Shown here: one piece after another, positions 1 through 14,020 of the stretch | Layout of the letters: each line of letters opens with the position of its first letter | Position numbering within the stretch: position 1 is the stretch's first letter | Made by a program: the position numbers and the translations under genes | Notes under the pieces: generated by a model | Databases searched by the model: none | What the model was told of the DNA's origin: nothing | What the model saw: the letters and a program-made list of their open reading frames with translations, nothing else | Source of the DNA: a virus | Taxonomy: Duplodnaviria; Heunggongvirae; Uroviricota; Caudoviricetes | Strand: one strand, 5' to 3' | Virus record (IMG/VR): IMGVR_UViG_2737471843_000003 | Span: 1-14,020 of that record | Length of the DNA: 14,020 nt

Positions 1-342
1 ATGATGAAAAAAAGTATTCTGACGTTTCTGTTACTCACCAGTTCTGCAGCGGCGCTGGCTGCACCGCAGGTGATTACCGTCAGTCGTTTTGAAGTGGGTA
101 AAGACAAATGGGCGTTTAATCGCGAAGAGGTGATGCTGACTTGCAGACCGGGTAATGCTTTGTATGTCATTAACCCAAGTACCCTCGTGCAGTATCCTTT
201 AAACGATATCGCACAAAAGGAAGTTGCCAGTGGGAAGACTAAAGCCCAACCCATTTCGGTGATTCAGATTGATGATCCTAACAATCCCGGCGAAAAAATG
301 AGTCTGGCACCGTTTATAGAACGAGCTGAAAAACTCTGTTAA
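1..342 (+). CDS. yebY: Small secreted protein with N-terminal signal peptide, DUF2511/YebY-like
   Basis: ORF track 113 aa. The N-terminus [23 protein letters not shown] looks like a Sec signal peptide with an AxA cleavage site. I recognise the sequence as E. coli YebY from memory, not from a search. A hairpin plus T-run follows the stop. Confidence 0.6.
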
Positions 343-371
343 TTACCTAAAATAGCCTTTTGATTTCCAAT

Positions 372-413
372 AAAAAAACCGCCTCAGTTCTTTCACCAGA
401 ACGGGCGGTTTTT
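372..413. terminator. Rho-independent terminator downstream of yebY, A-run / GC stem / T-run, potentially bidirectional
   Basis: AAAAAAACCGCC at 372-383 pairs with GGCGG at 404-408, with an inner GTTC/GAAC pairing, followed by TTTTT at 409-413. The A-run on the other side would make it usable from the minus strand as well. Confidence 0.6.
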
Positions 414-469
414 AACATTTCAGCTGATGACCACCACGCTTTTTATTGACCATTTTGCACGCAAACTGG

Positions 470-500
470 AAAACCTGGCGTCGTCATCTATTCTTAAAGG
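470..500 (+). promoter_or_regulatory. Sigma-S-type promoter for sdsR
   Basis: A -10 element TATTCT at 489-494 preceded by C at 488 (the -13 C typical of sigma-S promoters), placed 6 nt upstream of the proposed SdsR 5' end at 501. No convincing -35 element. Confidence 0.45.
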
Positions 501-569
501 GCAAGGCAACTAAGCCTGCATTAATGCCAACTTTTAGCGCACGGCTCTCTCCCAAGAGCCATTTCCCTG

Positions 570-603
570 GACCGAATACAGGAATCGTATTCGGTCTTTT
601 TTT
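570..603 (+). terminator. Intrinsic terminator of SdsR
   Basis: GACCGAATAC (570-579), loop AGGAATC, GTATTCGGTC (587-596), then TTTTTTT (597-603). Read directly from the sequence. Confidence 0.75.
581..603. other. Putative attL core, the last ~23 bp of sdsR
   Basis: A tyrosine integrase gene ends 130 bp downstream. The terminal 23 bp of ryeB/sdsR has been reported as a recurrent phage attachment site in Salmonella and E. coli. The exact crossover cannot be determined from one junction. Confidence 0.4.
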
Positions 604-640
604 AATTGTATTTAAAATCAATTAGTTGCAAACGTCTCCC

Positions 641-670
641 CGAAATTACTCGAAATTTACTCGAATTTCT
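641..670 (+). repeat. Three tandem 10-11 bp direct repeats, candidate arm-type integrase binding sites
   Basis: CGAAATTACT (641-650), CGAAATTTACT (651-661), CGAATTTCT (662-670), read directly. They sit between the putative core and the int 3' end, like the P'1-P'3 arm sites of lambda attP. Confidence 0.4.
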
Positions 671-734
671 GTATTCCGGTCTTTTTTGGTTATATCACAA
701 CCAAAACACATTTAACAATCCATTTACGTTAAAA

Positions 735-1811
735 TCAGAGCAGTAAGTACGTTTTTTCTCTCTCATCAAGATACATTTTTGTTGTCTTCTCCGATGTGTG
801 GCCAAGTAGACGTTGAGCAAATTCTTCCCCACATGTTTCTTTGTACAATCGTCCAGCCAGGCTTCTGATCTCGTGAAAAGTTGGTGGGTTTTCACTGAAC
901 TGGATACCTGTTAATTTTCTGGCTGCGACAAATTTTTTTGTCAGGCCGTCCGGGTGAATGCTGCCGTCAGGGCTGTTTTTTCTAATCCCGGCACTGATTA
1001 GAAAATCTCCCCGGCTTACCAGGCGGCACCGTTCAACTACTGTACCAAGACGTAAACCAGCGACCGGAAGGCTGAGTGACAGGGGGATAGCAATCATCAT
1101 TCCTGTCTTAATTTGCCTGATGTGAAGACGATCATCATAAATATCACTGAACCGCATATTCGTTATGTCTTCGCGACGTTGTCCTGTTACAAGGGCTAAG
1201 TCCATAGCTAATGGGAACCATGCCGGAAGTTGATCTGCTGCCTCCCTGATGCAGTTGTATGTCTTTAGTTTCAGCCGTTCTCTTGTAACTACTATTTTCG
1301 GTGCTCTTGTTGGCGTTACTGGATTTTGAGATATACGCCCTTCAACAATGGCTTCGCGGAACATATCAGATAACACAGAACGCATTGATCCTGCCATCGT
1401 GTTTTTCCCTCCTTCAATCCACAAATCAAGAAACTCGGCAATATGGCGAGTGGTTATTTCTGTCAGTAAGATCCCTCCTAATTTTTCTTTTATTGTTTCC
1501 AGTTGATTTCCCCGAATTTTATAAGTATTTCTGGACACTTTTCTCCTTATAAGAATCGTTTTGTAACGTTCAATCCAGTCTGCCATAGTAAATGAGTCGA
1601 ACCCTTTAAGTTTTTCAATTAAGGCAGCAGGAGAGTAGTTTTTGTATATATAATGATTTGCTTCAATTGCCTGCGCGATTGCATCTCTTCTTGAAATTTT
1701 ACCTAGTGTAAATTCTTCTTTCGTAAGAGGGTTGCGCCAGTAATATGCTTTGTCCCTCCTTCGATATGTTAAGTTCCTAGGCAAATTGGGATCGTATTTT
1801 TTCCGCTGCAT
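735..1811 (-). CDS. int: Tyrosine recombinase, lambda Int-family integrase
   Basis: ORF track 358 aa. The N-terminus resembles the lambda Int arm-binding domain. The C-terminus carries the catalytic signature [11 protein letters not shown]...[15 protein letters not shown] (R, HxxR, Y). Its start overlaps the xis 3' end. Confidence 0.9.
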
Positions 1812-2058
1812 GTTTTAACTTCTCCAGTAACGGACTGTCTCTCCCTTGTCGCCCATTAGGCTGATGGTGTGTTATATCGGTATCAACCTTATTTGGGTTG
1901 ATATAGAAAGCCTCCGGAACCACCCTGTAACTCCTCCCGTGTAGTTCAGGTGCAGGATAAATGTTTCCATTCCTTGCCCATCGTCTCAGCGTTGATATTG
2001 ATGGTGGGTTATCCGGATATCTGAGTTTTCCCCACGTTTTGAGTGTCACAAGATTCAT
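1777..2058 (-). CDS. xis: Excisionase (Xis-like)
   Basis: The pattern VTLKTWGKL...STLRRWARNGNIYPAPELHGRSY resembles the lambda Xis winged helix. It overlaps int by 35 bp. I prefer the start at 2058 (AGAGG 7 nt upstream) over the track start at 2064. Confidence 0.7.
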   Translation of the reverse strand: MNLVTLKTWGKLRYPDNPPSISTLRRWARNGNIYPAPELHGRSYRVVPEAFYINPNKVDTDITHHQPNGRQGRDSPLLEKLKHAAEKIRSQFA

Positions 2059-2080
2059 TGCCATACCTCTTACGATATGA

Positions 2081-2109
2081 CCGCCAGTAAATATACAGAA
2101 TACTGGCGG
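2081..2109. promoter_or_regulatory. Perfect 9-bp inverted repeat upstream of xis
   Basis: CCGCCAGTA (2081-2089), 11-nt spacer, TACTGGCGG (2101-2109). It lies about 20 bp upstream of the xis ribosome-binding site with no adjacent T-run, so a protein-binding site or RNA hairpin is more likely than a terminator. Confidence 0.3.
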
Positions 2110-2164
2110 ACGTGATTGATTTTTAATAATCAGCTATGAAGTTATAATTTGGATATAATGCAAC

Positions 2165-2353
2165 TCACGAGGGCCGAAGTTTCTCGCAATTAAAATTTAT
2201 CAGCTTTACTTTCTGCTCTCTGGAAACGCCTGCTTCTTTTTTCCCCGAGAGCATTTTTTCGCATTCTGATTTAGTTAGTTTAGATTTTGAATATCTTGTC
2301 CAGTTAGTAGGAGTGCCACCTTCCTTTTCAATAGTGGCGGTAATTTTATACAT
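2165..2353 (-). CDS. Small hypothetical phage protein, 62 aa, at the Rac ydaC position
   Basis: In frame with track ORF 2165..2425. An internal ATG at 2353 is preceded by GGAGG with 5-nt spacing, and overlaps the lar stop by 8 bp. The family is not confidently recognised. Confidence 0.5.
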   Translation of the reverse strand: MYKITATIEKEGGTPTNWTRYSKSKLTKSECEKMLSGKKEAGVSREQKVKLINFNCEKLRPS

Positions 2354-2540
2354 GAACACCTCCATTATTATTTCCAGTGGTTCGTTTATTCCATCGTTCG
2401 AGTGCTTCTTTTTCACTTCCACCATAGCCGGTTCGGGATTCGCATCCGTTACACTTCGCGCGGTAATATCCTGAAATGGCTTTCACCGTTACTGATGGAC
2501 AACCACAAAAAGGGCATGGTTTGACTTTTTCATACCGCAT
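2346..2540 (-). CDS. ralR: Lar-family restriction alleviation protein (RalR-like)
   Basis: Track ORF 2346..2555. The CPFCG...CNGCE zinc-ribbon-like motif and ALERWNKR are typical of the Lar family. A start at 2540 gives 64 aa, the Rac RalR length as I recall it. Confidence 0.7.
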   Translation of the reverse strand: MRYEKVKPCPFCGCPSVTVKAISGYYRAKCNGCESRTGYGGSEKEALERWNKRTTGNNNGGVHV

Positions 2541-2603
2541 TGTCTTTTCTCTCATATAATAAAGTTTTGTGATGGCGGTGAGGCTACACCGCCAAAGTCA
2601 ATA

Positions 2604-3707
2604 TCAGGAGCCGATATATTCTGGTTTCATATCTGTCAGTGTCGTTTTATACGCCTCATATAATTCACCCAGATGTGGTCGTGCAGCATTCAGCGTATTT
2701 TCCAGAGCAGTAAATTTTTGTTCTGCTTCTGGATCACCTGATGAAGGCAGGTCATTTATCATCTTCTCGATACTGGCAATAGCATTGAGACGGTGATGAC
2801 GCCGAACCACTTTTCCTTTAAGCTCGGCAAAGAATTCGCCGATCTGGTTTTTCTGATCCTCTATCTCTTGGCGTAATGCAGTGGTTTCCTCAGTCGTGGC
2901 CGCGCTTTCTATACGCTGCCGGAATTCATCAATCCACGCTTCGTCAATACGCTGTTCGATGGTTTCTGTTCGCTGCTCGCTTACCTCGCTATAATTCTGT
3001 ACCGACACAGGATTGATGATTTTTTCCTGTGGCTCTTCCAGTTCGTCCGGGGTATACACGCCCAGGATGACGTCAGGACAATAAAGGCGAGCCCAGTATT
3101 TCAACGCCAGATAGGCGAGCTGTTGTTTCGGGTTTGAGGTCCATAAAGGAGAATTACGCGTAATCACGCTGGAAAGAAACACCGGTTCTCCCCAGGTAAT
3201 CTCACTTTCACCGCGAAGAACTGCACCAACTCGAACTGAGAGACCATACTCATCTTCACTGGTCCAACATGGGATCGTTTCTTTTTTCTCATAGATTCCG
3301 CCTCCTTTGGCCGTTTTCTTAACGATCTCCACTCGGGTGCGAGAGCATTTCTCCCAGTCTCCCTCGTACTTGTAATGGAAGCGACCTACAATTGCACTTG
3401 AGCTAGAGATCACAGCGTTAACCAGTTGTGCTTCATAACCCAGAACTCCGTTTACCAGGTGTGTTTTCTGAGCCACAGCGTAGGGGTTCATGCCCCATTG
3501 CATAGCTTGCATGATGATTGCCATGCAGTCGGCAGGATTTCCGCGAAGGTGATCGGGAACTGTGACGGTGGCCTGTGCCATCAACCCGGCTACTGCCTGA
3601 AGTTGCGTCAACGCCTGAACGTTAAAAATAGTGTTACTGGCAGAAATGGTATTTGGTGTCTGCTCTGTCGTGATGATATTGGTATTTTGCATGGTCAGGT
3701 TCTCCAT
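2604..3707 (-). CDS. Single-strand annealing protein, RecT/Redbeta superfamily, partner of RecE
   Basis: ORF track 367 aa. The core ADCMAIIMQAMQWGMNPY...VNGVLGYEAQLVNAV fits the RecT/Redbeta pattern. It sits immediately downstream of recE with a 1-nt stop/start overlap. It is clearly not the canonical 269-aa K-12 RecT sequence. An alternative start at 3692 has GGAG upstream. Confidence 0.7.
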   Translation of the reverse strand: MENLTMQNTNIITTEQTPNTISASNTIFNVQALTQLQAVAGLMAQATVTVPDHLRGNPADCMAIIMQAMQWGMNPYAVAQKTHLVNGVLGYEAQLVNAVISSSSAIVGRFHYKYEGDWEKCSRTRVEIVKKTAKGGGIYEKKETIPCWTSEDEYGLSVRVGAVLRGESEITWGEPVFLSSVITRNSPLWTSNPKQQLAYLALKYWARLYCPDVILGVYTPDELEEPQEKIINPVSVQNYSEVSEQRTETIEQRIDEAWIDEFRQRIESAATTEETTALRQEIEDQKNQIGEFFAELKGKVVRRHHRLNAIASIEKMINDLPSSGDPEAEQKFTALENTLNAARPHLGELYEAYKTTLTDMKPEYIGS

Positions 3708-6700
3708 TAAGCCAGATGCAGTGCTTCAAGACGACGAAGATCAAAGTCGTTTAATTCGTCGGTATAACTTTCGGTAATCGGTGCTGGCCAGTTGTTTGTC
3801 TCCAGGGCTTCGTTTATCTGGCGTAGCGTCCGGCGATATTCCTGTCGACCAAGTTCAAGGAGTTCCTGCGAGGCTTCCACGACTGCCACCCAGTGATAGC
3901 CAGCATCTTTGTTGACGAAGATCCAGAAAAATTTGTCCAGGTTTGCCACATCGCAATACATTGCGGCGCTGAGGTGATAATCACGCTCAATAATTTCACG
4001 GTGCAGGCGATCTTTAAGTCGTTCCTGCCGCACATAACCGAGGCTGACTGACTTCACGTCAGCGCAAATGCTTTCGTATGGCAGCCGGATTTCGATATCA
4101 GGACGGACCCTGATTTCCAGCCCGGTTTCTTCATCAAACCCGAAATAGCTGATTTCAGATTTGCGATCCGGGTGGTTGAGTAGCCTTGCTGCATCGGTAT
4201 TGTTTTGCAGTGCCGCGTGAATATTTTTTGCCTGTTCATACATATCCGGACTGATAAACGTTTTCCCGGCGTTTTCTTCTTGCTGGCGTTTTTGCCAGTC
4301 CTCCAGTGTCACCAGTTCCGGGCGAATTTTCCGTGCGATTTCGGTTAATTGCTCTTTTGTGCCACTGATGTTGTAAGGCAAAGATTTAGCACGTTCTTTT
4401 TTTGCCAGTTCTGGATCTACAGTTTCAATTTGATCCAGAAGCTGCTCCCGTGCTCCACTGGTTTTCAACAGAGGAGGGAGGCTTGCGTTGTATTCTTTAA
4501 TACAGGCTTTCATTGCTGATGCTGTGTGTTTTTCCCCCTCAGGAATACGCCGAAATTCCACCGGAAGCGAACCGTAAAGGATGCCTGTTTCTTCGGCCCC
4601 AGCACTTACAGACAGTGGCTGTATAAGAGTGCTGTTGTAGCTTTCGATCCACTCTTTCATCTGCTCTGGTGTCATCAGTGCTGGCAGACTGGCATTGTGT
4701 TTTTTAATGATGGCGATCAGTTCGTTAGAAGTAGTAACCACATATTCAGGAACCGGTACCGGAATGGCATATTCATCTGCGAATTTATCCGTTTCCAGAA
4801 CATAGCTGTGAATGATCCGCCCACGCAGCAGTGCGTCACTTTCCTCGTTCGGAATAGTTCCGGCAATGTGCCGCCCGTGGTAATACATCAGGCTGATACG
4901 GGCATCCTTCAGCATCGTGCTGCTTATTCCGTTGGCGGAGTGATAAACCTCGTTCGGGAGGTTTTCATAGCGGCCTGGCTCGAAATATGACGGCCACATG
5001 ATTTCAGTTGCTACAGGAGCTGACGCTTCGCCAGTTTCATCACTGCAATTGCGATGCGGATCGCTGTCAGCATTCTCATTGTGCTGATGTTCAGCGCCTT
5101 CCATTTCCTCCGGATCTTTTTCCAGAGATTCATCCAGATTTTCTTCATTAAATGTTTCCTGATACGTTGCGTCGCCCATCGCCGCGCCACAATCAGGGCA
5201 GTTGCCCCCACCGATCTGACCGCAGGCGGTGCAGACTTTTTCCGGTTCTTGTTGCTCTTCTGGTTCAGGCTGTTTCGTTTCTGGCTCGTTTTGTTGCGTA
5301 TTTGGGCTGTTTTGTTCCGCTTTCTTGTCGTTCTGTTCCGTTTCTTGCTGGTTCTGGTTCACAGAGTCGAGGGTTTCAATCCCCTTAACCCATTTCGGAT
5401 CGTTCGGGTCGCTAATCCCTTCAACAAATTCTCCGCGAGAGGCAGCCAGTAATTTGTCTGCATCGACAGGATTTTTGGGCGGAATGTTTTTCCGGGCTTC
5501 ATGGAGTTCTGCCCGCAGTTTCTGATATTTCGCATCAACAGAATTTACCTGTGACTGAGCATCCAGCGGCTGCGTGTTCTGATGATGTTCAGTTGCATTC
5601 GGTTCCACTGTTTCAGCCGTTGCCTGTTCATCTGCCATTGCGCCAGATGGTTGTGGTTTTTCTTCATCGTCCTGTTTTCCTTCTTCTGTTACTCGCTGCG
5701 GCATCGGGGCAGAGGAGCGACCGCAGGCAATATCCACGATTTCCGGATCAGGGTTGGCATGATCGGTTTCAGTCAGTACTTTGTTCAGATATTCAGTGAC
5801 GTGTGCGGGGATGACCTCGATCCCAATTGGTGCTTCTTTCACGGACGCAACCACGATGGCGCGGGAATAATCCAGCCCGCCAGGCATGGTGATGAATTTG
5901 TCGCGGAAAACAGAAAAGGGTGGTTTATTTTCAGCGATAATTTCCTCAATGCGTTTAGCGTGTGCCGGATGAAGGTTATAAATGTCCACGTCCATTGAAC
6001 GGGCCAGTACGCCAGTGGCTACATCGCGTGCCAGTGACGTCAGATCGTGGACGAAACCTTCGCCGCGATCGGTGAGGTTCCCGCCGCCAGCATTAGCACC
6101 GGAAGCCGTGCGAGTGATGCGTGAAACACGATTTCCTTTCATCCACTCTTTTGTCAGCAGACCGCGATCGGTGTAGTCTGCGTCCAGGTATGCTTCGAAA
6201 AAAGCAGTCATCAGCCCCAGACTTGAATTGCCTGGATTAGGGAAAACTTTGTCAGTATCACGAACCAGTCTGTGAAGATCGCGAATCTCCAGCGGGTCGA
6301 GCAGGCTGGTTTTGTGGGAAACAGCTAGGGCAGTAACAGCTGGTAGTTCTTCGGCCCGTGCAATATGTAATGTCTGGAGTTCGTCGCGTGAAACGTGCGT
6401 TACCGGTTTTTCGCTGCCGTGTTGAGCAAGCCAGCGAATGGGCAGCTCTTGGCCAGAAATCGGGAGTAGCATATTCTCCTCAATCTCAGTCATGTCTTCG
6501 CCATTAACATTGGTATTGTCAGTGCTGTCTGGTTTGTACTGCGCAGAGGATGAGGGCGCGATAAATACCATTGTGATGCCATCTTCCCCGCCTTTTTCGT
6601 AACGGTTGCAGAATTCCGTATCAAATACGCCTTCTGGTGGAAGGTCATCAACAACGGGCAAATTGACGCGAACAGGTTTTTTAAAGTCATCTTCATCGTA

Positions 6701-6856
6701 GCCAGCATCGTCAATCGCAACAGCACCACGGGAGATGGCAATGGATAATTTTTTCGCTTCAGCCCAGTAGAAACCGCCTTTAATACCGAGACGTTTTCTT
6801 ACTTTGTCATTTTTTGCTTCGTAATACAGTGGGTAAACTTGTTTATCGGTGCTCAT
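3707..6856 (-). CDS. recE: Exonuclease VIII (RecE-family 5'-3' dsDNA exonuclease)
   Basis: ORF track 1049 aa. The C-terminal domain carries PD-(D/E)xK-type residues (RPDIEIR...CADVKS) and long stretches I recognise as RecE-like. It is about 180 aa longer than the 866-aa K-12 RecE as I remember it. Confidence 0.85.
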
Positions 6857-6926
6857 TGTTTTTTAACCTCAACTCAGATTAAAATTACTGCGAGTGATGA
6901 ATAAATGTCCCTGGTTCTTCACTCAG

Positions 6927-6957
6927 GCCTGCACAGTGTGCAGGCTTTCTTTTTTTC
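6927..6957 (+). terminator. Perfect hairpin with T-run in the racC-recE intergenic region, terminator-like only on the plus strand
   Basis: GCCTGCACA (6927-6935), G, TGTGCAGGC (6937-6945), then TTTCTTTTTTT. On the minus strand, which is the operon strand, the hairpin is preceded by an A-run and has no U-tail. Confidence 0.35.
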
Positions 6958-7231
6958 AGATTTCACCTTTTAATTTCATTGCAATCAGAGTTGCCAGAAA
7001 TTCGGCTTTTTTTTCTGCGGGCAGATTCTTTCCTATGTGCACCAGACACATTTTTTTAACACCATCGTTAAGTGTTTTAACGTTGCCTGATGGACCGTCG
7101 ATATCAACCACAGTGAATGGGGTTTCTTTATTTTCTGTCTTAATCACGTAGCCAATACGCTTTCCTTCCAGGCTGACTTCGTGAACAATGTCATCGGTAG
7201 TTACAACAGTGGCTTCATAACTGGTAATCAT
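6956..7231 (-). CDS. racC: RacC-like protein, 91 aa
   Basis: Track ORF 6956..7279. The ATG at 7231 is preceded by AAGGAG with 6-nt spacing and gives 91 aa beginning MITSYEATVVTTDD, recognised as Rac RacC. Confidence 0.75.
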   Translation of the reverse strand: MITSYEATVVTTDDIVHEVSLEGKRIGYVIKTENKETPFTVVDIDGPSGNVKTLNDGVKKMCLVHIGKNLPAEKKAEFLATLIAMKLKGEI

Positions 7232-7305
7232 GTTTTTCTCCTTAATTAAGGTTGAGCGAATCTCTGCCATTTCTGGCATAAATTCAGTTTCGAATAGTCA
7301 ATTAA

Positions 7306-7476
7306 TTAAAGTTCGTGTGCCATCTGGTCTTTTTCGGCACAGATTTCACTACAATATTTTTTCATTTCCGTCGTTGGTATAACTCCACGCATGAAATGAA
7401 GTGGTCTTGTAATGATTTTGCTTTCTTCAATTTCTTTATTGCAAAGGTGATAAGCACATTTTATTTTCTTAGTCAT
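7306..7476 (-). CDS. ydaE: Small Cys-rich protein, 56 aa, YdaE-like
   Basis: Not in the ORF track because it is under 60 aa. Hand translation gives [56 protein letters not shown]. Its ATG overlaps the kilR TGA stop (ATGA). Its size and position match Rac ydaE. Confidence 0.6.
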   Translation of the reverse strand: MTKKIKCAYHLCNKEIEESKIITRPLHFMRGVIPTTEMKKYCSEICAEKDQMAHEL

Positions 7477-7697
7477 CACCATGACTCCGCCTTTACAGGT
7501 AAACCATCACGACCGAGGAAGACTTTAATCATGCGGTCAGTAATGCATGTTTTTGTGGTCAGGTTACGAATATAAAGTTTTCGCTTTTTAATATTGTTTG
7601 CCGAGGCGATATATGTCCGACCTTCATGAAGAACATAATCGCCAGGAGTCACACACTGACGTGGTATTTCATCAGTTCCGAAGTGATGAGCAATCAT
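7476..7697 (-). CDS. kilR: KilR-like cell-division inhibitor, 73 aa
   Basis: Track ORF 7476..7709. The ATG at 7697 is preceded by GGAG and gives a 73-aa protein beginning [15 protein letters not shown], recognised as Rac KilR. Confidence 0.75.
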
Positions 7698-8106
7698 AAT
7701 TATCTCCATTTTTACAAATGAATTTTGTCGATGCGGTGCCTGGTGCCTCCAGGTGACGTTAACCAGTTAACAATTAACGCCGGATATTTCACCCATAACT
7801 CTGCTACGAAGGACAATAGCTTTTTAACTGTTCCGCGTGCGCTTAGCCGCATTCACCGCATCACAAAATTCACTTTAAAAAGGGGCGGCAGGGCAGCCAC
7901 GGAGTAGAACTGATGCCGCCAAAGACTACACACAGCAATGTCGTTATTTACAACCGGAGGCGCACTCCCACCATTTAAATTTAACAGACAAAACCGACTC
8001 TTTATGAATACCGGAAATGCGCCTTCGTGTTGTGCGCCTGTCTTTTTACCACTTCAGGCTCGGTGGTATACTGGAGTTCTCACACAACCAGTAATAAGGT
8101 ATTCCT

Positions 8107-8301
8107 ATGGATAATAAAGACAAAGCCTGTCTACTTGCTTTAGCTTTCAGCATCAGATCGCAGCGAGAAACAACTCATCAATAATTTTTCTCGGAAATCG
8201 AGAATGCTGAGAATGAGTTTTTGTCACTACTCAATGAACGTGATGCTAAAAAAAGCGCCGATTCACTTAAGGCTTGGGCGAAACTAGGCTCTTCAAAATA
8301 A
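8107..8301 (+). pseudogene. Small ORF interrupted by an in-frame TAA: 25 codons, stop, 38 codons
   Basis: ATG at 8107 gives MDNKDKACLLALAFSIRSQRETTHQ, TAA at 8182-8184, then in the same frame FFSEIENAENEFLSLLNERDAKKSADSLKAWAKLGSSK ending at TAA 8299-8301. An extended -10 (TGgTATACT, 8064-8072) lies upstream. Its 3' end overlaps the convergent 72-aa gene. Confidence 0.3.
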
Positions 8302-8485
8302 TTGCTTCTGTAGCGGCATGAACAACTGTTTTTGCCGCCTCTTCAACTTCCTTGTCTGGACGACCAGCCTTTACTTTTTCTGCAATGACCTCCAGCACAG
8401 TTGGAAGAACCTTGCTAATAAGCATGGCTGCCACATCTTTGCTGCACAATTGACCGTTAATAACAACCAGATCTTCACCAACCAT
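8267..8485 (-). CDS. Hypothetical small protein, 72 aa
   Basis: Track ORF 8267..8542, whose first codon is TTG. The internal ATG at 8485 is preceded by AAGGGGA. It is the first gene downstream of the candidate pL-like promoter. Function unknown. Confidence 0.45.
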   Translation of the reverse strand: MVGEDLVVINGQLCSKDVAAMLISKVLPTVLEVIAEKVKAGRPDKEVEEAAKTVVHAATEAIILKSLVSPKP

Positions 8486-8660
8486 CTTTTTTCCCCTTAA
8501 CGCCGGGTGGCGGAACGTTTTATCTACTGCGCTTTGTATCAATCAACAACTGCCGTCATGTTCGTATGCCTCAGGCTGGCTACTTAGCCCTATTCAGTGG
8601 CTGGATAACTCGAGGTATTGTCCTGCCGTTCTCTGGTGGGGCGTTGTTTGGATATGGCAA

Positions 8661-8689
8661 ATGCTCACATATCGTGAGTGTTTTGTCAA
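8661..8689 (-). promoter_or_regulatory. Candidate pL-like leftward promoter with an operator palindrome in its spacer
   Basis: On the minus strand: TTGACA (plus 8684-8689), 17-bp spacer, GAGCAT (plus 8661-8666, weak -10 with TG upstream). The perfect palindrome CTCAC-N5-GTGAG at 8664-8678 overlaps the spacer and -10 and matches the operator motif found between the repressor and ydaS. Confidence 0.4.
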
Positions 8690-8730
8690 CTCAATATGTG
8701 AACAATGTTGCTTTTGGATTTTTGATGGAC

Positions 8731-8765
8731 AAAAAAAAGCCCTCGCTAATAGCGAGAGCTTTTTG
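8731..8765. terminator. Rho-independent terminator downstream of the repressor gene, bidirectional shape
   Basis: A8 (8731-8738), GCCCTCGCT (8739-8747), loop AAT, AGCGAGAGC (8751-8759), then TTTTT. One mismatch in the stem. Confidence 0.6.
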
Positions 8766-8790
8766 ATTGGAATCGAGGGAGATTAAAGGC

Positions 8791-9180
8791 TTAGGAGGAT
8801 TTTTTCTGTTGCCTGCTTCTTAGATATTTTTCCACATACTCATCAAGCTCTTGAAGACGGATTTCGAACAGATCAATCATGCGTGCTTGTTCCGATCCTG
8901 GGAGCTGATTAAACAGTTCTAGCATTTTTTTCTGGTTATCATTTAACCACGAGTAAGTGTTTTCCTGTTCACCGAACATTAATTCTGCGGGGGAAATGCC
9001 TAGTACCTGGCCGAGGATGATCGCATCCTCAGCCCCCACACTCCTGGTGCCAGCTTCGTAGTTAGCAATACGAGAAGAACCTGACCAACCACATAGTTTT
9101 GCCAGGTTTCCCATACTTAATCCTCGATTTAGGCGAGTGGCTTTTAGTCGCTCGCCTATTTGTTCTGCAATGGTTTTCAT
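8791..9180 (-). CDS. XRE-family HTH prophage repressor (cI/RacR-like), 129 aa
   Basis: Track ORF 8791..9285. The HTH region is LSMGNLAKLCGWSGSSRIANYEAGTRSVGAEDAIILGQVLGISPAEL. I prefer the ATG at 9180; the track start at 9285 is a TTG that would overlap the ydaS start. The gene is divergent from the Cro-like gene. Confidence 0.8.
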   Translation of the reverse strand: MKTIAEQIGERLKATRLNRGLSMGNLAKLCGWSGSSRIANYEAGTRSVGAEDAIILGQVLGISPAELMFGEQENTYSWLNDNQKKMLELFNQLPGSEQARMIDLFEIRLQELDEYVEKYLRSRQQKKSS

Positions 9181-9274
9181 AGCTCCGATTTTATCACGAT
9201 GTGTGAAATTAGCGGTACTCACATATCTGTAGTTGATCTTGCTCACGAAATGTGAATAATAGAAACAGGAGGTA
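9181..9274. promoter_or_regulatory. Divergent promoter/operator region with three operator-like sites at ~24-bp spacing
   Basis: TCACGATGTGTGA (9194-9206), CTCACATATCTGTAG (9218-9232, half-site match) and TCACGAAATGTGA (9243-9255). Rightward promoter: TTGATC (9233-9238), 16 bp, AATAAT (9255-9260). Leftward -10 TAAAAT (plus 9188-9193) sits 7 nt from the repressor ATG. Confidence 0.6.
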
Positions 9275-9277
9275 ATG

Positions 9278-9520
9278 ATGAACAAAATTTCAACATATCG
9301 AAAACAGCTTGGGCTGTCTCAAAGACAACTTGCTGTTCAGTTAGGGTGGATACAAAGCCGACTGGCAAATTACGAAGCAAATTTTCGTACCCCTGGGCTA
9401 GAGGAGTGCAGAAAAATTGTTTCTACCCTTAATCGGCTTGGCGCTCATTGTGGACTTGACGATGTATTCCCCCCAGACGGTAAGCATAGCGAAAACAGCA
9501 TAGGAGCGGTTGATTCATGA
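9278..9520 (+). CDS. ydaS: Cro-like HTH protein, YdaS-like
   Basis: Track ORF 9275..9520. AGGAGG at 9267-9272 favours the ATG at 9278. The HTH region is LGLSQRQLAVQLGWIQSRLANYE. It is the first gene of the rightward operon and its stop overlaps the ydaT start (ATGA). Confidence 0.7.
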   Translation: MNKISTYRKQLGLSQRQLAVQLGWIQSRLANYEANFRTPGLEECRKIVSTLNRLGAHCGLDDVFPPDGKHSENSIGAVDS

Positions 9521-9939
9521 AAATCAGGCATGAGCATATCGAATCAGTGTTGTTGGCCCTGGCAGCCGAAAAAGGGCAGGCGTGGGTCGCTAACGCAATT
9601 ACTGAAGAATATCTGCGCCAGGGGGGCGGCGAATTGCCCCTTGTACCAGGCAAGGACTGGAACAATCAGCAGAATATCTATCACCGTTGGTTGAAAGGTG
9701 AAACGAAAGCGCAAAGGGAAAAAATTCAGAAACTGATCCCTGCGGTTCTGGCAATTCTTCCGCGCGAGCTGCGTCACCGACTCTGCATCTTCGATACCCT
9801 GGAACGCCGTGCATTACTGGCGGCGCAGGAAGCGTTGAGTACGGCAATTGATGCGCATGATGATGCAGTCCAGGCCGTTTACCGGAAAGCACATTTCAGC
9901 GGTGGTGGGTCGCCCGGCGATTCTGTCGTAGTGCATTGA
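9517..9939 (+). CDS. ydaT: YdaT-like protein, 140 aa, reported as a toxic prophage protein
   Basis: ORF track 140 aa. I recognise the sequence MKIRHEHIESVLLALAAEKGQAWVANAITEEYLRQGGGELPL as Rac YdaT from memory. It is translationally coupled to ydaS. Confidence 0.75.
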   Translation: MKIRHEHIESVLLALAAEKGQAWVANAITEEYLRQGGGELPLVPGKDWNNQQNIYHRWLKGETKAQREKIQKLIPAVLAILPRELRHRLCIFDTLERRALLAAQEALSTAIDAHDDAVQAVYRKAHFSGGGSPGDSVVVH

Positions 9940-9983
9940 TTGAAATTAATCGTGCCGGATTGTTTTGTTCGGTATCAGTTAAA

Positions 9984-10004
9984 TGTAACGCTGCGAGCGT
10001 TACA
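9984..10004. promoter_or_regulatory. Perfect 21-bp palindrome 12 bp upstream of the ydaU-like start codon
   Basis: TGTAACGCT-GCG-AGCGTTACA with 9-bp perfect arms, read directly. The same core recurs inside the downstream gene. Confidence 0.45.
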
Positions 10005-10016
10005 AGGTGAAAACAA

Positions 10017-11153
10017 ATGGCTTCAAACTGGATAAAGCTCGAGGTTATTACGCCGGATAAGCCGGAAATATTCAGGCTTGCTGAGATTCTGAATATTGAT
10101 CCAGATGCCGCATTAGGGAAGGTTATTCGCTTCTGGGCATGGGCGGATCAACAAATGATAGACGGTAATGCAGATTGTAACGCTCGCGGCGTTACAAAAA
10201 GTGCAATAGATCGCATCACTTTTATGGCTGGTTTTGCTGATGCGTTAATTCAGGTTGGATGGCTGGTCGAAAATGACGGTGGGCTTTCTCTACCTAACTT
10301 TGAACGTCATAACGGAAAAAGCTCTAAAAAACGGGCGGTTACAAACGAGCGAGTTACAAAAATACGCGAACTGAAACGAAAAGGTAACGCTGGCAGCGTT
10401 ACACAAACGGATCAAAAAGCGTTACCAGAGGAAGAGGAAGAGGAAGAGGAAGATCTAAATACTGATCTAACCCATCCCAAACCCTTCCCTTCCGGAAGGG
10501 AGTTTCGGGATTTTGTGGCTGGAGTGCTTGAGGGGAGATTATCTGGCGGTACTGCAGCGGAATTTTGTAATTCTGCGGTGGTGGCGTTGCAGGCCGCTGG
10601 CCTGGATGTCTGTCGTGAGTATCCGGTACCAGAGCGTGGAGACGGTTGCGGAGGTCGGATTGATATCGTCGTGACTGACAGGAACGGTGTCCGGTGTGGG
10701 ATCGAACTTGACCGAAATTCTCCACGACAAAAATCACTGCTCAAAATCGGCGCTGTTGAAACCGGGATATGTGTCTTGCGGCGCAGTGATATCGCAAGGC
10801 ACACCGAGCAGGGAATTCTGGTTATCGGTGGGGCTGTTCGCCAGAAAAAATTTGACCCGTTGTCAGTTGATCTGCCCGACTGGTTGCCAGAAACACTCTG
10901 GCATGAGTGGGTCCAGTTCAGGCAGGCATTGCGAAAACCGATTCGAACGGAGCAGGGCGCTAACGGGGCGATACGGGAACTGGAAAAATTCCGTCAGCAG
11001 GGGTTTACACCTGAGCAGGTGATTCGACACAGCATCGCCAATGAATACCAGGGCCTGTTCGCGCCGAAAGGTGTTCGGCCTGAGACGTTGCTCCGACAGG
11101 TTAACACCGTCTCGTTGCCGGACAGTGCGATCCCGCCAGGCTTCAGGGGGTAA
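10017..11153 (+). CDS. ydaU: Replication initiator / replisome organiser, YdaU-like, with a poly-Glu linker and an extra central domain
   Basis: ORF track 378 aa. The N-terminus MASNWIKLEVITPDKPEIFRLAEILNID...VIRFWAWADQQ resembles the DUF1376 N-terminal pattern of lambdoid initiators. It sits just upstream of the DnaC-like gene. It is longer than the 285-aa K-12 YdaU as I recall it. Confidence 0.75.
   Translation: MASNWIKLEVITPDKPEIFRLAEILNIDPDAALGKVIRFWAWADQQMIDGNADCNARGVTKSAIDRITFMAGFADALIQVGWLVENDGGLSLPNFERHNGKSSKKRAVTNERVTKIRELKRKGNAGSVTQTDQKALPEEEEEEEEDLNTDLTHPKPFPSGREFRDFVAGVLEGRLSGGTAAEFCNSAVVALQAAGLDVCREYPVPERGDGCGGRIDIVVTDRNGVRCGIELDRNSPRQKSLLKIGAVETGICVLRRSDIARHTEQGILVIGGAVRQKKFDPLSVDLPDWLPETLWHEWVQFRQALRKPIRTEQGANGAIRELEKFRQQGFTPEQVIRHSIANEYQGLFAPKGVRPETLLRQVNTVSLPDSAIPPGFRG
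10176..10425. repeat. Iteron-like array of GTTACA-core repeats inside the initiator gene, candidate ori
   Basis: TGTAACGCTCGCGGCGTTACA (10176-10196); direct GTTACAAA half-sites at 10338-10345 and 10353-10360; palindrome GTAACGCT-GGC-AGCGTTAC (10384-10402); half-site AGCGTTAC (10418-10425). A-rich stretches lie between them. Confidence 0.45.
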
Positions 11154-11159
11154 CAGACC

Positions 11160-11906
11160 ATGAAAAATATTGCGACAGGAGGCGTTCTGGAGCGTATCCG
11201 CAGACTGACCCCACCACATGTAACCGCCCCATTCAGAACGGTTGCGGAGTGGCGCGAGTGGCAACTTGCTGAAGGGCAGAAACGTTGCGAGGAGATCAAC
11301 CGCTTGAATCGTCAGTTGCGGGTGGAAAAAATCCTGAATCGCTCTGGCATCCAGCCGTTGCACCGCAAATGTTCGTTTGCGAATTACCAGGTGCAGAACG
11401 ACGGCCAGCGATACGCGTTAAGCCAAGCGAAATCCATCGCCGATGAACTGATGACCGGGTGTACAAATTTTGCGTTCAGCGGAAAACCTGGTACCGGGAA
11501 GAACCATTTAGCGGCAGCTATCGGGAATCGCCTGCTGAAAGACGGTCAGACAGTGATTGTGGTTACCGTGGCTGATGTTATGAGTGCCCTGCATGCCAGC
11601 TATGACGACGGGCAGTCAGGCGAAAAATTTTTGCGGGAACTGTGCGAAGTGGATCTGCTGGTTCTTGATGAAATTGGCATTCAGCGCGAGACGAAAAACG
11701 AGCAGGTGGTACTGCACCAGATTGTTGATCGCCGGACAGCGTCGATGCGCAGCGTGGGAATGCTGACAAACCTGAACTATGAGGCCATGAAAACATTGCT
11801 CGGCGAGCGGATTATGGATCGCATGACCATGAACGGCGGACGCTGGGTGAATTTTAACTGGGAGAGCTGGCGTCCGAATGTCGTCCAGCCAGGAATTGCG
11901 AAGTAA
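11160..11906 (+). CDS. ydaV: DnaC/IstB-like AAA+ helicase loader, YdaV-like
   Basis: ORF track 248 aa. Walker A motif [15 protein letters not shown] and Walker B LLVLDEIG are present. It lies immediately downstream of the initiator gene. Confidence 0.85.
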
Positions 11907-11928
11907 TTTTTACCGGGAGAAAAATTTA

Positions 11929-12690
11929 ATGGAGACTGTTTTTGACGCACTGAAAGCAATGGGAAAAGCCACATCCTTAGAACTTGCTGCGCGACTTGGT
12001 ATCAGTCGTGAAGAAGTGCTGAACGAACTATGGGAACTGAAAAAAGCTGGTTTCGTTGATAAAAGCGCGTACACCTGGCGTGTGGCTGATAACAACGTTC
12101 AGCAGGAACAGCCAGCGCCGGAAGAACAGCCGGAAGAAACCACCACGGCAACAGTAGCGAAAATCTCAGAGTGCGATTTAACCGCGACGATTGAACAACG
12201 CGGACCACAAACGGCGGATGAGCTGGCTGCGTTGTTCGGTACCACATCACGCAAAGTAGCTTCAACGCTGGCAATGGCAATCAGCAAGGGGCGTCTGATT
12301 CGCGTAAATCAGAACGGTAAATTTCGTTACTGCATACCGGGCGATAATTTACCAGCAGAGCCGAAAGCTGCATCGGTAACGGAAACTGATGGTAAGGCCT
12401 TTCCTCAGCCCGCAGGTGTTGCGTTACCAGTACAGGAAGCGGCAACACAGGAAGATATTAAAACAGAAACTGTGGCGGACATTGTGCAGTCGCTGCCATC
12501 GTTCACCGAAACGCGAGCGGATGACCTGATTTTACCATCGCTGCATATGGCAAACCGCGAACTGCGTCGGGCGAAAAGTCATGTCCAGAAGTGGGCGCGA
12601 GTCTGCGCCGCGCTGCGGGAGCTGAACAAGCACCGGGATATTGTTCGACAGATTACTGATTCTTCCCGCCGTGTTGTATCGGAAAAGTGA
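11929..12690 (+). CDS. Hypothetical phage protein with two winged-helix-like segments
   Basis: Track ORF 11878..12690. Two ATG starts are possible: 11878 (GGAGAG upstream, overlaps ydaV) and 11929 (GGGAGA upstream). The segments [30 protein letters not shown] and [30 protein letters not shown] look like winged-helix folds. Function unknown. Confidence 0.55.
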
Positions 12691-12705
12691 TTGCCGGAGG
12701 CACTT

Positions 12706-13128
12706 ATGGCAAAAGTATTTACACAAGAAGAGCGGGAAAAAATTAAAGGGCAGGTTGTTGAGCTAGTACGCCGGAGTGGGCGCGAGACGTTACGGCAACT
12801 GGAAGCCAAGACAGGTGCGACAAGATATCTGATGAGCGTTCTCGCCAGAGAGCTTGTTGCCAGTGGCGATGTATACAACTCTGGTTACGGGTTATTTCCG
12901 TCTGAACAGGCCCGTAAGGACTGGCAAAACGCCCGCAAAAAACTCTCCAGGGCAAAGGTGAAAAAAACGGTTGTGGTTGATCCTGACCTTATCTGGTCAT
13001 TACCAGACGGAGAAATACGCCGCTACGACAGGCGCCTGAATATAATCTGTCGCGAGTGCCGGAAGAGCGAAGCTATGCAGCGTGTACTGGCTTTCTATCA
13101 GGGTAATTTTCAGGAGGTAGCGCAGTGA
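12706..13128 (+). CDS. Hypothetical phage protein, 140 aa
   Basis: Track ORF 12691..13128, which begins with TTG. The ATG at 12706 is preceded by GGAGG with 5-nt spacing. Its stop overlaps the GTG start of the methyltransferase gene. Confidence 0.55.
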   Translation: MAKVFTQEEREKIKGQVVELVRRSGRETLRQLEAKTGATRYLMSVLARELVASGDVYNSGYGLFPSEQARKDWQNARKKLSRAKVKKTVVVDPDLIWSLPDGEIRRYDRRLNIICRECRKSEAMQRVLAFYQGNFQEVAQ

Positions 13129-13598
13129 GTGCACCGGCAACCATTCTTGATATGTGCTGTGGCAGTCGCATGTTCTGGTTCGATAAGAATGACGACCGGG
13201 CGATATTTAGCGATATCAGAAAGGAAGAGCACACATTGTGTGATGGACGACGCTTGATTATCAGTCCTGATCTGATAGCTGATTTTCGTGCACTACCATT
13301 TGCAGACGCATCTTTTTCGATGGTTATATTCGACCCTCCGCATCTTGAGCGTGTTGGTGATAACGCCTGGATGGGAAAGAAATATGGACGGCTGAATAAA
13401 GATACCTGGCGTGATGATTTGCGGCAGGGATTTAAAGAAGCCTTTCGTGTGTTGCGTCCATCCGGCGTTCTGATTTTTAAATGGAATGAAACGCAAATAC
13501 CTGTTCGCCAGATATTGATACTGACCGACAGAAAACCTGTTATCGGTCAACGAACAGGAAAAAACGATAAAACCCACTGGATTATTTTTATGAAATAG
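13125..13598 (+). CDS. Small SAM-dependent amino-methyltransferase, DPPH motif, RsmD/N6-adenine-MTase-like fold
   Basis: ORF track 157 aa. Motif I-like ILDMCCGSRMF and motif IV-like IFDPPH occur in the order typical of N6A/N4C/m2G amino-methyltransferases. The GTG start has AGGAGG 7 nt upstream. No target-recognition domain is evident. Confidence 0.65.
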   Translation: MSAPATILDMCCGSRMFWFDKNDDRAIFSDIRKEEHTLCDGRRLIISPDLIADFRALPFADASFSMVIFDPPHLERVGDNAWMGKKYGRLNKDTWRDDLRQGFKEAFRVLRPSGVLIFKWNETQIPVRQILILTDRKPVIGQRTGKNDKTHWIIFMK

Positions 13599-13744
13599 GC
13601 ATCCAGTGAGTAGGTTCGTAAGGTTACAGATACGTATATCTGAATAATTAAATTTAGTTCTGTAAATAAAATTTAATCCTTAATCGGAGGGATTTCTGCA
13701 CCCTCAAATCATCAGGAGGCCGCCCGAAAGGGCGGTAGTGAAAA

Positions 13745-14020
13745 ATGACTGAATTAACCAAAGAGCAATTAATCGAAGAGGCCAAATTAAAAATAGCGAT
13801 TGCGAAATGCCACCCCAATTCAGGGTTGGCACGAGTAGAGGGTGAGTTATTCAAAATTGCTCTGGCATCACTGGAGCAGAATGCACTATCGGGCAACTCT
13901 CCGCTTATTCCTGGTGAAGTGTTGTCCGCAATCCGGGAGGTTGCCAGGATTCGCGCCGATTTCGATGATTTTGACGGTGACAGGCGAGGTATCGGTGATT
14001 GTCTGGATGAGGCCGAGCAA
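13745..14020 (+). CDS. Hypothetical protein, 5' partial ORF running off the window end
   Basis: ATG at 13745 and an open frame to 14020 (92 codons, MTELTKEQLIEEAKLKIAIAK...). It is missing from the ORF track because it has no stop within the window. The upstream signal is weak. Confidence 0.45.
   Translation, partial: MTELTKEQLIEEAKLKIAIAKCHPNSGLARVEGELFKIALASLEQNALSGNSPLIPGEVLSAIREVARIRADFDDFDGDRRGIGDCLDEAEQ

What the first reader, a model, noticed from the sequence alone, without database searches (positions are those of the whole stretch)
497..745. RyeA antisense sRNA is probably rewired: its 5' region and promoter are replaced by phage DNA
RyeA is transcribed antisense to SdsR and, in K-12 as I recall, starts about 140 nt beyond the SdsR 3' end. 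Here that position falls in phage arm sequence and the int 3' end. Any antisense transcript across SdsR must therefore initiate from phage DNA, which could alter SdsR turnover.
Basis: partly seen in the sequence, partly recalled or inferred. Interest (0 to 1): 0.5.

Follow-up and report, generated by a model that had tools for sequence, protein, structure and literature searches.

The report
Prophage junction splits the RyeA/SdsR locus
A lambda-type prophage sits in the terminator of the small RNA gene sdsR, so the antisense RNA RyeA has lost its own promoter and first 38 bases to the far end of the prophage and must now start in phage DNA, as was already reported for a Salmonella phage in 2008.

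Summary
The junction is real. Window 1-604 is E. coli core DNA (yebY, sdsR). From 605 on it is the P' arm of a lambda-family prophage, with int at 735-1811. The shared att core is 578-604, inside the SdsR terminator.

In K-12, RyeA starts 38 nt beyond the SdsR 3' end; about 140 nt is the distance from the SdsR 5' end. The conclusion still holds. The RyeA +1 equivalent (about 641) and its validated -10 (TATGGT) lie beyond the junction. In a near-identical lysogen they sit about 49.5 kb away at attR. SdsR stays intact because the phage re-supplies its terminator 3' arm and U-tract.

About 4% of complete E. coli genomes have this site interrupted: 235 of 5426, and 228 of them by this integrase.

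It has the same orientation and form as K-12's RyeA extended -10. It predicts a chimeric RyeA of about 313 nt. This is inferred, not shown.

K-12's own RyeA promoter aligns with the last codons of a related integrase, which suggests it is a fossil of an older integration.

The phenomenon was published for Salmonella phage PhiW104 (Balbontin 2008), so novelty is low.

The parts
1..342 (+). yebY CDS, the host core gene upstream of sdsR
   Evidence: ORF list. RefSeq annotation of a 99.5% identical genome.
370..414 (.). Bidirectional hairpin: yebY terminator on +, RyeA terminator on - (412->370). It is intact.
   Evidence: RNAfold gives -20.6 kcal/mol, followed by a U7 run on the - strand. Identical to K-12. 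The K-12 RyeA 3' end maps to window 370.
500..603 (+). sdsR (ryeB), complete. Its last 15-26 nt are supplied by the phage copy of the core.
   Evidence: RF00111, 118 bits, full length. Alignment to K-12 sdsR. A589 and T598 match attP, whereas attR of STEC308 keeps the K-12 bases G and C.
370..604 (-). Retained host part of ryeA, corresponding to K-12 RyeA nt ~38-272. It includes the full complement of SdsR.
   Evidence: RF00101, 179 bits, at 607->463. That model covers only RyeA nt ~35-179. Alignment to K-12.
578..604 (.). att core: a 27-bp segment shared by attL, attR, attP and attB (ACAGGAATCGTrTTCGGTCTyTTTTTA). It is the loop, 3' arm and U-tract of the SdsR terminator.
   Evidence: Four-way alignment of window, K-12, STEC308 attR and phage attP.
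580..586 (.). Candidate 7-bp overlap (strand-exchange) region, AGGAATC. It is the hairpin loop, flanked by the inverted stem arms that would act as core-type sites.
   Evidence: The crossover is bracketed to 578-588 by the attP/attB polymorphisms at 577 and 589. The 7-nt loop comes from RNAfold. The overlap assignment is an inference from the lambda paradigm.
605..734 (.). Phage P' arm of attL, replacing K-12's RyeA 5' region and promoter
   Evidence: No similarity to K-12. 96% identical to the attP flank of PP818812.1.
616..628 (+). IHF-consensus site AATCAATTAGTTG (WATCAANNNNTTR)
   Evidence: Pattern match. The position is conserved among 20 P' arms. Function is inferred.
639..668 (+). Three direct arm-type repeats: CCCGAAATT, CTCGAAATT, CTCGAATTT
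   Evidence: Sequence. Conserved in all clade-1 arms. Int has the lambda arm-binding domain PF09003.
671..687 (+). Second copy of the core right half, with one extra C (GTATTCCGGTCTTTTTT)
   Evidence: Sequence. Conserved across arms. One IMG/VR variant (L184) has the interval between the two copies deleted.
689..699 (-). Conserved extended -10-like box TGTGATATAAC (hexamer TATAAC, 694->689). This is the candidate phage-borne RyeA promoter, with predicted TSS ~682.
   Evidence: TGTG.TATAA is invariant in 20 distinct arms. 42 of 46 unique clade-1 arms carry it at a fixed offset. It has the same form and orientation as the validated K-12 -10, TGTGTTATGGT. Not shown to be active.
713..718 (-). -35-like TTGTTA, 18 nt upstream of the box
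   Evidence: ATGTTAA is conserved in the arm alignment. A weak match to TTGACA (4 of 6).
605..632 (-). Alternative promoter-like site TTTGCA-N16-TACAAT, next to the core
   Evidence: The only hit of the consensus scan (1 found against 4.1 expected in shuffles). Not conserved among arms.
735..1811 (-). int, a lambda-family tyrosine integrase transcribed towards sdsR
   Evidence: PF00589, PF22022 and PF09003. PHROG 7244. 98.9% identical to the PP818812.1 integrase.
1777..2064 (-). xis (excisionase)
   Evidence: PF07825, E = 6.5e-14. RefSeq annotation of STEC308.

Best explanation
Window 578-734 is the attL (B-O-P') junction of an active lambda-family prophage. It has a Rac-like early region with ralR/RalA, recET and kilR. 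Its integrase recombines within the terminator hairpin of sdsR.

The phage copy of the core re-supplies the 3' arm and U-tract of the terminator, so SdsR stays whole. The overlapping antisense gene ryeA is cut at its nt ~38. Its sigma70 promoter (-10 TATGGT) and first 38 nt go to attR beside pphA, about 49.5 kb away. Its remaining ~234 nt, including the full SdsR complement and its terminator, stay at attL. This much is shown by sequence.

Inferred: antisense transcription across sdsR is re-established from the P' arm. The likely source is a conserved extended -10-like box (TGTGATATAAC, 699->689, - strand) with a weak -35 (TTGTTA, 718->713). This would give a chimeric RyeA' of about 313 nt (682->370), with 78 nt of phage-derived 5' leader (682->605). 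Because the hexamer ends in C rather than T, it is probably weaker than the native promoter. That would mean less RyeA, earlier or higher SdsR, and less transcriptional interference at PsdsR.

Additional antisense RNA is expected from read-through of int and early-left transcripts, since no intrinsic terminator lies between int and the RyeA terminator. pphA also loses the sdsR-promoter read-through that drives it in K-12.
For: Structure:
- Similarity to all 5426 E. coli genomes ends at 604.
- The four-way attL/attR/attP/attB alignment shows a 27-bp core, with phage-type bases in attL and host-type bases in attR.
- An intact attP is present in a deposited phage genome.
- Int carries a lambda arm-binding domain and Xis is adjacent.
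- Three arm-type repeats and an IHF consensus are present.

RyeA geometry:
- K-12 annotation.
- TSS and 3' ends mapped by primer extension and RACE.
- The -10 TATGGT is identified from the mutagenic primers, and changing it to CTCGAG abolishes RyeA.
- The native promoter sequence is intact at attR of STEC308.

Phage-borne promoter:
- TGTG.TATAA is invariant in 20 distinct arms whose integrases are 63-99% identical, while neighbouring non-coding positions vary.
- 42 of 46 unique clade-1 arms have TGnTATAA[C/G/A] ending +91/92 from the core.
- The strict motif occurs in 111 of 234 loci, against 2.2 expected from shuffles and 0 in the opposite orientation.

Experimental precedent:
- PhiW104 lysogeny changes the 5' part of ryeA, lowers RyeA and raises RyeB.
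- Salmonella and Shigella SraC is ~35 nt longer, with its -10 ~35 bp further out. That matches the 36-nt offset between the K-12 box and the arm boxes.

Other:
- No - strand terminator lies between 735 and 605, and the RyeA terminator is intact.
- pphA is driven by read-through from PsdsR in K-12.
Against: No expression data exist for this lysogen, so the promoter assignment is purely comparative.

The hexamer TATAAC lacks the highly conserved T at -7. The consensus scan did not call it, and that scan found fewer promoter-like sites than shuffles (1 against 4.1).

The conserved box could instead be a recombination-protein binding site. It could also be an inert relic of an older integrase 3' end that rides along with the arm.

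Many of the loci compared are related prophages. The motif counts therefore overstate independent support.

The terminator stem energy is unchanged (-15.8 kcal/mol in both), so no effect on SdsR termination can be claimed beyond a longer U-run (7 against 5).
Confidence: 0.72

Rival explanations
1. There is no dedicated promoter in the arm. RyeA is effectively lost in the lysogen. The only antisense RNA over sdsR is read-through from int and the early-left operon: negligible in the repressed prophage and massive on induction. This would be analogous to lambda 'escape synthesis' of gal through attL. SdsR is then simply de-repressed.
For: int is transcribed towards sdsR, with no intrinsic terminator before the RyeA terminator. 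The box has a non-consensus -7 C. Promoter-like hits are not enriched. The summarised Salmonella data report decreased RyeA.
Against: The non-coding box TGTG.TATAA is invariant across diverged arms and has the form of the validated K-12 -10. PhiW104 lysogens are reported to still make a modified RyeA, not none. Salmonella and Shigella make a ~35 nt longer SraC, which fits a start at this position.
Confidence: 0.22
2. The antisense RNA starts from the core-proximal site TTTGCA-N16-TACAAT (632->605). This would give a ~229-nt RyeA' that begins in the A-run opposite the SdsR U-tract.
For: It is the only site returned by the sigma70 consensus scan (9 of 12 matches). It would start close to the 5' end of the Rfam SraC_RyeA model.
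Against: TACAAT is present only in arms whose integrases are at least 97% identical; other clade-1 arms, including L207 (AAAATT at that position), lack it. It overlaps the IHF consensus site. The scan result is below chance expectation.
Confidence: 0.05
3. RyeA is unaffected, because the Rfam SraC_RyeA model matches full length (1-145, 179 bits).
Against: The model spans only K-12 RyeA nt ~35-179. It therefore cannot see the first 38 nt or the promoter. Both are absent from this side of the junction.
Confidence: 0.01

Closest known systems
Salmonella phage PhiW104 and the ryeA/ryeB insertion hot spot (Balbontin et al. 2008, J Bacteriol 190:4075; read here only through the summaries in PMC7380047, PMC3333887 and PMC3603311)
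   Same: The attachment site lies in the last ~23 bp of ryeB/sdsR, which is internal to ryeA. Lysogeny replaces the 5' part of ryeA. RyeA expression was reported to fall and RyeB to rise.
   Different: Here the host is E. coli and the prophage has a Rac-like early region. I could not check whether PhiW104's integrase and arm belong to the same clade. No expression data exist for this case.
K-12 SdsR/RyeA pair: mutually antisense sRNAs described as a toxin/antitoxin pair (Choi et al. 2019, PMC6610125)
   Same: sdsR, the SdsR-complementary part of ryeA and the RyeA terminator are identical or nearly so.
   Different: The sigma70 ryeA promoter (TATGGT) and RyeA nt 1-38 are not adjacent. pphA is no longer downstream of sdsR.
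Phages that integrate into the 3' end of tRNA or tmRNA genes and carry a replacement 3' end (general principle; lambda-type attP with IHF and arm-type sites)
   Same: The core equals the 3' terminal hairpin of a structured RNA gene. The phage copy restores the gene's 3' end. Int has an arm-binding domain, and the P' arm has three arm-type sites and an IHF-like site.
   Different: The target is a bidirectional sRNA locus. Restoring one gene (sdsR) necessarily truncates the other (ryeA) unless the arm also brings a promoter.
Lambda prophage read-through at attL ('escape synthesis' of gal after induction; from my own knowledge, not tested)
   Same: int lies next to attL and is transcribed outwards into host DNA, with no terminator before the junction.
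   Different: Here the read-through would be antisense to an abundant sigmaS-dependent sRNA and would end at the RyeA terminator.

Membership tests
SdsR_RyeB sRNA (RF00111) | Covariance-model match above the gathering score, full length | tested here: met
   118.1 bits against GA 38, model positions 1-100.
SdsR_RyeB sRNA (RF00111) | Located downstream of yebY, with a Rho-independent terminator | tested here: met
   yebY at 1-342. Hairpin at 569-597 followed by U7.
SdsR_RyeB sRNA (RF00111) | SigmaS-dependent promoter | not tested
   The upstream sequence is identical to K-12. Activity was not assessed.
RyeA/SraC gene as defined in K-12 (272 nt, b4432) | Sequence complementary to all of SdsR, plus the 3' terminator | tested here: met
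   RF00101, 179.1 bits. Terminator at 412->370 is intact.
RyeA/SraC gene as defined in K-12 (272 nt, b4432) | Native 5' 38 nt and sigma70 promoter (-10 TATGGT) contiguous with the rest | tested here: not met
   Similarity ends at 604. The promoter is found at attR in STEC308. The -10 is defined by Choi et al..
Lambda-type attL (B-O-P') of a tyrosine-integrase prophage | A common core shared by attL, attR, attP and attB | tested here: met
   27-bp core at 578-604 in all four.
Lambda-type attL (B-O-P') of a tyrosine-integrase prophage | Adjacent integrase with catalytic and arm-binding domains, plus an excisionase | tested here: met
   PF00589, PF22022, PF09003 and PF07825.
Lambda-type attL (B-O-P') of a tyrosine-integrase prophage | Repeated arm-type sites and an IHF site in the arm | tested here: met
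   Three CYCGAAWTT repeats at 639-668 and WATCAANNNNTTR at 616-628, conserved in 20 arms. This is sequence evidence only.
Lambda-type attL (B-O-P') of a tyrosine-integrase prophage | 7-bp overlap region flanked by inverted core-type sites | tested here: inconclusive
   The crossover is bracketed to 578-588, which contains the 7-nt hairpin loop between inverted stem arms. The cleavage points are unknown.
ryeB-targeting phages of the PhiW104 type (Balbontin 2008) | att within the last ~23 bp of ryeB, so that ryeA's 5' portion is replaced | tested here: met
   Core at 578-604, compared with the SdsR 3' end at 603.
ryeB-targeting phages of the PhiW104 type (Balbontin 2008) | Lower RyeA and higher RyeB in lysogens | not testable with these tools
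   Needs RNA measurements.

The most novel reading that the evidence does not exclude
RyeA/SraC may be a phage-supplied antisense RNA throughout the Enterobacteriaceae. Its promoter would always lie in the P' arm or integrase 3' end of an sdsR-targeting element.

K-12's experimentally validated extended -10 (TGTTATGGT) would then be the fossil of the last codons (..E-Y-V-M-V-stop: TAT GTT ATG GTT) of a second-clade integrase. The adjacent pphA would be a NinI-like phage phosphatase left from the same remnant.

Present-day phages, including this one, would carry their own version of the promoter (TGTGATATAAC). Lysogeny would then swap one phage-derived RyeA promoter for another rather than break a host gene.
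Probability: 0.45. Interest if true: 0.55.

Novelty: new member of a known kind. Interest (0 to 1): 0.33.

Why it matters
SdsR is among the most conserved sigmaS-dependent sRNAs. Its targets include tolC, mutS, ompD and hilD. RyeA limits when SdsR appears.

About 4% of complete E. coli genomes, many of them Shiga-toxin-producing strains, carry an interruption at this site (235 of 5426, 228 by this integrase). In them three things differ from K-12:
- the RyeA promoter is exchanged;
- the native RyeA promoter fires into the prophage at attR;
- pphA is cut off from the sdsR promoter.

The practical lesson is that a full-length Rfam SraC_RyeA hit does not mean an intact ryeA gene.

If the fossil reading is right, the locus is a clear and easily tested case of an antisense sRNA promoter born from an integrase gene remnant.

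Tried and rejected
1. The full-length Rfam RF00101 hit as evidence of an intact RyeA. Rejected: the model covers only RyeA nt ~35-179.

2. The idea that the phage-supplied terminator is stronger. Rejected: stem energy is -15.8 kcal/mol in both K-12 and the window. Only the U-run differs, 7 against 5. A589 also occurs in at least 33 uninterrupted genomes (268 carriers against 235 interrupted sites).

3. The core-proximal TTTGCA-N16-TACAAT as the main promoter. It is not conserved among arms and the scan result is below chance.

4. The AT-rich hairpin at 683-705 as a terminator for int or for sdsR read-through. It has no U-run on either strand, and the hairpin is not conserved, although the sequence box is.

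5. Reading Balbontin et al. 2008 directly. It is not held by DOI or PMC id, so I relied on three papers that summarise it.

6. Fetching the S. Typhimurium LT2/SL1344 locus to tie the box to the mapped SraC. The only Salmonella YebY in the listed hits led to a different strain (CP191473.1), which is itself a lysogen of the same phage type. Froehlich's Supplementary Figure S1 is not held.

7. Searching deposited phages for more attP copies. Only two exist: PP818812.1 and Salmonella phage ZC-S1_prp.

8. Literature searches for this integration site in E. coli (sdsR, yebY, pphA and ryeB with prophage). No E. coli-specific description was found.

Full report
**Observation**

The window begins with yebY (1-342, +). 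An Rfam scan finds a complete SdsR at 504-603 (+) and, on the opposite strand, a full-length SraC_RyeA match at 607->463. Alignment to K-12 places the SdsR 5' end at 500.

A search of 5426 complete E. coli genomes shows that every genome matches 1-604. Only 228 continue into the next 500 bases. Alignment with K-12 shows identity up to 604, apart from two substitutions at 589 and 598, and no similarity afterwards.

From 735 to 1811 (-) lies a tyrosine integrase with catalytic, central and lambda-type arm-binding domains. An excisionase follows it.

RefSeq K-12 places ryeA at 1923066..1923337 (+) and sdsR at 1923104..1923207 (-). RyeA therefore starts 38 nt beyond the SdsR 3' end. About 140 nt is the distance to the SdsR 5' end.

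Choi et al. 2019 agree. They mapped the ends by primer extension and RACE and found a ~270-nt RyeA ending at a Rho-independent terminator.

In window coordinates a K-12-type RyeA would run 641->370.

**Anatomy of the junction**

A deposited phage genome (PP818812.1) is 98% identical to window 573-1811 and contains the uninterrupted attP. A near-identical lysogen, STEC308, supplies attR next to pphA.

Aligning attL (window), attR, attP and attB (K-12) gives a 27-bp common core at 578-604, ACAGGAATCGTrTTCGGTCTyTTTTTA. attL carries the attP bases A589 and T598. attR carries the K-12 bases G and C. To the left, attP differs from attB at 577. The crossover is therefore bracketed to 578-588.

This interval contains the 7-nt loop (AGGAATC, 580-586) of the SdsR terminator, whose stem arms are inverted repeats. 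That is the geometry of a lambda-type core, with two inverted core sites around a 7-bp overlap. This last step is inference.

The arm to the right has:
- a perfect IHF consensus at 616-628;
- three direct repeats CYCGAAWTT at 639-668;
- a second copy of the core's right half, with one extra C, at 671-687.

In STEC308 the two cores are about 49.5 kb apart.

**What happens to the two sRNA genes**

SdsR is regenerated. The phage copy of the core provides the 3' arm and U-tract of its terminator. The stem energy is unchanged (-15.8 kcal/mol in both) and the U-run is longer, 7 against 5.

RyeA is split. Its terminator (412->370) and the segment complementary to all of SdsR remain at attL.

The mutagenic primers of Choi et al. 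show that the ryeA -10 is TATGGT, in the context TGTGTGT-TATGGT-TGACTATAAAG. Replacing it with CTCGAG abolishes RyeA. This promoter and RyeA nt 1-38 are intact at attR in STEC308. There they now point into the phage P arm.

The Rfam model covers only RyeA nt ~35-179. That is why it reports a full-length hit despite the truncation.

**Where antisense transcription can now start**

The consensus scan finds one sigma70-like site on the - strand, TTTGCA-N16-TACAAT at 632->605. That is 1 hit against 4.1 expected in shuffles. The scan finds no - strand terminator between int and the core, and folding agrees.

To look for conserved signals I scanned one representative genome per species and IMG/VR for the core. 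This gave 241 occurrences, 234 of them with enough flanking DNA to analyse. Ninety-five have a full integrase beside the core, and these fall into two clades by identity to the window's Int: 60% or more (clade 1) and about 41-56% (clade 2; most 50-54%).

Twenty distinct clade-1 arms, aligned on the RyeA strand, show sharp footprints:
- the IHF site;
- the three arm repeats;
- the core-like box;
- an invariant TGTG.TATAA;
- an ATGTTAA box 18 nt upstream of it.

In the window these last two are TGTGATATAAC (699->689) and TTGTTA (718->713). The core-proximal TACAAT is not conserved.

Of 46 unique clade-1 arms, 42 carry TGnTATAA[C/G/A] ending +91/92 from the core. The strict motif occurs in 111 of 234 loci, against 2.2 expected from shuffles and none in the opposite orientation.

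The box has the same form and orientation as K-12's validated TGTGTTATGGT. It predicts a start near 682 and a chimeric RyeA' of about 313 nt.

Two published observations fit this. PhiW104 lysogens of Salmonella have a ryeA with a changed 5' portion, less RyeA and more RyeB. Salmonella and Shigella SraC is ~35 nt longer than in E. coli, with the -10 box ~35 bp further out.

The weaknesses are a C at -7, no expression data, and relatedness among the loci compared. The box might be a protein-binding site or an inert relic.

**A lead beyond the finding**

Clade-2 integrases end ...KKYLDARGAEYVMV-stop. Their last codons, TAT GTT ATG GTT, contain TGTTATGGT, which is exactly the K-12 ryeA extended -10.

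The K-12 flank at +50..+114 aligns with a clade-2 integrase 3' end at +86..+149. The score is 31, against 16.6 +/- 2.2 in 2000 shuffles, none of which reached it. The 36-nt offset corresponds to loss of the arm repeats.

Thirteen of 90 integrase-less species keep recognisable 15-35-residue integrase C-terminal remnants beside sdsR. Fifty-nine of 101 unique integrase-less flanks keep one of the two box types.

pphA, the gene that follows in K-12, matches the phage NinI-like phosphatase family at E = 7e-88.

The 'empty' K-12 site therefore looks like a decayed attL, and the native ryeA promoter looks like an exapted integrase 3' end. I rate this about 0.7 likely. It is not proven.

**Consequences**

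In K-12 the two RNAs degrade each other. ryeA transcription interferes with the sdsR promoter, and a ryeA promoter mutant makes SdsR earlier. The effect on SdsR level is about 1.5-fold. Their duplex is the most abundant RNase III substrate in stationary phase.

A weaker, phage-borne promoter would shift this balance modestly towards SdsR.

A more certain change concerns pphA. In K-12 it is transcribed mainly by read-through from the sdsR promoter. In the lysogen it is ~49.5 kb away.

On prophage induction, early-left and int transcription should read across sdsR in antisense. This is inference.

**Comparison and novelty**

The site is interrupted in 235 of 5426 complete E. coli genomes, 228 times by this integrase. 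One other case is an IS1 8 nt beyond sdsR. The same attL type occurs in a Salmonella enterica chromosome and in a Salmonella phage.

The essential point is published for Salmonella: the att lies in the last ~23 bp of ryeB, ryeA's 5' part is replaced and expression changes. I found no E. coli-specific description in the held literature.

This is a new member of a known kind.

Noticed in passing
STEC308 attR: L003:29440-29610 (NZ_CP091020.1, ~2252447): The orphaned native ryeA promoter, RyeA nt 1-38 and the core now point into the phage P arm and the tail-fibre region, antisense to a DUF4376 gene. They could produce a new chimeric transcript that still carries ~26 nt complementary to the SdsR 3' end.
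   Followed up: partly
window 604/605 and K-12 pphA (L001:814-1470): pphA is transcribed mainly by read-through from the sdsR promoter in K-12 (Choi 2019). The prophage separates it from that promoter by ~49.5 kb. pphA itself is a NinI-like phage phosphatase (PHROG 246, E = 7e-88).
   Followed up: partly
PP818812.1 (L004): A record named 'Actinobacillus phage vB_Apl-pPE4' (host given as A. pleuropneumoniae) is 98% identical to this E. coli prophage. It carries an attP for the enterobacterial sdsR terminator. The host assignment looks doubtful.
   Followed up: no
L007 (NZ_CP116976.1, strain CUVM53), ~3248-3945: An IS1 is inserted about 8 nt beyond the SdsR 3' end, between sdsR and the ryeA promoter. 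pphA is frameshifted. This is an independent way of cutting RyeA off from its promoter.
   Followed up: partly
L184 (IMG/VR UViG_2728369554_000022), core at ~577 on the - strand: This is a 99%-identical integrase whose arm lacks the whole interval between the core GGTCTTTTT and the core-like repeat. The IHF site and all three arm repeats are deleted. The TGTGATATAAC box is therefore brought next to sdsR. The deletion suggests recombination between the two repeats and a prophage that can no longer excise.
   Followed up: no
window 671-687 compared with 588-604: The P' arm holds a second copy of the core's right half (GTATTCCGGTCTTTTTT, one extra C). It is conserved in both integrase clades. Its role is unknown: possibly an extra core-type Int site, or part of the transcript start region.
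   Followed up: partly
window 2169-2347 (+) and 2165-2555 (-): RalA antitoxin sRNA (RF02694, 221 bits) lies opposite ralR. Together with recT/recE (2604-6856), this gives the prophage a Rac-like early-left region, although it uses a different att site from Rac.
   Followed up: no
window 7883-7934 (-): A DicF-family sRNA (RF00039, 61.6 bits) lies in the immunity-proximal region, near ydfABC/kilR-like genes.
   Followed up: no
window 589 and 598: The terminator variant with A589 occurs in 268 E. coli genomes, but only 235 have an interrupted site. At least 33 uninterrupted sites therefore carry the 'phage-type' base. This could be natural polymorphism or a scar of past integration and excision.
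   Followed up: partly
Rfam RF00101 hit, window 607->463: The SraC_RyeA model spans only the part of RyeA around the SdsR overlap (K-12 RyeA nt ~35-179). Automated annotation will therefore call ryeA present and complete in lysogens where it is truncated.
   Followed up: yes

Follow-up and report, generated by a model that had tools for sequence, protein, structure and literature searches.

Location of the attachment site

Where does the bacterial chromosome end and a prophage begin at the 3' end of the small RNA gene sdsR, and how is the DNA between sdsR and the phage integrase gene organised? Both questions are raised by the left end of a 14,020-nt stretch of viral DNA (IMG/VR record IMGVR_UViG_2737471843_000003, hereafter called the window), which starts with yebY (1-342), continues with sdsR and the antisense SraC/RyeA, and then passes into phage genes, where int and xis are followed by RalA/ralR, recT, recE, and DicF. 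Judged from the sequence, positions 570-734 very likely represent the left attachment site, attL (B-O-P'), of a lambda-type temperate phage that resides in the rho-independent terminator of sdsR/ryeB. The genes concerned are as follows.

463-607, minus strand: SraC/RyeA-homologous segment, antisense to sdsR (Rfam RF00101, 179 bits)
504-603, plus strand: sdsR (ryeB) sRNA gene (Rfam RF00111, full length, 118 bits against a gathering score of 38)
735-1811, minus strand: int, lambda-type tyrosine integrase of 358 aa (Pfam PF00589, PF22022, and PF09003, all above their cut-offs)
1777-2064, minus strand: xis (excisionase), overlapping the start of int (Pfam PF07825 Exc, 52 bits)

The original prediction had the integrase gene ending about 130 bp past an intact SdsR terminator. 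The distance from the SdsR end to the stop codon of int, an open reading frame at 735-1811 on the minus strand, is 131 nt, and the integrity of the terminator is confirmed by the full-length Rfam match and by a fold of the SdsR RNA that is the same in the window and in Escherichia coli K-12 (-32.5 kcal/mol each). This terminator, GGACCGAATAC-AGGAATC-GTATTCGGTCT followed by T7, is the sole terminator-like site found by a scan of positions 350-900.

Comparison with 5426 complete E. coli genomes separates bacterial from phage DNA. Window positions 1-604 are matched in every one of these genomes (5426/5426), and 228 of the matches run on into this int. In 5191 genomes a K-12 probe that reaches from sdsR to pphA aligns without a break, which means that the yebY-sdsR-pphA locus is uninterrupted, and positions 589-734 are missing at all of these empty sites. 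The view that 604-734 is ordinary chromosomal DNA is thus contradicted. Prophages of this type occupy sdsR in approximately 4% of the complete E. coli genomes, and related phages occur across enterobacteria. The collection contains no genome identical to the window; the one that matches it best is that of E. coli RM8082, with 99.5% identity over positions 1-1900.

Strand exchange within the SdsR terminator

The junction was mapped in a six-way alignment that compares four kinds of site: the attL of the window, attB of K-12, attR of two E. coli lysogens, and attP of a phage. The latter was taken from the sequenced phage PP818812.1, which shares 98.9% identity with the window in Int and is 97.9% identical to window positions 573-1811. 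In PP818812.1 the P arm, the core, and the P' arm are contiguous and make up an uninterrupted attP, which reads ...gttgacgaaaACAGGAATCGTATTCGGTCTTTTTTTAATTG... and continues into the P' arm found at window positions 604-734; attP-type junctions with this order of arm, core, and arm are also present in 27 viral contigs among the matches listed. The right junction of the window itself falls outside the window, and attR was read in RM8082 and Z1323CEC0010, where it adjoins pphA and has the order phage P arm, gacgaaaACAGGAATCGTgTTCGGTCTcTTTTTATCTG, chromosome. The features derived from the alignment are listed below.

570-579, plus strand: left terminator stem GACCGAATAC, proposed core-type Int site on the bacterial side (B/C); forms a mismatch-free inverted repeat with 587-596
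578-588, no strand assigned: strand-exchange interval ACAGGAATCGT, delimited by reciprocal alleles at 577 and 589
580-586, no strand assigned: proposed 7-bp overlap AGGAATC, which is the terminator loop; flanked by 10-bp inverted repeats
587-596, plus strand: right terminator stem GTATTCGGTC, proposed core-type site C'; phage-supplied from 589 and identical in attP
589-734, no strand assigned: P' arm of attL, including the phage-supplied SdsR end (589-603); matches PP818812.1 and is absent at empty sites

The attL of the window carries the bacterial T577 together with A589 and T599, two alleles that are the same as in phage attP and unlike those of K-12 attB and of attR. The attR sequences show the reciprocal pattern, with the phage A at the position of 577 and the K-12 alleles G at 589 and C at 599. 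The strands were therefore exchanged within 578-588, inside the terminator. In keeping with integration by such an exchange, the core direct repeat that had been expected at the right junction exists: ACAGGAATCGTrTTCGGTCTyTTTTTA is found in attL of the window and RM8082 and again beside pphA in attR of RM8082 and Z1323CEC0010. Between the core of the window and K-12, identity extends over approximately 27 bp with two mismatches.

The original prediction had located the left junction at the sdsR 3' end, which is correct with respect to the locus, but the strands were not exchanged at position 604. A junction at 604, with a wholly bacterial SdsR in which A589 and T599 are mere host polymorphisms, would account for the fact that similarity to K-12 stops there and that the megablast alignments to E. 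coli genomes all reach 604. However, the free phage attP has exactly A and T at these two positions, and attR of the lysogens examined keeps the G and C of K-12, the reciprocal pattern that an exchange to the left of 589 predicts. A junction at 604 is consequently very unlikely.

Within the exchange interval, the overlap region can be narrowed further. The 10-bp terminator stems form a perfect inverted repeat around the 7-nt loop. The left stem is degenerate in attP (GAC-GAAAAC), and the right stem reads GTGTTCGGTC in K-12 attB and in attR. Among the matches listed, 20 distinct left flanks of attP from other lineages show identity to attB over 8-10 bp to the left of G587, so that in the shortest cases the shared segment begins at A580; its right limit is 588. 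Together with the perfect inverted repeat, this points to the loop AGGAATC (580-586), flanked by putative cleavage positions, as the most likely overlap and to both stems as probable core-type Int sites.

One sequence counts against the proposed exchange interval. A related assembly (L009) has a G at the position of 589 in its attL, which is either an assembly error, or an allele of the phage, or the result of an exchange farther to the right.

The attL cores of two genome records that encode an Int with 94% identity, L008 (4220-4290) and L009 (4215-4235), are odd. In L009 the G at the position of 589 is accompanied by GGTTCTTTTTTT, and in L008 several changes are spread across both stems. Either faulty assembly or genuine variation that weakens the SdsR terminator may account for these cores. 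Many lineages (viral contigs L016, L018, L020, and others) target a second form of the sdsR terminator present in hosts, AGACCGAATATAGGAATCG..., and their attP shares only (T)AGGAATCG to the left. The existence of this target indicates that the site is used in other enterobacterial genera.

Consequences for SdsR and RyeA

The sdsR gene of the lysogen is intact yet chimeric, as it is bacterial to at least 577 and phage DNA from 589 at the latest. Because the exchange took place inside the terminator, the 3' stem and the U-tract are supplied by the phage, and SdsR positions 589-603 are phage DNA. A phage that provides a matching 3' end had been postulated, and this is what the alleles shared with attP and the reciprocal attR demonstrate. 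SdsR differs from its K-12 counterpart by these two bases: A589 changes a U-G pair of the stem to U-A, and with T599 the U-tract is uninterrupted, the tail changing from UCUCUUUUU to UCUUUUUUU.

The antisense gene is affected differently. The position of the RyeA start in K-12, derived from the coordinates of the constructs in PMC6610125, is approximately +141 from the start of sdsR, which puts it approximately 40 nt past the 3' end of SdsR, on the right-hand side of the crossover. Consequently, the prophage displaces the ryeA promoter, approximately 60 nt of the ryeA 5' end, and pphA from sdsR, by approximately 42 kb as measured in RM8082. Their position shows that the RyeA-complementary segment at attL lacks its native promoter and 5' end, both of which remain on the attR/pphA side. 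A simple promoter scan missed the K-12 ryeA promoter. As a candidate for a phage-borne substitute promoter, a sigma-70-like site at 632-605 on the minus strand was considered, but a single match equals the level of shuffled sequences. Promoter-like sites at a similar position in 11 of the 29 lineages listed, compared to 19% of the shuffles, leave a substitute promoter unsupported.

The SraC/RyeA Rfam match is full-length up to 607, which places its first approximately 19 nt (589-607, minus strand) on phage-derived DNA, and the RyeA start in K-12 (PMC6610125) lies approximately 40 nt beyond this end of the match. The consensus of the RyeA model, AAUUAAAAAAAG, is closer to the phage-type junction than to K-12 CAGAUAAAAAGAG. 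A further observation concerns E. coli 17MR471 (L005 3149-4300), where a copy of ISApl1 is inserted in the sdsR-pphA spacer right after the sdsR terminator. This locus is one of the exceptions at which the K-12 probe is split, and the insertion, which is unrelated to the phage att, disrupts the region of the ryeA promoter independently.

Integrase, excisionase, and probable arm-type sites

The integrase contains the Phage_integrase domain (PF00589, 61 bits against a cut-off of 27), a Phage_int_M domain, and at residues 4-61 the arm-binding domain Arm-DNA-bind_1 (PF09003, 29.7 bits against a cut-off of 22). It shares 39% identity with lambda Int over 347 aligned residues, its N-terminus aligns with lambda Int from residue 9, and the catalytic residues R212, K235, H308, R311 (the H-x-x-R motif), H333, and Y342 are all matched in the alignment. 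The neighbouring Xis is 29% identical to lambda Xis, and the same gene is annotated as excisionase in RM8082. Arm-type sites are expected for a lambda-type Int with an arm-binding N-terminal domain, and the original prediction had pointed out three tandem repeats of 10-11 bp between core and int and their likeness to the lambda P' arm sites. The repeats are located as follows.

638-648, plus strand: candidate arm-type repeat 1 (P'1-like), CCCCGAAATTA; CGAA core at 641, +53 from the start of TATTCGGTCT
649-659, plus strand: candidate arm-type repeat 2 (P'2-like), CTCGAAATTTA; CGAA core at 651
660-670, plus strand: candidate arm-type repeat 3 (P'3-like), CTCGAATTTCT; CGAA core at 662

In the window the CGAAA cores of the repeats are located at +53, +63, and +74. 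Tandem Repeats Finder (TRF) reports 641-665/668 with a period of 11, 2.4-2.7 copies, and a score of 40-43, for which the default threshold is 50. A repeat search pairs 643-653 with 654-664 at 91% identity. The motif CYCGAAATTT (with at most one mismatch) is not enriched in the window, where it was found 5 times versus 3.25 times expected. With a TRF score below the threshold and no enrichment in the window, the repeat is weak evidence as far as the window alone is concerned, and its reality rests on comparative data.

Relatives were collected by tblastn against a phage collection and by scanning viral contigs for the DNA pattern TATTCGGTCT N35-60 CGAAA N5-7 CGAAA, which occurs at a minimum of 119 loci; a protein-based scan of genome contigs yielded two close relatives, apparently low-quality assemblies. 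The comparative set, made up of the matches listed, the window, and the loci fetched earlier, comprises 112 loci with an sdsR core, which have 100 unique P' arms, 46 distinct repeat triplets, and Ints with 43-99% identity that form 16 clusters at 80%. As the pattern demanded two CGAAA, only the third repeat, the offsets, the motifs on the P arm, and the half-site copy described below count as independent observations. The first CGAAA lies at +52/53 from the start of TATTCGGTCT in 111 of the 112 loci listed, although the pattern permitted 45-70. Repeats 1 and 2 are spaced by 10 bp in all 112 (10-12 permitted), and a third CGAA, which was outside the search pattern, follows 11 bp past the second in 109. 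Among 25 representatives of the loci listed (<75% identity), column conservation comes close to its maximum in the CGAAA cores and drops to approximately zero in the spacers. The triplet claimed at 641, 651, and 662 is thus a conserved feature. Even diverged phages such as ZC-S1_prp from Salmonella (Int 74%) and Flyfo siphovirus Tbat2_3 (Int 51%) share the layout of the window: core, spacer, three tandem CGAAA repeats, and a TATTC(C)GGTCT element.

The motif recurs on the opposite arm. In the 27 attP contigs listed, the P arm contains two to three copies of CGAA[A/T] between -152 and -131, in the same orientation and at approximately -152, -142, and -131, again outside the search pattern; in PP818812.1 an exact CCCGAAATTT is located at -150 (L004 2862-2871). 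Taken together, the repeats at 638-670 are likely three Int arm-type sites equivalent to lambda P'1-P'3, in agreement with the resemblance noted originally, which the arm-binding domain of Int and the recurrence of the triplet on the P arm make plausible.

The repeats might instead bind Xis, another accessory protein, or some other regulator. Excisionases, too, bind tandem direct repeats in att arms, and among the loci listed no covariation of the Int N-terminal domain with the bases flanking CGAAA was evident: a single 80% Int cluster holds the repeat variants GTCCGAAA, CCCCGAAA, and AAACGAAA. However, the motif is present on both arms, with a triplet beside int and two or three copies between -152 and -131, which is the pattern of lambda Int; the Xis sites of lambda are restricted to the P arm. 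Moreover, PF09003 scores above its cut-off in this Int, and the N-terminus is strongly conserved across the clade (YDxNLPxNLTYR...WRNPxTxxE..LG.I.RxxA..QAIEAN), parallel to the invariant CGAAA core. Recognition by a protein other than Int is therefore improbable. A functionless chance feature of AT-rich intergenic DNA, as the TRF score of merely 40-43 and the missing enrichment in the window might suggest, has a negligible probability in view of the fixed offset and the 10+11 bp spacing in 109-112 of the 112 loci listed, which persist across 46 triplets although the adjoining spacers are practically unconserved.

Two viral contigs, L057 and L058, have two CGAAA repeats, not three, before the core-like half-site. 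Hence, the third site is not absolutely required.

Candidate IHF site and core-like half-site

Two further elements flank the repeats.

616-628, plus strand: IHF consensus site AATCAATTAGTTG (H'-like); sole exact match to WATCAANNNNTTR in the 14-kb window
671-682, plus strand: core half-site copy GTATTCCGGTCT (GTATTC(C)GGTCT), directly after repeat 3

The candidate IHF site ATCAATTaGTTGCAA is nearly the same as ATCAATTtGTTGCAA, the H' site of the lambda P' arm, and ATCAATT-GTTGCAA is present in both. Exact IHF consensus matches at one of two fixed offsets occur in 14 of 29 related lineages listed, compared to 0.45% of shuffled sequences, and a YAANNNNTTGATW-like element follows the repeats on the P arm. 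These findings argue for an IHF bend site between the core and the arm repeats.

In all 26 representative lineages listed (26/26), a copy of the core half-site lies at +9/10 from the third CGAA, and in these 26 lineages it agrees with GTATTCGGTCT at a mean of 8.5 of 11 positions, compared to 5.9 in shuffles. In addition, the motif of the arm repeats, CCGAAAT, differs little from that of the core half-site, CCGAAT. Owing to these two resemblances, P'3 and 671-682 together mimic a shortened sdsR terminator palindrome. One may tentatively regard 671-682 as a fourth Int-binding element that has no counterpart in the lambda model. One Int protomer could bind arm- and core-type DNA in cis at this place, or the element could act as a decoy or assembly site. 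If it exists, such a fourth element would be an undescribed variation of intasome architecture.

Alternatively, the segment 660-690, which comprises repeat 3, GTATTCCGGTCT, and a T-run, might be a second transcription terminator instead of a protein-binding site. It would then halt either read-through from sdsR, which is documented (PMC6610125), or late phage transcripts that run antisense into int. The segment indeed looks like the 3' half of the SdsR terminator followed by T6. However, the hairpin predicted for 655-692 has just -2.5 kcal/mol (z = 0), the terminator scan made no call there, and many lineages retain the half-site but lack the T-run (for example ...GGTCTAAA). As no stable RNA hairpin forms at the half-site copy, a role in termination is unlikely, whether it concerns sdsR or late transcripts, and a backup terminator at 655-692 was rejected as the main function on the grounds of the same folding values.

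Proposed mechanism of integration and excision

The phage brings a 3' stem and a T-tract of its own, so that SdsR is rebuilt with two base changes. According to the proposed model, Int would use the stems of the terminator as core-type sites, with the loop AGGAATC as the overlap region. The P' arm would be organised as in lambda, with an IHF bend (616-628) followed by three helically phased arm-type sites. The N-terminal domain of Int would bind the CGAA cores at 641, 651, and 662, and Int would thereby bridge arm and core; a further core-like half-site (671-682) is situated past the arm sites. Excision would employ the adjacent Xis and the matching P-arm sites at attR. The right junction expected from the model, next to pphA, would consist of the P arm, ACAGGAATCGT, and bacterial GTTCGGTCTC.

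Prophage context

Some observations outside the attachment site concern the prophage. The full-length gene of the antitoxin sRNA RalA is located at window positions 2169-2347 (plus strand) together with ralR, a type I toxin known from the Rac prophage, and DicF, an sRNA known from Qin, is encoded at 7883-7934 (minus strand). Along with recE/recT, kilR, and ydaT-like genes, which are also present, this characterises the early region as a Rac/Qin-like mosaic. The same att and P arm are associated with different prophage bodies. In Z1323CEC0010 (L006 1-3000) the body carries nleG7, which encodes a type III effector, and tail fibre genes similar to those of lambda, and in RM8082 it contains a serine acetyltransferase and a tail module of the baseplate type. 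Phage bodies that are unrelated to each other thus exchange the int-att module.

The P arm contains a hairpin with a perfect 14-bp stem, AGCTGCGGCACGT...ACGTGCCGCAGCT, approximately 300 bp beyond the core (L004 2706-2745). The same hairpin is found in L003 at approximately 27690-27730 and in L006 at approximately 2705-2745. It has a predicted energy of -28 kcal/mol (z = -4.3) on the int-sense strand and could be a retroregulation element similar to sib/tI or the terminator of a late operon.

PP818812.1 (L004) was deposited as 'Actinobacillus phage vB_Apl-pPE4', infecting Actinobacillus pleuropneumoniae. The core of its attP (2700-3170) equals the 3' end of E. coli sdsR. Its Int shares 98.9% identity with the Ints of E. 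coli prophages, and the P arm hardly differs from the flank of attR in E. coli Z1323CEC0010. It is possible that the host label is wrong and that the sequence belongs to an E. coli prophage or a contaminant instead.

Comparison with known systems

The present analysis maps, at the level of single bases, an att system that is in wide use although little is known about it, including the crossover interval, the proposed overlap, the candidate IHF site, the arm sites on both arms, and an additional core-like site. For genome annotation, it implies that prophage boundaries at sdsR belong inside the terminator and not after it. In lysogens SdsR is partly phage-encoded and is unlinked from the promoter of the ryeA antitoxin and from pphA. 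As the insertion site is an already published hot spot, the finding is an ordinary one, if correct in itself; the addition made here, a fine map for this Int clade, is modest, and nothing in it challenges the current understanding. By its sequence features, the system would be classified as a lambda-type Int/att system and would fit in with the ryeB-targeting prophages.

Similarities to lambda include the three domains of Int, its catalytic residues and 39% identity over the full length, the homologous Xis, and the overlap of int and xis. With the positions of the lambda sites as given in the literature of the Landy laboratory, the ATCAA of the IHF site is situated at approximately +34 from the overlap centre here and approximately +33 in lambda, with a near-identical ATCAATTnGTTGCAA; the three tandem arm sites begin at approximately +55 and +52, respectively, with the same 10/11-bp spacing; and the distance of the P-arm sites is similar as well. 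Unlike lambda, which targets the gal-bio attB, the present phage uses the sdsR terminator. Its arm consensus reads (C/T)CGAAAWW, compared to C/AAGTCACTAT in lambda, and all copies on the P arm are oriented like those on P'. Furthermore, approximately 64 bp with the core half-site copy separate repeat 3 from the int stop codon, whereas lambda P'3 abuts int, and the arm and core half-sites of the present system resemble each other (CCGAAAT and CCGAAT).

The closest precedent by description is the Salmonella phage PhiW104. Its integration at ryeA/ryeB reportedly goes back to Balbontin 2008 (J Bacteriol 190:4075). Two later papers place the PhiW104 att within the last 23 bp of ryeB, inside ryeA, and describe that the ryeB 3' end is regenerated, that the 5' portion of ryeA is replaced, and that the locus is a recurrent hot spot of insertion (PMC7380047, PMC3333887); the hot spot at ryeB in Salmonella is also covered in PMC3603311. 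Both systems have in common a site inside the ryeB 3' end and ryeA, a rebuilt 3' end, a direct repeat of the core, and an empty site elsewhere. They differ in the host species and the phage, and the likeness is one of description and not of int or att sequences. The original prediction of a recurrent attachment site for lambdoid phages is borne out in E. coli and other enterobacteria, with PhiW104 as the precedent (PMC7380047). PhiW104 lysogeny is reported to lower RyeA and raise RyeB (PMC7380047, citing Balbontin 2008), and SdsR levels may likewise change in the lysogens considered here. Arm-type sites of PhiW104 or of this Int clade are not mentioned in the secondary literature consulted on ryeB integration.

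A broader analogy exists with the integrases that target tRNA and tmRNA genes. For these, PMC3603311, citing Williams 2002, describes symmetric stems as the half-sites and a 7-nt loop as the site of crossover. Shared with them are a stem-loop of an RNA gene as the target and a replacement 3' end supplied by the phage. In contrast to tRNA and tmRNA genes, the target here is the terminator hairpin of an Hfq-dependent sRNA, and the antisense ryeA is disrupted as well. Genomic islands named 'RyeB' in the style of Islander/TIGER, such as Cfr111.52.RyeB (PMC10111431), and the Yersinia prophage vB_Yen_24-YE00064, which lies next to yebY and has a 27-bp att (PMC12653942), are, by their descriptions, located in the same chromosomal neighbourhood and have a similar att length. 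This shows that the sdsR/ryeB site is used across the Enterobacterales.

Follow-up and report, generated by a model that had tools for sequence, protein, structure and literature searches.

A conserved C'-like copy of the SdsR terminator 3' half in the attP P' arm of sdsR-targeting lambdoid phages as a putative extra integrase half-site

The 3' end of the small RNA gene sdsR (ryeB) is a known attachment site for temperate phages. According to summaries of the Salmonella work, PhiW104 and other Salmonella phages and islands use the last 23 bp of ryeB/sdsR as the attachment site (PMC7380047, PMC3333887). In the 14,020-nt stretch of DNA analysed here (the window), sdsR and ryeA/sraC form a convergent sRNA pair following yebY, and the pair is followed by a Rac-like lambdoid prophage with int, xis, a RalA/ralR module, recT, recE, and DicF. 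A near-identical second copy of the SdsR 3' end is located in the prophage, a short distance beyond the end of sdsR. The original prediction offered three explanations for this copy: a core-like Int site in the phage arm, a scar left at this hot spot by a previous integration, or the true crossover. Which of the three does the second copy fit, and what kind of site is it?

The attL junctions of the window and ETEC4090 were aligned with attR (ETEC4090), attP (pPE4), and the empty attB (K-12) in a four-way alignment. The close set comprised 63 close E. coli relatives from IMG/VR. A wide scan, based on Int alignment with one genome per species, gave 64 loci with Int 35-94% identical; individual loci are referred to by L numbers. 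Segment conservation was calculated for 51 non-redundant loci from many Enterobacterales genera, with Int about 47-94% identical. For the chance test, matches with at most one edit to the 16-mer were counted on both strands of 1000 random sequences that had the length of the window and were drawn from a first-order Markov model. An edit-distance test was used because an ungapped mismatch scan is blind to the second copy, which carries a 1-nt indel.

The features of the locus are listed in Table 1. The sdsR flank was present in 5426 of 5426 complete E. coli genomes, and the int/xis module was at the same place in 228. Two further sRNAs found in the prophage, a full-length RalA antitoxin sRNA (2169-2347, 221 bits) and DicF (7883-7934, 61.6 bits), also occur in K-12 Rac and Qin.

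Table 1. Positions of the host and prophage features around the sdsR attachment site.
Feature	Position	Strand	Sequence or basis
yebY	1-342		First gene in the window
SraC/RyeA antisense RNA region	463-607	-	Rfam RF00101, 179 bits
sdsR (ryeB) small RNA gene	504-603	+	Rfam RF00111 (SdsR_RyeB), 118 bits, full length
B core-type half-site, host side (putative)	570-579	+	GACCGAATAC; 5' arm of the SdsR terminator stem
First copy	587-603	+	GTATTCGGTCTTTTTTT; C' core-type half-site GTATTCGGTC (587-596) plus T-run (597-603)
IHF consensus match, H'-like (predicted)	616-628	+	AATCAATTAGTTG; between C' and the arm-type sites
Three tandem arm-type repeats	P'1 639-648, P'2 649-659, P'3 660-669 (block 639-670)	+
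Second copy	671-687	+	GTATTCCGGTCTTTTTT
Parts of the second copy	671-681 and 682-687	+	C'-like half-site GTATTCCGGTC (671-681; +88 to +98 from the overlap centre); T-run (682-687)
Motif beyond the second copy	688-702	+	GGTTATATCACAACC; seen by eye just beyond the second copy
int, lambda-family heterobivalent tyrosine integrase, 358 aa	735-1811	-	Pfam PF00589, PF22022, PF09003
xis (excisionase)	1777-2064	-	Pfam PF07825, E = 6.5e-14; excisionase in RefSeq relatives

The resemblance between the two copies is real. GTATTCCGGTCTTTTTT (671-687) and GTATTCGGTCTTTTTTT (587-603) have 16 identical bases and differ by one extra C in the second copy, as originally described; in the half-site, 10 of 11 bases are as in C', with one inserted C. 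Both copies are on one strand, 84 bp apart from start to start, with 67 nt in between. A match of this quality to the 16-mer occurred in 0.2% of the 1000 window-length random sequences (both strands); when same-strand stretches of 200 nt with the local base composition were used, the frequency of a match with at most one edit was 5e-5. The Rfam match and a terminator scan identified the first copy as the 3' half of the SdsR terminator, consisting of the 3' arm and the U-tail. The second copy comes straight after the third arm-type repeat at the end of the tandem repeats (639-670), ahead of int (735-1811, minus strand). On both points, the original description was confirmed.

Int, Xis, and the predicted core and arm sites of attP make this recombination system lambda-like. 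The catalytic, central, and arm-binding parts of Int are all present; it scored 61 bits for PF00589 and 29.7 bits for PF09003, the lambda arm-binding domain (cutoff 22), and it also carries PF22022. Residues 8-353 aligned to residues 10-348 of lambda Int (structures 5j0n and 1z1b; E = 1e-71), and the identity to lambda Int was 39% (tblastn). By sequence, the hallmarks of a lambda-type system were found: an Int with an arm-binding domain, a shared segment with inverted half-sites, and arm repeats with a bending-protein site. The lambda attP has the order P1-H1-P2-X-F-H2-C-O-C'-H'-P'1-P'2-P'3. As in lambda, the sdsR phage has a full-length Int homologue with an arm-binding domain, an adjoining xis, inverted half-sites flanking 7 bp, an IHF consensus between C' and the P' sites, three P' repeats and two P-arm repeats, and an int gene that ends just past the P' arm.

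The P' repeats (CCCGAAATT, CTCGAAATTT, and CTCGAATTT) are located at +56, +66, and +77 from the overlap centre, and the P arm of attP contains two further arm-type copies, at -149 and -128. In six attP-type sequences, P' arm-type repeats were found at +55 to +77. P-arm copies were found near -149/-128 or -138 in three of the six, and L096 (Yersinia) had one at -128; none were found in Tbat2_3 or L097. A mirror-image C-like copy in the P arm was absent from all six. The IHF pattern WATCAANNNNTTR was located at +33 in the window, pPE4, L027, and L063-65. The orientation of the IHF match flips by clade, and in L096 the reverse complement of WATCAANNNNTTR is at +20.

The four-way alignment located the crossover. 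The 11-bp sequence ACAGGAATCGT (578-588) was the only segment common to attL, attR, attP, and attB. To its left, attL was like attB and attR was like attP. To its right, attL had the phage variants A589 and T598, and attR (ETEC4090) and the K-12 attB had the host G and C. Because parentage switches on both sides of ACAGGAATCGT, the exchange took place within 578-588, and the crossover must lie inside this segment. The comparison of attL with attR and an empty attB, which had been suggested for deciding between 581-603 and the second copy, thus confined the crossover to 578-588, and a true crossover at the second copy was refuted. The overlap is probably AGGAATC (580-586), the loop of the SdsR terminator, and we infer its exact length of 7 bp. 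The B and C' half-sites are inverted repeats 7 bp apart, and B is kept in the hosts. By analogy with lambda (PMC4880445), the stem arms and loop at 570-596 can be read as B-O-C'. The overlap covaries in phage and host, with AGGATTC in L130 and L140 and AGGACTC in L083. Left of the overlap in attP, the C half-site is weak and is not conserved between clades; the sequences in L001 (about 2966-2975), L078, L096, L097, and L130 are GACGAAAAC, CACAATAAAC, TTTCACCTTT, GCTCGATTAA, and AAACGCATAA. A core in which C' and the second copy are conserved while C is not is unusually lopsided for a lambda-type system.

The second copy is a lone half-site and not a recombination core, as no inverted partner half-site was found at a distance of 7 bp. 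The sequence to its left (CGAATTTCT) has no identity to the overlap AGGAATC; this position is occupied by the arm repeat P'3 (CTCGAATTTCT), and no conserved overlap-like sequence was found beside the second copy across clades. Lambda-family integrases require overlap identity (PMC4880445). Since no overlap likeness exists to the left of the second copy, an enzyme with this requirement could not cross over there. One locus, L007 (IMGVR_UViG_2728369554_000022), has a structure that could speak for a crossover at the second copy, instead of or besides 578-588. It has an exact 84-bp deletion between the copies, with one hybrid copy left. Both the IHF site and the three arm repeats are lost with the deleted DNA, and sdsR is joined straight to the flank of the second copy. 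This junction fits recombination or slippage between the copies, and excision should be disabled in such a prophage. The L007-type junction was found in no complete E. coli genome, and a longer query matched intact loci as two pieces only; therefore, the junction is rare or possibly an assembly error. L007 could be a locked-in prophage or an assembly error. Apart from this locus, only the likeness of the second copy to C' favours exchange at that point. L007 is a single contig, the second copy is missing from attB and attR, and parentage switches on either side of ACAGGAATCGT, the only shared segment, so we regard a crossover at the second copy as extremely unlikely.

The position of the crossover has consequences for the host sRNA genes. 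Comparison of attL, attP, and attB showed that the last 24 nt of sdsR (580-603) are phage-supplied in this lysogen; the 3' arm and U-tail of the SdsR terminator, which form the first copy, are rebuilt from phage DNA in place of the host sequence. This is exactly what is known from phages that restore the 3' ends of tRNA or sRNA genes. Unlike the gene-restoring parts of such attP sites, the second copy is unneeded for rebuilding sdsR and lies outside the Rfam-defined transcript. Lysogeny also alters the SdsR 3' end, from GTGTTCGGTCTCTTTTT-ATC in K-12 to GTATTCGGTCTTTTTTT-AAT in the lysogen; the terminator stem base is changed, and the U-tail is lengthened from five U in K-12 to seven. The altered stem base and U-tail could affect SdsR termination or Hfq binding. 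In the K-12 annotation, ryeA starts 38 nt past the sdsR 3' end; therefore, the prophage parts ryeA from its native promoter and 5' end. The minus strand of the P' arm contains a weak promoter-like match (TTTGCA-16-TACAAT, 632 to 605), which is not above shuffle expectation. As summarised in a review, ryeA is lower and ryeB is higher in PhiW104 lysogens (PMC7380047). The present site resembles the Salmonella PhiW104 sites in its target, the sdsR/ryeB 3' end antisense to ryeA; compared with the 23-bp core given in the summaries of the Salmonella work, the present comparison places the crossover within 11 bp, and the phage family is found in many Enterobacterales genera.

Tandem prophages were observed at sdsR in two genomes: L088 and L097, 41 kb apart in Serratia montpellierensis (NZ_VOSN01000022), and L140 and L130, 55 kb apart in S. 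aquatilis (NZ_CP173186). At the inner tandem junction, a phage P arm lies to the left of the core; therefore, attL, in which the intact target is rebuilt, had been reused as attB.

The second copy belongs to the phage. In the phage genome pPE4 (PP818812), which is 98-99% identical to this prophage end and has an intact attP, both copies are present and phage DNA lies to the left of the core. The second attP-type junction, L027, has the same arrangement with both copies. The attP of phage Tbat2_3, from a circular genome encoding an Int with only 51% identity, likewise has both copies. In the alignment, the second copy was found neither in the empty K-12 attB nor in the ETEC4090 attR. Since both copies are in the attP of free phages and the second is in neither attB nor attR, the second copy is part of the phage P' arm and not a scar. 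The suggestion of a scar or remnant att site left in the host chromosome by a previous integration is therefore not supported. We are confident that the second copy is a conserved element of attP that is carried by the phage, and that it is neither the crossover nor a scar. PP818812.1 is named 'Actinobacillus phage vB_Apl-pPE4', and it has an E. coli-type sdsR core with int and attP 98-99% identical to those of the E. coli sdsR prophage; the stated Actinobacillus host looks doubtful.

The second copy is conserved among close relatives. In the close set (n=63), the 17-mer was identical in 53 loci, one T shorter in 7, and one T longer in 1; of the remaining two, one lacked the extra C and was thus a perfect repeat of the first copy, and the other had a G-to-A change. 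The 11-nt non-T part varied in 2 of 63 loci, and 17 of the 35 columns of the spacer were polymorphic. In L063-L065, which come from other hosts and have Int 75% identical, the copy was GTATTCGGTCTTTTT or GTATCCGGTCTTTTT at a spacing of 84, with a very different spacer. In L084 (Salmonella, Int 72% identical), GTAATCCGGCCTTTTT was found at the same place. Relatives that use the same site and lack the copy would have been expected from chance similarity or a strain-specific scar; the opposite was found, as related prophages keep the copy, and it is also present in the related attP sequences of pPE4, L027, and Tbat2_3.

The conservation extends across genera. The 64 loci of the wide scan came from Escherichia, Salmonella, Buttiauxella, Serratia, Rahnella, Rouxiella, Yersinia, Brenneria, Pectobacterium, Erwinia, Pantoea, Kluyvera, Leclercia, and others. 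Nearly all were at the sdsR 3' end and had two or three arm repeats directly followed by a C'-like sequence. Over the 51 non-redundant loci, the second copy had 1.56 bits/position and 82% mean pairwise identity, compared with 0.95 bits/position and 56% for the arm block and 0.69 bits/position and 47% for the spacer. The start-to-start spacing of the copies was 83-86 bp, and it was 73-75 bp in two loci with only two arm repeats. Because the spacing is shorter where there is one arm repeat fewer, the second copy keeps its place relative to the last arm repeat. The int stop codon touches or overlaps the final bases of the second copy in several clades; the copy itself is non-coding. The second copy matched the C' of its own locus at 10 of 10 positions in 23 of the 51 loci and at 9 of 10 in another 11, giving 34 of 51 with 9-10 matches.

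The motif at 688-702 is common, as TTATAYCACA, to clades in which the int stop codon is about 50 nt past the second copy, and it occurs as (C)GTTATACCACA(A/G)C in L063/64, L082-85, L090, L103/104, and L131. On the minus strand, it resembles an extended -10 element (TGnTATAAC/G) directed at sdsR.

What kind of site the second copy represents was assessed from the way it varies relative to the arm repeats and to C'. The arm repeats differ by clade (CCCGAAAT, CTCGAAAT, TCCGAAAT, GTCCGAAAAT, ACACGAAAAT, and TATCGAAAT) and keep their position. Across these clades, the second copy stays (A/G)TAT(T/C)CGGTCT, which is the C'/B' sequence. L100 (Serratia fonticola) carries GTACTCGGTC as its first copy and ATACTCGGTC as its second, with one substitution common to the host stem, C', and the second copy. 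L099 (S. rubidaea) is not at sdsR. It has GATAGGTATACTTTTT at the C' position and GATAGTTACTTTTT as the second copy; this match was the best within 685 nt upstream, was located at the expected distance of 84, and was reached by 0 of 300 shuffles. The arm repeats and flanks of L099 remain like those of the sdsR-type relative L088. The unchanged second copy across arm clades and its joint change with C' favour a core-type site over an arm-type site. Agreement with C' is partial across the family. In three of the four off-site relatives tested (L123, L124, and L126), the second-copy position had no significant match to the presumed C'. A search for more L099-type phages gave no match with a DNA pattern and, with Int in IMG/VR, two identical matches, which end at the contig edge and include no att DNA. 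C' followed a changed host SdsR stem and the second copy did not in L105 (GTATTCAGTC), L107 (GTCTTTGGTC), L117/118/142 (GTTTTCGGTC), and L127/137 (GTATTGGGTC). In the clade with about 52% Int identity, the second copy is ATATCCTGTCT, with 7 of 10 positions as in C', and it is conserved within the clade. The second copy is phage-borne, fixed after P'3, and tends to follow C'; of the three original explanations, a core-like Int site in the phage arm is thus favoured. We put the probability that the second copy is an extra C'/B'-like core-type Int half-site at roughly 0.55.

The position next to P'3 could also suit an inverted fourth arm-type site for the Int N-terminal domain, or a site of Xis or a host factor. 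CGAA occurs both in the arm repeats and in the second copy read as its reverse complement (GACCGGAATAC), an imperfect dyad, CGAAT-N6-ATTCG, is formed by P'3 and the second copy, and the copy abuts P'3 in every clade. However, the arm bases flanking CGAA vary by clade, whereas the second copy keeps GACCGAATA(C/T) in all of them, and in L099 the copy changed together with C' while the arm repeats stayed the same as in L088. The second copy was therefore not classed as an arm-type Int site, as the arm repeats vary by clade and the copy does not follow, and we consider a fourth arm-type or accessory-factor site unlikely. CGAA is also common to the arm repeats and the core half-site (arm CCCGAAATTA, core GACCGAATAC); together with the dyad, this might point to an origin of the arm sites by duplication of the core. 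A functionless relic of an ancient duplication, or of a captured earlier attL, carried passively, would account for the lineages in which the copy is degenerate or lost (L107, L137, and the 7 of 10 positions in the 52% clade) and for the loss of the 84 bp between the copies in L007, which is expected of any direct repeat. The copy is, however, far better conserved than the non-coding spacer down to about 47% Int identity, keeps its exact position relative to P'3, lies outside the int frame except for the stop-codon overlap in some clades, and changed in step with C' in both L099 and L100. These observations make passive carriage quite improbable.

An RNA element would be a further explanation, either as the 3' half of a reserve terminator, acting on SdsR read-through or on late phage transcripts, or as part of an int mRNA 3' UTR complementary to SdsR. 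In the latter version, complementarity to the SdsR 3' end would couple int expression to SdsR or RyeA. Four to six T follow the copy in the window and in the clades with 60-75% Int identity, and the minus-strand RNA of 560-740 folds better than shuffles (z = -3.8), mostly through the SdsR terminator hairpin. However, no hairpin precedes the T-run; the T-run is missing in Tbat2_3 and the 52% clade, where it is replaced by AAAYC, and overlaps the int stop codon in the 64% clade; and the L099 copy moved away from complementarity to SdsR. The terminator scan found only the SdsR terminator (569-597) and none at the second copy. The plus-strand fold of 604-700 was not above shuffles (z = -0.46), and RNAalifold on 14 clade representatives gave zero pairs and no consensus structure. 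An intrinsic terminator at the second copy was thus rejected, given the lack of a G+C-rich hairpin and of a consensus fold and the unconserved T-run, and a role as an RNA element in general is judged very unlikely.

A core-type half-site in this place would set the sdsR phages apart from lambda. We know of no C' half-site repeat beyond P'3 in the lambda attP. None was found beyond P'3 in the HK022-type attP of mEp235 either, and the Int proteins of the lambda/HK022 type are 39-41% identical. Because the lambda and HK022 types do without the copy, it is not a general requirement of the integrase family. Unlike lambda, the sdsR phages have an 11-nt C'-like copy between P'3 and the int stop codon, their C half-site is not conserved between clades, and their core coincides with an sRNA terminator hairpin. 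No extra core-type site or repeated C' in a P' arm was found in the literature, in which the Salmonella ryeB-site study is represented by summaries. The sdsR phages would have a variant of the lambda-type attP to which a lone, conserved half-site resembling the core has been added.

As an extra core-type half-site, the second copy would be selectively maintained in the P' arm of attP, and hence of attL, in lambda-like phages that target the sdsR terminator. The C-terminal core-binding and catalytic domains of Int would recognise it in the same orientation as C'. Strand exchange would not take place there, because there is no overlap sequence and no partner half-site. In the lambda model, synapsis is preceded by the formation of only two of the four Int bridges (PMC4880445). 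On the basis of this model, it is plausible that the second copy holds an Int protomer in cis by its free C-terminal domain while the N-terminal domain of this protomer is bound to P'3, and such holding would stabilise or regulate the intasome. The second copy may then be a fifth functional core-type site, a lone 'half-attB' that docks the catalytic domain of an arm-bound Int and sets the readiness of the attP complex for attB capture or the commitment of attL to excision; this role is possible, and it is put forward tentatively.

The boundary and crossover (578-588) are now fixed for an sdsR prophage family that is very common in E. coli, including STEC, and in Enterobacterales. Lysogeny by these phages rewrites the tail of the SdsR terminator and removes the native RyeA promoter. 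The two copies form a direct repeat, and recombination between them would delete the arm sites and might trap the prophage in the chromosome. Lambda-type recombination is a textbook system, and a conserved extra half-site outside the lambda-equivalent minimal attP would be a simple natural variant of it, which could be used to probe the placement of arm-bound integrase protomers before attB capture and the tuning of directionality. If the docking role holds true, the second copy would represent a layer of control that is lacking in lambda and has been kept in the sdsR-targeting phages of many Enterobacterales.

Follow-up and report, generated by a model that had tools for sequence, protein, structure and literature searches.

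Which exonuclease does the long RecT protein of this prophage belong to, and what could its extended C-terminal part do? A sequence-only reading of the locus had described RecE as paired with a non-canonical annealing protein carrying a long acidic C-terminal tail, and had taken the arrangement for a module swap in which the exonuclease was conserved and the annealing partner replaced. We followed up these proposals in the window, that is, the whole stretch of viral DNA that was analysed (14,020 nucleotides; IMG/VR record IMGVR_UViG_2737471843_000003), and the features discussed below are collected in Table 1.

The protein was readily assigned to a family. Pfam RecT (PF03837) covers its aa 41-228 (E 4.3e-37; 128 bits, the cutoff being 24; positions 2-190 of the 198-position profile), and PHROG 561, "RecT-like ssDNA annealing protein", matches it along its whole length (aa 3-366; E 4.7e-153), all of its PHROG matches being RecT-like. 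An assignment to ERF or Sak was rejected, since Pfam returned RecT alone and no ERF or Sak model matched. In addition, the β-β-α-β-β-β-α core fold common to Redβ and LiRecT is present in the predicted structure. The RecT of the K-12 Rac prophage (269 aa, NC_000913) matches the same Pfam family, but BLASTP between the two proteins found nothing (best E 0.15 over 19 residues), and the earlier observation of a RecT/Redβ-like core in a protein unlike the canonical Rac RecT therefore stands. K-12 RecT is basic (pI 8.4) and has a C-terminus of about 25 residues without a helical C-terminal domain, whereas 139 residues of the window protein remain past the Pfam core (positions 2607-3023). No RecT model was returned by an NCBIfam scan, which gave only a sub-threshold and spurious BlhA match on the helical tail, and PDB sequence searches with the protein and with its family profile found nothing relevant. 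Together, the family and homologue matches identify the gene product as a Gifsy-type protein of the RecT/Redβ family, with a predicted function in single-strand annealing.

The gene itself is already known, as an annotated and widespread prophage recombinase. Full-length copies occur in 32 of 5426 complete E. coli genomes, always annotated as "RecT family recombinase" and adjoining recE, and the gene is 100% nucleotide-identical in four complete E. coli genomes. Its protein family, RecT proteins of ~370 aa, is very large, with more than 6500 homologues in a large protein database; among the 120 matches listed, two near-identical E. coli proteins were followed mostly by proteins of 350-386 aa with 58-69% identity over 95-99% coverage, with names including RecT family recombinase, enterohemolysin and Gifsy-2 prophage RecT. 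Full-length identity to the matches named RecT family recombinase or Gifsy-2 prophage RecT is 60-69%. Full-length relatives also occur in phages mEp237, SPN3UB and FSL SP-016 and in Klebsiella phages, and the partner nucleases of mEp237, SPN3UB and VBM1 are annotated as Gifsy-1 RecE-like. The closest system was Rac-SA53 (KU052037, ALP46873; a literature search on this name found nothing relevant), whose RecT is 98.9% identical over all 367 residues, which makes the protein a common variant of RecT that is identical along its full length to a known Rac-family member at this level. Rac-SA53 also encodes a RecE of 1048 aa with a nuclease domain 100% identical to that of the window, and ralR lies downstream in both; however, the N-terminal ~110 aa of the two RecE proteins differ, and Rac-SA53 is inserted at ttcA with an IntR integrase, whereas the window prophage carries λ-type int/xis and adjoins yebY instead of ttcA. 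Because the protein is a common and already annotated Gifsy-type RecT, the finding as it had been put is ordinary. What the comparison adds, of moderate interest to specialists, is support for the "tail" as a conserved, nuclease-coupled domain.

The relation of recT to recE was the same in every related phage and prophage inspected, the two genes being co-oriented and abutting, here at position 3707. At the junction (...GCT TAA TGG AGA ACC TGA CC ATG...), the last A of the recE stop TAA is the first A of the first recT ATG. The 1-nt stop/start overlap that had been claimed is thus real for the longest ORF, but it is doubtful for the recT gene, because PGAP and most homologues begin at Met6. 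The equivalent of Met6 is the start in more than 90% of the aligned RecT homologues, and the 100%-identical gene in RefSeq/PGAP starts there as well (362 aa, 14 nt past the recE stop). Furthermore, the Met6 ATG is preceded by GGAG 9 nt upstream. The overlap may consequently belong to the ORF and not to the gene.

Table 1. Features of the recE-recT locus, in window coordinates.
Feature	Coordinates	Strand	Basis
RecT-family annealing protein ORF	2604..3707	-	first ATG gives 367 aa; Pfam RecT, PHROG 561
Probable true recT start (Met6)	3692	-	362 aa; homologues and PGAP
RecT/Redβ annealing core, aa 41-228	3024..3587	-	Pfam
Variable linker, predicted disordered, aa 214-252	2952..3068	-	pLDDT <50; gappy and poorly conserved in alignment
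Conserved helical RecT C-terminal domain, aa 256-367; candidate nuclease-docking module	2607..2942	-	AF2, invariant residues, co-inheritance
Inner patch (RecT aa 1 to about 290) divergent from the L008/P0102 type, the commoner allele in E. coli	2840..3720	-	sliding DNA identity
Cassette exchanged in comparison with K-12 Rac (all of recT and the nuclease domain)	2595..5011	-	blastn
recE, exodeoxyribonuclease VIII, 1049-aa chimera (Rac-type N-terminal part and Gifsy-type nuclease domain)	3707..6856	-	NCBIfam PRK09709, 1525 bits; Pfam Exonuc_VIII and DUF3799; segment identities
RecE C-terminal PD-(D/E)XK nuclease domain, aa 616-1049	3710..5011	-	identity to mEp237, Rac-SA53 and L008; no K-12 DNA match
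RecE catalytic motif D920 ... D933-V-K935	4052..4099	-	BLASTP alignment with K-12 RecE D748 ... D759-V-K761
~160-aa insertion in the nuclease domain, aa ~701-860	4277..4756	-	alignment gaps; occurs with the long RecT C-terminal domain

The extension of RecT proved to be more than a tail. An AlphaFold2 (AF2) model of the whole protein, built on a 33-sequence alignment, showed the α/β core, a disordered linker at aa 214-252 (pLDDT <50) and a helical domain at aa 256-364, and aa 253-367 modelled alone formed five main helices and a further one-turn helix (pLDDT 96, pTM 0.85). Fourteen positions of the domain are invariant in the alignment (R263, E295, L296, R303, P321, F332, E336, L339, H345, L349, D359, P362, E363 and Y364), whatever the type of the adjoining nuclease, and the domain terminates in the motif DMKPEY. 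The models thus clearly support a three-part protein, with a predicted annealing core (aa ~30-213) joined by a flexible linker (aa 214-252) to a helical domain at the C-terminus (aa 256-364). The sequence-only reading was right about the length of the extension (about 140 extra residues), its helicity, its Glu content (14.4%) and its acidity (pI 4.9, net charge -9), but not about Gln, which at 5.8% equals that of the whole protein, nor about a loose tail, as the linker is followed by a folded and conserved domain. In the same way, a disordered acidic tail like that of SSB was rejected on account of the pLDDT of 96 and the conserved hydrophobic positions. The fold of the domain, a spectrin-like bundle, is generic, and structural comparison with the Redβ C-terminal domain gave no match. 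When the domain alone was used in phmmer against 1.84 billion representatives, matches came from only 47 clusters and lay always at the protein C-terminus, and RecT-core segments were present in 10 of 10 cluster proteins scanned. Among the RecT C-terminal classes of ETfinder (NAR 2026, PMC13490951), the window protein fits the helical-bundle classes.

Comparison with Gifsy-1/Gifsy-2-type RecET systems (Salmonella; mEp237, SPN3UB) pointed to an uneven conservation of these parts. As in the window, these systems encode a large exonuclease followed by a RecT of the same full-length architecture (61-65% identity), and the C-terminal domain of their exonuclease is 52% identical, the 160-aa insertion included. 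The RecT core of the Gifsy-type phages is 73-85% identical to that of the window, whereas identity in the C-terminal domain falls to 38-50%. Functionally, the Gifsy recET genes act in recombination, and the orthologues, once activated, suppress recB defects (PMC3121763).

For a systematic test, we took 80 loci from one-genome-per-species contigs, added the phage loci, kept the 53 in which RecT was full-length and the nuclease domain complete, and analysed their pairwise identities (1378 pairs) by Mantel test, partial correlation and bootstrap. The identity of the nuclease domain was strongly correlated with that of the C-terminal domain of RecT (r 0.81; p 5e-4 in the Mantel test), and much less with that of the RecT core (r 0.30), while the core and the C-terminal domain of the same protein reached only r 0.28. 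The partial correlation between nuclease and C-terminal domain given the core was 0.79, and the bootstrap difference between the coupling of the C-terminal domain and that of the core to the nuclease was 0.51 [0.36-0.65]. Host genus was rejected as a confounder, because restricting the analysis to pairs from different genera left the correlation unchanged (0.83). Along RecT, a sliding profile against the nuclease gave r 0.1-0.4 at aa ~30-210 and 0.67-0.80 from aa ~226 to the end, the switch at aa ~215-230 being sharp. The core lies between the two coupled domains, yet it does not share their coupling. In terms of domain types, an insert-bearing nuclease went with the long RecT C-terminal domain in 58 loci and a ~275-aa nuclease with a short tail in 12, with one clean exception (L082, a long-tail RecT beside a small 288-aa nuclease); the few other discordant loci were truncated or fragmentary ORFs, except VBM1, whose large RecE was unaligned over the insertion. 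Speaking against a strict match, nuclease pairs more than 90% identical had C-terminal domains only 60-90% identical. By these comparative measures, the linker and C-terminal domain of RecT have evidently been inherited together with the nuclease domain, and the core between them has been shuffled independently. No analysis of natural co-inheritance was found in the passages considered of the ETfinder paper (PMC13490951), whose examples come from mining for other hosts, beginning with 18,841 α-proteobacterial genomes in the case of Rhodobacter sphaeroides.

As the C-terminal domain is inherited together with the RecE nuclease domain, it probably docks on it, and we propose it as a partner-specific nuclease-docking module. 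A comparable contact has been seen structurally for λ, in which the C-terminal domain of Redβ is bound to λ Exo; binding of the window domain (~110 aa, five main spectrin-like helices), which is larger than that of Redβ, is suggested by co-inheritance instead. In this regard, a 2023 review notes the binding of λ Exo by the Redβ C-terminal domain and calls docking unknown for RecT (PMC11611040). We consider it likely, on balance of the evidence, that the Gifsy-type RecT and the adjacent RecE nuclease domain form a two-component recombinase with the C-terminal domain docking on the matching nuclease. RecE would resect the 5' strand at a double-strand end, the RecT C-terminal domain would dock on the matching nuclease domain, possibly via the 160-aa insertion, and the docked RecT cores would be loaded on the emerging 3' single strand and anneal the complementary strand; the invariant residues of the C-terminal domain may also bind host SSB. 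If true, this would extend the docking principle of Redβ and λ Exo to a RecT subfamily and help in designing RecET pairs for recombineering.

The main competing explanation is that the C-terminal domain binds host SSB or another factor, or mediates self-assembly of RecT, and that its co-inheritance with the nuclease reflects nothing but replacement of the highly conserved core by double crossovers in the absence of selection for matching. The core indeed has long near-invariant stretches that could serve as crossover sites, and cassette-like double crossovers within it could keep the flanks linked unselected. Binding of SSB would be in line with the 14 residues that are invariant whatever the nuclease type and with the generic fold of the domain; the C-terminal domain of Redβ also binds SSB (PMC11611040), and the portability of SSAPs depends on SSB (PMC13490951). 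However, a chain-linkage model predicts a coupling of about 0.08, far below the observed r of 0.81, or 0.84 with slightly different segment limits, and the pairing of long domain and insert-bearing nuclease in 58 loci against one clean exception also speaks against it. Moreover, the C-terminal-domain identity falls to about 40% within one host species, both between the window and mEp237 (E. coli) and between two Salmonella loci (L004 and L044), which binding of one host factor leaves unexplained; to our knowledge, the SSB C-terminal tail is essentially identical across Enterobacterales. We therefore regard the explanation without docking as unlikely.

The locus was also compared with K-12 Rac. 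Both genes belong to the Pfam families of their K-12 Rac counterparts (RecT; Exonuc_VIII and DUF3799) and occupy the same position between racC/kilR and ralR, the early-left operon of the prophage being Rac-like (kilR, ydaE, racC, recE, recT, ralR); PADLOC found no defence-system match for RecT, RecE, RalR or DUF1187. By blastn, the window was 92% identical to K-12 Rac at 2116-2594 (the ralR region) and 89% at 5012-6518, and positions 2595-5011, comprising recT and the 3' 1.3 kb of recE, had no match. At the protein level, aa 111-400 of RecE were 96% and aa 401-615 78% identical to K-12 RecE (BLASTP), whereas aa 616-1049 gave only a local alignment with about 28-29% identity. The nuclease domain is instead 52% identical to the mEp237 exonuclease over 428 aa, 44-52% to that of SPN3UB and 98-100% to those of Rac-SA53 and of the commoner E. 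coli allele (L008). The N-terminal part of RecE, on the other hand, is Rac (K-12)-like and differs from Gifsy RecE. The catalytic residues align with D748, D759 and K761 of K-12 RecE, which we take to be the active site seen in the RecE crystal structure. The ~160-aa insertion is missing, as alignment gaps, from K-12 RecE, whose nuclease domain has about 260 aa and is about 28% identical to that of the window, and from small RecE-like nucleases; a Pfam search with the insertion gave nothing significant. The junction at 5011/5012 corresponds to RecE aa 615 and aligns near K-12 residue ~590, just past the start of the K-12 nuclease domain (residues 564-866, with the PD-(D/E)XK domain at 602-866; PMC11611040). 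The locus thereby illustrates how a two-component recombinase is built, with the mosaic junction relative to K-12 lying where the nuclease domain of RecE begins.

Since the DNA unmatched in K-12 spans both the nuclease domain and RecT, with flanks of 89-92% identity, the two can be read as a cognate pair that was swapped jointly. Judging from these alignments, all of recT and the C-terminal 435 aa of RecE, its catalytic part, have clearly been exchanged together relative to K-12 Rac, and only the non-catalytic part of RecE (aa ~111-615) is conserved. The locus is thus best described as a predicted cognate pair of Gifsy type that has been joined to the N-terminal region of a Rac-type RecE, in agreement with the loci inspected, in which Gifsy-type exonucleases always adjoin a Gifsy-type RecT. 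As to the proposed module swap, the mosaic nature of the locus and the replacement of recT were confirmed, but the nuclease domain was swapped too.

A second, nested mosaic became apparent within E. coli. The commoner allele (L008-L010) is found in Rac prophages at ttcA and encodes a RecE of 1023 aa and a RecT of 350 aa (P0102). Compared with L008, the window is 98-100% identical in the nuclease domain, only 61-63% in the RecT core and 97% in the last 67 aa of RecT. Sliding DNA identity was 97-100% in the 3' part of recE, dropped at the recE/recT junction to 30-82% from ~3720 to ~2840, and returned to 87-100% thereafter, leaving the last ~75 RecT aa unchanged. The breakpoint falls within the C-terminal domain, at about aa 290, so that a match to the nuclease is perhaps required of no more than the last ~75 aa. 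Consistent with an exchange of the core, the nuclease-domain DNA was present in 190-192 and the C-terminal-domain DNA in 193 of the 5426 E. coli genomes, against 32 for the window-type core; the K-12-type recT was found in 1625. The converse case is mEp237, with 84% identity to the window in the core, 38-44% in the C-terminal domain and 52% in the nuclease domain. These patterns raise the possibility, for which we see about even chances, that a fixed frame, made of the nuclease domain on one side and the linker and C-terminal domain of RecT on the other, the two being required to match, holds an annealing core that can be exchanged freely as a cassette, the C-terminal ~75-110 aa acting as a portable nuclease-specific docking adaptor. 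If true, this would be natural genetic evidence on a point that the 2023 review called unknown for RecT (PMC11611040), and chimeras for recombineering could be built with any core, provided that the C-terminal domain remains the one that belongs to the nuclease.

The two mosaics also bear on the idea that a conserved Rac RecE acquired a foreign, non-cognate annealing protein, giving a new combination of exonuclease and annealase. This is what the RecE N-terminal region (aa ~111-615, 78-96% identical to K-12) would suggest, as would the NCBIfam name of exodeoxyribonuclease VIII for the whole protein, and against L008 the exonuclease is indeed conserved beside a divergent RecT core. The swap envisaged earlier therefore holds against the L008 allele, for RecT aa 1 to about 290 only, and fails against K-12 Rac, where the cassette takes in the nuclease domain together with recT and the catalytic part of RecE resembles the exonucleases found beside this type of RecT. 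Even relative to L008, the last ~75 aa of RecT are matched to the nuclease. A foreign annealase beside a conserved RecE is thus largely refuted by the alignments, and we hold it to be quite improbable.

Finally, the name "enterohemolysin", borne by several homologues, stems from an old cloning phenotype, and a cytolysin instead of a recombinase is next to inconceivable given the RecT Pfam domain, the Redβ-like fold, the constant location of the gene in the early-left operon, immediately after one for a RecE-type nuclease, and the lack of any signal peptide or membrane segment in the sequence read by eye; a hemolysin function, for which the database name is the sole basis, was rejected. As a separate observation, the nuclease and the RecT core are fused in one polypeptide in ε15/phiV10-like phages.

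The nuclease domain of the window RecE, of the PD-(D/E)XK type, is interrupted by an insertion of about 160 residues (see the table below), for which no Pfam match was found and within which a K(K/E)(H/Y)NASLP(A/P)L-like motif recurs, as judged by eye. This insertion is common to the nucleases that partner RecT proteins with a long helical C-terminal domain, and we found one clean exception to this rule, a Pantoea locus (L082, Pantoea sp. R13S299, 4135-6011), where a small nuclease of 288 aa lacking the insertion adjoins a long-tail RecT homologue that is 42% identical to the window RecT and covers its residues 8-365. The insertion might be the platform for docking.

A natural single-chain nuclease-RecT fusion is encoded by phage phiV10 (p37), in which a DUF3799 nuclease domain (aa 21-254) is followed by a RecT core (aa 310-490) belonging to the same subfamily as the window RecT, without the long C-terminal domain. 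This fusion explains why the window RecT matches positions 271-619 of PHROG 561, a RecT-like family. The phiV10 protein is also consistent with the idea that the selected feature is the tethering of nuclease and annealase.

Features of the window and of the phiV10 locus (L006)
Feature	Location	Strand	Remarks
yebY	1-342		in flank
SraC/RyeA and SdsR/RyeB sRNA pair	463-607		in flank
λ-type integrase	735-1811		Arm-DNA-binding domain
Excisionase	1777-2064
DUF1187 ORF	2165-2425
RalA sRNA	2169-2347	+	Rfam, 221 bits
ralR	2346-2555		Lar family
RecE insertion	4277-4756		RecE aa ~701-860
Mosaic patch, recE 5' end	6519-6848		RecE aa 1 to about 110
DicF antisense sRNA match	7883-7934	-	Rfam, 61.6 bits (gathering score 48)
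phiV10 p37	L006, 3119-4879		nuclease-RecT fusion

The 5' end of recE is an extra mosaic patch, which matched neither K-12 Rac nor the Escherichia phage Rac-SA53 at the DNA level; the amino-acid identity to these two is only 28-31% over this patch, compared with 68-96% over the following 500 residues. Additionally, the phage record L005 (PP818812, 'Actinobacillus phage vB_Apl-pPE4') encodes kilR-ydaE-recE-recT at 47-5074, with a RecE nuclease domain 96-100% identical to those of E. coli Rac alleles of the commoner type at ttcA (L008) and an essentially identical RecT. Actinobacillus seems a doubtful host for this phage; the record may stem from contaminating DNA, or the phage may be a Rac-like prophage induced from E. 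coli.

Directly downstream of the swapped cassette, the window keeps a type I toxin-antitoxin system known from K-12 Rac, in which RalA is the antitoxin to the RalR toxin; the RalA sRNA is antisense to the DUF1187 ORF and its end coincides with the beginning of ralR. The DicF match falls in the region of the early-left operon, on the upstream side of kilR. Lastly, the window prophage occupies a site different from that of Rac: in both K-12 Rac and Rac-SA53 the integrase is IntR and the site is ttcA, whereas the window prophage carries a λ-type integrase and is flanked by yebY.

Follow-up and report, generated by a model that had tools for sequence, protein, structure and literature searches.

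The window is the 14,020-nucleotide stretch of DNA analyzed here (IMG/VR virus record IMGVR_UViG_2737471843_000003, positions 1 to 14,020; Caudoviricetes). Its minus strand carries a mosaic recE gene, in which an N-terminal half, an acidic linker with a Cys4 knuckle (CxxC-x7-CxxC) and a C-terminal nuclease domain follow one another, and a recT gene directly downstream. The features are collected in Table 1. The recE frame starts with an ATG codon preceded by GAGG 11 nt upstream. The start of recT overlaps the recE stop (TAATG), and recT is predicted to be translationally coupled to recE.

Table 1 Features of the recE–recT segment of the window. The pN/pS and pS values come from five genes, the pairs of which are not independent.
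Feature	Residues	Positions	Strand	Evidence or remarks
recE CDS (exodeoxyribonuclease VIII), mosaic	1049 aa	3707..6856	-	ORF listing and translation
N-terminal segment; sequence type unlike Rac RecE, 11 aa longer	1-113	6518..6856	-	megablast, BLASTP, anchor accounting
Helical domain; no other stretch of the N-terminal half is predicted with confidence	265-385	5702..6064	-	
Acidic Q/E/N/P-rich linker	386-620	4997..5701	-	composition, low pLDDT
Motif A; most constrained island of the linker	465-493	5378..5464	-	pN/pS 0.04, pS 0.42
Imperfect 21-bp (7-aa) tandem repeats encoding a Q/N/E/P-rich stretch		5270..5356	-	Tandem Repeats Finder: period 21, 4.1 copies; pN/pS 0.48
Cys4 knuckle, CxxC-x7-CxxC	542-557	5186-5233	-	aligned with Rac RecE knuckle
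Knuckle with conserved downstream residues	to 569	5150..5233	-	pN/pS 0.13
Acidic tail of the cassette, ending SDETGE; right-hand mosaic junction	570-615	5012..5149	-	pN/pS 0.83, megablast, alignment
C-terminal PD-(D/E)XK nuclease domain, Gifsy-1/Citrobacter RecE type	621-1049	3710..4996	-	
All-helical insertion inside the nuclease domain	~700-870	4247..4759	-	anchor accounting; pLDDT ~90, all helices
Catalytic His 685 in IIHSYVLE	681-688	4793-4816	-	aligned with 3h4r RecE chain
Catalytic PD...(D/E)xK motif, VRPD and ADVK	917-920, 932-935	4052..4108	-	aligned with 3h4r RecE chain
recT	367 aa	2604..3707	-	Pfam RecT, E 4.3e-37

The NCBIfam equivalog for exodeoxyribonuclease VIII (NF007259) matches residues 1–1046 of the product at 1524.6 bits (cut-off 1269), which bears out the naming of the protein as RecE in the preliminary description. 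Both Exonuc_VIII and DUF3799 were matched in Pfam. The N-terminal Exonuc_VIII model (PF06630, E = 6.6e-37, residues 52–189) is covered at profile positions 43–203 only, because the first ~50 residues differ. The sequence-based identification as RecE rests on the NCBIfam equivalog, the Pfam matches, the conserved catalytic H, PD and DxK residues and the coupled recT. An annotated recE in NZ_CP169399.1 is 99.9% identical to that of the window, and a megablast search of 5426 complete E. coli genomes recovered at least 80% of the gene in 120 of them. Near-identical genes in these genomes and in phage Rac-SA53 carry the annotation exodeoxyribonuclease VIII. Neither this 1049-residue RecE, which is already catalogued as a variant, nor its knuckle is new. 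PADLOC returned no defence-system match. With a probability of about 0.85, the region links the domains of a mosaic recE that is otherwise ordinary and intact and belongs to a Rac-like prophage.

The length of ~866 residues given in the preliminary description for K-12 RecE was correct: the Rac-prophage protein of a K-12-like laboratory strain (WP_000105143.1; L001:5696-8296) has 866 residues and the window RecE is 183 residues longer. Anchor accounting against Rac RecE divides this difference into +11, +14, +5, +142, +2, +1 and +8 residues. The 142 residues form a repeat-containing helical insertion within the C-terminal PD-(D/E)XK nuclease domain, the 14 residues correspond to two additional 7-residue (21-bp) repeat units in the linker (residues 505–518, positions 5303–5344), and the remainder lies at the N terminus, the linker–nuclease junction and the C-terminal tail. 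The 14 linker residues are also present in two further prophage loci (L003 and L005), which makes Rac RecE the short form here. A length of 1049 residues is normal among Gifsy-1-type RecE proteins, the members of which found here have 840–1089 residues. By this accounting the extra length is mostly the nuclease-domain insertion and not the acidic linker. The tie between extra length and linker or knuckle that had been implied is thus not upheld, since Rac RecE has the knuckle and no more than 14 of the 183 residues fall in the linker. Alignment to Rac RecE, put forward at the outset as a check, gave a divided answer: the Cys cluster is shared and the standard length of 866 residues is not.

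The C-terminal domain is a PD-(D/E)XK nuclease with the RecE fold. The segments FHCRVLE, RPD and DVK in the 3h4r chain are the aligned counterparts of its IIHSYVLE, VRPD and ADVK. An I-K-E-Y-N-A-S-L-P unit occurs three times in the helical insertion (z-scores of the internal repeat 9.5 and 7.2), which matched no Pfam family; a SAP/HeH helix-extended-helix motif was considered for it and rejected because the Pfam SAP and HeH models were not matched. The 434-residue C terminus is 52% identical over 99% of its length to Gifsy-1 prophage RecE (P0151, P0162), and the EYNAxLP repeat units are common to both. With its motifs intact, the domain would act as has been shown for the family, resecting the 5′ strand from the ends of double-stranded DNA to leave a 3′ tail for annealing by the cognate RecT. 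BLASTP detected no similarity between the 367-residue RecT and the 269-residue Rac RecT.

Megablast identity to Rac recE begins only at nt 339 of the gene, and the first 113 codons represent a second N-terminal type, which is also carried by L005. Codons 114–615, which encode the linker cassette and the helical region N-terminal to it, are of the Rac type, and codons ~616–1049 together with the downstream recT of the Gifsy-1/Citrobacter type. Where the matched gene has a different C terminus, the megablast alignment stops at nt 1758–1845. In other prophages the cassette is fused to an Rv2179c-like DEDD 3′–5′ exonuclease (PF16473) and elsewhere to a short hydrophobic tail, the nuclease being absent. 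Altogether, at least four C-terminal and at least two N-terminal module types are joined through it. Judged from these junctions, the comparison shows lambdoid prophages apparently swapping nuclease domains and RecT partners at the end of the cassette. A 2023 review still lists the RecE N-terminal region as ‘of unknown function’ (PMC11611040), our literature search found neither a RecE zinc motif nor a function of the N-terminal region reported, and recE serves only as a reporter fusion in the Gifsy paper PMC3121763. The N-terminal and central parts probably have an action of their own that does not depend on the nuclease. The separate function proposed for them holds to this extent, on the review's statement and on the occurrence of the cassette with unrelated C-terminal modules.

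The acidic, Q/E/N/P-rich low-complexity linker was first delimited at positions 4990–5700, in agreement with the residue range in Table 1. Residues 380–620 (241 residues) contain 54 Asp and Glu versus 20 Lys and Arg, a net charge of −34, and Q, N, P and E make up 66% of residues 495–541. AlphaFold2 pLDDT values fall below 50 at residues 386–437, 493–537 and 559–640, a signal of disorder that is weak by itself because the alignment is shallow; residues 386–620 are probably disordered. Direct repeats within recE beyond the 21-bp array are limited to short, chance-level matches. The linker is a conserved cassette in which the pN/pS values mark two islands of purifying selection, one at motif A and one at the knuckle with its downstream residues. 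Motif A is found in 33 of 142 diverse RecE-family representatives, a search whose 836-position profile includes the nuclease domain, so that its counts describe the whole family and not the cassette. The carriers include Salmonella, Citrobacter and Klebsiella proteins without the knuckle. Homologue searches with the cassette and the N-terminal region yielded almost only near-identical Escherichia and Shigella sequences or fragments and added little depth.

The Cys motif lies exactly where the preliminary description placed it. The protein contains 10 Cys in 1049 residues, four of them within 15 residues; arithmetic from the Cys frequency gives an expectation of ~8e-5 CxxC-x(4-12)-CxxC motifs per protein this long, and the clustering is not chance. 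Rac RecE (866 residues) bears the same knuckle, CNACGQTGGDNCPDCG, at the aligned position (BLASTP). The knuckle is intact in 151 of 211 related sequences with variation at the x positions. The Cys columns are kept in 162–211 of the 211, the CPDC half being nearly invariant, and the first Cys has been lost from one abundant class of Shigella/E. coli proteins that lack a nuclease. A 991-residue Salmonella RecE and a 918-residue E. coli RecE carry the knuckle as CTGCGA[VI]GGGHCPDC, and in the Salmonella linker the knuckle persists together with GAVMGDATY in surroundings that are otherwise different. Among the 142 diverse family representatives only 8 have the knuckle, and the Gifsy-1, Citrobacter and Klebsiella RecE proteins are without it; across the RecE family as a whole it is dispensable. 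AlphaFold2 pLDDT is only 54–59 at residues 541–560 versus 31–44 in the flanks, with no more than isolated bridge residues at 541 and 548. No curated zinc-ribbon model in Pfam reached its threshold; the best zinc matches were YhfH (E = 0.019; its 15.2 bits fall below the cut-off of 27), Zn_ribbon_Nudix (E = 0.14) and ZnF_RZ-type (E = 0.57). Assignment of the knuckle to a zinc-ribbon family was dropped, as all matches were sub-threshold. For the two predictions recommended at the outset, the low linker pLDDT, from a shallow alignment, favors disorder, and a zinc ribbon was not recovered at the Pfam threshold.

Our best guess is that the knuckle serves as a zinc-stabilized protein-docking node with putative zinc binding. 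The acidic linker would be a flexible tether in which two short elements, motif A and the knuckle, are under constraint and are retained whatever catalytic module is attached. Coordination of one Zn2+ by the four Cys would give ~30 residues a small, rigid fold on which a protein partner docks. Quite tentatively, the cassette may be a portable adaptor that recruits any fused module, be it a 5′–3′ PD-(D/E)XK exonuclease, a 3′–5′ DEDD exonuclease or a part without nuclease, to one common host or phage partner. If so, this could account for the advantage of full-length RecE in linear–linear recombination, which it is reported to enhance (Fu et al. 2012, as cited in PMC11611040).

A doubtful alternative is that the cassette is kept as a DNA-level homology patch for the exchange of prophage nuclease and recT genes, the Cys motif itself being functionless. 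Megablast matches to genes with unrelated flanks do begin and end at the cassette edges (nt 1393 to ~1845, 84–92% identity), and the variety of modules joined at its two ends fits such a role. However, pS in the cassette is high (0.19–0.42), and motif A and the knuckle are the only places where non-synonymous change is strongly held down, a pattern that points to selection on the protein; the survival of the knuckle with GAVMGDATY in the Salmonella linker speaks in the same direction. A homology patch and a protein-level function are nonetheless compatible and not exclusive.

Many Cys4 knuckles bind nucleic acids. By this common property the RecE knuckle could be a nucleic-acid-binding zinc knuckle that holds the second DNA end or the displaced strand, which would explain why full-length RecE surpasses the nuclease domain in linear–linear recombination, which the full-length protein is reported to enhance (Fu et al. 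2012, as cited in PMC11611040). This reading is improbable: residues 542–557 contain no Lys or Arg, residues 558–620 contain only two versus 19 Asp and Glu in those 63 residues, and Gifsy-1-type RecE is without the knuckle. DNA binding by the knuckle appears unlikely because it has no Lys or Arg and the segment carries a net charge of −34. It is likewise hard to credit that the acidic linker regulates the nuclease or RecT electrostatically or by mimicking DNA within the same molecule, with the knuckle only shaping it. The net charge over 241 residues and the retention of the linker beside different DNA-processing modules would suit this role, whereas the acidic tail evolves almost neutrally (pN/pS 0.83) and also occurs in proteins without a nuclease domain. 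That the enlargement and the knuckle mark a new RecE variant with a zinc-binding function gained in its linker, as the 183 residues in excess of Rac RecE and the central position of the knuckle might suggest, is very nearly refuted by the knuckle at the aligned position of Rac RecE, by the mere 14 extra linker residues, shared with L003 and L005, and by the 142 residues located in the nuclease domain.

The finding as originally posed is of little weight, the variant being catalogued and the knuckle not new to it. Some value is left in that the N-terminal two-thirds of RecE improve linear–linear recombineering and the candidates for their role are narrowed to motif A and the knuckle, which appear to be under selection independent of the attached module and are both directly mutable in the widely used Rac RecE.

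Rac RecE (nuclease-domain structure PDB 3h4r) is ~91% identical at the DNA level over codons 114–615, a stretch that takes in the helical domain as well as motif A and the knuckle, and shares the C-terminal fold with the catalytic H, PD and DxK. The Rac prophage also has the same gene order, kilR-ydaE-racC-recE-recT-ralR-xis-int. In contrast, the first 113 residues of the window RecE are of another type, its linker has two more 7-residue repeats, its nuclease domain is only ~29% identical over the core and carries the added 142-residue helical insertion, its RecT partner is unrelated by BLASTP, and the window prophage adjoins yebY and not ttcA. Escherichia phage Rac-SA53 (KU052037.1) has a 1048-residue recE and a 367-residue recT with the same 1-nt overlap and matches with 97.1% identity over query nt 688–4253. 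As this megablast match starts at nt 688, the first ~690 nt (~230 recE codons) are unmatched; unlike the window prophage, Rac-SA53 is integrated at ttcA.

Gifsy-1 RecE of Salmonella shares the 434-residue C-terminal domain and the helical insertion with EYNAxLP repeats at 52% identity, and a 973-residue Citrobacter freundii protein appears, on reading of the sequences, to have a closer C-terminal domain. The Gifsy-1, Citrobacter and Klebsiella RecE-family proteins share motif A and lengths of 840–1089 residues, but their linkers lack the Cys4 knuckle and have a GxG[IV]F[DS]Vxx[LM] motif instead. Proteins from Salmonella Ituri (P0365) and E. coli (P0504) are among the few that have both. The Qin/DicB-type ‘exonucleases’ of 814–823 residues (for example WP_000048530.1 in E. 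coli O104:H4) share motif A, the 7-residue repeats, the knuckle and the acidic tail, and some (L005) also the N-terminal region, whereas they carry an Rv2179c-like DEDD 3′–5′ exonuclease (PF16473) in place of the PD-(D/E)XK domain and are not followed by recT.

Translation of the minus strand gives a RecE protein that begins with ATG, with GAGG 11 nt upstream, and belongs to PHROG 607 along its full length. It passes the NCBI curated equivalog model NF007259 with 1524.6 bits (cut-off 1269). A megablast search of 5426 complete E. coli genomes found a 99.9% identical gene, annotated recE, exodeoxyribonuclease VIII, in NZ_CP169399.1, and at least 80% of recE in 120 genomes. The gene is a mosaic recE that is already catalogued, and the finding as a whole is of low interest. 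The 1049-residue reading frame, the acidic linker and the CxxC-x7-CxxC knuckle of the preliminary description were confirmed by translation and composition, at the positions it had assigned to linker and knuckle. Asp and Glu number 54 versus 20 Lys and Arg across aa 380–620. Gln, Asn, Pro and Glu constitute 66% of aa 495–541, a stretch whose coding DNA is an imperfect 21-bp repeat (5270–5356, 4.1 copies, Tandem Repeats Finder) that translates to degenerate heptapeptides. Four of the ten Cys residues sit inside the knuckle, within a span of 15 residues; by our own arithmetic from Cys frequency, ~8e-5 such motifs are expected per protein by chance.

Features of the recE locus, RecE protein and related genes (window coordinates unless a locus is named)
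Feature	Nucleotides	Strand	RecE residues	Remark
recE	3707..6856	-		3150 nt, 1049 aa
recT	2604..3707	-		367 aa, Pfam RecT; downstream of recE
Exonuc_VIII			52-189	Pfam match
Linker	4997-5701	-	386-620
Cys4 knuckle	5186-5233	-	542-557	16 aa
Nuclease-domain insertion			~700-870	predicted all-helical
DUF3799, PD-(D/E)XK-like			861-1025	Pfam match
Catalytic His				IIHSYVLE, conserved
Catalytic PD			917-920	VRPD, conserved
Catalytic DxK			932-935	ADVK, conserved
Integrase region	1-342; 735-1811	+; -		adjoins yebY (copD-yobA-holE side)
378-aa ORF	10017-11153	+
DnaC/IstB-like ATPase gene	11160-11906
157-aa ORF	13125-13598	+
L003 exonuclease gene	L003:2582-5053			E. coli O104:H4 C227-11
L005 exonuclease gene	L005:4001-6445			E. 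coli strain 144

The Rac reference was taken from the locus of a K-12-like laboratory strain (racR ... recE-recT-ralR ... intR-ttcA), whose recE encodes 866 aa, the length given in the preliminary description. In the BLASTP alignment, window aa 48 to ~640 pair with Rac aa 40 to ~615, and CNACGQTGGDNCPDCG of Rac RecE lies opposite the knuckle. The Cys4 motif thus belongs to the standard features of RecE and is not new to the enlarged protein. Nor does it account for the size. When the 183 extra residues are apportioned by anchoring on motifs common to both proteins, 142 fall inside the nuclease domain, in the interval from EPG (aa 626) to RPD (aa 918), and only 14 in the linker (aa 505–518), exactly two 7-aa repeat units. 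The rest precede NTNVNG (+11, an alternative N terminus) or lie at the linker/nuclease junction (+5), past RPD (+2 and +1) and in the C-terminal tail (+8). The 14-residue segment also occurs in the prophage genes of L003 and L005, so Rac has the shorter form at that site.

Many E. coli genes match recE by megablast only from nt 1393 to ~1845, corresponding to aa 465–615; this part of the linker forms a cassette that is both conserved and portable. The L003 and L005 genes encode 'exonuclease' proteins of 823 and 814 aa with cassette and knuckle as in RecE, ending in an Rv2179c-like DEDD 3'-5' exonuclease (PF16473). Both genes are placed between dicB/ydfD and xis-int and are not followed by recT, and the L003 protein also has an N terminus that is unrelated. 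In a four-way alignment the sequences are near-identical through the knuckle to ETGE and unrelated past it. A fourth class, of 646–657 aa, from Shigella and E. coli (e.g. P0303, P0326), has no nuclease domain and carries a hydrophobic tail (VIAAVYGLCANPAGIASAPLIPGIAMMIANKLENFG) shortly after the cassette. PMC12315714 mentions nuclease-less 'RecE-2' proteins, which may be the same class. P0303 and P0326 are annotated RecE family exodeoxyribonuclease despite having no nuclease domain.

Selection differs along the cassette. Nei-Gojobori counts added across ten pairs of five genes, which are not independent and give a pattern rather than precise values, yielded pN/pS of 0.04 for motif A at aa 465–493 (pS 0.42), 0.48 for the heptad repeats (pS 0.24), 0.13 for the knuckle plus the following 10-residue conserved segment (pS 0.33) and 0.83 for the acidic tail (pS 0.19). 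Of 211 related sequences covering this site, 151 keep CxxC-x7-CxxC intact, as 27 variants differing at the x positions. Among the 60 exceptions, 44 are nuclease-less proteins of the 646-aa class (600–649 aa) that have lost the first Cys. Nine have Cys-to-Arg (CAARG); eight of these are either labelled partial or carry no annotation, and the only one annotated complete, P0261, ends in unrelated sequence that, on our reading, resembles a frameshift. Four are in-frame deletions fusing GANAGGGN (~aa 253–260) to GGGNCPDC, and three are singletons (Cys-to-Tyr, Cys-to-Gly and a one-residue deletion in the x7 spacer). The 756-aa proteins P0130–P0134 are natural in-frame deletions that join GANAGGGN of the N-terminal region straight to GGGNCPDCG of the knuckle (window aa 549–552). 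Lost with the deletion are ~290 aa as well as the first CxxC, apparently via repeated GGGN microhomology.

RecE proteins of the Gifsy-1 prophage, Citrobacter and Klebsiella keep motif A, lack the knuckle and carry GxG[IV]F[DS]V in the same linker part. When 1.84 billion cluster representatives were searched with a profile, motif A was found in 33 and the knuckle in 8 of the best 142 new proteins. Among those eight, a 991-aa RecE of Salmonella serovar Ituri and a 918-aa E. coli RecE have both CTGCGA[VI]GGGHCPDCGAV[MT]GDATY and GGG[VI]FSVEGL. The linker is thus a series of short conserved elements gained or lost by lineage, of which motif A is widespread and the knuckle patchy.

The RecE N-terminal region was still 'of unknown function' in a 2023 review (PMC11611040), and no mention of the Cys motif was found in the literature searched, which was incompletely covered. 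The earlier interpretation is partly supported: the N-terminal and central regions plausibly form a separate functional unit, but the knuckle is neither new here nor an explanation of the size. We infer that the knuckle could be a zinc-stabilised mini-domain serving as a docking point. A protein partner is favoured over DNA, since the knuckle lacks basic residues and the sequence around it is strongly acidic. Motif A and the knuckle, short, selected and module-independent, remain a modest lead that is testable directly in Rac RecE.

The nuclease core of Rac RecE aligns by BLASTP with aa 900–1025 only, at 29% identity. The nuclease-domain profile matches the crystal structure of RecE (3h4r, E 5.6e-10) as two segments on either side of the insertion, in which a unit around I-K-E-Y-N-A-S-L-P occurs three times (repeat z-scores 9.5 and 7.2 versus shuffles). 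The 918-aa E. coli relative appears to carry a single unit; the insertion thus seems to lengthen as units are added. An impression of SAP/HeH resemblance was unsupported; no Pfam family matched the insertion. RecE-named Gifsy-1 proteins and Citrobacter and Klebsiella homologues share 52% identity over 99% of the 434-aa C terminus, other Salmonella relatives share 67–71%, and a 973-aa Citrobacter freundii RecE-family protein looks closer still in the nuclease domain on our reading of the sequences. Gifsy-1-type representatives span 840–1089 aa, which makes 1049 aa unremarkable.

The recE stop and recT start share one base (TAATG), an overlap that suggests translational coupling. In RefSeq, RecT begins five codons further downstream (362 aa); the record of Escherichia phage Rac-SA53 takes the overlapping ATG (367 aa). 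The window RecT has no BLASTP similarity to the 269-aa Rac RecT, and thus nuclease domain and annealase were exchanged together. Such a joint exchange agrees with the partner specificity established for exonuclease/annealase pairs of phages.

The 378-aa ORF matched no Pfam family and lies directly upstream of the DnaC/IstB-like ATPase gene, in the place occupied by ydaU in Rac. The annotated gene at this position in NZ_CP169399.1, the closest genome found, measures just 789 nt; here, then, window and genome differ. The 157-aa ORF has weak partial methyltransferase-domain matches (Methyltransf_11, E 5.6e-5; Methyltransf_25, E 4e-4). The recE neighbours match those of a Rac-like prophage (kilR, ydaE, a racC-like gene, recE, recT, ralR, xis, int). 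The integrase of K-12 Rac adjoins ttcA whereas that of the window adjoins yebY; the window prophage is Rac-like but occupies another attachment site. In phage Rac-SA53 (KU052037.1), recE encodes 1048 aa and recT 367 aa, with 97% identity across most of the query.

Follow-up and report, generated by a model that had tools for sequence, protein, structure and literature searches.

In RNA-seq coverage of Escherichia coli K-12, the prophage gene pairs ymfI-ymfJ and sieB-ydaF are listed as convergent excludons (PMC12288877), and ymfJ of the e14 prophage is induced late in the SOS response under cI-like control (PMC11002266). In lambda, P22, and Rac, sieB is found between the kil region and the immunity repressor; driven by a promoter of its own, it runs counter to the early leftward operon and converges with the first leftward genes. 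The locus described here, with a predicted promoter, matches this map position and layout. It is located in a 14,020-nt stretch of DNA from IMG/VR record IMGVR_UViG_2737471843_000003 (the window) and consists of a plus-strand 64-codon frame, ORF64, and a convergent minus-strand gene of 72 codons, ORF72.

The likeness to sieB is one of position and not of sequence. ORF64 encodes 64 aa and is predicted to be soluble with two helices, whereas the annotated SieB has 204 aa, and Rac sieB is preceded by a different upstream block from that of ORF64. No SieB family in Pfam, NCBIfam, or PHROG matched ORF64, which by eye is also unrelated to SieB of phage 666R9. Because there is no sequence similarity, we do not regard ORF64 as a member of the SieB family. 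The e14 pair ymfI-ymfJ has the same block directly upstream and the same convergent overlap with a minus-strand gene of a repressor-controlled operon, but the proteins are unrelated (YmfI, 113 aa, phrog_8894; YmfJ, 102 aa, phrog_12693).

ORF64 also resembles a moron in being a small accessory gene with a predicted private sigma-70 promoter, inserted between conserved modules and variable among similar prophages. It differs in that the promoter and leader are common to many cargo genes instead of travelling with each gene, and in that the cargo is a convergent two-gene unit without a dedicated terminator directly after ORF64. As in an excludon, the two units stand face to face with overlapping 3' ends (35 nt, in 29 of 31 copies), one of them predicted to be under repressor control; here, however, transcript overlap and mutual exclusion of ORF64 and ORF72 are predicted from the sequence and from the K-12 analogues.

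The locus occupies the sieB position of a Rac-like prophage

The window is a Rac-like E. coli prophage, and its closest complete genome is that of E. coli strain PEC178. In the PEC178 annotation, the minus strand of the prophage carries integrase, excisionase, ralR, recT, recE, ydaE, and kilR. These are followed by a 64-aa "hypothetical protein" on the plus strand, which coincides with the position of ORF64, and then by a 72-aa hypothetical protein, a helix-turn-helix repressor, a cro-like gene, ydaT, and replication genes. Three known RNA loci were found in the window with Rfam: RalA at 2169-2347, a DicF-like RNA on the minus strand at 7883-7934, immediately upstream of kilR, and SraC/RyeA with SdsR/RyeB at 463-607, adjoining the integrase. 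With kilR/DicF on one side and the immunity repressor on the other, ORF64 runs antisense to the early leftward operon. This is the slot occupied by sieB in a Rac-type phage with homologous left flanks. The coding features of the locus are as follows.

8107-8301, plus strand: ORF64, a 64-codon small-protein gene, very probably a pseudogene here (PHROG 22868; RefSeq WP_072650407.1/WP_001419881.1 when intact)
8128-8130, plus strand: codon 8 of ORF64, TGT (Cys) against the nearly invariant TGG (Trp) of the family, a state common to the two closest E. coli relatives
8182-8184, plus strand: ochre codon TAA, where the family has a nearly invariant Glu26 (GAA); one G-to-T substitution at 8182
8267-8301, both strands: convergent 3' overlap of ORF64 and ORF72, 35 nt, the same in 29 of 31 scored copies across genera
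8267-8485, minus strand: ORF72, the 72-aa partner, predicted first gene of the leftward early operon (PHROG 23495), co-inherited with ORF64

A nonsense codon interrupts ORF64 at a conserved glutamate

ORF64 extends from the ATG at 8107-8109 to a terminal TAA at 8299-8301, and its sole internal stop is codon 26. The first-pass annotation of this DNA had described a 64-codon frame broken only by the TAA at 8182-8184, with a 3' end overlapping the 72-aa gene, and both points were confirmed from the sequence. It had also proposed that the frame may be a recently inactivated gene, and suggested a comparison with homologous prophages to see whether the TAA is a sense codon elsewhere.

That comparison gave a clear answer. 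In PEC178, codon 26 is GAA (Glu) and the 64-aa product is intact; the T instead of G at 8182 is the sole difference between the window and PEC178 over 7930-8591. A 40-mer carrying the GAA allele was present in 29 complete E. coli genomes, and the corresponding TAA 40-mer in 0 of 5426. Likewise, a GAA 36-mer was found in 14 IMG/VR viral contigs, while the TAA 36-mer was absent from IMG/VR and from JGI metagenome contigs. Every relative examined has Glu (GAA/GAG) or Asp (GAT/GAC) at codon 26. The TAA allele was found nowhere else in these collections, so it is either a private nonsense allele or a sequencing error.

We sampled 14 of the 29 genomes with the GAA allele directly for the state of ORF64. 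An intact 195-nt CDS (WP_001419881.1 or WP_072650407.1) was present in 12 of them; the remaining two, both chicken isolates, have one additional G after 8275, within the overlap, which shifts the frame of ORF64 and ORF72 alike. Among 55 copies of ORF64 compared, 50 were intact, one was cut by a contig end, and four were broken: the window by its nonsense codon, two by frameshifts, and one by truncation (L121). Allele-specific 40-mers across the A7 run at 8248-8254 matched neither allele, probably owing to low-complexity masking.

Codon 26 is therefore a sense codon in close and distant homologues alike, and the intact frame is under selection. Since the frame is uninterrupted in most of the copies compared, the TAA marks the present copy as a pseudogene of PHROG 22868. 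Together with the RefSeq annotation of the intact 64-aa ORF, the purifying selection described below, and the failure to match the TAA allele elsewhere, this bears out the proposal of a recently inactivated gene. We consider it very probable that ORF64 in the window is an inactivated allele of a genuine phage gene, conserved and 64 residues long, at the sieB position of a Rac-like prophage.

ORF64 belongs to a small protein family under purifying selection

With codon 26 mended, the translation of ORF64 matched phrog_22868 with E = 1.8e-45, residues 1-64 aligning to positions 1-64 of the 64-position profile. The intact protein is labelled "hypothetical protein" in RefSeq by the PGAP annotation. 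The first protein search with ORF64 returned Escherichia clusters only. A search via the 72-aa partner reached prophages of Salmonella, Klebsiella, and Raoultella, each with a 64-aa ORF and the 35-nt convergent overlap, and a profile search brought the family to 46 protein clusters, including Superficieibacter, Citrobacter, and Edwardsiella. The length is 64 aa in Escherichia, Salmonella, Klebsiella, and Raoultella and 58-62 aa in Citrobacter and Edwardsiella. The alignment follows the motif DKAWLLAvAY..T.P..iTPEEFL.EVERSE.dFLSLL...W..LGS, in which Glu26 and Trp8 are each at least 90% conserved. In one lineage, a change of the start codon from ATG to GTG is tolerated.

The family is small, as an exhaustive HMM search of 1.84 billion representatives yielded only eight at 50% clustering. 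These comprised already known members and three distant small proteins sharing DKAW...TPEEF...EV. A 1870-aa match with nine matched stretches (P0071) in the same search was assumed to be spurious and set aside.

Selection on the frame was analyzed pairwise by the Nei-Gojobori method over the 53 ORF64 codons outside the overlap with the partner gene. Between diverged copies, dN/dS was 0.05-0.24, with p values down to 1.5e-10; one example pair has 20 synonymous and 7 non-synonymous differences (p = 1.5e-10). In two shifted control frames, dN/dS was about 1 or above in most comparisons. Third positions were variable in 45 of the 53 codons, compared to 26 and 22 for first and second positions. Among copies from the E. 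coli Rac lineage, the ratio was about 0.6 and not significantly below 1. This value and the Trp-to-Cys change at codon 8 (W8C) in the sub-lineage of the window raise the possibility that constraint on ORF64 may already have been relaxed before the nonsense mutation arose.

AlphaFold2 predicted two helices for ORF64, at residues 3-17 and 24-61, with a pLDDT of 80. No signal peptide or membrane segment was visible by eye. Searches for a function returned no significant match in Pfam, NCBIfam, PADLOC, sequences of the PDB, or with Foldseek against the PDB and BFVD. PADLOC-DB 2.0, queried with E values up to 1, had no match for ORF64, ORF72, YmfI, YmfJ, or the gene pair of strain 06-00048 described below.

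A conserved block with a predicted promoter, a leader, and a Shine-Dalgarno precedes ORF64

The first-pass annotation had credited ORF64 with its own extended -10 promoter. The following elements were found upstream of the start codon.

8036-8099, plus strand: conserved block of predicted promoter, leader, and Shine-Dalgarno, GCCTGTCTTTTTACCACTTCAGGCTCGGTGGTATACTGGAGTTCTCACACAACCAGTAATAAGG, with about 92% identity to Klebsiella/Raoultella loci
8045-8050, plus strand: -35-like hexamer TTTACC, from the promoter scan
8064-8072, plus strand: extended -10 TGgTATACT (TGGTATACT), 16-nt spacer from the -35, TG present
8096-8099, plus strand: Shine-Dalgarno AAGG, 7 nt before the ATG, read from the sequence; the block keeps AAGGA at its right end

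A promoter scan of 7400-9400 reported TTTACC-16-TGgTATACT as one of two sigma-70-like sites, from which transcription of ORF64 is predicted to start near 8079. The pattern TGNTAWAMT occurs three times in the window against an expectation of 1.83. Taken alone, the -10 motif and the open frame are each at chance level, and the case therefore rests on comparison with relatives.

This comparison singles out the block. Between the window and Klebsiella-type loci, the block is about 92% identical, the coding DNA of ORF64 58-62%, and ORF72 about 70%, and identity is at background level over the 100 nt left of the block. The consensus of 75 distinct flanks reads gCCTGTCTTTT.ACCACTTCAGGCTCG-GTGGTAT[A/G]CTGGAGTTCTCACACA[A/G]C-CAG[T/C]AAGGA, and conservation ends directly after the Shine-Dalgarno at its end, CAG[T/C]AAGGA. 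A variant subfamily of the block has an altered spacer but keeps TTTATC at the 16-nt distance. TAT[A/G]CT with the upstream TG was present in 133 of the 133 copies retrieved, although that part belonged to the search pattern. The comparative evidence is strong that 8036-8099 would act as a functional promoter, leader, and ribosome binding site unit for the plus strand, and the conservation of the block across unrelated downstream genes supports the promoter proposed earlier. As to expression in the lysogen, the e14 and Rac analogues, which are transcribed in K-12 (PMC12288877), offer indirect evidence.

We also considered whether the block corresponds to a known RNA. With Rfam at a permissive threshold over 7850-8800, only the DicF-like RNA was found, and no known RNA family covered the block or ORF64. 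The leader RNA is unstructured (fold z-score 0.46). The prophage sRNA svsR, which is located at the 3' end of cI (PMC12803456), was tried as a match to the block and found to be unrelated. A GCCTG...CAGGC hairpin is possible within the block; its stem hardly varies and offers no usable covariation.

The same block precedes many unrelated genes

A 281-nt query (window 8040-8320) matched 415 of 5426 E. coli genomes (about 8%). Most of these match only its first 55 nt (8040-8094), at places without an annotated feature. In K-12, the block is directly upstream of ymfI in e14, with 92.7% identity over 55 nt, and in strain 06-00048 the ORF behind it, annotated as 77 aa, is unrelated. We scanned IMG/VR with the block core GTGGTATRCTGGAGTTCTCACACARC and obtained 119 loci, which together with other loci gave 133 copies. 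In a contig collection with one genome per species, the block pattern hit only two records, both from E. coli.

An ORF of at least 25 aa begins 10-20 nt past the core in 130 of the 133 copies. These ORFs fall into at least 18 unrelated families of 59-148 aa, the largest being ORF64 and YmfI with 34 copies each. The PHROG matches of the cargo representatives tested were all of unknown function, and one representative had a zinc-ribbon match in Pfam below the family cut-off.

The variable cassette is also bordered on its right side.

8492-8516, minus strand: ORF72 leader and Shine-Dalgarno, GTTCCGCCACCCGGCGTTAAGGGGA, with 92-100% identity to loci with unrelated cargo

These 25 nt lie just upstream of the ORF72 start and contain a small GC hairpin. 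With the conserved block on the left and the conserved ORF72 leader on the right, the variable unit thus has a conserved translation-initiation region at either edge. Several other cargo classes have their right-hand junction within a YmfJ-like gene, of which the N-terminal module is conserved and the C-terminus variable. A single-linkage cluster joining ORF72 with YmfJ-like proteins was rejected, as the alignment showed that ORF72 lacks the N-terminal module of YmfJ.

ORF64 converges on the predicted first gene of the leftward early operon

The partner gene has a dN/dS of 0.29-0.52, and its pairing with ORF64 persists where the neighbors differ, for example where a ParE/Phd pair takes the place of kilR. 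ORF72 is predicted to be the first gene in a repressor-controlled leftward operon, and two further features were found on its upstream side.

8661-8704, minus strand: candidate leftward early promoter, a perfect TTGACA at 8689-8684, 17 nt, and GAGCAT at 8666-8661
8734-8764, either strand: bidirectional terminator-like hairpin between an A-run and a T-run, with a putative terminator role

Operator-like palindromes of the form TCAC-N5-GTGA at 8665-8677 and 8694-8704 overlap the candidate promoter, and the same motif recurs three times between the repressor and the cro-like gene (9194-9255). As placed, the candidate leftward promoter would face the ORF64 promoter at a distance of about 600 bp. 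On the plus strand, no terminator-like site was found in 8301-8619; the first convincing one is the hairpin at 8734-8764, which is likely to form the end of both the plus-strand ORF64 transcript and the repressor transcript.

Alternative explanations for the interrupted frame

The strongest alternative is that the plus-strand RNA itself is the real product, keeping ORF72 and the leftward operon off in the lysogen by antisense or interference, so that the stop codon is irrelevant. The facing promoters about 600 bp apart, the 35-nt coding overlap, and a predicted transcript antisense to the whole of ORF72 are consistent with such a role, and analogous K-12 pairs are listed as excludons (PMC12288877). 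An RNA-only role, however, requires neither the conserved Shine-Dalgarno of the block nor the ORF that follows the block in 130 of 133 copies, and does not account for protein-level purifying selection or for the retention of length and start. We therefore regard it as unlikely, although less so than any of the other alternatives. The two roles can coexist at this locus. Because the frame itself is under protein-level selection, any antisense regulation of the leftward operon, as proposed in the first-pass annotation, is more readily viewed as a side effect of the convergent layout than as the primary role of the locus.

Alternatively, sequencing or assembly may have introduced the TAA, or it may have arisen very recently in the laboratory, in which case the gene would be intact in the real organism. 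The allele is unique (0 of 5426 E. coli genomes, and absent from IMG/VR and the metagenome contigs), and it is the sole difference from PEC178 across 660 nt, which speaks for an error. Against this, private nonsense alleles are common in cryptic prophages, ORF64 has been disrupted independently elsewhere (the additional G in the chicken isolates and the truncation in L121), and a substitution is atypical as an error of current sequencing platforms. An error or laboratory origin thus seems improbable.

Two further explanations would leave a product from the interrupted frame, and we consider both very improbable. The suggestion that the locus encodes two small peptides, of 25 aa and about 38 aa, has in its favor that the 25-aa N-terminal peptide is still translatable from an intact ribosome binding site. 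It fails for the second peptide because no in-frame ATG or GTG follows the TAA, and the only candidate is a TTG at 8221 without a Shine-Dalgarno; moreover, the relatives all encode a single uninterrupted protein, 64 aa long or, in the most distant ones, 58-62 aa. Reading of the UAA by a suppressor tRNA or by programmed recoding would still give full-length ORF64, and ochre suppressor strains exist, but nothing at the locus points specifically to this. No recoding signal was seen, no relative has a stop at codon 26, and UAA followed by U is a strong termination context, which counts against read-through.

It is hardly credible that ORF64 is no gene but a frame left open by chance in AT-rich intergenic DNA. 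One stop in 195 nt is not unusual, the other frames over the same stretch having only two, and there is no Pfam family. Against this, different genera share the length, frame, and motif, the control frames have a dN/dS of about 1 where ORF64 has 0.05-0.24, and the frame has both a PHROG family match and a PGAP annotation.

Proposed function and significance of the locus

We propose the following model for an intact copy of this conserved phage gene. In the lysogen, sigma-70 RNA polymerase would start constitutively at about 8079. The product would be a small, soluble, two-helix cytoplasmic protein with an accessory function of the moron type for the lysogen; judging from position and analogy, superinfection exclusion or host modulation would be most plausible. 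The plus-strand transcript would continue antisense through ORF72 toward the leftward promoter (about 8689-8661) and the terminator at 8734-8764. Upon induction, the repressor-controlled leftward promoter would fire, and convergent transcription would silence ORF64. ORF72, a possible antagonist, would then be made; the idea of an antidote is likewise suggested by position and analogy.

In the allele found in the window, the product would be cut to 25 residues, comprising helix 1 only, with loss of helix 2 and of the PEEFL...FLSLL core. As the product ends after 25 residues and lacks helix 2, this is most likely a null allele. With its 3' part untranslated, the antisense transcript may in addition be lowered by Rho-dependent polarity.

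Tentatively, 8036-8099 and 8492-8516 could be the borders of an "expression socket" in Rac/e14-type Enterobacterales prophages, into which unrelated convergent cassettes are swapped, each comprising a lysogen-expressed exclusion or host-modulating protein and an early-lytic antagonist. We regard this as possible rather than probable. The left border may provide a fixed lysogenic promoter, leader, and Shine-Dalgarno, and the right border may provide the leader and Shine-Dalgarno of a repressor-controlled early transcript, with ORF64/ORF72 perhaps one such pair. In the literature searched, we found no description of a variable slot at this position or of the shared block.

As a single locus, ORF64 matters little, being one more decayed accessory gene in a cryptic prophage, which annotation pipelines should mark as a pseudogene within an existing "hypothetical protein" family. 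Of more, if modest, interest is the reusable promoter slot. About 8% of complete E. coli genomes carry the block, as do prophages of Klebsiella, Salmonella, and Raoultella, with at least 18 unrelated small proteins behind it at the sieB position. It offers a sequence handle for harvesting candidate lysogen-expressed small proteins together with the genes convergent to them, which could then enter functional screens, for example for phage exclusion, toxicity, or rescue by the partner. By analogy with the K-12 pairs, the locus would also provide a small, natural case of a switch between convergent promoters that is linked to the prophage repressor.

Additional lesions and an unannotated homologue of ORF64

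The substitution W8C (window 8130), carried by the window and its two closest relatives, hits a nearly invariant tryptophan of ORF64, the 64-codon plus-strand gene. A different lesion was found in the chicken isolates Z1323CEC0005 and Z1323CEC0006 (loci L145 and L146), where one additional G at 8275-8276 lies within the overlap of ORF64 with ORF72, its convergent 72-aa partner. This insertion frameshifts both genes simultaneously, and the partner is extended to 102 aa instead of 72. We also found an ORF64 homologue with 46% identity in Klebsiella phage ST405-OXA48phi1.2 (MK416007.1, locus L136; locus coordinates 3501-3689), in whose deposited annotation only the 72-aa partner appears.

Small RNAs and the putative leftward control region

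Small-RNA features were identified in the window as follows:

463-607, SraC/RyeA and SdsR/RyeB small-RNA genes
2169-2347, RalA antitoxin RNA, antisense to ralR (Rfam, 221 bits)
7883-7934, minus strand, DicF-like small RNA (Rfam RF00039, scoring 61.6 bits where the gathering cut-off is 48)

The SraC/RyeA and SdsR/RyeB genes directly adjoin the prophage integrase gene (735-1811), and the ryeA/ryeB locus is therefore the insertion site of this Rac-like prophage. Together, ralR and RalA are the Rac type I toxin-antitoxin pair. The DicF-like RNA is located in the leftward operon, flanked by kilR and the ORF64 promoter block.

The following features were found around the repressor gene:

8661-8704, two operator-like palindromes (TCAC-N5-GTGA), near a minus-strand TTGACA
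8734-8764, bidirectional terminator-like hairpin, between the repressor gene and the candidate leftward promoter
9194-9255, three operator-like palindromes (TCAC-N5-GTGA), between the repressor and cro-like genes

The minus-strand TTGACA near the two palindromes is a candidate for the leftward promoter.

Conserved leaders and apparently exchangeable cargo

Two conserved segments precede the convergent genes:

8036-8099, plus strand, promoter, leader and Shine-Dalgarno block upstream of ORF64, also present in related loci L003, L004 and L017-L135
8492-8516, minus strand, leader directly 5' of ORF72, GTTCCGCC-ACCC-GGCG-TTAAGGGG

The ORF72 leader is common to loci with unrelated cassettes and contains a small GC stem whose loop differs from locus to locus. 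It might be an RNA signal of the early leftward transcript, perhaps a nut- or put-like one. Additional conserved blocks, such as AAGTAGCCAGCCTGAGGCATACGAA, were observed farther upstream.

The minus-strand partners of several other cargo classes (loci L003, L017, L048, L056, L093 and L128) share a YmfJ-like N-terminal module, ELKHVIALLLEDAKRLQQxEPNAGTEARI, followed by unrelated C-termini, and a mosaic junction therefore lies inside the partner gene at those loci.

On the plus strand, at least 18 unrelated families of small ORFs (59-148 aa, all of unknown function), e14 ymfI among them, were found downstream of the block in 130 of its 133 copies. The block resembles a fixed expression socket whose cargo can be exchanged.

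Follow-up and report, generated by a model that had tools for sequence, protein, structure and literature searches.

The DNA analyzed here, a window of 14,020 nucleotides, is an E. coli prophage of the Rac type, inserted beside ryeA/sdsR. Its minus strand encodes integrase, RalR/RalA, recT, recE, kil, and the DicF sRNA. At the immunity region, the order on this strand is repressor, terminator, promoter, leader, and early genes (DicF, kil, recET), with ydaE-like and racC-like genes placed between kil and recE by the annotations of near-identical records. On the plus strand, a cro-like gene and ydaT diverge from the repressor gene. The features that concern us are collected in Table 1. Elsewhere in the window, the sRNA genes SraC/RyeA and SdsR/RyeB are found by the integrase gene at the left end of the prophage (463-607) and probably mark the neighborhood of the attachment site, and the RalA antitoxin sRNA of the RalR/RalA system is found at 2169-2347. 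The DicF homolog stands upstream of kil in the leftward operon, a location that resembles that of kilS in K-12 Rac.

Table 1. Positions of the immunity-region and leftward-operon features in the window, with the evidence for each.
Feature	Position	Strand	Basis
Repressor gene, 129 aa, DicA-like, XRE-type HTH	8791..9180	-	Pfam HTH_31 and HTH_3; PHROG repressor/regulator families
Right operator region, three sites	9193..9256		reading and pattern matches
Candidate rightward promoter TTGATC-16-AATAAT, operator 9242-9256 in spacer and -10	9233..9260	+	promoter scan
Cro-like HTH gene	9278..9520	+	Pfam HTH_3; 100% identical to the L004-type Cro-like protein
ydaT	9517-9939	+	Pfam/PHROG searches
Bidirectional intrinsic terminator between repressor gene and promoter	8731..8764		RNA fold
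OL2, candidate second operator	8688..8702		half-site conserved in relatives
-35 hexamer TTGACA of the candidate leftward early promoter	8684..8689	-	direct reading; TTGAC(A/G) kept in relatives
Spacer, 17 bp; final TGT (8669-8667) supplies the extended -10 TG	8667..8683	-	direct reading and pattern search
OL1, perfect palindrome CTCAC-N5-GTGAG, overlapping spacer and -10	8664..8678		reading, pattern statistics, about 40 of 44 distinct related loci
-10 hexamer GAGCAT, 3/6 matches to TATAAT, A2 and T6 present	8661..8666	-	direct reading
Predicted transcription start	8653..8655	-	position of the -10
Leader (5'UTR), about 170 nt, conserved	8486..8655	-	matches in E. coli genomes
72-aa gene without annotated function, first in the leftward operon	8267..8485	-	phrog_23495, E=6.5e-50; PGAP call in near-identical genomes
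DicF sRNA and its terminator (7900-7885)	7883..7934	-	Rfam RF00039, 61.6 bits; terminator scan
kil	7476..7709	-	phrog_294, E=4.6e-37; annotations of near-identical records
recE	6856-3707	-	annotations of near-identical records
recT	3707-2604	-	annotations of near-identical records

A Pfam search of the 129-aa repressor returned HTH_31 and HTH_3 and no further domain. The protein aligns with DicA at 29% identity along its full length (residues 1-125, E=6e-15); this similarity, an HTH at the N terminus, and a short C-terminal region with no LexA/S24 peptidase domain in Pfam allow it to be classed from its sequence as a DicA-type (short, non-S24) repressor. RacR was rejected as a homolog, as the sequence comparison gave no similarity, and a scan of genome contigs with the repressor returned no useful relative. 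The HTH portion (residues 1-74) shares 58% identity with the N-terminal domain of the S24-type cI of VT1-Sakai and mEpX1, and the right operator region of mEpX1 also carries sites with a CAC-N5-GTG core (ATCACgttgcGTGTT and CACACaatttGTGAT), which suggests a DNA-binding domain common to cleavable and non-cleavable repressors. Within the 5' part of the repressor coding sequence there is a 13-pair inverted repeat, TAGGCGAGTGGC-TTT-TAGTCGCTCGCCTA (9130-9158), flagged on the plus strand by the terminator scan and absent by eye from the equivalent stretch of the repressor gene in another immunity type (L004, below). The terminator that follows the repressor gene folds strongly in both directions (minus strand, -20.2 kcal/mol, z -6.6, with a U8 tail; plus strand, -17.3 kcal/mol, z -5.8), and therefore the promoter beyond it should be insulated from transcription of the repressor gene.

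The region 8661-8707 reads aatgCTCACatatcGTGAGtgttTTGTCAActcaatatgtgaacaatg on the plus strand. Read on the minus strand, it consists of TTGACA, the 17-bp spacer aaacactcacgatatgt, and GAGCAT; the same spacer may also be written aaacaCTCACgatatGT, with the palindrome CTCAC-atatc-GTGAG. A preliminary description of this DNA had proposed a perfect -35 with a 17-bp spacer on the minus strand and a perfect palindrome inside that spacer. Both the hexamer and the spacer length are exactly as described. The palindrome is likewise exact, with half-sites CTCAC at 8664-8668 and GTGAG at 8674-8678, but it is not fully contained in the spacer: it takes up spacer positions 6-17 together with the first 3 nt of the -10. 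That -10, GAGCAT, had not been named and was identified here; the TG of an extended -10 is at 8669-8668. TTGACA occurs once on the two strands of the 14-kb window against 9.9 expected, and the combined pattern TTGACA-N14-TGn-nAnnnT has its single match in the window at this site. Sigma70-like matches number 5 in the whole window against 18.1 expected, and promoter-like sequence is thus strongly depleted in it. A generic promoter/consensus scan of the window did not list the candidate at 8661-8689, because its -10 is weak, and we therefore relied on targeted patterns and on comparison with relatives. The promoter stands 102 bp past the repressor stop codon (8791), with minus-strand genes ahead of it; it would fire from a point 3' of the repressor gene, away from that gene and into the early leftward genes.

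On the other side of the repressor gene, the right operator region comprises ATCACgatgtGTGAA at 9193-9207, CTCACatatcTGTAG at 9218-9232 (with one good half-site), and CTCACgaaatGTGAA at 9242-9256, centered at 9200, 9225, and 9249 and hence spaced by 25 and 24 bp. The preliminary description had held that the palindrome to the left matches the operator motif at 9194-9255, and a pattern derived from the right side bears this out. HTCAC-N5-GTGAD, built solely from the repressor/cro-like intergenic sites 9193 and 9242, has three matches in the window (9193, 9242, and 8664) against 0.10 expected, a count reached in none of 200 shuffles, and 8664 (OL1) is the only match that did not serve to build it. 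With one mismatch or fewer, CTCAC-N5-GTGAG matches the 14-kb window twice (8664 and 9242) against 0.28 expected, and CTCACGAWATGTGAR matches it twice against 0.00 expected. Read in the direction of each promoter, OL1 (CTCACGATATGTGAG) and the site at the rightward promoter (CTCACGAAATGTGAA) are identical at 13 of 15 positions, and the placement is alike, since each promoter has its operator starting 3-5 nt past the -35 and reaching 2-3 nt into the -10. Counting exact words common to the left and right operator regions is noisy for the window itself (a 10-nt word is the longest, and 8-10 nt is reached in control regions) and is informative only across a set of immunity types. OL1 thus appears to belong to the same operator class as the right operators and to overlap the core promoter, in keeping with the proposal that operators flank the repressor gene in a lambdoid arrangement.

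A candidate promoter for the repressor gene itself may be seen in TAAAAT at 9193-9188 on the minus strand, 7 nt upstream of the repressor ATG, with a poor -35 (9181-9216). Such a layout points to an activator-dependent, PRM-like promoter with almost no leader, on which the operator 9193-9207 is superimposed; the leaderless status of the mRNA is uncertain, because GGAG is found 2 nt before the ATG.

A second, candidate operator, OL2, is centered 24 bp upstream of the center of OL1. Its good half-site (8698-8702) reads GTGAA on the plus strand and, on the minus strand, TTCAC, which becomes CTCAC in the near-identical phage record PP818812; the other half is degenerate, overlaps the -35, and seems to have been sacrificed to it. 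Upstream of OL2, no third operator was visible on reading the window, unlike in the group of loci whose repressors are ~60% identical, so that the left side of the window has one full site (OL1) and the half-site OL2.

We then compared loci whose repressors are 98-100%, 84%, and ~60% identical to that of the window. The order 3' of the repressor gene is kept in all groups: terminator, YTCAC, TTGAC(A/G), five variable bases, YTCAC-N5-GTGAR, and the -10. OL1 is at the same place in about 40 of the 44 distinct related loci. The YTCAC half-site of OL2 falls exactly 8 nt before the -35 in the 100, 98, 84, and ~60% groups, and its conservation supports OL2 as a second candidate operator in the window. 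The -10 starts inside the right half of the operator as GAGCAT in the 98-100% and 84% groups and as GAAACT in the ~60% group, where an extra full third site lies 24 bp further upstream. The T before GTG, which gives the TG of the extended -10, is invariant in 35 distinct relatives, while the intervening bases, the flanks, and the central N5 except its last T vary. The rows of this alignment were selected on the -35/operator motif, and part of the invariance is therefore forced; the TCAC of OL2, the T before GTG, and the last base (T) of the -10 are invariant without being forced by the selection. The left operator region is a rare one: of 5,426 complete E. coli genomes, 10 contain it. Phage record PP818812 has the immunity region as a whole. 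By name, this record (PP818812.1) is Actinobacillus phage vB_Apl-pPE4, and it carries an E. coli Rac-type region (recET, kil) with an identical repressor and 97-98% DNA identity; its host label looks doubtful.

To compare across immunity types, loci were collected from IMG/VR by a conserved element 5' of the first leftward gene, CCCCTTAACGCCGGGTGG, which gave about 18 types. In most of these, the best leftward sigma70-like site is at the equivalent position. Measured to the conserved SD-proximal element as an anchor, its distance is 160-172 nt in most long-leader types and mostly 54-65 nt in the short-leader, Qin-like types. The script passed over the L004 type on account of a -10 without A2; inspection by eye showed TTGACA-17-TTTAAT in the equivalent place, with a perfect AACACgaaatGTGTT exactly where OL2 is in the window. 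In most types, the promoter zone shares words of 10-23 nt with the type's own repressor/cro intergenic region, as Rac does with its RacR-type ATTAGGC repeats and Qin-like loci do with their TTAGTCATGGCTAA sites. Taken together, the positions and the shared words indicate that the position of the promoter is largely constant and that the operator changes with the repressor. The preliminary description had proposed looking for a conserved motif at the same position in related prophages; once this was done, the promoter and operator proved to be kept in diverged relatives and in most immunity types.

The same comparison places the promoter at a mosaic junction. Prophages of other immunity types show a break in homology to the window at 8656/8657, five bases past the -10, which is the predicted start, and the promoter-operator appears to mark the left boundary of the exchangeable immunity module. 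On the right, homology to O103/APEC-type prophages (comparison with L004 and L005, 98.7%) resumes exactly at the ATG of the cro-like gene (9278). Between L004 and the window, the Cro-like protein is 100% identical, the repressors are 64% identical, and the outer bases of the operators differ (AACAC in L004, CTCAC in the window) around a common CAC-N5-GTG core; therefore, the exchanged module excludes cro. The recognition-helix region of the Cro-like protein (QSRLANYE) is closer to that of the L004 repressor (QSRIGNYE) than to that of the window repressor (SGSSRIANYE).

Downstream of the junction lies the leader. In a megablast search of complete genomes, the segment 8490-8656 matched many of 194 matching E. 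coli genomes, and other immunity regions stood alongside it in the loci examined. The leader is common to ~18 immunity types and to prophages with different first genes; the first leftward gene itself differs between relatives. Blocks of it (GGCAGGAC, AGTAGC..GGCATAYGAA, GCGCAGYAG, and GTTCCG) persist beside repressors that are ~60% identical, and a small hairpin just 5' of the SD (8497-8508, CGCC-ACCC-GGCG) shows the compensatory variants CGCC/GGCG, CGTC/GACG, and CGCT/AGCG. No significant fold was found for the leader (MFE z=0.18; RNAalifold -7 kcal/mol with 2 covarying pairs), Rfam gave no match for it at E<=1, and no nut site was recognized in it by reading alone. Because the leader is common to at least 18 immunity types and has kept blocks and a compensatory hairpin, it could conceivably be an unrecognized cis-acting element, either a nut-like or N-independent signal that carries transcription past the DicF terminator or a translational control, but we regard this as improbable.

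Close equivalents of this arrangement are known. In Qin, deletion of dicA raises dicBp activity 22-fold, expression of the antirepressor Rem induces dicBp and leads to filamentation that requires both DicB and DicF, and the transcript begun at dicBp is the one from which DicF is processed (PMC10448788). The DicA operator Oc is TTGTTAGTCATAACTAACAA (PMC3441716). By our reading of the sequence, dicBp lies directly 3' of dicA as TTGACC-17-TAATCT, with the Oc-matching TTAGTcatgGCTAA in its spacer and -10. As in Qin, the early promoter of the window directly follows a short DicA-type repressor gene and has its operator in the spacer and -10, the same small hairpin and SD motif precede the first gene, and DicF is downstream in the operon. 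However, the window repressor is just 29% identical to DicA, the operator is CTCAC-N5-GTGAG here and TTAGT-N4-ACTAA in Qin, the leader is ~170 nt here and ~60 nt there, and kil/recET take the place of dicB/ydfD.

In CP-933P of E. coli O157:H7, the promoter PL933P, with operators OL1-3, is repressed ~100-fold by PaaR2 and likewise ~100-fold by the Cro-like YdaS (PMC8630535). This prophage is also Rac-like, with ydaS/ydaT in the right arm, operators that resemble those of the rightward promoter, and a promoter beyond the 3' end of the repressor gene or operon. It differs from the window in having the paaA2-parE2 toxin-antitoxin genes between the repressor gene and the promoter, a different operator consensus, and three operators against one full site and one half-site here. 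The equivalence of the candidate promoter to dicBp and PL933P is positional, and by analogy the window repressor would be expected to repress it.

The resemblance to K-12 Rac extends along the whole gene order (int, ralR, recT, recE, kil, repressor, ydaS-like, ydaT) and to a homologous leader, and between racR and ydaG, at the equivalent position, there is TTGACA-17-TATAGT with RacR-type repeats (ATTAGGC...). Unlike these features, RacR is unrelated in sequence to the window repressor. A limited literature search found no experimental study of the racR-ydaG promoter.

Phage lambda has three full operators, a RecA-cleavable CI, N/nutL antitermination, and 2.3 kb between OL and OR. Like lambda pL/OL, the element in the window forms the left edge of the exchangeable immunity region: operators of the same class flank the repressor gene, the proximal one overlaps the promoter, and the neighboring one is ~24 bp off. 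Unlike in lambda, the repressor is HTH-only in Pfam, no N/nut was recognized, and OL and OR are separated by ~0.55 kb.

We are confident, though short of certain, that 8661-8702 serves a Rac-type lambdoid prophage, whose repressor is DicA-like, as its leftward early promoter-operator (pL/OL). This reading is favored because the motif is exact and non-random, the architecture is that of the rightward promoter, the context is lambdoid, a mosaic junction falls at the site, the elements are conserved, and equivalents are known. Every sequence-level prediction that followed from the proposal of a pL-like promoter with an operator to the left of the repressor gene has held.

From the sequence, we infer as follows how the promoter acts, how the repressor binds and cooperates, and how far the transcript extends. 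RNA polymerase with sigma70 would use TTGACA, the 17-bp spacer, and TGn-GAGCAT on the minus strand and would start near 8654. The transcript would contain the ~170-nt leader, the 72-aa gene, and DicF, and, if the DicF terminator is read through, kil, recE, recT, and beyond. In the lysogenic state, the 129-aa repressor would sit on OL1 as a dimer and exclude polymerase, because OL1 overlaps both the spacer and the -10. A weaker OL2, centered 24 bp upstream and overlapping the -35, would probably be bound cooperatively, and the Cro-like protein probably uses the same sites. The terminator at 8731-8764 would end repressor-gene transcripts before they reach the promoter. Once the repressor is lost, polymerase would have access to a promoter whose -35 is perfect, whose spacer is optimal, and whose -10 is extended.

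How far this transcript reaches is where the preliminary description is at its weakest, as its placement of the whole recombination and kil operon under the candidate promoter is an inference. An alternative accepts the promoter and operator as real and proposes that the transcript is short (leader, 72-aa gene, and DicF), ending at the DicF terminator, so that kil/recET are not meaningfully controlled. An intrinsic terminator does end DicF (7900-7885, minus strand) and separates kil/recET from the promoter, Pfam and PHROG gave no annotated function for the small ORFs tested on the stretch from the promoter to kil, and the leader contains no structured or Rfam-known RNA. On the other hand, the genes are contiguous and co-oriented, and a scan of the minus strand from 8650 to 640 found no other sigma70-like site, although the same scanner also missed the candidate promoter. 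Furthermore, DicF in Qin comes from the dicBp transcript, and the filamentation induced by Rem needs both DicB and DicF (PMC10448788). We consider the short transcript unlikely, but plausible enough to be kept in view.

The remaining alternatives concern what the operator does. The site might serve mainly as a distal looping partner for the right operators, ~530-580 bp away, and tighten repression or autoregulation with little transcription of its own. PaaR2, from the same prophage family, octamerizes, its authors raised looping (PMC8630535), and the -10 here is weak. Yet the perfect -35, the optimal spacer, and the TG of the extended -10 have been conserved along with the operator, most immunity types have promoter-like hexamers at the equivalent position, and dicBp and PL933P are active promoters. 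Moreover, looping is compatible with promoter function and the two are not mutually exclusive; as a replacement for the promoter reading, looping is very unlikely.

We give just as little weight to the proposal that the Cro-like protein (9278-9520) or some other factor, and not the 129-aa repressor, is what mainly binds the palindrome. YdaS, which is Cro-like, represses PL933P as strongly as PaaR2 does (PMC8630535), and the HTH of the Cro-like protein in the window is related to that of the repressor (42% identity over 43 residues). However, the Cro-like protein of L004 is 100% identical to that of the window, and the operators differ (AACAC and CTCAC) along with repressors of 64% identity; therefore, the operator flanks track the repressor and not Cro. 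Binding by both proteins would in any case be the expected lambdoid situation and does not conflict with a pL/OL element. Finally, it is scarcely credible that the palindrome arose by chance, that it acts as an RNA hairpin or terminator, or that the site belongs to the 66-codon plus-strand ORF spanning it (8566-8766): the pattern statistics (0.28, 0.10, and 0.00 expected) argue against chance, the 5-bp hairpin that the palindrome can form reaches merely -6.5 kcal/mol (z -1.1), and the ORF has no Pfam or PHROG match, was not called by PGAP in a near-identical genome, and is not conserved as a protein, because the mosaic junction falls inside it.

A pL/OL element is a known kind of element, ordinary for lambda-like prophages, and the one described here brings no new principle; it is a new member of that kind and belongs to a further, rare immunity specificity. 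For the rare DicA-like repressor, the comparison yields a testable operator consensus, YTCAC-N5-GTGAR, and for the prophage it fixes the left edge of the immunity module. In practice, these findings can be used to annotate Rac/Qin-type prophages, in which the promoter is mostly at a predictable distance from the conserved leader. In the prophage studied here, the candidate promoter is likely the switch for the expression of DicF, Kil, and RecET.

Follow-up and report, generated by a model that had tools for sequence, protein, structure and literature searches.

The immunity region of a Rac-like lambdoid Escherichia coli prophage: a probable cI/cro/cII-type switch with an exchanged repressor-operator-cro cassette

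Genes and surroundings of the module

The preliminary description had placed a module with the racR-ydaS-ydaT arrangement of the Rac prophage between positions 8791 and 9939 of the window, i.e., of the whole stretch of 14,020 nucleotides analysed, and both position and arrangement are borne out: three open reading frames (ORFs) fill exactly this interval, a repressor gene transcribed leftward followed by a cro-like gene and ydaT, both transcribed rightward (Table 1), and their neighbours come in the Rac order. The intergenic region (IGR) between the repressor gene and cro measures 97 bp, and the stop codon of cro and the start codon of ydaT overlap in the 4 nt ATGA.

The left end of the window carries yebY together with the host sRNAs SraC/RyeA and SdsR/RyeB. 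Also to the left of the module lie an integrase, an excisionase, a DUF1187 ORF with the RalA sRNA (the ralR region), recT, recE, a racC-like ORF and kilR, the last of these with a DicF-like RNA before it. To its right follow a replication initiator that is YdaU-like at both ends and different in the middle, a DnaC-like YdaV, DUF1627 and DUF977. The resulting gene order (int, xis, ralR/RalA, recT, recE, kilR, module, ydaU-like, ydaV) is Rac-like, and layout and gene set are those of a lambdoid immunity region, with divergent repressor and cro genes, a short IGR in which multiple operator-like repeats overlap candidate promoters, a cII analogue that follows cro along with the replication genes, and kil and recombination genes after the repressor.

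Table 1. Positions of genes and of predicted regulatory features in the window
Feature	Position	Strand	Sequence	Remarks
Second YdaT-box-like site	2116-2133		TTGATTTTTAATAATCAG	52 bp upstream of the xis start; putative function
Candidate PL with operator OL	8661-8689	-	-35 TTGACA (8689 to 8684)	putative promoter
OL operator	8677-8665	-	TCACGATATGTGA	exact TCAC-N5-GTGA; in candidate PL spacer
Intrinsic terminator after repressor gene	8730-8764	-		14-bp stem, then U8
Repressor (CI analogue)	8791-9180	-		129 aa; ATG preceded by GGAG; N-terminal XRE-type HTH
Candidate PRM	9188-9196	-	TGaTAAAAT (9196 to 9188)	extended -10
OR3-like operator	9194-9206		TCACGATGTGTGA	exact TCAC-N5-GTGA; adjoins repressor start; putative binding site
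OR2-like operator	9219-9231		TCACATATCTGTA	degenerate; putative binding site
Candidate PR	9233-9260	+	TTGATC-16-AATAAT	upstream of cro-ydaT and replication genes
OR1-like operator	9243-9255		TCACGAAATGTGA	exact TCAC-N5-GTGA; in candidate PR spacer; putative binding site
Cro analogue	9278-9520	+		80 aa; XRE-type HTH (HTH_3)
Candidate PRE-like -10	9483-9488	-	TATGCT	21 nt past the YdaT-box; weak
Predicted YdaT-box	9510-9527		TTGATTCATGAAAATCAG	18-bp inverted repeat; overlaps cro stop and ydaT start
YdaT (CII-analogue transcriptional activator)	9517-9939	+		140 aa; PF06254

Two alternative gene starts were discarded. A longer repressor ORF of 164 aa, starting from TTG at 9285, would extend across the operators and into cro, and at near-identical loci RefSeq annotates the 129-aa form; an in-frame ATG of cro at 9275 (81 aa) is too close to GGAGG.

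The repressor and the Cro-like protein

The repressor matches the Pfam families HTH_31 and HTH_3, and its C-terminal part is a short helical region with the motif LELFNQLPGSEQ. The LexA-type CI of mEpX1 and VT1-Sakai has a DNA-binding domain to which residues 1-74 of the repressor are 58% identical, and in the case of mEpX1 the homology ends at residue 74. As the S24 peptidase domain (Pfam Peptidase_S24) finds no match in the repressor, it is not a LexA-type (S24) CI; relatives that do contain PF00717 are 214 aa long, and short relatives of 125-135 aa can be found in prophages of Salmonella, Serratia, Citrobacter, Pectobacterium, Enterobacter and others, the repressor of a Salmonella prophage being 84% identical. 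The protein is also 29% identical over its full length to DicA of the K-12 prophage Qin (E 7e-14), with which it has the C-terminal motif LELFNxLPxSEQ in common. Membership in the DicA subfamily is nevertheless ruled out, since the NCBIfam model NF007257 (DicA), although aligned over 4-133 of its 135 positions, yields 52 bits where 101 are required. Solved structures gave only weak, generic XRE matches (4ghj, C.AhdI), which do not illuminate the C-terminal region. With respect to a route of induction via the SOS response, LexA boxes (CTGT-N8-ACAG) were found in the 14-kb window only as matches with one mismatch, at chance level and all in coding regions, and a search of the same 14 kb for an antirepressor found none.

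The Cro-like protein matches HTH_3 (6.7e-10) and is 62% identical to Cro of mEpX1 and 75% to Cro of the Salmonella prophage. It is a paralogue of the HTH domain of the repressor encoded beside it, the two being 42% identical over 43 aa. Its identification as YdaS in the preliminary description could not be upheld: the YdaS family model PF15943 did not match the 80-aa protein even at E ≤ 10, while the controls, YdaS of K-12 and DicC of SA53, scored 107.7 and 31.2 bits, respectively, and BLASTP gave no alignment with K-12 YdaS at E ≤ 100. The same was true for the repressor and K-12 RacR (no BLASTP alignment at E ≤ 100). Judged by sequence, the Cro-like protein is a positional analogue and not a homologue of YdaS, and the name ydaS should not be used for its gene.

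Operators, promoters and terminator

Exact copies of the repeat TCAC-N5-GTGA occur three times in the 14-kb window, all of them within 8665-9255, two at OR and one at OL. The two at OR form, together with a degenerate copy between them, an array whose site centres are spaced by 25 and 24 bp. While these repeats and their conservation are observed, binding of the repressor to them is a prediction. In a consensus promoter scan of positions 8500-10100 the candidate PR was the sole promoter-like match; the candidates for PRM, PL, PRE and PI rest on manual reading and on comparative spacing. The predicted start point of PRM would coincide with the repressor ATG (9180) or lie directly beside it, from which we infer a leaderless or near-leaderless mRNA. 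In the IGR of the Salmonella prophage TAAAAT is kept and there is no SD, and leaderless precedents are lambda cI and paaR2 of CP-933P (PMC8630535).

The candidate PL sits just downstream of the repressor's terminator and has a weak -10 element (GAGCAT, 8666 to 8661) with TGn before it. The RNA fold of the terminator has a free energy of -20.6 kcal/mol (z = -4.4), none of 200 shuffled sequences being as stable, and a terminator-like site is present on the plus strand, too.

In the Salmonella relative, TCAC/GTGA half-sites occupy the same three positions of the IGR with different spacer bases, and an arrangement of TTGACA and operator is likewise found downstream of the repressor. In four further relatives, namely O157, mEpX1, Chris1 (Citrobacter) and pAEv1818 (Aeromonas), the more general form nCAC-N5-GTGn is found at the same two outer positions of the IGR as well as beside a TTGAC element downstream of the repressor, where mEpX1 has three copies in tandem. 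By comparison of their sequences, the switch layout is common to these five related immunity regions (Salmonella, O157, Chris1, pAEv1818 and mEpX1), and the cassette of the window can be read as OL/PL, terminator, repressor, OR1-3 with PRM/PR, and cro.

YdaT and its box at the cro/ydaT junction

YdaT matches PF06254 (YdaT_toxin) with 43.3 bits against a cutoff of 21 as well as PHROG 163, 'CII-like transcriptional activator' (1.5e-36), and aligns with the PDB structures 3c4r and 8bt1 over residues 1-140. It is identical to YdaT of K-12 at 133 of 140 positions (95%), and as compared with published data (PMC11879457) it keeps the DNA-binding residues H56, R57 and W58 together with L107 and A110 required for tetramerisation. 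The predicted box at the cro/ydaT junction differs from TTGATT-N6-AATCAA by a single mismatch.

For K-12 Rac it has been demonstrated that YdaT is a tetrameric activator which raises racR transcription up to 29-fold by binding to the YdaT-box. This box (ATGATTCATGAAAATCAA), which was footprinted and overlaps the ydaT start codon, is needed for the 29-fold activation, the YdaT-dependent promoter PracR4 was placed about 190 bp from the box and not adjacent to it, and the toxicity of overproduced YdaT goes along with activation of the host gene rcsA (PMC11879457). As the key residues as well as the box are retained, the same CII-type role is the best inference for YdaT in the window. What the preliminary description had called a conserved downstream effector is better stated as a conserved CII-type establishment regulator.

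Mosaicism and distribution

Comparison of the window with K-12 Rac at the DNA level yields blocks of 88-94% identity. This homology is nil from about 8644 to 9510 and is back at 9511, one base inside the YdaT-box; a further gap extends from 8068 to 8480 and is followed by a weak patch of 75% identity at 8481-8643, which puts the observed mosaic junctions at about 8067/8643 and at 9511. With no BLASTP match to RacR or YdaS on one side of the latter junction and an almost unchanged YdaT on the other, the swapped immunity specificity next to a conserved YdaT that had been suggested from the window alone is corroborated, and in terms of sequence it is the usual mosaicism of lambdoid phages. A third allele is found in Rac-SA53, where "dicA/dicC" (153 and 82 aa) show little or no relationship to either of the other pairs, and the three immunity alleles (RacR/YdaS, SA53 DicA/DicC and that of the window) adjoin YdaT proteins that are 94-95% identical to one another.

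The distribution of these elements is nested: among 5426 complete E. coli genomes, ydaT is present in 1508 (28%), a cro of the window type in 162 (3%), and the repressor plus IGR of the window type in 10 (0.2%). The same three proteins are already contained in RefSeq genomes with near-identical DNA, and vB_Apl-pPE4, a record of 47.5 kb that was submitted as the complete genome of a phage and on which no literature was found, encodes a repressor and a Cro identical to those of the window.

The identical Cro protein (99.6% at the DNA level) was also observed in 152 genomes, including O157:H7, O145 and O111, together with a repressor that is only 64% identical. In these genomes the HTH-coding half of the repressor gene and the IGR cannot be aligned with the window at the DNA level, the junction being located exactly at the cro ATG, and the operator at the OR1 position reads ACAC-N5-GTGT. 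Since an identical Cro sits with two diverged repressors, at least one of the two pairings must be a recent recombinant. That of the window looks native, because its Salmonella relative pairs a repressor of 84% identity and a Cro of 75% identity with the same operators.

The identical Cro beside two diverged repressors, and the fact that many Rac elements, such as that of K-12, are defective, might also be taken to mean that the locus is a decayed remnant in which a repressor/cro cassette was recombined next to ydaT and left an incoherent circuit, a mere repressor lock on a cryptic prophage; for example, Cro might not fit the operators, or repressor synthesis might no longer respond to YdaT. 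This is unlikely, however, given that all ORFs are intact, that the pairing of repressor, Cro and operators recurs in Salmonella, and that the YdaT-box has been kept within the cro allele of the window together with a -10-like hexamer at standard spacing. Also the near-identical locus PEC178 runs on into intact late genes (lysis, terminase and head), and vB_Apl-pPE4, with its identical repressor and Cro, was deposited as a complete phage.

A second box upstream of xis

Each of the Rac-like loci examined that include the int-xis end contains exactly two sites with at most one mismatch to TTGATT-N6-AATCAA, one at the ydaT start and the other about 50 bp upstream of xis. The second box is kept in K-12 Rac (L001 3504), Rac-SA53, PEC178 and pPE4, and its first base, position 2116, is at the same time a breakpoint of the homology between the window and K-12. 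On the leftward strand, 20 nt past this box, the hexamer TATATT (2095 to 2090) might belong to an analogue of the lambda promoter PI. The text of the 2025 paper on YdaT (PMC11879457) mentions neither xisR nor integrase.

In all five mutually non-homologous contexts tested, i.e., three cro alleles and two int/xis modules, a hexamer TAnnnT is found on the leftward strand 20-21 nt past the box; in K-12 it reads TATGAT and follows the box by 20 nt. At any one position TAnnnT has a background frequency of 0.0092, and the contexts have no further offset in common. This fixed spacing suggests that the box is located near -41.5 of a leftward promoter, as is CII at PRE and PI, and this box-proximal placement differs from the assignment of the distal PracR4 in K-12. 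Tentatively, the YdaT-box may be a portable and conserved control element that marks the boundaries of Rac-like modules and drives, from near -41.5 and not from about 190 bp, a PRE analogue and a previously unreported PI analogue. Equally tentative is the separate suggestion that a single unchanged Cro may serve two diverged sets of repressor and operators, which would make it a natural example of immunity whose specificity evolves solely on the side of the repressor.

Toxin module or immunity switch

According to two papers from 2017, racR is essential in K-12 as the repressor of the toxic genes ydaS and ydaT (PMC5700373, PMC5700377), and the family names 'YdaT_toxin' and 'YdaS_toxin' in Pfam and 'toxin YdaT family protein' in RefSeq convey the same notion. 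On this basis the module might be considered a toxin-repressor or atypical toxin-antitoxin (TA)-like addiction module that kills cells losing the repressor, with a YdaS-like protein and YdaT as dedicated toxins, and the preliminary description had likewise presented it as a toxic module with YdaT as effector. In 2018, Jobling pointed out that these genes are analogues of cI, cro and cII and that ectopic toxicity does not turn their products into toxins (PMC5917428), a critique that applies directly to the window. Experimental and structural work on CP-933P by Jurenas in 2021 (PMC8630535) and Prolic-Kalinsek in 2023 (PMC9986795) assigned roles of the cI/cro/cII type to the corresponding proteins, and Wons showed in 2025 that YdaT binds DNA and activates transcription of the repressor gene, its toxicity being a consequence of overexpression (PMC11879457). 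The toxin framing is contradicted by all four studies.

Addiction is also hard to reconcile with the locus itself and highly improbable. The Cro-like protein is not a homologue of YdaS, so that the toxicity reported for YdaS cannot be assumed for it; YdaT, whose POU-like fold has been solved, activates transcription in a sequence-specific manner and plays a part like that of CII (PMC9986795, PMC11879457); YdaT of CP-933P, which is only 31% identical to that of Rac, showed no toxicity (PMC8630535); and the genes around the module make up a complete lambdoid early region. A type II TA system in particular is disfavoured because the repressor is transcribed divergently and acts on DNA, and a TA role of ydaS/ydaT has been rejected in the literature (PMC5917428, PMC8630535). 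Essentiality of the repressor is uninformative in this respect, as any lambdoid prophage with kil and lytic genes would be expected to make its repressor essential to the lysogen.

Proposed regulatory circuit

The region is thus very probably the lysis-lysogeny immunity switch (cI/cro/cII) of a Rac-like lambdoid E. coli prophage located beside yebY and ryeA/ryeB, in which repressor, operators and cro have been exchanged while ydaT and its box were kept. In such a circuit, for which binding, promoter activities and phenotypes are proposed from gene content and homology, the 129-aa repressor would bind to the TCAC-N5-GTGA operators, three at OR and one at OL, and thereby silence both PR, which would serve cro-ydaT and the replication genes, and PL, which would serve a small ORF, the DicF-like RNA, kilR and recET; probably it would also control its own PRM. 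The Cro-like protein, translationally coupled to ydaT by the ATGA overlap, would be expected to act on the same operators and to turn the repressor off. A YdaT tetramer would occupy the box TTGATT-N6-AATCA(A/G) at the start codon of ydaT, activate leftward transcription into the repressor gene from the PRE analogue, and probably bind to the second conserved box upstream of xis-int (the PI analogue) as well. With respect to K-12 Rac, recombination would have put an unrelated allele in place of the repressor-operator-cro cassette, with retention of ydaT and its box. Any 'toxicity' would then reflect derepression of the prophage early region, i.e., overproduction of YdaT (via rcsA in K-12), KilR and lytic functions, and a dedicated toxin-antitoxin function has no part in the proposed mechanism.

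The main value of this analysis lies in a correction, namely that genes labelled "toxin YdaT/YdaS" would more appropriately be considered as lysis-lysogeny regulators of a lambdoid prophage. The locus moreover provides a clean and quantified case of nested mosaicism around an immunity cassette. Three predictions follow, i.e., a set of TCAC-N5-GTGA operators, a YdaT-dependent PI-like promoter upstream of xis, and cross-reactivity of Cro with two operator sets, none of which would alter the current understanding of phage switches. The switch of the window is an uncharacterised allele of a well-understood kind of element, already public and generically annotated, and the side observations extend the picture of YdaT as a CII-like regulator only modestly.

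Comparison with known systems

K-12 Rac resembles the window in the position of the module within a syntenic early region, in the divergent layout, in the ydaU/ydaV-type replication genes downstream and in the YdaT-box at the start codon of a YdaT that is 95% identical. The statement in the preliminary description that the K-12 repressor and Cro analogue are longer and YdaT equally long agrees with the MG1655 annotation, where racR has 477 nt (158 aa, as compared to 129 aa in the window), ydaS 297 nt (98 as compared to 80 aa) and ydaT 423 nt (140 aa). Apart from their lengths, repressor and Cro analogue of K-12 differ from those of the window in being of unrelated sequence and family, and the operators differ as well. 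In K-12, ydaS and ydaT are 22 bp apart instead of overlapping by 4 nt, and Rac resides at ttcA, whereas the prophage of the window lies beside yebY and has a different int/xis module.

The Rac-like prophage of E. coli O157:H7, O145 and O111 (repressor WP_000410105, Cro WP_001033914) has an identical Cro, a near-identical YdaT, a repressor that is built alike and has the same C-terminal motif, and TCAC-N5-GTGA at the OR3-like position. It differs from the window in the 64% identity of its repressor, in the HTH-coding half and IGR that cannot be aligned, and in ACAC-N5-GTGT at the OR1 position.

DicA of Qin is, like the repressor of the window, a short, peptidase-less CI analogue over a leftward operon of the kil/DicF type and has the motif LF..LP.SEQ. 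Its partner DicC belongs to the P22_Cro/YdaS type, however, while the Cro of the window belongs to HTH_3. In mEpX1 and VT1-Sakai, CI and Cro are related to their counterparts in the window (58% for the DNA-binding domain of the repressor, 62% for Cro), nCAC-N5-GTGn operators are found at equivalent OR positions, and mEpX1 has its three tandem sites at OL. In contrast to the repressor of the window, CI of these phages is a LexA-type protein of 215 aa with an S24 autocleavage domain, and cro is followed by a lambda-type CII instead of YdaT.

Finally, PaaR2/YdaS/YdaT of CP-933P and cI/cro/cII of lambda share their logic with the window, i.e., divergent PRM and PR in the IGR (candidate promoters in 97 bp in the window), a repressor mRNA that may be leaderless, and repressor synthesis brought about by a CII analogue at the cro/cII junction, in the window by analogy. 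They differ from the window in the sequences of repressor, Cro and operators, and the window is without TA genes after the repressor.

Predicted promoters at the YdaT-boxes

In five non-homologous sequence contexts, each YdaT-box (an inverted repeat of the form TTGATT-N6-AATCAA; the one at the start of ydaT was footprinted in K-12) is followed on the leftward strand by a TAnnnT hexamer that begins 20-21 nt past it, the chance of such a shared spacing being about 2e-9, uncorrected for the choice of offset. This spacing implies a putative leftward promoter with the YdaT-box centred near position -41.5. In contrast to this predicted box-proximal promoter, however, the YdaT-activated promoter of K-12 has been assigned to a position about 190 bp from the box (PMC11879457).

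About 50 bp 5' of xis-int there is a second inverted repeat resembling the YdaT-box, TTGATT-N6-AATCAG, which was found in all Rac-like loci examined, K-12 included. It is a candidate CII/PI-type control site for the int promoter; xisR and the integrase are not mentioned in the text of the 2025 YdaT paper (PMC11879457). Its first base (2116) is also the breakpoint of homology between the window and K-12. Between this repeat and the xis start resides a further, 9-bp inverted repeat, CCGCCAGTA-N5-TACTGGCGG, which surrounds the candidate -10 and is absent from the int/xis module of K-12.

Coordinates of features in the window and in related loci (L001, K-12 Rac; L002 and L004, PEC178 and Rac-SA53 loci; L003, pPE4 record; L007, O157-type locus)
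Feature	Window	Other loci	Strand
Host sRNA pair	463-607
9-bp inverted repeat	2087-2109
YdaT-box with TAnnnT hexamer	2090-2133; 9483-9527	L001 and L004 equivalents	leftward
Second YdaT-box-like repeat	2116-2133	L001 3504-3521; L002 8558-8575; L003 15658-15675; L004 2326-2343
DicF-family sRNA	7883-7934		-
cro	9278-9520	L007 4001-4243
Replication initiator	10017-11153

Mosaicism of the immunity and replication genes

Two repressor types that are mutually only 64% identical are both paired with an identical Cro protein. The cro DNA of the window is 99.6% identical to that of L007 and of 152 E. coli genomes, the operator sets differ between the two types, and the cro start codon is the exact recombination junction between the window and the L007-type pairing.

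Rac-like genes of E. coli are present in the record PP818812.1 ('Actinobacillus phage vB_Apl-pPE4', stated host A. pleuropneumoniae). This record matches about half of the window at 93.5% identity, with repressor and Cro 100% identical to those of the window, and A. pleuropneumoniae looks doubtful as its host; a paper on this phage was sought but none was found.

The replication initiator is mosaic in itself. The PHROGs matched by its N- and C-terminal parts are YdaU-type and primosomal ones, whereas its middle (approximately residues 159-272, past an E-rich linker) matches a different PHROG of unknown function; positions 9938 to 10844 are without K-12 homology.

Small RNAs and insertion site

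An antisense sRNA of the DicF family, which scores 61.6 bits against a gathering score of 48, is encoded 5' of kilR within the putative PL operon, and at the equivalent place K-12 Rac has the annotated sRNA kilS. The host sRNA pair SraC/RyeA and SdsR/RyeB separates yebY from the integrase gene of the prophage, which thus has its insertion site next to these sRNAs, whereas K-12 Rac resides at ttcA.

Follow-up and report, generated by a model that had tools for sequence, protein, structure and literature searches.

The systems closest to the locus analysed here are the right operator of phage lambda and the repressor–regulator pairs of three Escherichia coli prophages. In lambda, three operators are spaced 23-25 bp apart and have counterparts at OL, with OR3 centred at -19 from the leaderless cI start and OR2 at -42, and a GTGA half-site runs into the -10 element of PRM (GTGATAGATT), which precedes cI in the order GCGGTGATAGATT-TAACGT-ATG. 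DicA, a short helix-turn-helix (HTH) repressor encoded by the Qin prophage of K-12, has three operators at dicA-dicC and at dicBp, activates its own gene and is inactivated by an antirepressor (bioRxiv 10.1101/2023.04.14.536235). Its operators are of the TGTTAG..CTAACA type, and there is no obvious -10 element at 6-7 nt from the dicA ATG. For PaaR2 of CP-933P (E. coli O157:H7), the mRNA was found to be leaderless by 5' RACE, N-terminal sequencing and mass spectrometry, the repressor activates its own promoter, and a PRE-type promoter in the same prophage is activated by YdaT (PMC8630535). Repeated operators cover PRM, PR and PL of CP-933P, and PaaR2 lacks an S24 domain (PMC8630535, PMC9986795). 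These operators are four GTTTAGTAA-type repeats, and the start region of paaR2 reads GATAAT-taccac-ATG, which places the -10 element 6 nt before the ATG. Finally, racR of the K-12 Rac prophage is controlled by three inverted-repeat operators and three promoters, of which the strongest is leaderless and two are leadered (PMC9638921). The RacR operators follow the pattern TAGGC-n3-GCCTA, and O3 overlaps the coding sequence.

Gene order and the immunity region

A Rac-like lambdoid prophage is represented by its left half in the window, i.e. the whole stretch of 14,020 bp that was analysed. The order of the genes was taken from the annotated, near-identical records of E. coli PEC178 and phage PP818812 and from Rfam:

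735-1811, minus strand: int, with xis alongside (annotated records)
between int/xis and recT in the listed order: ralR and the RalA sRNA (annotated records/Rfam)
2604-3707, minus strand: recT (annotated records)
3707-6856, minus strand: recE (annotated records)
7476-7709, minus strand: kilR (annotated records)
7883-7934, minus strand: DicF-like sRNA (annotated records/Rfam)
8791-9180, minus strand: repressor gene, 129 aa (Pfam; same start in PGAP)
9275/9278-9520, plus strand: Cro-like gene, HTH_3 protein of 80-81 aa (Pfam)
9517-9939, plus strand: ydaT, CII-like activator (Pfam YdaT_toxin; PHROG 163), followed by replication genes

Rac is a prophage of the same type and shares this order (int, xis, ralR/RalA, recT, recE, kilR, repressor, regulator, ydaT, ydaU/V-like genes). 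The DicF-like sRNA and kilR downstream of the repressor match the DicF/division-inhibitor operon of Qin, whereas the right-hand genes, ydaT and the Rac-type replication genes, are unlike those of Qin. YdaT is 31% identical to YdaT of CP-933P, and the paaA2-parE2 toxin-antitoxin pair of the latter is absent from the window. The immunity cassette is rare, being present in 10 of 5,426 complete E. coli genomes and in one phage record.

The repressor gene (minus strand) and the Cro-like gene (plus strand) are divergent, as expected for a lambda-type bistable switch, and are separated by a gap of 97 bp (9181-9277); the divergent gap of CP-933P has the same length, and dicA is likewise accompanied by a divergent small regulator gene. 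PGAP starts the Cro-like gene at 9275, but proteins of the family begin with MN.. and the allele AH19B041 is without the ATG at 9275, so that ATG 9278 is most likely the true start, which gives the gap of 97 bp. A longer, TTG-initiated open reading frame for the repressor (8791-9285) was rejected, as it would extend through operator DNA that is not conserved, and conservation within the protein family begins with M1-K2-T3. Taking all comparisons together, we are fairly confident that the gap at 9181-9277 represents the right operator of a lambdoid, Rac-like prophage with a DicA-family repressor.

Relatives of the repressor with 57-84% identity occur in Salmonella, Serratia, Citrobacter, Enterobacter and Atlantibacter. 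A wide repressor alignment contained no block conserved enough for locus retrieval; a narrower alignment gave four genome loci, and the others were obtained by exact-protein look-up. In five relatives, the same order of repressor, a gap of about 100 bp, Cro-like gene, ydaT and a DnaT-like gene is found.

Predicted operators and promoters on both sides of the repressor gene

The gap contains the following elements:

9188-9196, minus strand: PRM-like extended -10 element TGaTAAAAT, read from the sequence, with a predicted start at or 1 nt before A9180
9194-9206: OR3-like operator TCACGATGTGTGA, overlapping the spacer and extended -10 of the leftward repressor promoter
9219-9231: OR2-like half operator TCACATATCTGTA, of which the TCAC half alone fits the consensus; abuts the rightward -35
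9243-9255: OR1-like operator TCACGAAATGTGA, in the spacer of the rightward promoter and touching its -10
9233-9260, plus strand: PR-like promoter with -35 TTGATC (9233-9238), 16-bp spacer and -10 AATAAT (9255-9260), from a promoter scan
9267-9272, plus strand: Shine-Dalgarno sequence AGGAGG of the Cro-like gene, read from the sequence

The preliminary description had reported three operator-like sites about 24 bp apart between the repressor and the Cro-like gene, the outer two being TCAC-N5-GTGA palindromes and the middle one matching in its left half only, and each of these statements was confirmed. The sites begin at 9194, 9219 and 9243, which corresponds to start-to-start distances of 25 and 24 bp or about 2.3 helical turns, and they overlap both promoters. 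The divergent promoters that had been proposed along with the operators are also supported: the OR1-like site occupies the spacer of the rightward promoter (TTGATC-16-AATAAT) and the OR2-like site abuts its -35, which is TTGACA or TTGACT in the relatives, while the leftward extended -10 takes its TG from the GTGA half-site of the operator. The half-site thereby runs into the -10 element (GTGATAAAAT) as it does in lambda. The rightward transcript is predicted to start near 9267, the first base of the AGGAGG sequence.

The likeness to lambda extends to the half-site tetramers (TCAC; ACAC in OR2), the N5 spacing within the sites and the distance of the OR3-like site, whose centre lies at -20 from the repressor ATG, here the predicted leaderless start. 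The centre of the middle site lies at about -45 from the predicted leftward start, 3 bp further away than that of OR2 in lambda, and lambda-style activation should therefore not be assumed, although PaaR2 and DicA do activate their own promoters.

Beyond the coordinates covered by the preliminary description, a third exact TCAC-N5-GTGA match is found at 8665-8677 and can be read as an OL-like operator. The region downstream of the repressor gene and the junction of the Cro-like gene with ydaT contain the following elements:

8735-8765, minus strand: intrinsic terminator 3' of the repressor gene, with a stem at 8742-8756 between runs of A and T
8689-8701: OL2-like half operator (TCACATATTGAGT on the minus strand), directly adjoining the -35 of PL and at a distance of 24 bp from OL1
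8665-8677: OL1-like operator TCACATATCGTGA, exact TCAC-N5-GTGA inside the spacer of the PL-like promoter
8661-8689, minus strand: PL-like promoter with -35 TTGACA (8689..8684), 17-bp spacer and extended -10 TGtGAGCAT (8669..8661)
9510-9527: YdaT (CII-analogue) box TTGATTCATGAAAATCAG at the junction of the Cro-like gene and ydaT, 0.01 expected

A second operator set, at 8665-8677 and 8689-8701, is thus associated with the TTGACA of a leftward early promoter, as described for Qin, where both the divergent promoters and the leftward DicF/division-inhibitor promoter likewise have operators (bioRxiv 10.1101/2023.04.14.536235). On the minus strand the module reads TCACatattGAGT-TGACA-aaacac-TCACgatatGTGA-GCAT, in which the OL2 half site, the -35 TTGACA, OL1 and TGtGAGCAT follow one another. 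The -10 element is too weak for a simple promoter scan and was read directly off the sequence; the TTGAC and GAnnnT of PL are kept in all six loci compared. PR and PL are built as one paralogous module, TCAC..TTGAC..TCAC-N5-GTGA, again in six of six loci. Downstream of the relatives' repressor genes an OL-equivalent site is exact in L007, L008, L010 and L018 and has one mismatch in L012. Some relatives have a third full OL site; the window has two OL sites, in which it differs from lambda. By analogy with dicBp of Qin, the PL-like promoter would drive a 72-aa open reading frame, the DicF-like sRNA and kilR. The A and T runs of the terminator behind the repressor gene could let it work in both directions.

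The YdaT box shares 17 of its 18 bases with the OM site of CP-933P, which was mapped by DNase footprinting and occupies the same position (PMC9986795). YdaT takes the place of lambda CII in the window, and the close match at the same position makes a YdaT-dependent, leadered repressor transcript likely beside the leaderless one discussed below.

The leftward promoter and the 5' end of the repressor mRNA

The minus strand reads ...TCACACATCGTGATAAAATCGGAGCTATG, with TAAAAT at 9193..9188, 7 nt (CGGAGCT) and the repressor ATG at 9180..9178, in agreement with the 7-nt distance given in the preliminary description. From this distance it had been suggested that the mRNA is probably leaderless, like that of lambda cI from pRM, and comparison within the repressor family supports this prediction. 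A TG followed by a TA-rich TAnnnN hexamer lies directly after the proximal operator half-site in 14 of 14 family members, and its distance to the ATG is 6 nt in most of them and 7 nt in the window, L007, L003 and L019; lambda and paaR2 have the same geometry. The bases between the -10 and the ATG are not conserved. If this -10 element did not determine where the mRNA begins, it would be difficult to account for a constant gap of 6-7 nt in 14 diverged loci. Leaderless translation needs an ATG start, and the repressor starts with ATG in all 14 members; in the window, this start codon is combined with the lack of a functional Shine-Dalgarno sequence. Folding of the predicted mRNAs furthermore leaves their first 12-20 nt without pairing in seven of the eight relatives examined.

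Judged from the promoter sequence, the repressor transcript probably starts at 9180 or 9181, and since the gap of the window is 7 nt rather than 6 nt, a leader of 1 nt is equally possible. The -35 element of the leftward promoter is very poor (ACCGCT), and an extended -10 of the form TGaTAAAAT that lacks a credible -35 is in keeping with a PRM-type promoter that is weak or depends on an activator. Conservation of the -10-to-ATG geometry in at least 14 diverged loci strengthens the generalisation that the maintenance transcripts of lambdoid repressors are leaderless.

An alternative in which the operators are genuine but most repressor mRNA carries a leader is rather unlikely; transcription would then come from an upstream leftward promoter, a GGAG sequence would aid translation, and TAAAAT would be a mere AT-rich flank of the operator. 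Two candidate origins could yield leadered transcripts, namely a second leftward -10-like hexamer, TATTAT at 9262..9257, and a PRE-like promoter near the YdaT box at 9510-9527. The two leadered promoters of racR and the YdaT-activated promoter of CP-933P, together with the presence of the box in the window, speak for this reading, as does GGAG itself at 9186..9183 (minus strand), where AGG or GAGG is found in L003, L008 and L010. However, GGAG lies only 2 nt ahead of the repressor ATG, a spacing too short for a working Shine-Dalgarno sequence. It is changed to GGAA in three of seven near-identical alleles and is absent from most relatives (L007, L012, L014, L016, L018 and L019). The constant distance from the -10 to the ATG and the invariant ATG described above also argue against a mainly leadered mRNA and for the leaderless one. 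A 13-bp hairpin at 9130-9158, within repressor codons 8-17, was considered as a regulatory RNA or terminator and rejected, being unconserved in relatives (L007, z = +0.6) and broken without compensation in close alleles.

Conservation and specificity of the operators

Exact TCAC-N5-GTGA sites occur three times in the 14,020 bp of the window compared to 0.13 expected, and none of 200 dinucleotide shuffles reached that number; all three lie in the two non-coding regions that border the repressor gene. When one mismatch is permitted the pattern loses its significance over the 14,020 bp, so the signal depends on the exact sites. In the five relatives the DNA of the gap has diverged, but both palindromes and the half site are retained at fixed positions, as are the -35 of the rightward and the -10 of the leftward promoter. 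These conserved islands support the lambda OR1-OR3-like layout that had been proposed.

The six-locus intergenic alignment has a mean column identity of 70%. Invariant in it are TCAC....CGTGATAA near the repressor start; the GTGA half-site in the middle of the gap; TCAA, the other strand of the rightward -35 TTGA; TCACA...GTGA near the Cro-like gene; and the ribosome-binding site and start of that gene. An exact site is present at the OR3 position in all five relatives. The preliminary description had recommended comparing the operator consensus with other Rac-like prophages; in the loci compared here TCAC-N5-GTGA is kept in the same places, with 19 exact sites over the six loci (about 4.4 kb each), all at OR1, OR3 or OL and none elsewhere. 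Stacking of 38 half-sites gives T-TCAC-R-W-W, which extends the palindrome to about 15 bp, TTCACR-N3-YGTGAA. Among seven near-identical E. coli and phage alleles, the gap varies at nine positions, none of which lies in a TCAC/GTGA core or a promoter hexamer, and the polymorphisms within the OR2-like site are confined to its spacer.

A second clade of repressors has the same three-site geometry with ACAC/GTGT half-sites. It comprises E. coli P0042-type, Brenneria, Dryocola and Pectobacterium repressors, the 214-aa S24 repressors of Proteus and an O157:H7 prophage. The region of the recognition helix differs between the clades, reading ..QSRIGNYE.. in the ACAC clade and ..SG[SA]SR[IVL]ANYE.. in the other.

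The middle site matches at only four of eight core positions in the window and abuts the conserved TTGAC -35, whose own conservation could partly account for that of the site. An arrangement in which only the two palindromes are operators and the middle site is an accident of the rightward -35 region is nevertheless improbable. The half that is conserved, reading CGTGAAT or TGTGAGT in repressor orientation, does not fall within the -35 hexamer and is unchanged in six of six loci, while the other half is degenerate. It is also placed about 24 bp from its neighbour, the same combination of a half site with a -35 recurs at PL, and in the ACAC clade the middle site changes to an ACAC half along with the other sites. 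In addition, the middle site (9219-9231) and OL1 (8665-8677) have the 10-mer CTCACATATC in common, which indicates that the half match is not due to chance. Taken together, the sequence comparisons provide strong evidence for functional operators and for a middle half-site that is weak by design rather than by accident.

Chance palindromes in an AT-rich divergent promoter region, bound by no protein, can practically be dismissed, as nothing more than the general AT-richness of the region speaks for them. Against them stand the shuffles, the finding of 19 exact sites in six genera, all placed homologously and none elsewhere, and the joint shift of half-site sequence with repressor clade. A CRP-like site (TGTGA..TCACA) was also rejected, since the order and spacing of the half-sites are wrong.

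The repressor and the Cro-like protein

The repressor consists of an N-terminal HTH domain (HTH_3/HTH_31 in Pfam) and a helical C-terminal domain. In the AlphaFold model (pLDDT 87.6) a five-helix HTH domain is followed by a linker, a short helix and a long helix at residues 95-128. The best solved match to the whole chain in a fold search is SinR, in which an HTH domain is combined with a helical multimerisation domain, and C.AhdI and P22 c2 can be superposed on the isolated HTH domain to about 1 Å. No solved full-length DicA- or PaaR2-like structure was found in this fold search, and a sequence search returned only generic HTH proteins.

BLASTP aligns the repressor with DicA of K-12 over its full length (29% identity, 132 columns, E 6e-15), and full-length homology places it in the DicA family. 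Both proteins are short HTH repressors with a LELF..LP.SEQ helical C-terminal domain and no cleavage domain. Any relation to PaaR2 is remote (hhalign probability 76%, E 2.3e-5, 85 columns; no BLASTP hit), and RacR gave no BLASTP alignment. The repressor is thus, by sequence, a homologue of DicA and not of RacR, despite the Rac-like prophage context. M1, K2, T3, E6, I8, G9, E10 and R11 are invariant among its relatives.

A Peptidase_S24 domain was not found in the repressor, for which Pfam reports HTH families only, and this sets it apart from repressors of the CI/LexA type. Without S24, induction would more likely proceed via an antirepressor, as for DicA, than via RecA-stimulated cleavage. 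The 214-aa Proteus proteins, which are 61-63% identical over the N-terminal half of the repressor, do carry Peptidase_S24. Lambda CI was considered as the cognate protein and rejected: the half-site tetramer is common to both systems, but the HTH domain is closer to those of P22 c2, 434 and C.AhdI than to that of lambda CI. The Cro-like protein belongs to HTH_3 and differs in family from YdaS of CP-933P. It has no detectable similarity to DicC or to either characterised YdaS, and these proteins were rejected as its homologues, as was RacR for the repressor.

Proposed mode of action

Based on these features, the locus appears to encode a real and functional-looking switch of the lambda/DicA/PaaR2 type. 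Dimers of the repressor would recognise TTCACR-N3-YGTGAA and bind the strong site at 9243-9255 over the rightward promoter. The helical C-terminal domain might then recruit a second dimer cooperatively to the half site at 9219-9231, beside the rightward -35, and occupancy of both sites would shut off the operon of the Cro-like gene, ydaT and the replication genes. The pair at 8665-8677 and 8689-8701 would in the same way shut off the PL-like promoter of the DicF-like sRNA and kilR. At high repressor concentrations, the site at 9194-9206, which lies over the repressor's own promoter, may cause negative autoregulation; this site is also the likely preferred target of the Cro-like protein. The recognition helices of the repressor and the Cro-like protein are similar, and both may bind the same operators with opposite preference. 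From the leftward extended -10, which has no usable -35, transcription is predicted to start at, or 1 nt before, the A of the AUG and to produce a leaderless maintenance mRNA. During establishment, the YdaT box at 9510-9527 would probably give rise to a second, leadered repressor transcript.

The design principles are all known from lambda, DicA/Qin, PaaR2/CP-933P and RacR/Rac, and the current understanding of how lambda-type switches work is unaltered. What is new is the predicted operator specificity, TTCACR-N3-YGTGAA, and a full predicted regulatory map for this clade of the DicA family. The operators of DicA, PaaR2 and RacR differ from those of the window, and no description of the TCAC-N5-GTGA specificity was found in the papers searched, which were sought by way of these three repressors and not by the motif itself. 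The predicted map of PRM, PR, PL and the PRE box offers targets for footprinting and for the annotation of Rac-like prophages.

Two repressor cassettes beside one Cro-like allele

One allele of the Cro-like gene (at least 95% identical DNA) is found in 162 E. coli genomes. Its partner is either the cassette of the window (10 genomes) or a different DicA-family repressor and operator set (about 150-153 genomes), and the recombination joint between the cassettes lies exactly at the start codon of the Cro-like gene. In the window type all sites are TCAC, whereas the common, O157-associated type has ACAC/GTGT at OR1 and OR2 and keeps TCAC-N5-GTGA at OR3. This distribution suggests that the Cro-like protein either accepts operators of both kinds or has a preference for TCAC.

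It is a tentative idea, drawn from these sequences, that the repressor family may constitute a natural swap experiment on the asymmetry of lambda-type switches, in which the outermost operator base would partition the preferences of repressor and Cro. In addition, closely similar DNA-binding domains (61-63% identity) are joined to a SinR-like helical domain or, in Proteus, to an S24 peptidase. Equally tentatively, closely related operator specificities would then be connected to two routes of induction, one of the antirepressor type and one by SOS cleavage.

Repressor and operator types

The Cro-like protein encoded at 9278-9520 is 100% identical to that of the prophage of E. coli O157:H7 G5295 (gene at 1934-2173 of the prophage locus), whereas the repressor of that prophage, with 139 aa, differs from the one in the window, as do its operators. 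OR1 and OR2 of the G5295 prophage are of the ACAC/GTGT type, while its OR3 is TCAC-N5-GTGA. The recombination joint between the two prophages lies at the Cro-like start codon. The Cro-like allele is present in 162 E. coli genomes; 10 genomes carry the repressor type of the window, and approximately 153 carry that of the other cassette. The lambda operators (752-815 of the lambda locus, compared with 9194-9255) have half-site tetramers and an N5 spacing identical to those of the two clades of the repressor family. Lambda OR1 and OR3 carry TCAC/GTGA and OR2 carries ACAC..GTGT. Despite these matching half-sites, which may reflect either convergence or coincidence, the HTH domains of lambda and of the window repressor are not close relatives.

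A relationship at the domain level is seen with the Proteus prophage repressors P0045-P0116, which are 214-aa LexA-family proteins with an S24 peptidase. Their N-terminal domain is 61-63% identical to residues 1-73 of the window repressor, the N-terminal half that includes the DNA-binding domain, and the Proteus gap has the same three-site arrangement and -10/ATG geometry. This looks like domain shuffling between SOS-cleavable and non-cleavable repressors.

Within codons 8-17 of the repressor gene, one further element had been flagged as terminator-like:

9130-9158, + strand: 13-bp hairpin

Relatives do not conserve it, and in close alleles it is broken without compensation; it is therefore probably incidental.

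Predicted leftward operator and promoter module

Sequence and conservation point to a second module, followed by a sRNA (Rfam RF00039, 61.6 bits):

8661-8701, - strand: OL/PL-like module with promoter
8665-8677: OL1
8689-8701: OL2, half site
7883-7934, - strand: DicF-family sRNA

The PL-like promoter combines TTGACA as its -35 with TGtGAGCAT as an extended -10. The module is a paralogue of PR and is conserved in 5 further genera. The sRNA is placed between the first ORF of the PL operon and kilR, and the resulting order of repressor, PL ORF, DicF-like sRNA and kilR mirrors dicA-ydfABC-dicF-dicB of Qin.

Putative YdaT boxes

Exact matches to TTGATT-N6-AATCAG occur twice in the window, compared to 0.01 expected:

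9510-9527: putative YdaT box, TTGATTCATGAAAATCAG, covering the cro-like stop and ydaT start codons
2116-2133: second box

The first is identical in 17/18 bases, and equivalent in position, to the site DNase-footprinted for the CII-analogue YdaT of CP-933P. This likeness implies that the repressor would also be served by a leftward, YdaT-activated PRE-like promoter. The second box is comparable in position to lambda PI, being 52 nt ahead of the xis start, and the RalA sRNA (2169-2347, + strand) begins 36-53 nt downstream of it. Either the xis-side or the RalA promoter may be the one that this box serves.

Prophage end

The integration site is marked by host genes beside the integrase end of the prophage, which the sRNA pair directly adjoins:

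1-342: yebY
463-607: host sRNA pair SraC/RyeA and SdsR/RyeB

The region in phage PP818812.1, deposited as 'Actinobacillus phage vB_Apl-pPE4', is 98.8% identical to E. coli prophages, and its stated Actinobacillus host therefore looks doubtful.

Follow-up and report, generated by a model that had tools for sequence, protein, structure and literature searches.

Directly in front of its replication initiator gene, this tailed-phage sequence carries an inverted repeat whose core returns inside the gene itself. The initial annotation saw in this the binding of a single protein at both places, which would allow autoregulation of initiator expression, or else a transcription attenuator hairpin. Which protein recognizes the upstream repeat, and does the repeat serve the control of a gene, the replication origin, or the transcript? 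We looked for answers in the window, meaning the whole stretch of 14,020 nucleotides analysed here, and in related loci from bacterial genomes and viral contigs. The features of the region are collected in Table 1.

Three dyads at the 5' end of the initiator gene

The upstream element, TGTAACGCTGCGAGCGTTACA, had been described as a perfect palindrome of 21 bp. This holds for its arms, as the repeat finder returned two arms of 9 nt each (9984-9992 and 9996-10004), 100% complementary and 3 nt apart. Strictly, however, the element is a 9+3+9 inverted repeat, TGTAACGCT-GCG-AGCGTTACA, with an asymmetric centre, in which the GCG is not self-complementary and the flanking A/A do not pair. The two half-sites are 12 bp apart from start to start, around a variable 5-bp centre, TGCGA. 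The dyad sits in the 77-nt gap between the stop of the YdaT-family gene (9939) and the initiator ATG (10017), and the distance of 12 nt from its end to this start codon was confirmed. The arrangement at the Shine-Dalgarno sequence, ACA-A/G-GTGA-N-ACAAA-ATG, is also found in the viral contigs L149, L164 and L170.

Half-sites of the type GTAACGC/GCGTTAC recur in a 12-bp register. Relative to the initiator start, they are located at -32 and -20 (the upstream dyad), at +148 (degenerate), +160 and +172, at +334 (degenerate), and at +367, +379 and +402. The window thus holds three dyads of the same sequence (9984-10004, 10175-10197 and 10384-10402), with centres at -23, +169 and +376, about 200 bp apart. 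The centre of intragenic site 2 is 192 bp away from that of the upstream dyad, which is a 95% inverted copy of this site over 22 nt (repeat finder).

Could such a palindrome have arisen by chance? A single inverted repeat with 9-bp arms is expected 0.56 times per 14-kb window, and at least one was found in 38% of the simulated windows. On the other side stands the exact 8-mer GCGTTACA/TGTAACGC, with five copies in 14 kb, at 9984, 9997, 10176, 10189 and 10396. Its expected number is 0.42 per window and only 0.012 in the 420 bp (9984-10403) which hold all five, and one-mismatch copies follow at 10351, 10383 and 10419. The clustering of all exact copies in this interval bears out the earlier statement that the palindrome and the intragenic repeats have a common core. 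In addition, the upstream dyad recurs in unrelated intergenic contexts. Three like dyads in 420 bp, together with their conservation in other genera, are far beyond chance, and a chance palindrome is extremely improbable. Three further perfect inverted repeats with 9-bp arms are present in the window (571-595, 979-1004 and 6927-6945), with sequences unrelated to the iterons.

The intragenic half-sites encode the peptides CNARGVT (site 2), GNAGSVT and ALP. We compared synonymous positions in 16 initiator genes from different genera, with 50-75% protein identity. Inside the cores, the third codon positions were 100% conserved in 7/7 codons, against a mean of 0.51 in the 89 other codons for conserved residues (Mann-Whitney P = 1.7e-5). 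This difference in synonymous conservation, 100% vs 51%, indicates that the intragenic cores are real DNA elements. In the predicted structure of the initiator, the core-encoded peptides fall in low-confidence loops, which fits a sequence dictated by the DNA and not by protein function.

Synonymous conservation extends beyond the dyads. Codons 132-142 (CAA AAA GCG TTA CCA GAG GAA ...; 10414-10453), spanning the last half-site together with the (GAR)n tract, hardly vary at synonymous positions from genus to genus, and these codons include a six-fold one for Leu. The functional heart of the origin is probably formed by this half-site and the all-purine tract. The AT skew reaches 0.5-0.66 over 10310-10460, with the GC content still at 0.42-0.47, and we infer that the (GAR)n tract is a candidate unwinding element. 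DnaA boxes were not found near the origin region.

Distant members of the N-domain family keep the cores at the same positions. In some of them the core is changed at both intragenic clusters together, to GTAACGG (L123, L131, L134, L144 and L267-L271), GTTGCGC (L159) or GTAGACG (L187), and the encoded peptide shifts too, from GNA to GNG to GCA. These joint changes look like co-evolving protein-site pairs, and the relatives carrying them form a natural series for reading the recognition code of the initiator family. None of the altered-core clades has the upstream dyad, which leaves no case in which upstream and intragenic sites could be seen to change together.

Table 1. Features of the initiator region, in coordinates of the window
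Feature	Position	Strand	Details
HTH repressor gene	8791-9285	-	lambdoid immunity/replication region
Cro/YdaS-like HTH gene	9275-9520		lambdoid immunity/replication region
YdaT-family gene, CII analogue	9517-9939	+	family match
Upstream dyad iteron	9984-10004	.	half-sites GTAACGC 9985-9991 and GCGTTAC 9997-10003
Shine-Dalgarno AGGTG (10005-10009) and spacer to start codon	10005-10016	+	abuts dyad directly
Replication initiator gene, 378 aa	10017-11153	+	PHROG 2509/6451/678 (replication initiation)
Intragenic site 2	10165-10196	.	degenerate GTAATGC 10165-10171 and dyad TGTAACGC-TCGCG-GCGTTACA 10176-10196
Two degenerate direct half-sites (cGGTTACA, GAGTTACA)	10336-10357	+	encode AVTNERVT
Intragenic site 3	10384-10425	.	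dyad GTAACGC-TGGCA-GCGTTAC 10384-10402 and half-site GCGTTAC 10419-10425
(GAR)n all-purine tract, 27 nt	10427-10453	+	encodes poly-Glu linker; adjoins last iteron; synonymous sites conserved
DnaC-like helicase loader gene	11160-11906	+	PF01695, NF009043, PHROG 50

The initiator and the distribution of the upstream dyad

The N-domain of the initiator (aa 1-150) matches PHROG 2509, "replication initiation protein", and is predicted to be winged-helix-like. The C-terminal part matches primosomal/O-like PHROGs, and the PHROG 678 'O-like' hit is confined to it. At E <= 5, Pfam returned no family for the whole initiator or its parts, save one weak match to an inserted segment. With 7,630 cluster representatives at E <= 1e-3, the N-domain family is large. 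It is not covered by a Pfam model, and the literature searched yielded no experimental paper on it. The C-terminal domains differ among the initiators of relatives.

The name "ydaU-like", given in the initial annotation, suits one end of the protein. The last 102 residues are 89% identical to K-12 YdaU, and in BLASTP only initiator residues 277-378 align, with YdaU residues 184-285. The N-terminal 150 residues, however, are unrelated to DUF1376, and PF07120 (DUF1376) gave no hit in the initiator. The gene order is that of ydaT-ydaU-ydaV (oriJ) in the K-12 Rac prophage, and the end of YdaT, the C-terminal 102 residues of YdaU, and YdaV/YdaW are homologous. In contrast to the initiator studied here, K-12 YdaU has a DUF1376 N-domain, and its gene is separated from ydaT by 12 nt without a GTAACGC dyad, as compared with the 77-nt gap and dyad here. 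The GCGTTAC half-site is absent from the 641 nt of K-12 which run from the end of ydaT into ydaU, and the homology to K-12 Rac stops exactly at the ydaT stop. The dyad follows the N-domain module of the initiator, and K-12 Rac, with another N-domain, has none.

The neighbourhood also includes a gene for a DUF1627/YdaW protein. Of 5,426 complete E. coli genomes, 694 contain the same region with an identical palindrome. It also occurs in isolated phages, for example vB_EcoS-666R9, in which the initiator is annotated as "DNA replication protein O".

Several other characteristics of the locus were noted. Right after the poly-Glu/(GAR)n tract, the initiator has an in-frame insertion of about 115 aa (aa ~150-275; ~10467-10862). 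This insertion is scarce, with the 378-aa form found in 6/80 close viral loci, and it matches PHROG 1347 (unknown function). A weak Pfam match to REase_MTES_1575 (E = 0.24) and the motif RIDIVV...ELD may point to a PD-(D/E)xK nuclease-like domain; for the insertion, single-sequence structure modelling reached a pLDDT of 49, too low to be of use. Farther upstream, the YdaT operator consensus TTGATT-N6-AATCAA is matched at 9510-9527 with one mismatch, at the ydaS/ydaT junction, where CP-933P has its footprinted OM site (PMC9986795). A second match, with two mismatches, overlaps the ydaT stop at 9936-9953, 30 bp upstream of the palindrome. Since two operators fit on one YdaT tetramer, a loop of ~430 bp is conceivable. 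Inside the minus-strand repressor ORF (8791-9285), on the plus strand, lies a strong terminator-like hairpin (9130-9158; a 13-bp stem, then TTTGTT), just upstream of a predicted rightward promoter at 9233-9260.

How widely is the upstream dyad kept? Nine of the 16 non-E. coli loci, all from one-genome-per-species contigs, carry GTAACGC-N5-GCGTTAC 12-24 nt before the initiator ATG, in non-coding DNA. These loci belong to six genera: Winslowiella, Serratia, Erwinia, Mixta, Yersinia and Pantoea. The dyad is also present in the viral contigs L149, L150, L156, L157, L164, L169 and L170. When 15 distinct loci were aligned on the dyad centre, the majority-base fraction was 0.99 at the 14 core positions, 0.65 in the 5-bp spacer and 0.52 in the flanks. 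The genes upstream of the dyad differ (YdaT, several unrelated small ORFs, a 157-aa ORF), and the flanks are unalignable. Similarly, among E. coli loci more than 95% identical to each other, the arms are fixed in all but one haplotype and the spacer has at least five forms. Such fixed arms around a free spacer are the signature expected of a protein site with two half-sites. The spacer (9992-9996; L020-L099) was found as TGCGA, TTACA, TGTGA, TCACA, TGCAA and CGCGA, often differing by multi-base changes. Three loci (L010, L150 and L156) have three to four upstream half-sites, in the same 12-bp register and in the minus-minus-plus order of site 2.

The upstream dyad is absent from 7/16 genome loci, and in six of these seven the upstream ORF ends no more than 7 nt from the ATG or overlaps it. 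Family members of the Klebsiella/Salmonella type, and nearly all of the non-enterobacterial ones, have the intragenic sites but not the upstream dyad. As many relatives keep only the intragenic sites, the upstream dyad is accessory, and the core origin can do without it. Judged by its sequence record, the upstream element is a genuine dyad iteron, conserved and accessory.

Other elements were seen in front of the initiator genes of relatives. In L101-L128, which are relatives from gut metagenomes, a different conserved element, AACTACAACCCCCAACTGACGCTTTTTTGAT, replaces the dyad ~40 nt before the initiator ATG. In L160, L176, L190, L200 and L202, three iteron-like half-sites occur between -110 and -81 in an 11-12 bp register (at -110/-99/-87 in L160 and L190). 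They lie within the coding sequence of a small upstream Zn-ribbon-like gene (ERYVGNGACVTC), and they may be functional sites or a coding coincidence.

Where both are present, the distance between the centres of the upstream dyad and site 2 varies by lineage, being 182, 192-193 or 202-204 bp, in steps of ~10.5 bp. These steps keep the helical phase and are consistent with looping, with only three to four independent classes and a rough P of ~0.09.

Binding, transcription and the role of the upstream dyad

The proposal that one protein recognizes both the palindrome and the intragenic repeats is supported by several lines of inference. They share a half-site of 7-8 bp and its 12-bp register. Across genera, the dyad tracks the N-domain of the initiator, while upstream genes and C-terminal domains change, and it is missing from K-12 Rac. 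Its arms are invariant while spacer and flanks drift. Half-sites that stay invariant while spacer and flanks vary freely, that are identical to the repeats of the origin and that are linked to a single DNA-binding domain argue for an initiator binding site, and we consider it likely that the initiator binds the upstream dyad.

Host factors were considered as well. TyrR recognizes TGTAAA-N6-TTTACA, and the boxes of LacI/CcpA-type regulators likewise resemble the dyad. A site of the TyrR or LacI/CcpA type was rejected, as the spacing differs, with TGTAAC-N9-GTTACA here.

If the initiator binds, what would it control? A window scan found no sigma-70-like promoter at 9940-10016, keeping in mind that consensus scans can miss weak promoters, and a scan of the 15 dyad-bearing loci found no promoter-like site at a consistent position. 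With no promoter at the dyad or conserved nearby, the plasmid-style picture, in which an operator overlies the rep promoter, has no anatomical support. The initiator gene is most simply read as part of a rightward operon starting from ~9233-9260, and a roadblock or loop at the upstream dyad is possible. A weak leftward promoter-like sequence of the E. coli type, TTCACC-18-TACATT (8/12), is present on the minus strand at 9982-10011, with the palindrome exactly in its spacer. Its place corresponds to that of lambda pO. The sequence lacks conservation in other genera, and downstream of it no leftward terminator turned up.

Our preferred reading, a tentative one with somewhat less than even confidence, is that the upstream dyad is an accessory iteron, bound by the initiator, which gives feedback on the expression of the initiator and helicase loader, and that its role is not purely replicative. 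Two winged-helix-like N-domains would bind GTAACGC and GCGTTAC, 12 bp apart, as at the intragenic dyads. Once accumulated, the initiator would occupy the dyad and dampen the rightward (pR-type) transcription into the initiator gene, the loader gene and the origin. A loop to the identical dyad, which lies 192 bp farther down on the same face of the helix, would probably reinforce this damping. The outcome would be a negative feedback on initiator supply during assembly of the origin complex. In lambda, it matters how much pR transcription reaches the origin. An excess impairs initiation, and the convergent promoter pO, in the cII-O gap, moderates this transcription (PMC3985674). By analogy with pO, a bound and looped initiator would do the same job here, and add negative feedback on the initiator and loader genes. 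Against feedback, the intragenic dyads could already be roadblocks, in which case the upstream dyad adds little. A bolder version, which we regard as unlikely, has the three dyads as helically phased anchors of one looped initiator-DNA complex, enclosing the ribosome-binding site and the 5' half of the gene, so that assembly equals shut-off of the operon. If true, it would be a replication-coupled expression switch, in which a protein roadblock replaces the transcriptional cross-talk of lambda pR/pO.

The upstream dyad could instead be a purely replicative accessory iteron, which nucleates, stabilises or limits the origin complex, by looping or wrapping with the dyads at +169 and +376 or by handcuffing. 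Its sequence and geometry are identical to those of the origin dyads, the three lie ~200 bp apart with a phase-preserving spacing between the upstream dyad and site 2, and there is no promoter to control. Extra iterons that are weakly bound, yet needed, are known from the origins of Stx phages (PMC7466680). In the wider family, however, the core origin works without an upstream dyad. Moreover, the dyad always lies directly before the ribosome-binding site, a weak argument because this is the only non-coding DNA available. We judge a purely replicative role to be a serious possibility, but on balance rather doubtful. A different origin for the dyad is suggested by its spacers. In L150, L156, L157 and L169 the upstream dyad and site 2 are the same down to the spacer, and in near-identical E. 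coli loci the spacers change by multi-base steps to those of other dyads. This pattern suggests conversion or template switching between dyads, with an excess of spacer matches that was marginal in a permutation test (P ~0.05). Together with the break of K-12 Rac homology exactly at the ydaT stop, it could mean that the dyad is a non-functional by-product, either copied by duplication or gene conversion, or marking a recombination joint of the origin module, and kept by conversion instead of selection. But the half-sites are intact in six genera in which every flanking base has diverged, and they have retained their position and helical phase with respect to site 2, which makes a by-product quite unlikely.

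As to the transcript, the palindrome is predicted to fold into a stable local 9-bp hairpin of -11 kcal/mol (z = -3.3), and similar hairpins are predicted for the dyads of relatives. Abutting the Shine-Dalgarno sequence on its 5' side, it could act as an attenuator, pause site, mRNA stabiliser or translation modulator, independently of the initiator, and in L150 and L156 a further half-site overlaps the Shine-Dalgarno sequence and could pair alternatively. The folding itself thus agreed with the initial annotation, but the features of an attenuator were missing. The terminator scan called none at the palindrome, where the stem is followed by AGGUGAAAACAAAUG and not by a U tract, and Rfam returned noise-level hits only. 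The arms never covary across genera but stay identical to the DNA iteron core, which a role in RNA alone does not explain, and where relatives have an intergenic gap but no dyad, a hairpin of this kind is missing (z ~0). We therefore see no support for an attenuator, and an initiator-independent RNA element of any kind is very unlikely. Any transcribed palindrome folds, and side effects on the mRNA may occur.

Relation to known systems and meaning

The module resembles the origins of lambda and the Stx phages. As there, a helicase-loader gene comes after the initiator gene, repeated and internally symmetric sites, here putative ones for the initiator, lie inside the initiator coding sequence, in a region for flexible linkers, and a strand-asymmetric tract, here a candidate unwinding element, follows the sites (PMC7466680, PMC3985674). 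Unlike in lambda, the N-domain here is not of the lambda O family (no Pfam hit; PHROG 2509), the loader is DnaC-like and not P, and the sites form three clusters ~200 bp apart, one of them outside the gene, instead of one contiguous array. The module thus seems to work like lambda O-P, with the origin in the gene, yet its initiator is not a member of the O family. The upstream dyad also shares the position of lambda pO/oop, in the gap between the genes for the CII analogue and the initiator (PMC3985674). There, however, lambda has a convergent promoter, and the phage studied here a putative protein-binding dyad.

Feedback on initiator supply through inverted repeats is best compared with the iteron plasmids. 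Autoregulatory inverted repeats of this kind accompany the initiators RepA of pSC101 and pi of R6K. Likewise, the F RepE dimer binds inverted repeats of the iteron sequence between promoter and ORF, and represses its own gene (PMC13028717). As in these plasmids, an inverted repeat of the iteron sequence is located just upstream of the initiator ORF. The plasmids differ in that no promoter is detectable at the dyad here, the protein is not a Rep_3-type initiator, and the origin sites, like the upstream site, are dyads with the 12-bp geometry, so that there is no division here between monomers on direct repeats and dimers on inverted repeats. The upstream dyad therefore resembles the Rep operators in position and composition, but fails in promoter overlap and in a distinct site architecture.

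In lac (O1-O2) and gal (OE-OI), an auxiliary operator and a site within the coding region are brought together by looping. The similarity lies in having one site before the gene and an identical one ~190 bp inside it, at distances changing in steps of about one helical turn. In contrast to lac and gal, the partner sites here belong to a putative replication origin, and the spacing is compatible with a loop.

Searches of an incomplete literature for ydaU/oriJ, the half-site and lambdoid iterons found no paper on this initiator family or its palindrome. A link between the origin and initiator supply is described for iteron plasmids, and none was found for lambdoid phages in the literature searched. 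As a modest variant of a familiar theme, the finding extends a known principle to a new family and layout, without overturning the current understanding. For experiments and for the annotation of prophage origins, the conserved GTAACGC dyads provide a ready-made recognition code, and work on the replication of Rac-like prophages, be it study or engineering, gains a compact candidate operator in the upstream dyad. The module also occurs in many Enterobacterales prophages. If the initiator binds the dyad, this widespread module would have a built-in link between the assembly of its origin and the supply of its initiator.

Follow-up and report, generated by a model that had tools for sequence, protein, structure and literature searches.

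The winged-helix initiators of plasmids (RepA, RepE, pi) recognise a single half-site, which is arranged as direct repeats at the origin and as inverted repeats in operators, and in iteron plasmids (RepA/RepE) such inverted half-iterons bind initiator dimers for autorepression. In phage lambda, palindromic iterons followed by a purine-rich A-tract lie inside the initiator gene O, and two sites beside the tract suffice for unwinding (PMC7466680). Similarly, the iterons and unwinding element of oriL in phage SPP1 are found inside gene 38 (PMC5737612), while the Rac prophage is reported to carry an active origin, oriJ (PMC3945230).

The locus described here was found in a 14,020-nt stretch of caudoviricete DNA (IMG/VR record IMGVR_UViG_2737471843_000003, hereafter the 14-kb window). 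We consider that its interval 9984-10470, in and just ahead of the initiator gene, is probably the replication origin of a Rac-like E. coli prophage. By analogy, the interval is best read as an in-gene origin with putative initiator-binding sites beside an unwinding element, like those of lambda and SPP1, and we infer from sequence comparison that initiator binding, DNA opening and the start of replication would all take place here. Both the origin layout and the initiator protein family are new.

PHROG profiles, the sole ones to name its domains, assign each part of the initiator to a different family: residues 1-150 match phrog_2509 ('replication initiation protein', E 5.1e-86), residues 159-272 match phrog_1347, and residues 271-378 match both phrog_6451 ('primosomal protein', E 5e-36) and phrog_678 ('O-like'). 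In Pfam, no family was detected for the whole protein at E <=0.01 (including Phage_rep_O, PF04492; DUF1376, PF07120; and Phage_rep_org_N, PF09681), none for residues 1-138 at E <=10, and none for the nuclease-fold insert. The insert domain also occurs, at about 77% identity, in lambda-O-type and DUF1376-type initiators. NCBIfam offered no usable family, the DnaT equivalog NF002770 scoring 15.7 bits against a cut-off of 201 over the last 19 residues only, and PF17948, which is present in some N-domain homologues, does not match the C-terminal domain of the window even at E <=10. The product of the adjacent ydaV-like gene matches Pfam IstB_IS21 (E 1.5e-19) and Bac_DnaA (E 1.3e-8). Across the genomic contexts of the N-domain homologues, no gene other than the initiator is shared throughout, its neighbours being ydaT and ydaV here, a methylase and RuvC in epsilon15, and DnaB in Raharianne. 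PGAP names for the gene are inconsistent, and in the closest strain it is split into two pseudogene fragments. Rac-type prophages are often defective, and the candidate origin may consequently be inactive in this strain.

Table 1 Features of the candidate origin, the initiator gene and its downstream neighbour (positions in the window)
Feature	Position	Strand	Sequence and remarks
Palindrome P0	9984-10004		Perfect; TGTAACGCTGCGAGCGTTACA, i.e. TGTAACGCT-GCG-AGCGTTACA; ydaT-initiator intergenic, ATG 13 nt downstream
Replication initiator gene	10017-11153	+	378 aa; three domains: N-terminal (1-150), nuclease-fold insert (about 151-276), C-terminal (277-378)
N-terminal winged-helix-like domain, coding sequence	10017-10331	+	Presumed site-recognition domain
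Extra left arm, degenerate	10164-10172		GGTAATGCA; just before P1
Palindrome P1	10176-10196		TGTAACGCTCGCGGCGTTACA, i.e. TGTAACGCT-CGC-GGCGTTACA; within N-domain coding sequence
Half-site	10338-10345	+	GTTACAAA; right-arm orientation
Half-site	10353-10362	+	GTTACAAAAA (GTTACAAA at 10353); right-arm orientation
Palindrome P2	10383-10403		GGTAACGCTGGCAGCGTTACA, i.e. GGTAACGCT-GGC-AGCGTTACA; N-terminal domain end / linker start
Half-site	10418-10426	+	AGCGTTACC; directly adjoins polypurine tract
All-purine tract, 27 nt	10427-10453	+	AGAGGAAGAGGAAGAGGAAGAGGAAGA, built on (GAGGAA)4; encodes poly-Glu; candidate unwinding element
A+T-rich stretch	10450-10470		AAGATCTAAATACTGATCTAA; contains two GATC sites
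376-bp insertion, PD-(D/E)xK nuclease-fold domain	10469-10844	+	Absent from otherwise collinear Rac of E. coli 442/2
Perfect 16-bp palindrome	10486-10501		TCCCTTCCGGAAGGGA; downstream of tract
C-terminal domain	10845-11153	+	Shared with K-12 YdaU; presumed contact to helicase loader or primosome
ydaV-like DnaC/IstB-type ATPase	11160-11906	+	Presumed helicase loader; Pfam, annotated ydaV in relatives

The presumed recognition unit, an approximately 8-bp half-site with the sequence GCGTTAC(A/C), is arranged as three 21-bp palindromes with the consensus (T/G)GTAACGCT-N3-(A/G)GCGTTACA and as single half-sites (Table 1). An initial annotation of the window had reported a cluster of GTTACA cores at 10176-10425; this cluster is real, and comprises two full palindromes and three half-sites, the last of which runs one base past 10425. 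P0 lies outside those coordinates and had been missed. The A-rich stretches noted between the copies are also borne out, since A-runs do come after right arms (GTTACAAAAA at 10191 and 10353, GTTACACAAA at 10398), as is the local enrichment of the motif: with up to 3 mismatches allowed, the 14-kb window contains 3 matches to GTAACGCTNNNAGCGTTAC, compared with 0.02 in shuffled sequence, no palindrome copy being found besides P0, P1 and P2, and there are 9 copies of the core GTTAC/GTAAC in 9980-10430, where its frequency in the rest of the window predicts 0.86 (Poisson P = 3e-7). Spacings are 192 and 207 bp for the palindromes and 15, 45 and 23 nt for half-sites, and the three single half-sites (10338, 10353, 10418) share one orientation; that at 10418-10426 begins 23 nt past the right-arm core of P2, and the 8-mer at 10351-10358 (GAGTTACA) agrees with GCGTTACA at 7 of 8 positions. 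In the homologue alignment, the half-sites at 10338 and 10353 show no conservation outside the closest relatives. The right arm of P0 extends into the Shine-Dalgarno region (AAGGTG); P1 specifies the peptide C-N-A-R-G-V-T in a loop of low predicted confidence (residues 50-56 have pLDDT <50 in the predicted structure); and P2, the abutting half-site and the tract take up codons 123-146, where the N-terminal domain ends. On the minus strand, P2 gives a terminator-like match that is no better than chance, and the candidate origin region contains no DnaA boxes.

Several features of this arrangement recall lambda, including a candidate origin within the initiator gene at the junction between N-terminal DNA-binding and C-terminal parts, dyad-symmetric sites (lambda ATCCCTCAAAACGAGGGA) with A-runs after them, a purine-rich coding-strand tract after the last site (lambda AAAAGAAAAAAGAAAAGA), and the exchange of sites along with the N-domain between related prophages. 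Moreover, P2 and a half-site adjoin the tract here, while in lambda two tract-side sites suffice for unwinding (PMC7466680). However, the N-terminal domain is not Phage_rep_O, the partner protein is DnaC/IstB-like rather than lambda P, and in place of an A+T-rich block the tract consists of a polypurine repeat with 52% A+T. Lambda iteron starts lie 20-24 bp apart, whereas the window lacks a close-set series of at least four tandem 18-19 bp iterons: one palindrome and one conserved half-site stand at the tract and the other palindromes are 192-207 bp off, one inside the stretch that encodes the presumed DNA-binding domain and the other ahead of the gene. The earlier suggestion that the locus mirrors lambda is apt for sites embedded in the initiator gene; the layout itself is no compact array of four tandem iterons. 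Counted against the origin reading are the wide spacing of the palindromes, which resembles that of dispersed operators more than the compact lambda arrays, the A+T content of the tract, and the lack of conservation of the half-sites at 10338 and 10353 beyond close relatives. With SPP1 G38P/oriL the locus shares a putative origin embedded in the organiser gene, with putative organiser-bound repeats and an adjacent candidate unwinding element (PMC5737612), and some genes of the Phage_rep_org_N type have an (AGAGA)n tract after their own repeats; yet there is no sequence match to Phage_rep_org_N here, and repeats and hosts differ. As in iteron plasmids, direct and inverted arrangements of the half-site both occur in the N-domain family, but we detect no homology to plasmid Rep proteins (no Pfam match for the N-terminal domain or the whole protein), and the sites lie within coding sequence.

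A further comparison is with the Rac prophage of K-12, which has the same gene order (repressor, cro-like gene, ydaT, initiator, ydaV) and is 93% identical at the DNA level in ydaT and 94% identical in the initiator C-terminal domain and ydaV. This homology is broken exactly at 9938-10844, where an unrelated cassette supplies another N-domain (not DUF1376), other repeats and an extra intergenic palindrome, and DNA homology resumes at 10845. The gene had been called ydaU-like, which is accurate for its C-terminal 102 residues, since BLASTP against K-12 YdaU aligns residues 277-378 alone (89% identity over 102 aa), and inaccurate for an N-terminal domain that is of neither DUF1376 nor lambda-O type. 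K-12 ydaU carries in-gene repeats of its own (GATGTTCAAACA, 5-6 copies), followed by AAGATCTAAAAACAGATC, which is near-identical to the window's 10450-10470, and we infer that oriJ corresponds to these repeats. Relative to K-12 Rac, the putative sites move together with the N-terminal domain as one cassette.

The same layout is repeated in related phages numbering in the hundreds; we sampled the family as 171 distinct N-domain homologues from phages of Escherichia to those of Xanthomonas, Ralstonia, Pseudomonas and Vibrio. Of these, 138/171 carry two or more palindromes with arms in common, compared with 3/166 control regions, and under a strict palindrome test the figures are 89/171 and 1/166, with 0/171 in shuffles. 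On inspection, nearly all of the 33 failing homologues proved to have these half-sites close to the tract, in several cases as direct arrays with a period of 11-12 nt, and same-orientation spacings in the family peak at 11, 12 and 23 nt. Arm sequences vary by lineage (GTAACGC, GTCACGC, GTAGACG, GTCCGC) and are uniform inside one genome, the tract-abutting half-site included, which matches the palindrome arm of its own genome in 103 of 131 homologues. When 596 Gb of species genomes were searched for exact GTAACGCT-N3-AGCGTTAC, 54 of the first 120 matches listed lay within 700 nt of an N-domain homologue, this linked fraction being the meaningful figure.

Four observations indicate that selection acts on the DNA and not on the peptide. 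First, P0 is non-coding. Second, arm cores are nearly invariant in 49 close relatives, where changes are almost confined to the spacer or the adjoining base, the central 3 nt of P0 being GCG, TAC, GTG, CAC or CTG. Third, the palindrome equivalent to P2 (at +337 to +423 from the ATG) is read in lineage-dependent frames, giving GNAGSVT here and VTPTAL in phage TL-2011b, a phage in which the frames of P1 and P2 also differ from each other. Even in the window, the initial claim that each copy encodes an in-frame Val-Thr is correct for four copies (V59T60, V108T109, V113T114, V128T129) and fails for the half-site at 10421, read as Ala-Leu-Pro in another frame, and for the non-coding copy at 9999. 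Fourth, synonymous codons at the P1 position are fixed or compensate each other family-wide: in 55 distinct proteins for which the peptide G[NH]A..VT was the sole criterion of choice, Gly is encoded by GGT in 55/55 (against a background of 19-26%, taken from a separate test on palindrome-bearing loci whose site codons are circular and were not used). Of these proteins, 43 combine Asn-AAC with Val-GTT and 9 combine His-CAC with Val-GTG; there are 3 exceptions, and no other synonymous codon appears. These comparisons show that the putative binding sites are under DNA-level selection and that they and the N-terminal domain change in concert. The link between arm class and N-domain columns, measured as mutual information, simply follows clades, and consequently it does not itself prove direct recognition.

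The element abutting the last half-site, a 27-nt all-purine tract absent from the initial annotation, turned out to be the most conserved of all. In 89% of the 171 homologues, against 0.45% of control windows, the tract position carries a purine run of 15 nt or longer, mostly in the form (AGAGA)n, translated as REEKRRE, rather than the (GAGGAA)n of the window. The tract is 100% purine and 52% A+T, and so is not a classical A+T-rich unwinding element; with the stretch that follows it (10427-10470) the values are 80% purine and 61% A+T, against 56% and 49% for the whole gene, and over the 20-60 nt after P2, A+T lies 10-20 points and purine 18-33 points above the gene mean. At the position corresponding to the palindrome at 10486-10501, K-12 ydaU and phage CBW1004C-Prop1 have C-rich/G-rich palindromes. 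In Phage_rep_org_N, Lin1244_N/DUF1376-like and unassigned initiator genes, short tandem repeats of other kinds are likewise followed by the (AGAGA)n tract, these repeats having been judged by eye, as an automated test for tract-abutting k-mer repeats has a 42% background. A search of the full-text literature for the tract (AGAGAAGAGAAGAGAAG) and the peptides REEKRRE/EEKRREE retrieved only Drosophila satellites and an unrelated eukaryotic helicase, which is no proof of novelty. A tentative and, in our estimation, rather improbable explanation is that the polypurine repeat is a distinct, widespread origin-opening element of unrelated replisome organisers that acts as a mirror repeat. In that case, opening would not proceed through simple A+T-driven melting: transcription of the initiator gene would create a stable R-loop, with purine-rich RNA paired to the pyrimidine template strand, or a triplex would form in the tract, and either structure would supply a single strand, and perhaps a primer, for helicase assembly by the DnaT-like/O-like C-terminal domain. 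If this is true, the peptide REEKRREE is a mere by-product of translating a DNA signal.

Returning to the in-gene origin, the initiator would bind through its winged-helix-like N-terminal domain, dimers occupying the palindromes and a monomer the half-site at 10418-10426. Once in place, this complex, which might bridge sites some 200 bp from each other, would destabilise the polypurine tract and the A+T-rich GATC stretch (10427-10470), and the C-terminal domain shared with K-12 YdaU (with its O-like/DnaT-like relation) would recruit the host helicase DnaB via the adjacent DnaC-like YdaV. P0, beside the ribosome-binding site, may also let the initiator limit its own synthesis. The initial proposal of iteron-like sites for the gene's own product, and of a candidate origin, gains strong comparative support from DNA-level selection, tracking with the N-domain, cassette movement, the ending in a half-site joined to a polypurine tract, and the presence of that tract in unrelated organisers.

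A first alternative is that the palindromes are operators only, through which the initiator or another phage regulator limits transcription or translation of the replication operon, with the origin elsewhere. The position of P0, 13 nt before the ATG and touching the ribosome-binding site, the spacing of about 200 bp, reminiscent of looping operators, and the analogy with inverted half-iterons that serve autorepression in iteron plasmids would all fit, yet a promoter scan detected no sigma-70-like promoter overlapping or near P0, and most homologues lack an upstream copy while retaining two in-gene copies. Furthermore, the last sites are always joined to a polypurine tract, which is also found after the repeats in unrelated initiator genes, relatives have direct half-site arrays with the 11-12 nt period typical of origins, and autoregulation and origin function can coexist; we regard a purely regulatory role as unlikely.

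A second alternative, which we consider decidedly unlikely, is that the initiator does bind the sites, but at an origin that is secondary or used late, or at a fork barrier, and not where replication primarily starts. Three dispersed palindromes could indeed have different roles, and in SPP1, G38P is reported to bind a second site, oriR, possibly with fork-stalling (PMC3485210). Against this, the 14-kb window holds no further palindrome copy, and the pairing of sites with a polypurine tract fits the layout of primary origins (PMC7466680, PMC5737612).

We find it very improbable that the palindromes are mRNA hairpins involved in stability, processing or translational coupling, and the purine tract a feature of the RNA or of a protein linker. 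In single-stranded form each palindrome does fold well (-7.6 to -9.4 kcal/mol, z about -4.4), operon transcription covers all copies and P0 adjoins the ribosome-binding site. However, complementarity alone would suffice for hairpins, whereas the arms are identical between copies in one genome and in hosts as far apart as Escherichia and Xanthomonas; in place of palindromes, relatives have direct repeats of the same half-site, which are unable to form hairpins; arm mismatches show no excess of G:T (16) over A:C (19); and no Rfam family was identified, covariance models giving two chance-level matches only (E 0.9-1.0, far under gathering scores). Finally, the idea that the repeats are functionless DNA, arising by chance or as a by-product of a repeated peptide (xNAxxVTx, poly-Glu), can draw on the shared frame of the four Val-Thr copies and on the plausible acidic linker encoded by the tract, but it is scarcely credible and already contradicted by the tests run, given a non-coding P0, a half-site at 10421 in another frame, lineages that differ in frame, synonymous positions that stay constant in defiance of codon bias and show compensating changes, an expectation of 0.02 palindromes, and tract Arg codons that are AGA in 261/261 cases in the homologues against 10% elsewhere in the same genes.

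These results provide a concrete candidate origin for a large family of initiators, lacking a Pfam model and distributed over phages and prophages of many bacterial phyla, together with a rule for locating such origins, namely at least two copies of a lineage-specific half-site, the last one joined to a polypurine tract. The conserved peptide (REEKRRE or poly-Glu) appears to be dictated by this DNA element and not by protein function, and the occurrence of one tract across unrelated replisome organisers points to a common opening mechanism that is undescribed in the literature searched. The lineage-specific pairs of half-site and N-terminal domain would, in addition, form a natural set of orthogonal origin/initiator pairs.

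The repeats reported inside the initiator gene in the initial annotation are real and are visible in the sequence of the window, a Rac-like lambdoid prophage of E. coli. The repeat unit is a 21-bp palindrome, (T/G)GTAACGCT-N3-(A/G)GCGTTACA, with 3 matches in the window against 0.02 expected, and the proposed local enrichment is borne out, the GTTAC/GTAAC core occurring 9 times in 9980-10430 where 0.86 are expected (P = 3e-7). While the in-gene copies had been correctly recognised, the intergenic palindrome P0 and a 27-nt all-purine tract at 10427-10453 had been overlooked, and the suggestion that each copy encodes Val-Thr in frame holds for four copies, but not for those at 10421 (Ala-Leu-Pro) and 9999 (non-coding). 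A degenerate extra left arm, GGTAATGCA, lies directly ahead of P1 at 10164-10172, and the four codons around it are absent from relatives of 65-70% identity (GNADCNARGVT in the window vs GNAGSVT), which suggests, from sequence comparison, that this arm may have been produced by a 12-bp duplication of a half-site. On the minus strand (10384-10402), P2 with CTTTTCGTTT after it is predicted as a terminator-like signal that would act on antisense transcription, and signals of this kind are about as frequent in the region as chance predicts; no promoter-like site overlaps P0, and the region contains no DnaA boxes.

Features of the prophage region, its initiator and the associated repeats
Feature	Position	Strand	Remarks
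Integrase, recT, recE	left part of window		in that order ahead of repressor
Repressor	8791-9285	minus	
cro-like HTH gene	9275-9520		
ydaT	9517-9939		
Palindrome P0	9984-10004		intergenic, 13 nt before initiator ATG
Initiator	10017-11153		378-aa ORF
N-terminal domain, 'replication initiation protein'	residues 1-150		PHROGs phrog_2509, E 5e-86
Middle domain	residues 159-272		PHROGs phrog_1347, function uncharacterised
C-terminal domain, 'primosomal / O-like'	residues 271-378		PHROGs phrog_6451 + phrog_678
Palindrome P1	10176-10196		in-gene
Palindrome P2	10383-10403		in-gene
Same-orientation half-sites	10338; 10353; 10418-10426		
ydaV	11160-11906		DnaC/IstB-like

By analogy with the layouts of lambda and SPP1 oriL, P0-P2 and the tract are favoured as a candidate origin over operators alone, and P0 may have a role in autoregulation that is compatible with a role in the origin. 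In lambda, repeated initiator sites, like their putative counterparts in the window, end beside a special tract, inside the organiser gene and at a domain junction; there, AAAAGAAAAAAGAAAAGA comes after four palindromic 18-bp iterons, and unwinding needs no more than two iterons together with the tract (PMC7466680). Similarly, the AB boxes and unwinding element of SPP1 oriL are embedded in gene 38 (PMC5737612), placing sites and adjoining element within the organiser gene, as in the window. Although the element would operate as the in-gene origins of lambda or SPP1 do, the window departs from the lambda O family in its N-terminal domain, its loader and its iteron spacing, the distance between palindromes being large. 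The K-12 Rac ydaU cassette differs in possessing an unrelated DUF1376 N-terminal domain and an in-gene repeat of its own: five or six copies of GATGTTCAAACA, two of which form an inverted pair. This repeat region is probably the core of oriJ. In K-12 ydaU (4261-4660 of the K-12 Rac locus) the GATGTTCAAACA repeats are followed by AAGATCTAAAAACAGATC and C7-TAAAT-C7G5, and the window counterpart to AAGATCTAAAAACAGATC is AAGATCTAAATACTGATC at 10450-10467.

Homology between the window and K-12 Rac DNA extends through ydaT (9511-9937, 93%), is then lost, and picks up again at 10845 (94%). Since the break encloses P0, the tract, the in-gene sites and the coding sequence of the N-terminal domain, these constitute one exchanged cassette. 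The initiator gene is mosaic, given that 1425 of 5426 complete E. coli genomes match some part of 9900-11200, yet in only 38 does the match reach 80% or more of this stretch. The protein is a phrog_2509 member whose C-terminal domain also occurs in YdaU; only the last 102 residues of the protein align with K-12 YdaU (89% identity). Membership was rejected for both DUF1376 and Phage_rep_org_N, Pfam has no match for the whole initiator, its N-terminal domain or its middle domain, and this mosaic protein escapes naming models. In E. coli E9, the closest relative (9118-10248 of that locus), PGAP splits the equivalent gene into two fragments annotated as partial pseudogenes, whereas the window has an intact ORF of 378 aa. 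For the N-terminal domain, the AlphaFold model (mean pLDDT 70.8) comprises two helices, a low-confidence loop and then a helix-helix-hairpin, the loop coinciding exactly with the peptide that P1 encodes (residues 50-56). Compared with the Rac of E. coli 442/2, the window carries a 376-bp insertion (10469-10844) directly after the tract; the domain it encodes is also found, at ~77% identity, inside lambda-O-type and DUF1376-type initiators, and relatives exist as free proteins of ~110 aa. Close to where the insertion starts, at 10486-10501, there is a perfect 16-bp palindrome, TCCCTTCCGGAAGGGA, and C-run/G-run palindromes occupy the equivalent place in K-12 ydaU and phage CBW1004C-Prop1.

Across 49 loci whose proteins share 85% identity or more, the arm cores of P0, P1 and P2 are nearly invariant, and variation is almost entirely restricted to the central three bases or the adjoining base; half-sites 10338 and 10353 are kept in close relatives only. 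A tblastn search with the N-terminal domain retrieved 59 phage records (identity from 96% down to 32%) from Escherichia, Enterobacter, Salmonella (epsilon15), Klebsiella, Xanthomonas, Ralstonia, Pseudomonas and Vibrio. Twelve of these phages were compared: 11 have a pair of in-gene palindromes (19-22 bp) whose arms match, and the twelfth, a Vibrio phage, has one clear palindrome. Across a family set of 171 distinct N-domain proteins (the phage records plus ~320 further IMG/VR loci), two perfect palindromes sharing the same 7-nt arm occur in 89/171 homologues, compared to 1/166 control regions of equal size taken from those loci and 0/171 shuffles; under a relaxed criterion the figures are 138/171 and 3/166. 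On inspection, nearly all of the 33 failing the relaxed test carry the same half-sites near the tract, some as direct arrays (GTAACGC four times in locus L203, a GCGGACA-like unit five to six times in L170), and locus L102 has a direct array of four copies of a CCGTCTACA-like half-site. Spacings of same-orientation half-sites peak family-wide at 11, 12 and 23 nt, which corresponds to one or two turns of the helix. Counted from the ATG, the last palindrome always falls at +337 to +423, where the N-terminal domain ends; the first is found at +146 to +160 for most lineages and at +62 to +65 for the epsilon15/phiPSA1 lineage. Arm sequence varies by lineage (GTAACGC, GTCACGC, GTAGACG, (T)GTCCGC, CTAACG) and agrees within a genome.

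That the palindromes function as RNA hairpins appears unlikely: hairpins could form without one sequence common to all copies, the direct-repeat arrays of relatives cannot form them, arm mismatches lack a wobble bias (16 of G:T type, 19 of A:C type), and Rfam gives no match. A peptide repeat is ruled out by the non-coding P0, differing reading frames and fixed synonymous codons. The two palindromes of TL-2011b, for example, are translated in different frames (GNAGSVT and VTPTAL). Among 55 distinct proteins chosen solely by the peptide G[NH]A..VT, Gly is encoded by GGT in all 55 (background 19-26%), 43 combine Asn-AAC with Val-GTT and 9 combine His-CAC with Val-GTG, leaving 3 exceptions, and other synonymous codons are never used at these positions. 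Given this pairing, a silent change of the Val codon accompanies Asn-to-His, restoring the inverted symmetry.

When 134 homologues are aligned on the last palindrome, the region 20-60 nt downstream exceeds the gene mean by 10-20 points in A+T and by 18-33 points in coding-strand purines. An uninterrupted stretch of purines, 15 nt or longer, follows the last palindrome in 89% of the 171 homologues, against 0.45% of 1775 control windows; it takes the form (AGAGA)n in 111 and (GAGGAA)n in 24, the latter all closer relatives of the window and including the window itself, where the tract has an A+T content of only 52%. Among close relatives (L015-L094), (GAGGAA)n ranges from 15 to 35 nt in frame-keeping, microsatellite-like steps. 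In frame, (AGAGA)n translates as R-E-E-K-R-R-E-E, and in the 89 proteins with this motif Arg is AGA at 261/261 positions within it, compared to 10% in the rest of these genes; it is therefore the DNA that dictates the conserved 'peptide motif'. The half-site abutting the tract matches its own genome's arm in 103/131 cases, lying a median of 11 nt beyond the palindrome, and the 5-mer next to the tract has 3.2 occurrences over the upstream 130 nt vs 0.16 in a downstream control. Relatives typically read ...GCGGACA-AAAA-GCGGACC-AGAGAAGAG..., and the window ...AGCGTTACA-CAAACGGATCAAAA-AGCGTTACC-AGAGGAAGAGG....

An exact 23-nt (AGAGA)n search of IMG/VR matched at least 120 loci; among the 120 matches listed, 90 fall in this N-domain family and 30 in other proteins. 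Pfam scans of ten of these 30 gave 2 Phage_rep_org_N and 2 Lin1244_N (one also weakly DUF1376), and no family for six. Initiator-like loci that have other N-terminal domains and yet carry the exact repeat, translated as REEKRRE, are L333, L346, L352, L361, L370, L373, L378, L392, L405, L413, L432 and L448, and many non-family loci have their own short tandem repeats directly ahead of the tract: about three copies of GTGTCCCGAGA in L346, three of a 21-bp unit in L378, about three of GCAACGCCAT in L392 and about four of GATAACGC in L448. Since (AGAGA)n follows unrelated repeats in other initiator genes, the tract is a shared module placed after different repeat sets, a placement that would be expected of an opening element. 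Our literature searches found no description of this polypurine repeat.

The probable binder of the sites, the initiator, is the sole gene common to all contexts compared, its neighbours being ydaT/ydaV in the window, a methylase and RuvC in epsilon15, DnaB in Raharianne, and others elsewhere. Of the 120 exact matches to GTAACGCT-N3-AGCGTTAC listed from 596 Gb of species-representative genomes, 54 are no more than 700 nt away from an N-domain homologue, the hosts among these listed matches extending from Proteobacteria to Planctomycetota, Verrucomicrobia and Oscillospiraceae. The association between arm class and N-domain residues follows clades. What is new here is an uncharacterised domain family whose half-sites are lineage-specific, a site that falls within the coding sequence of the N-terminal domain itself, and a polypurine repeat common to several initiator families.
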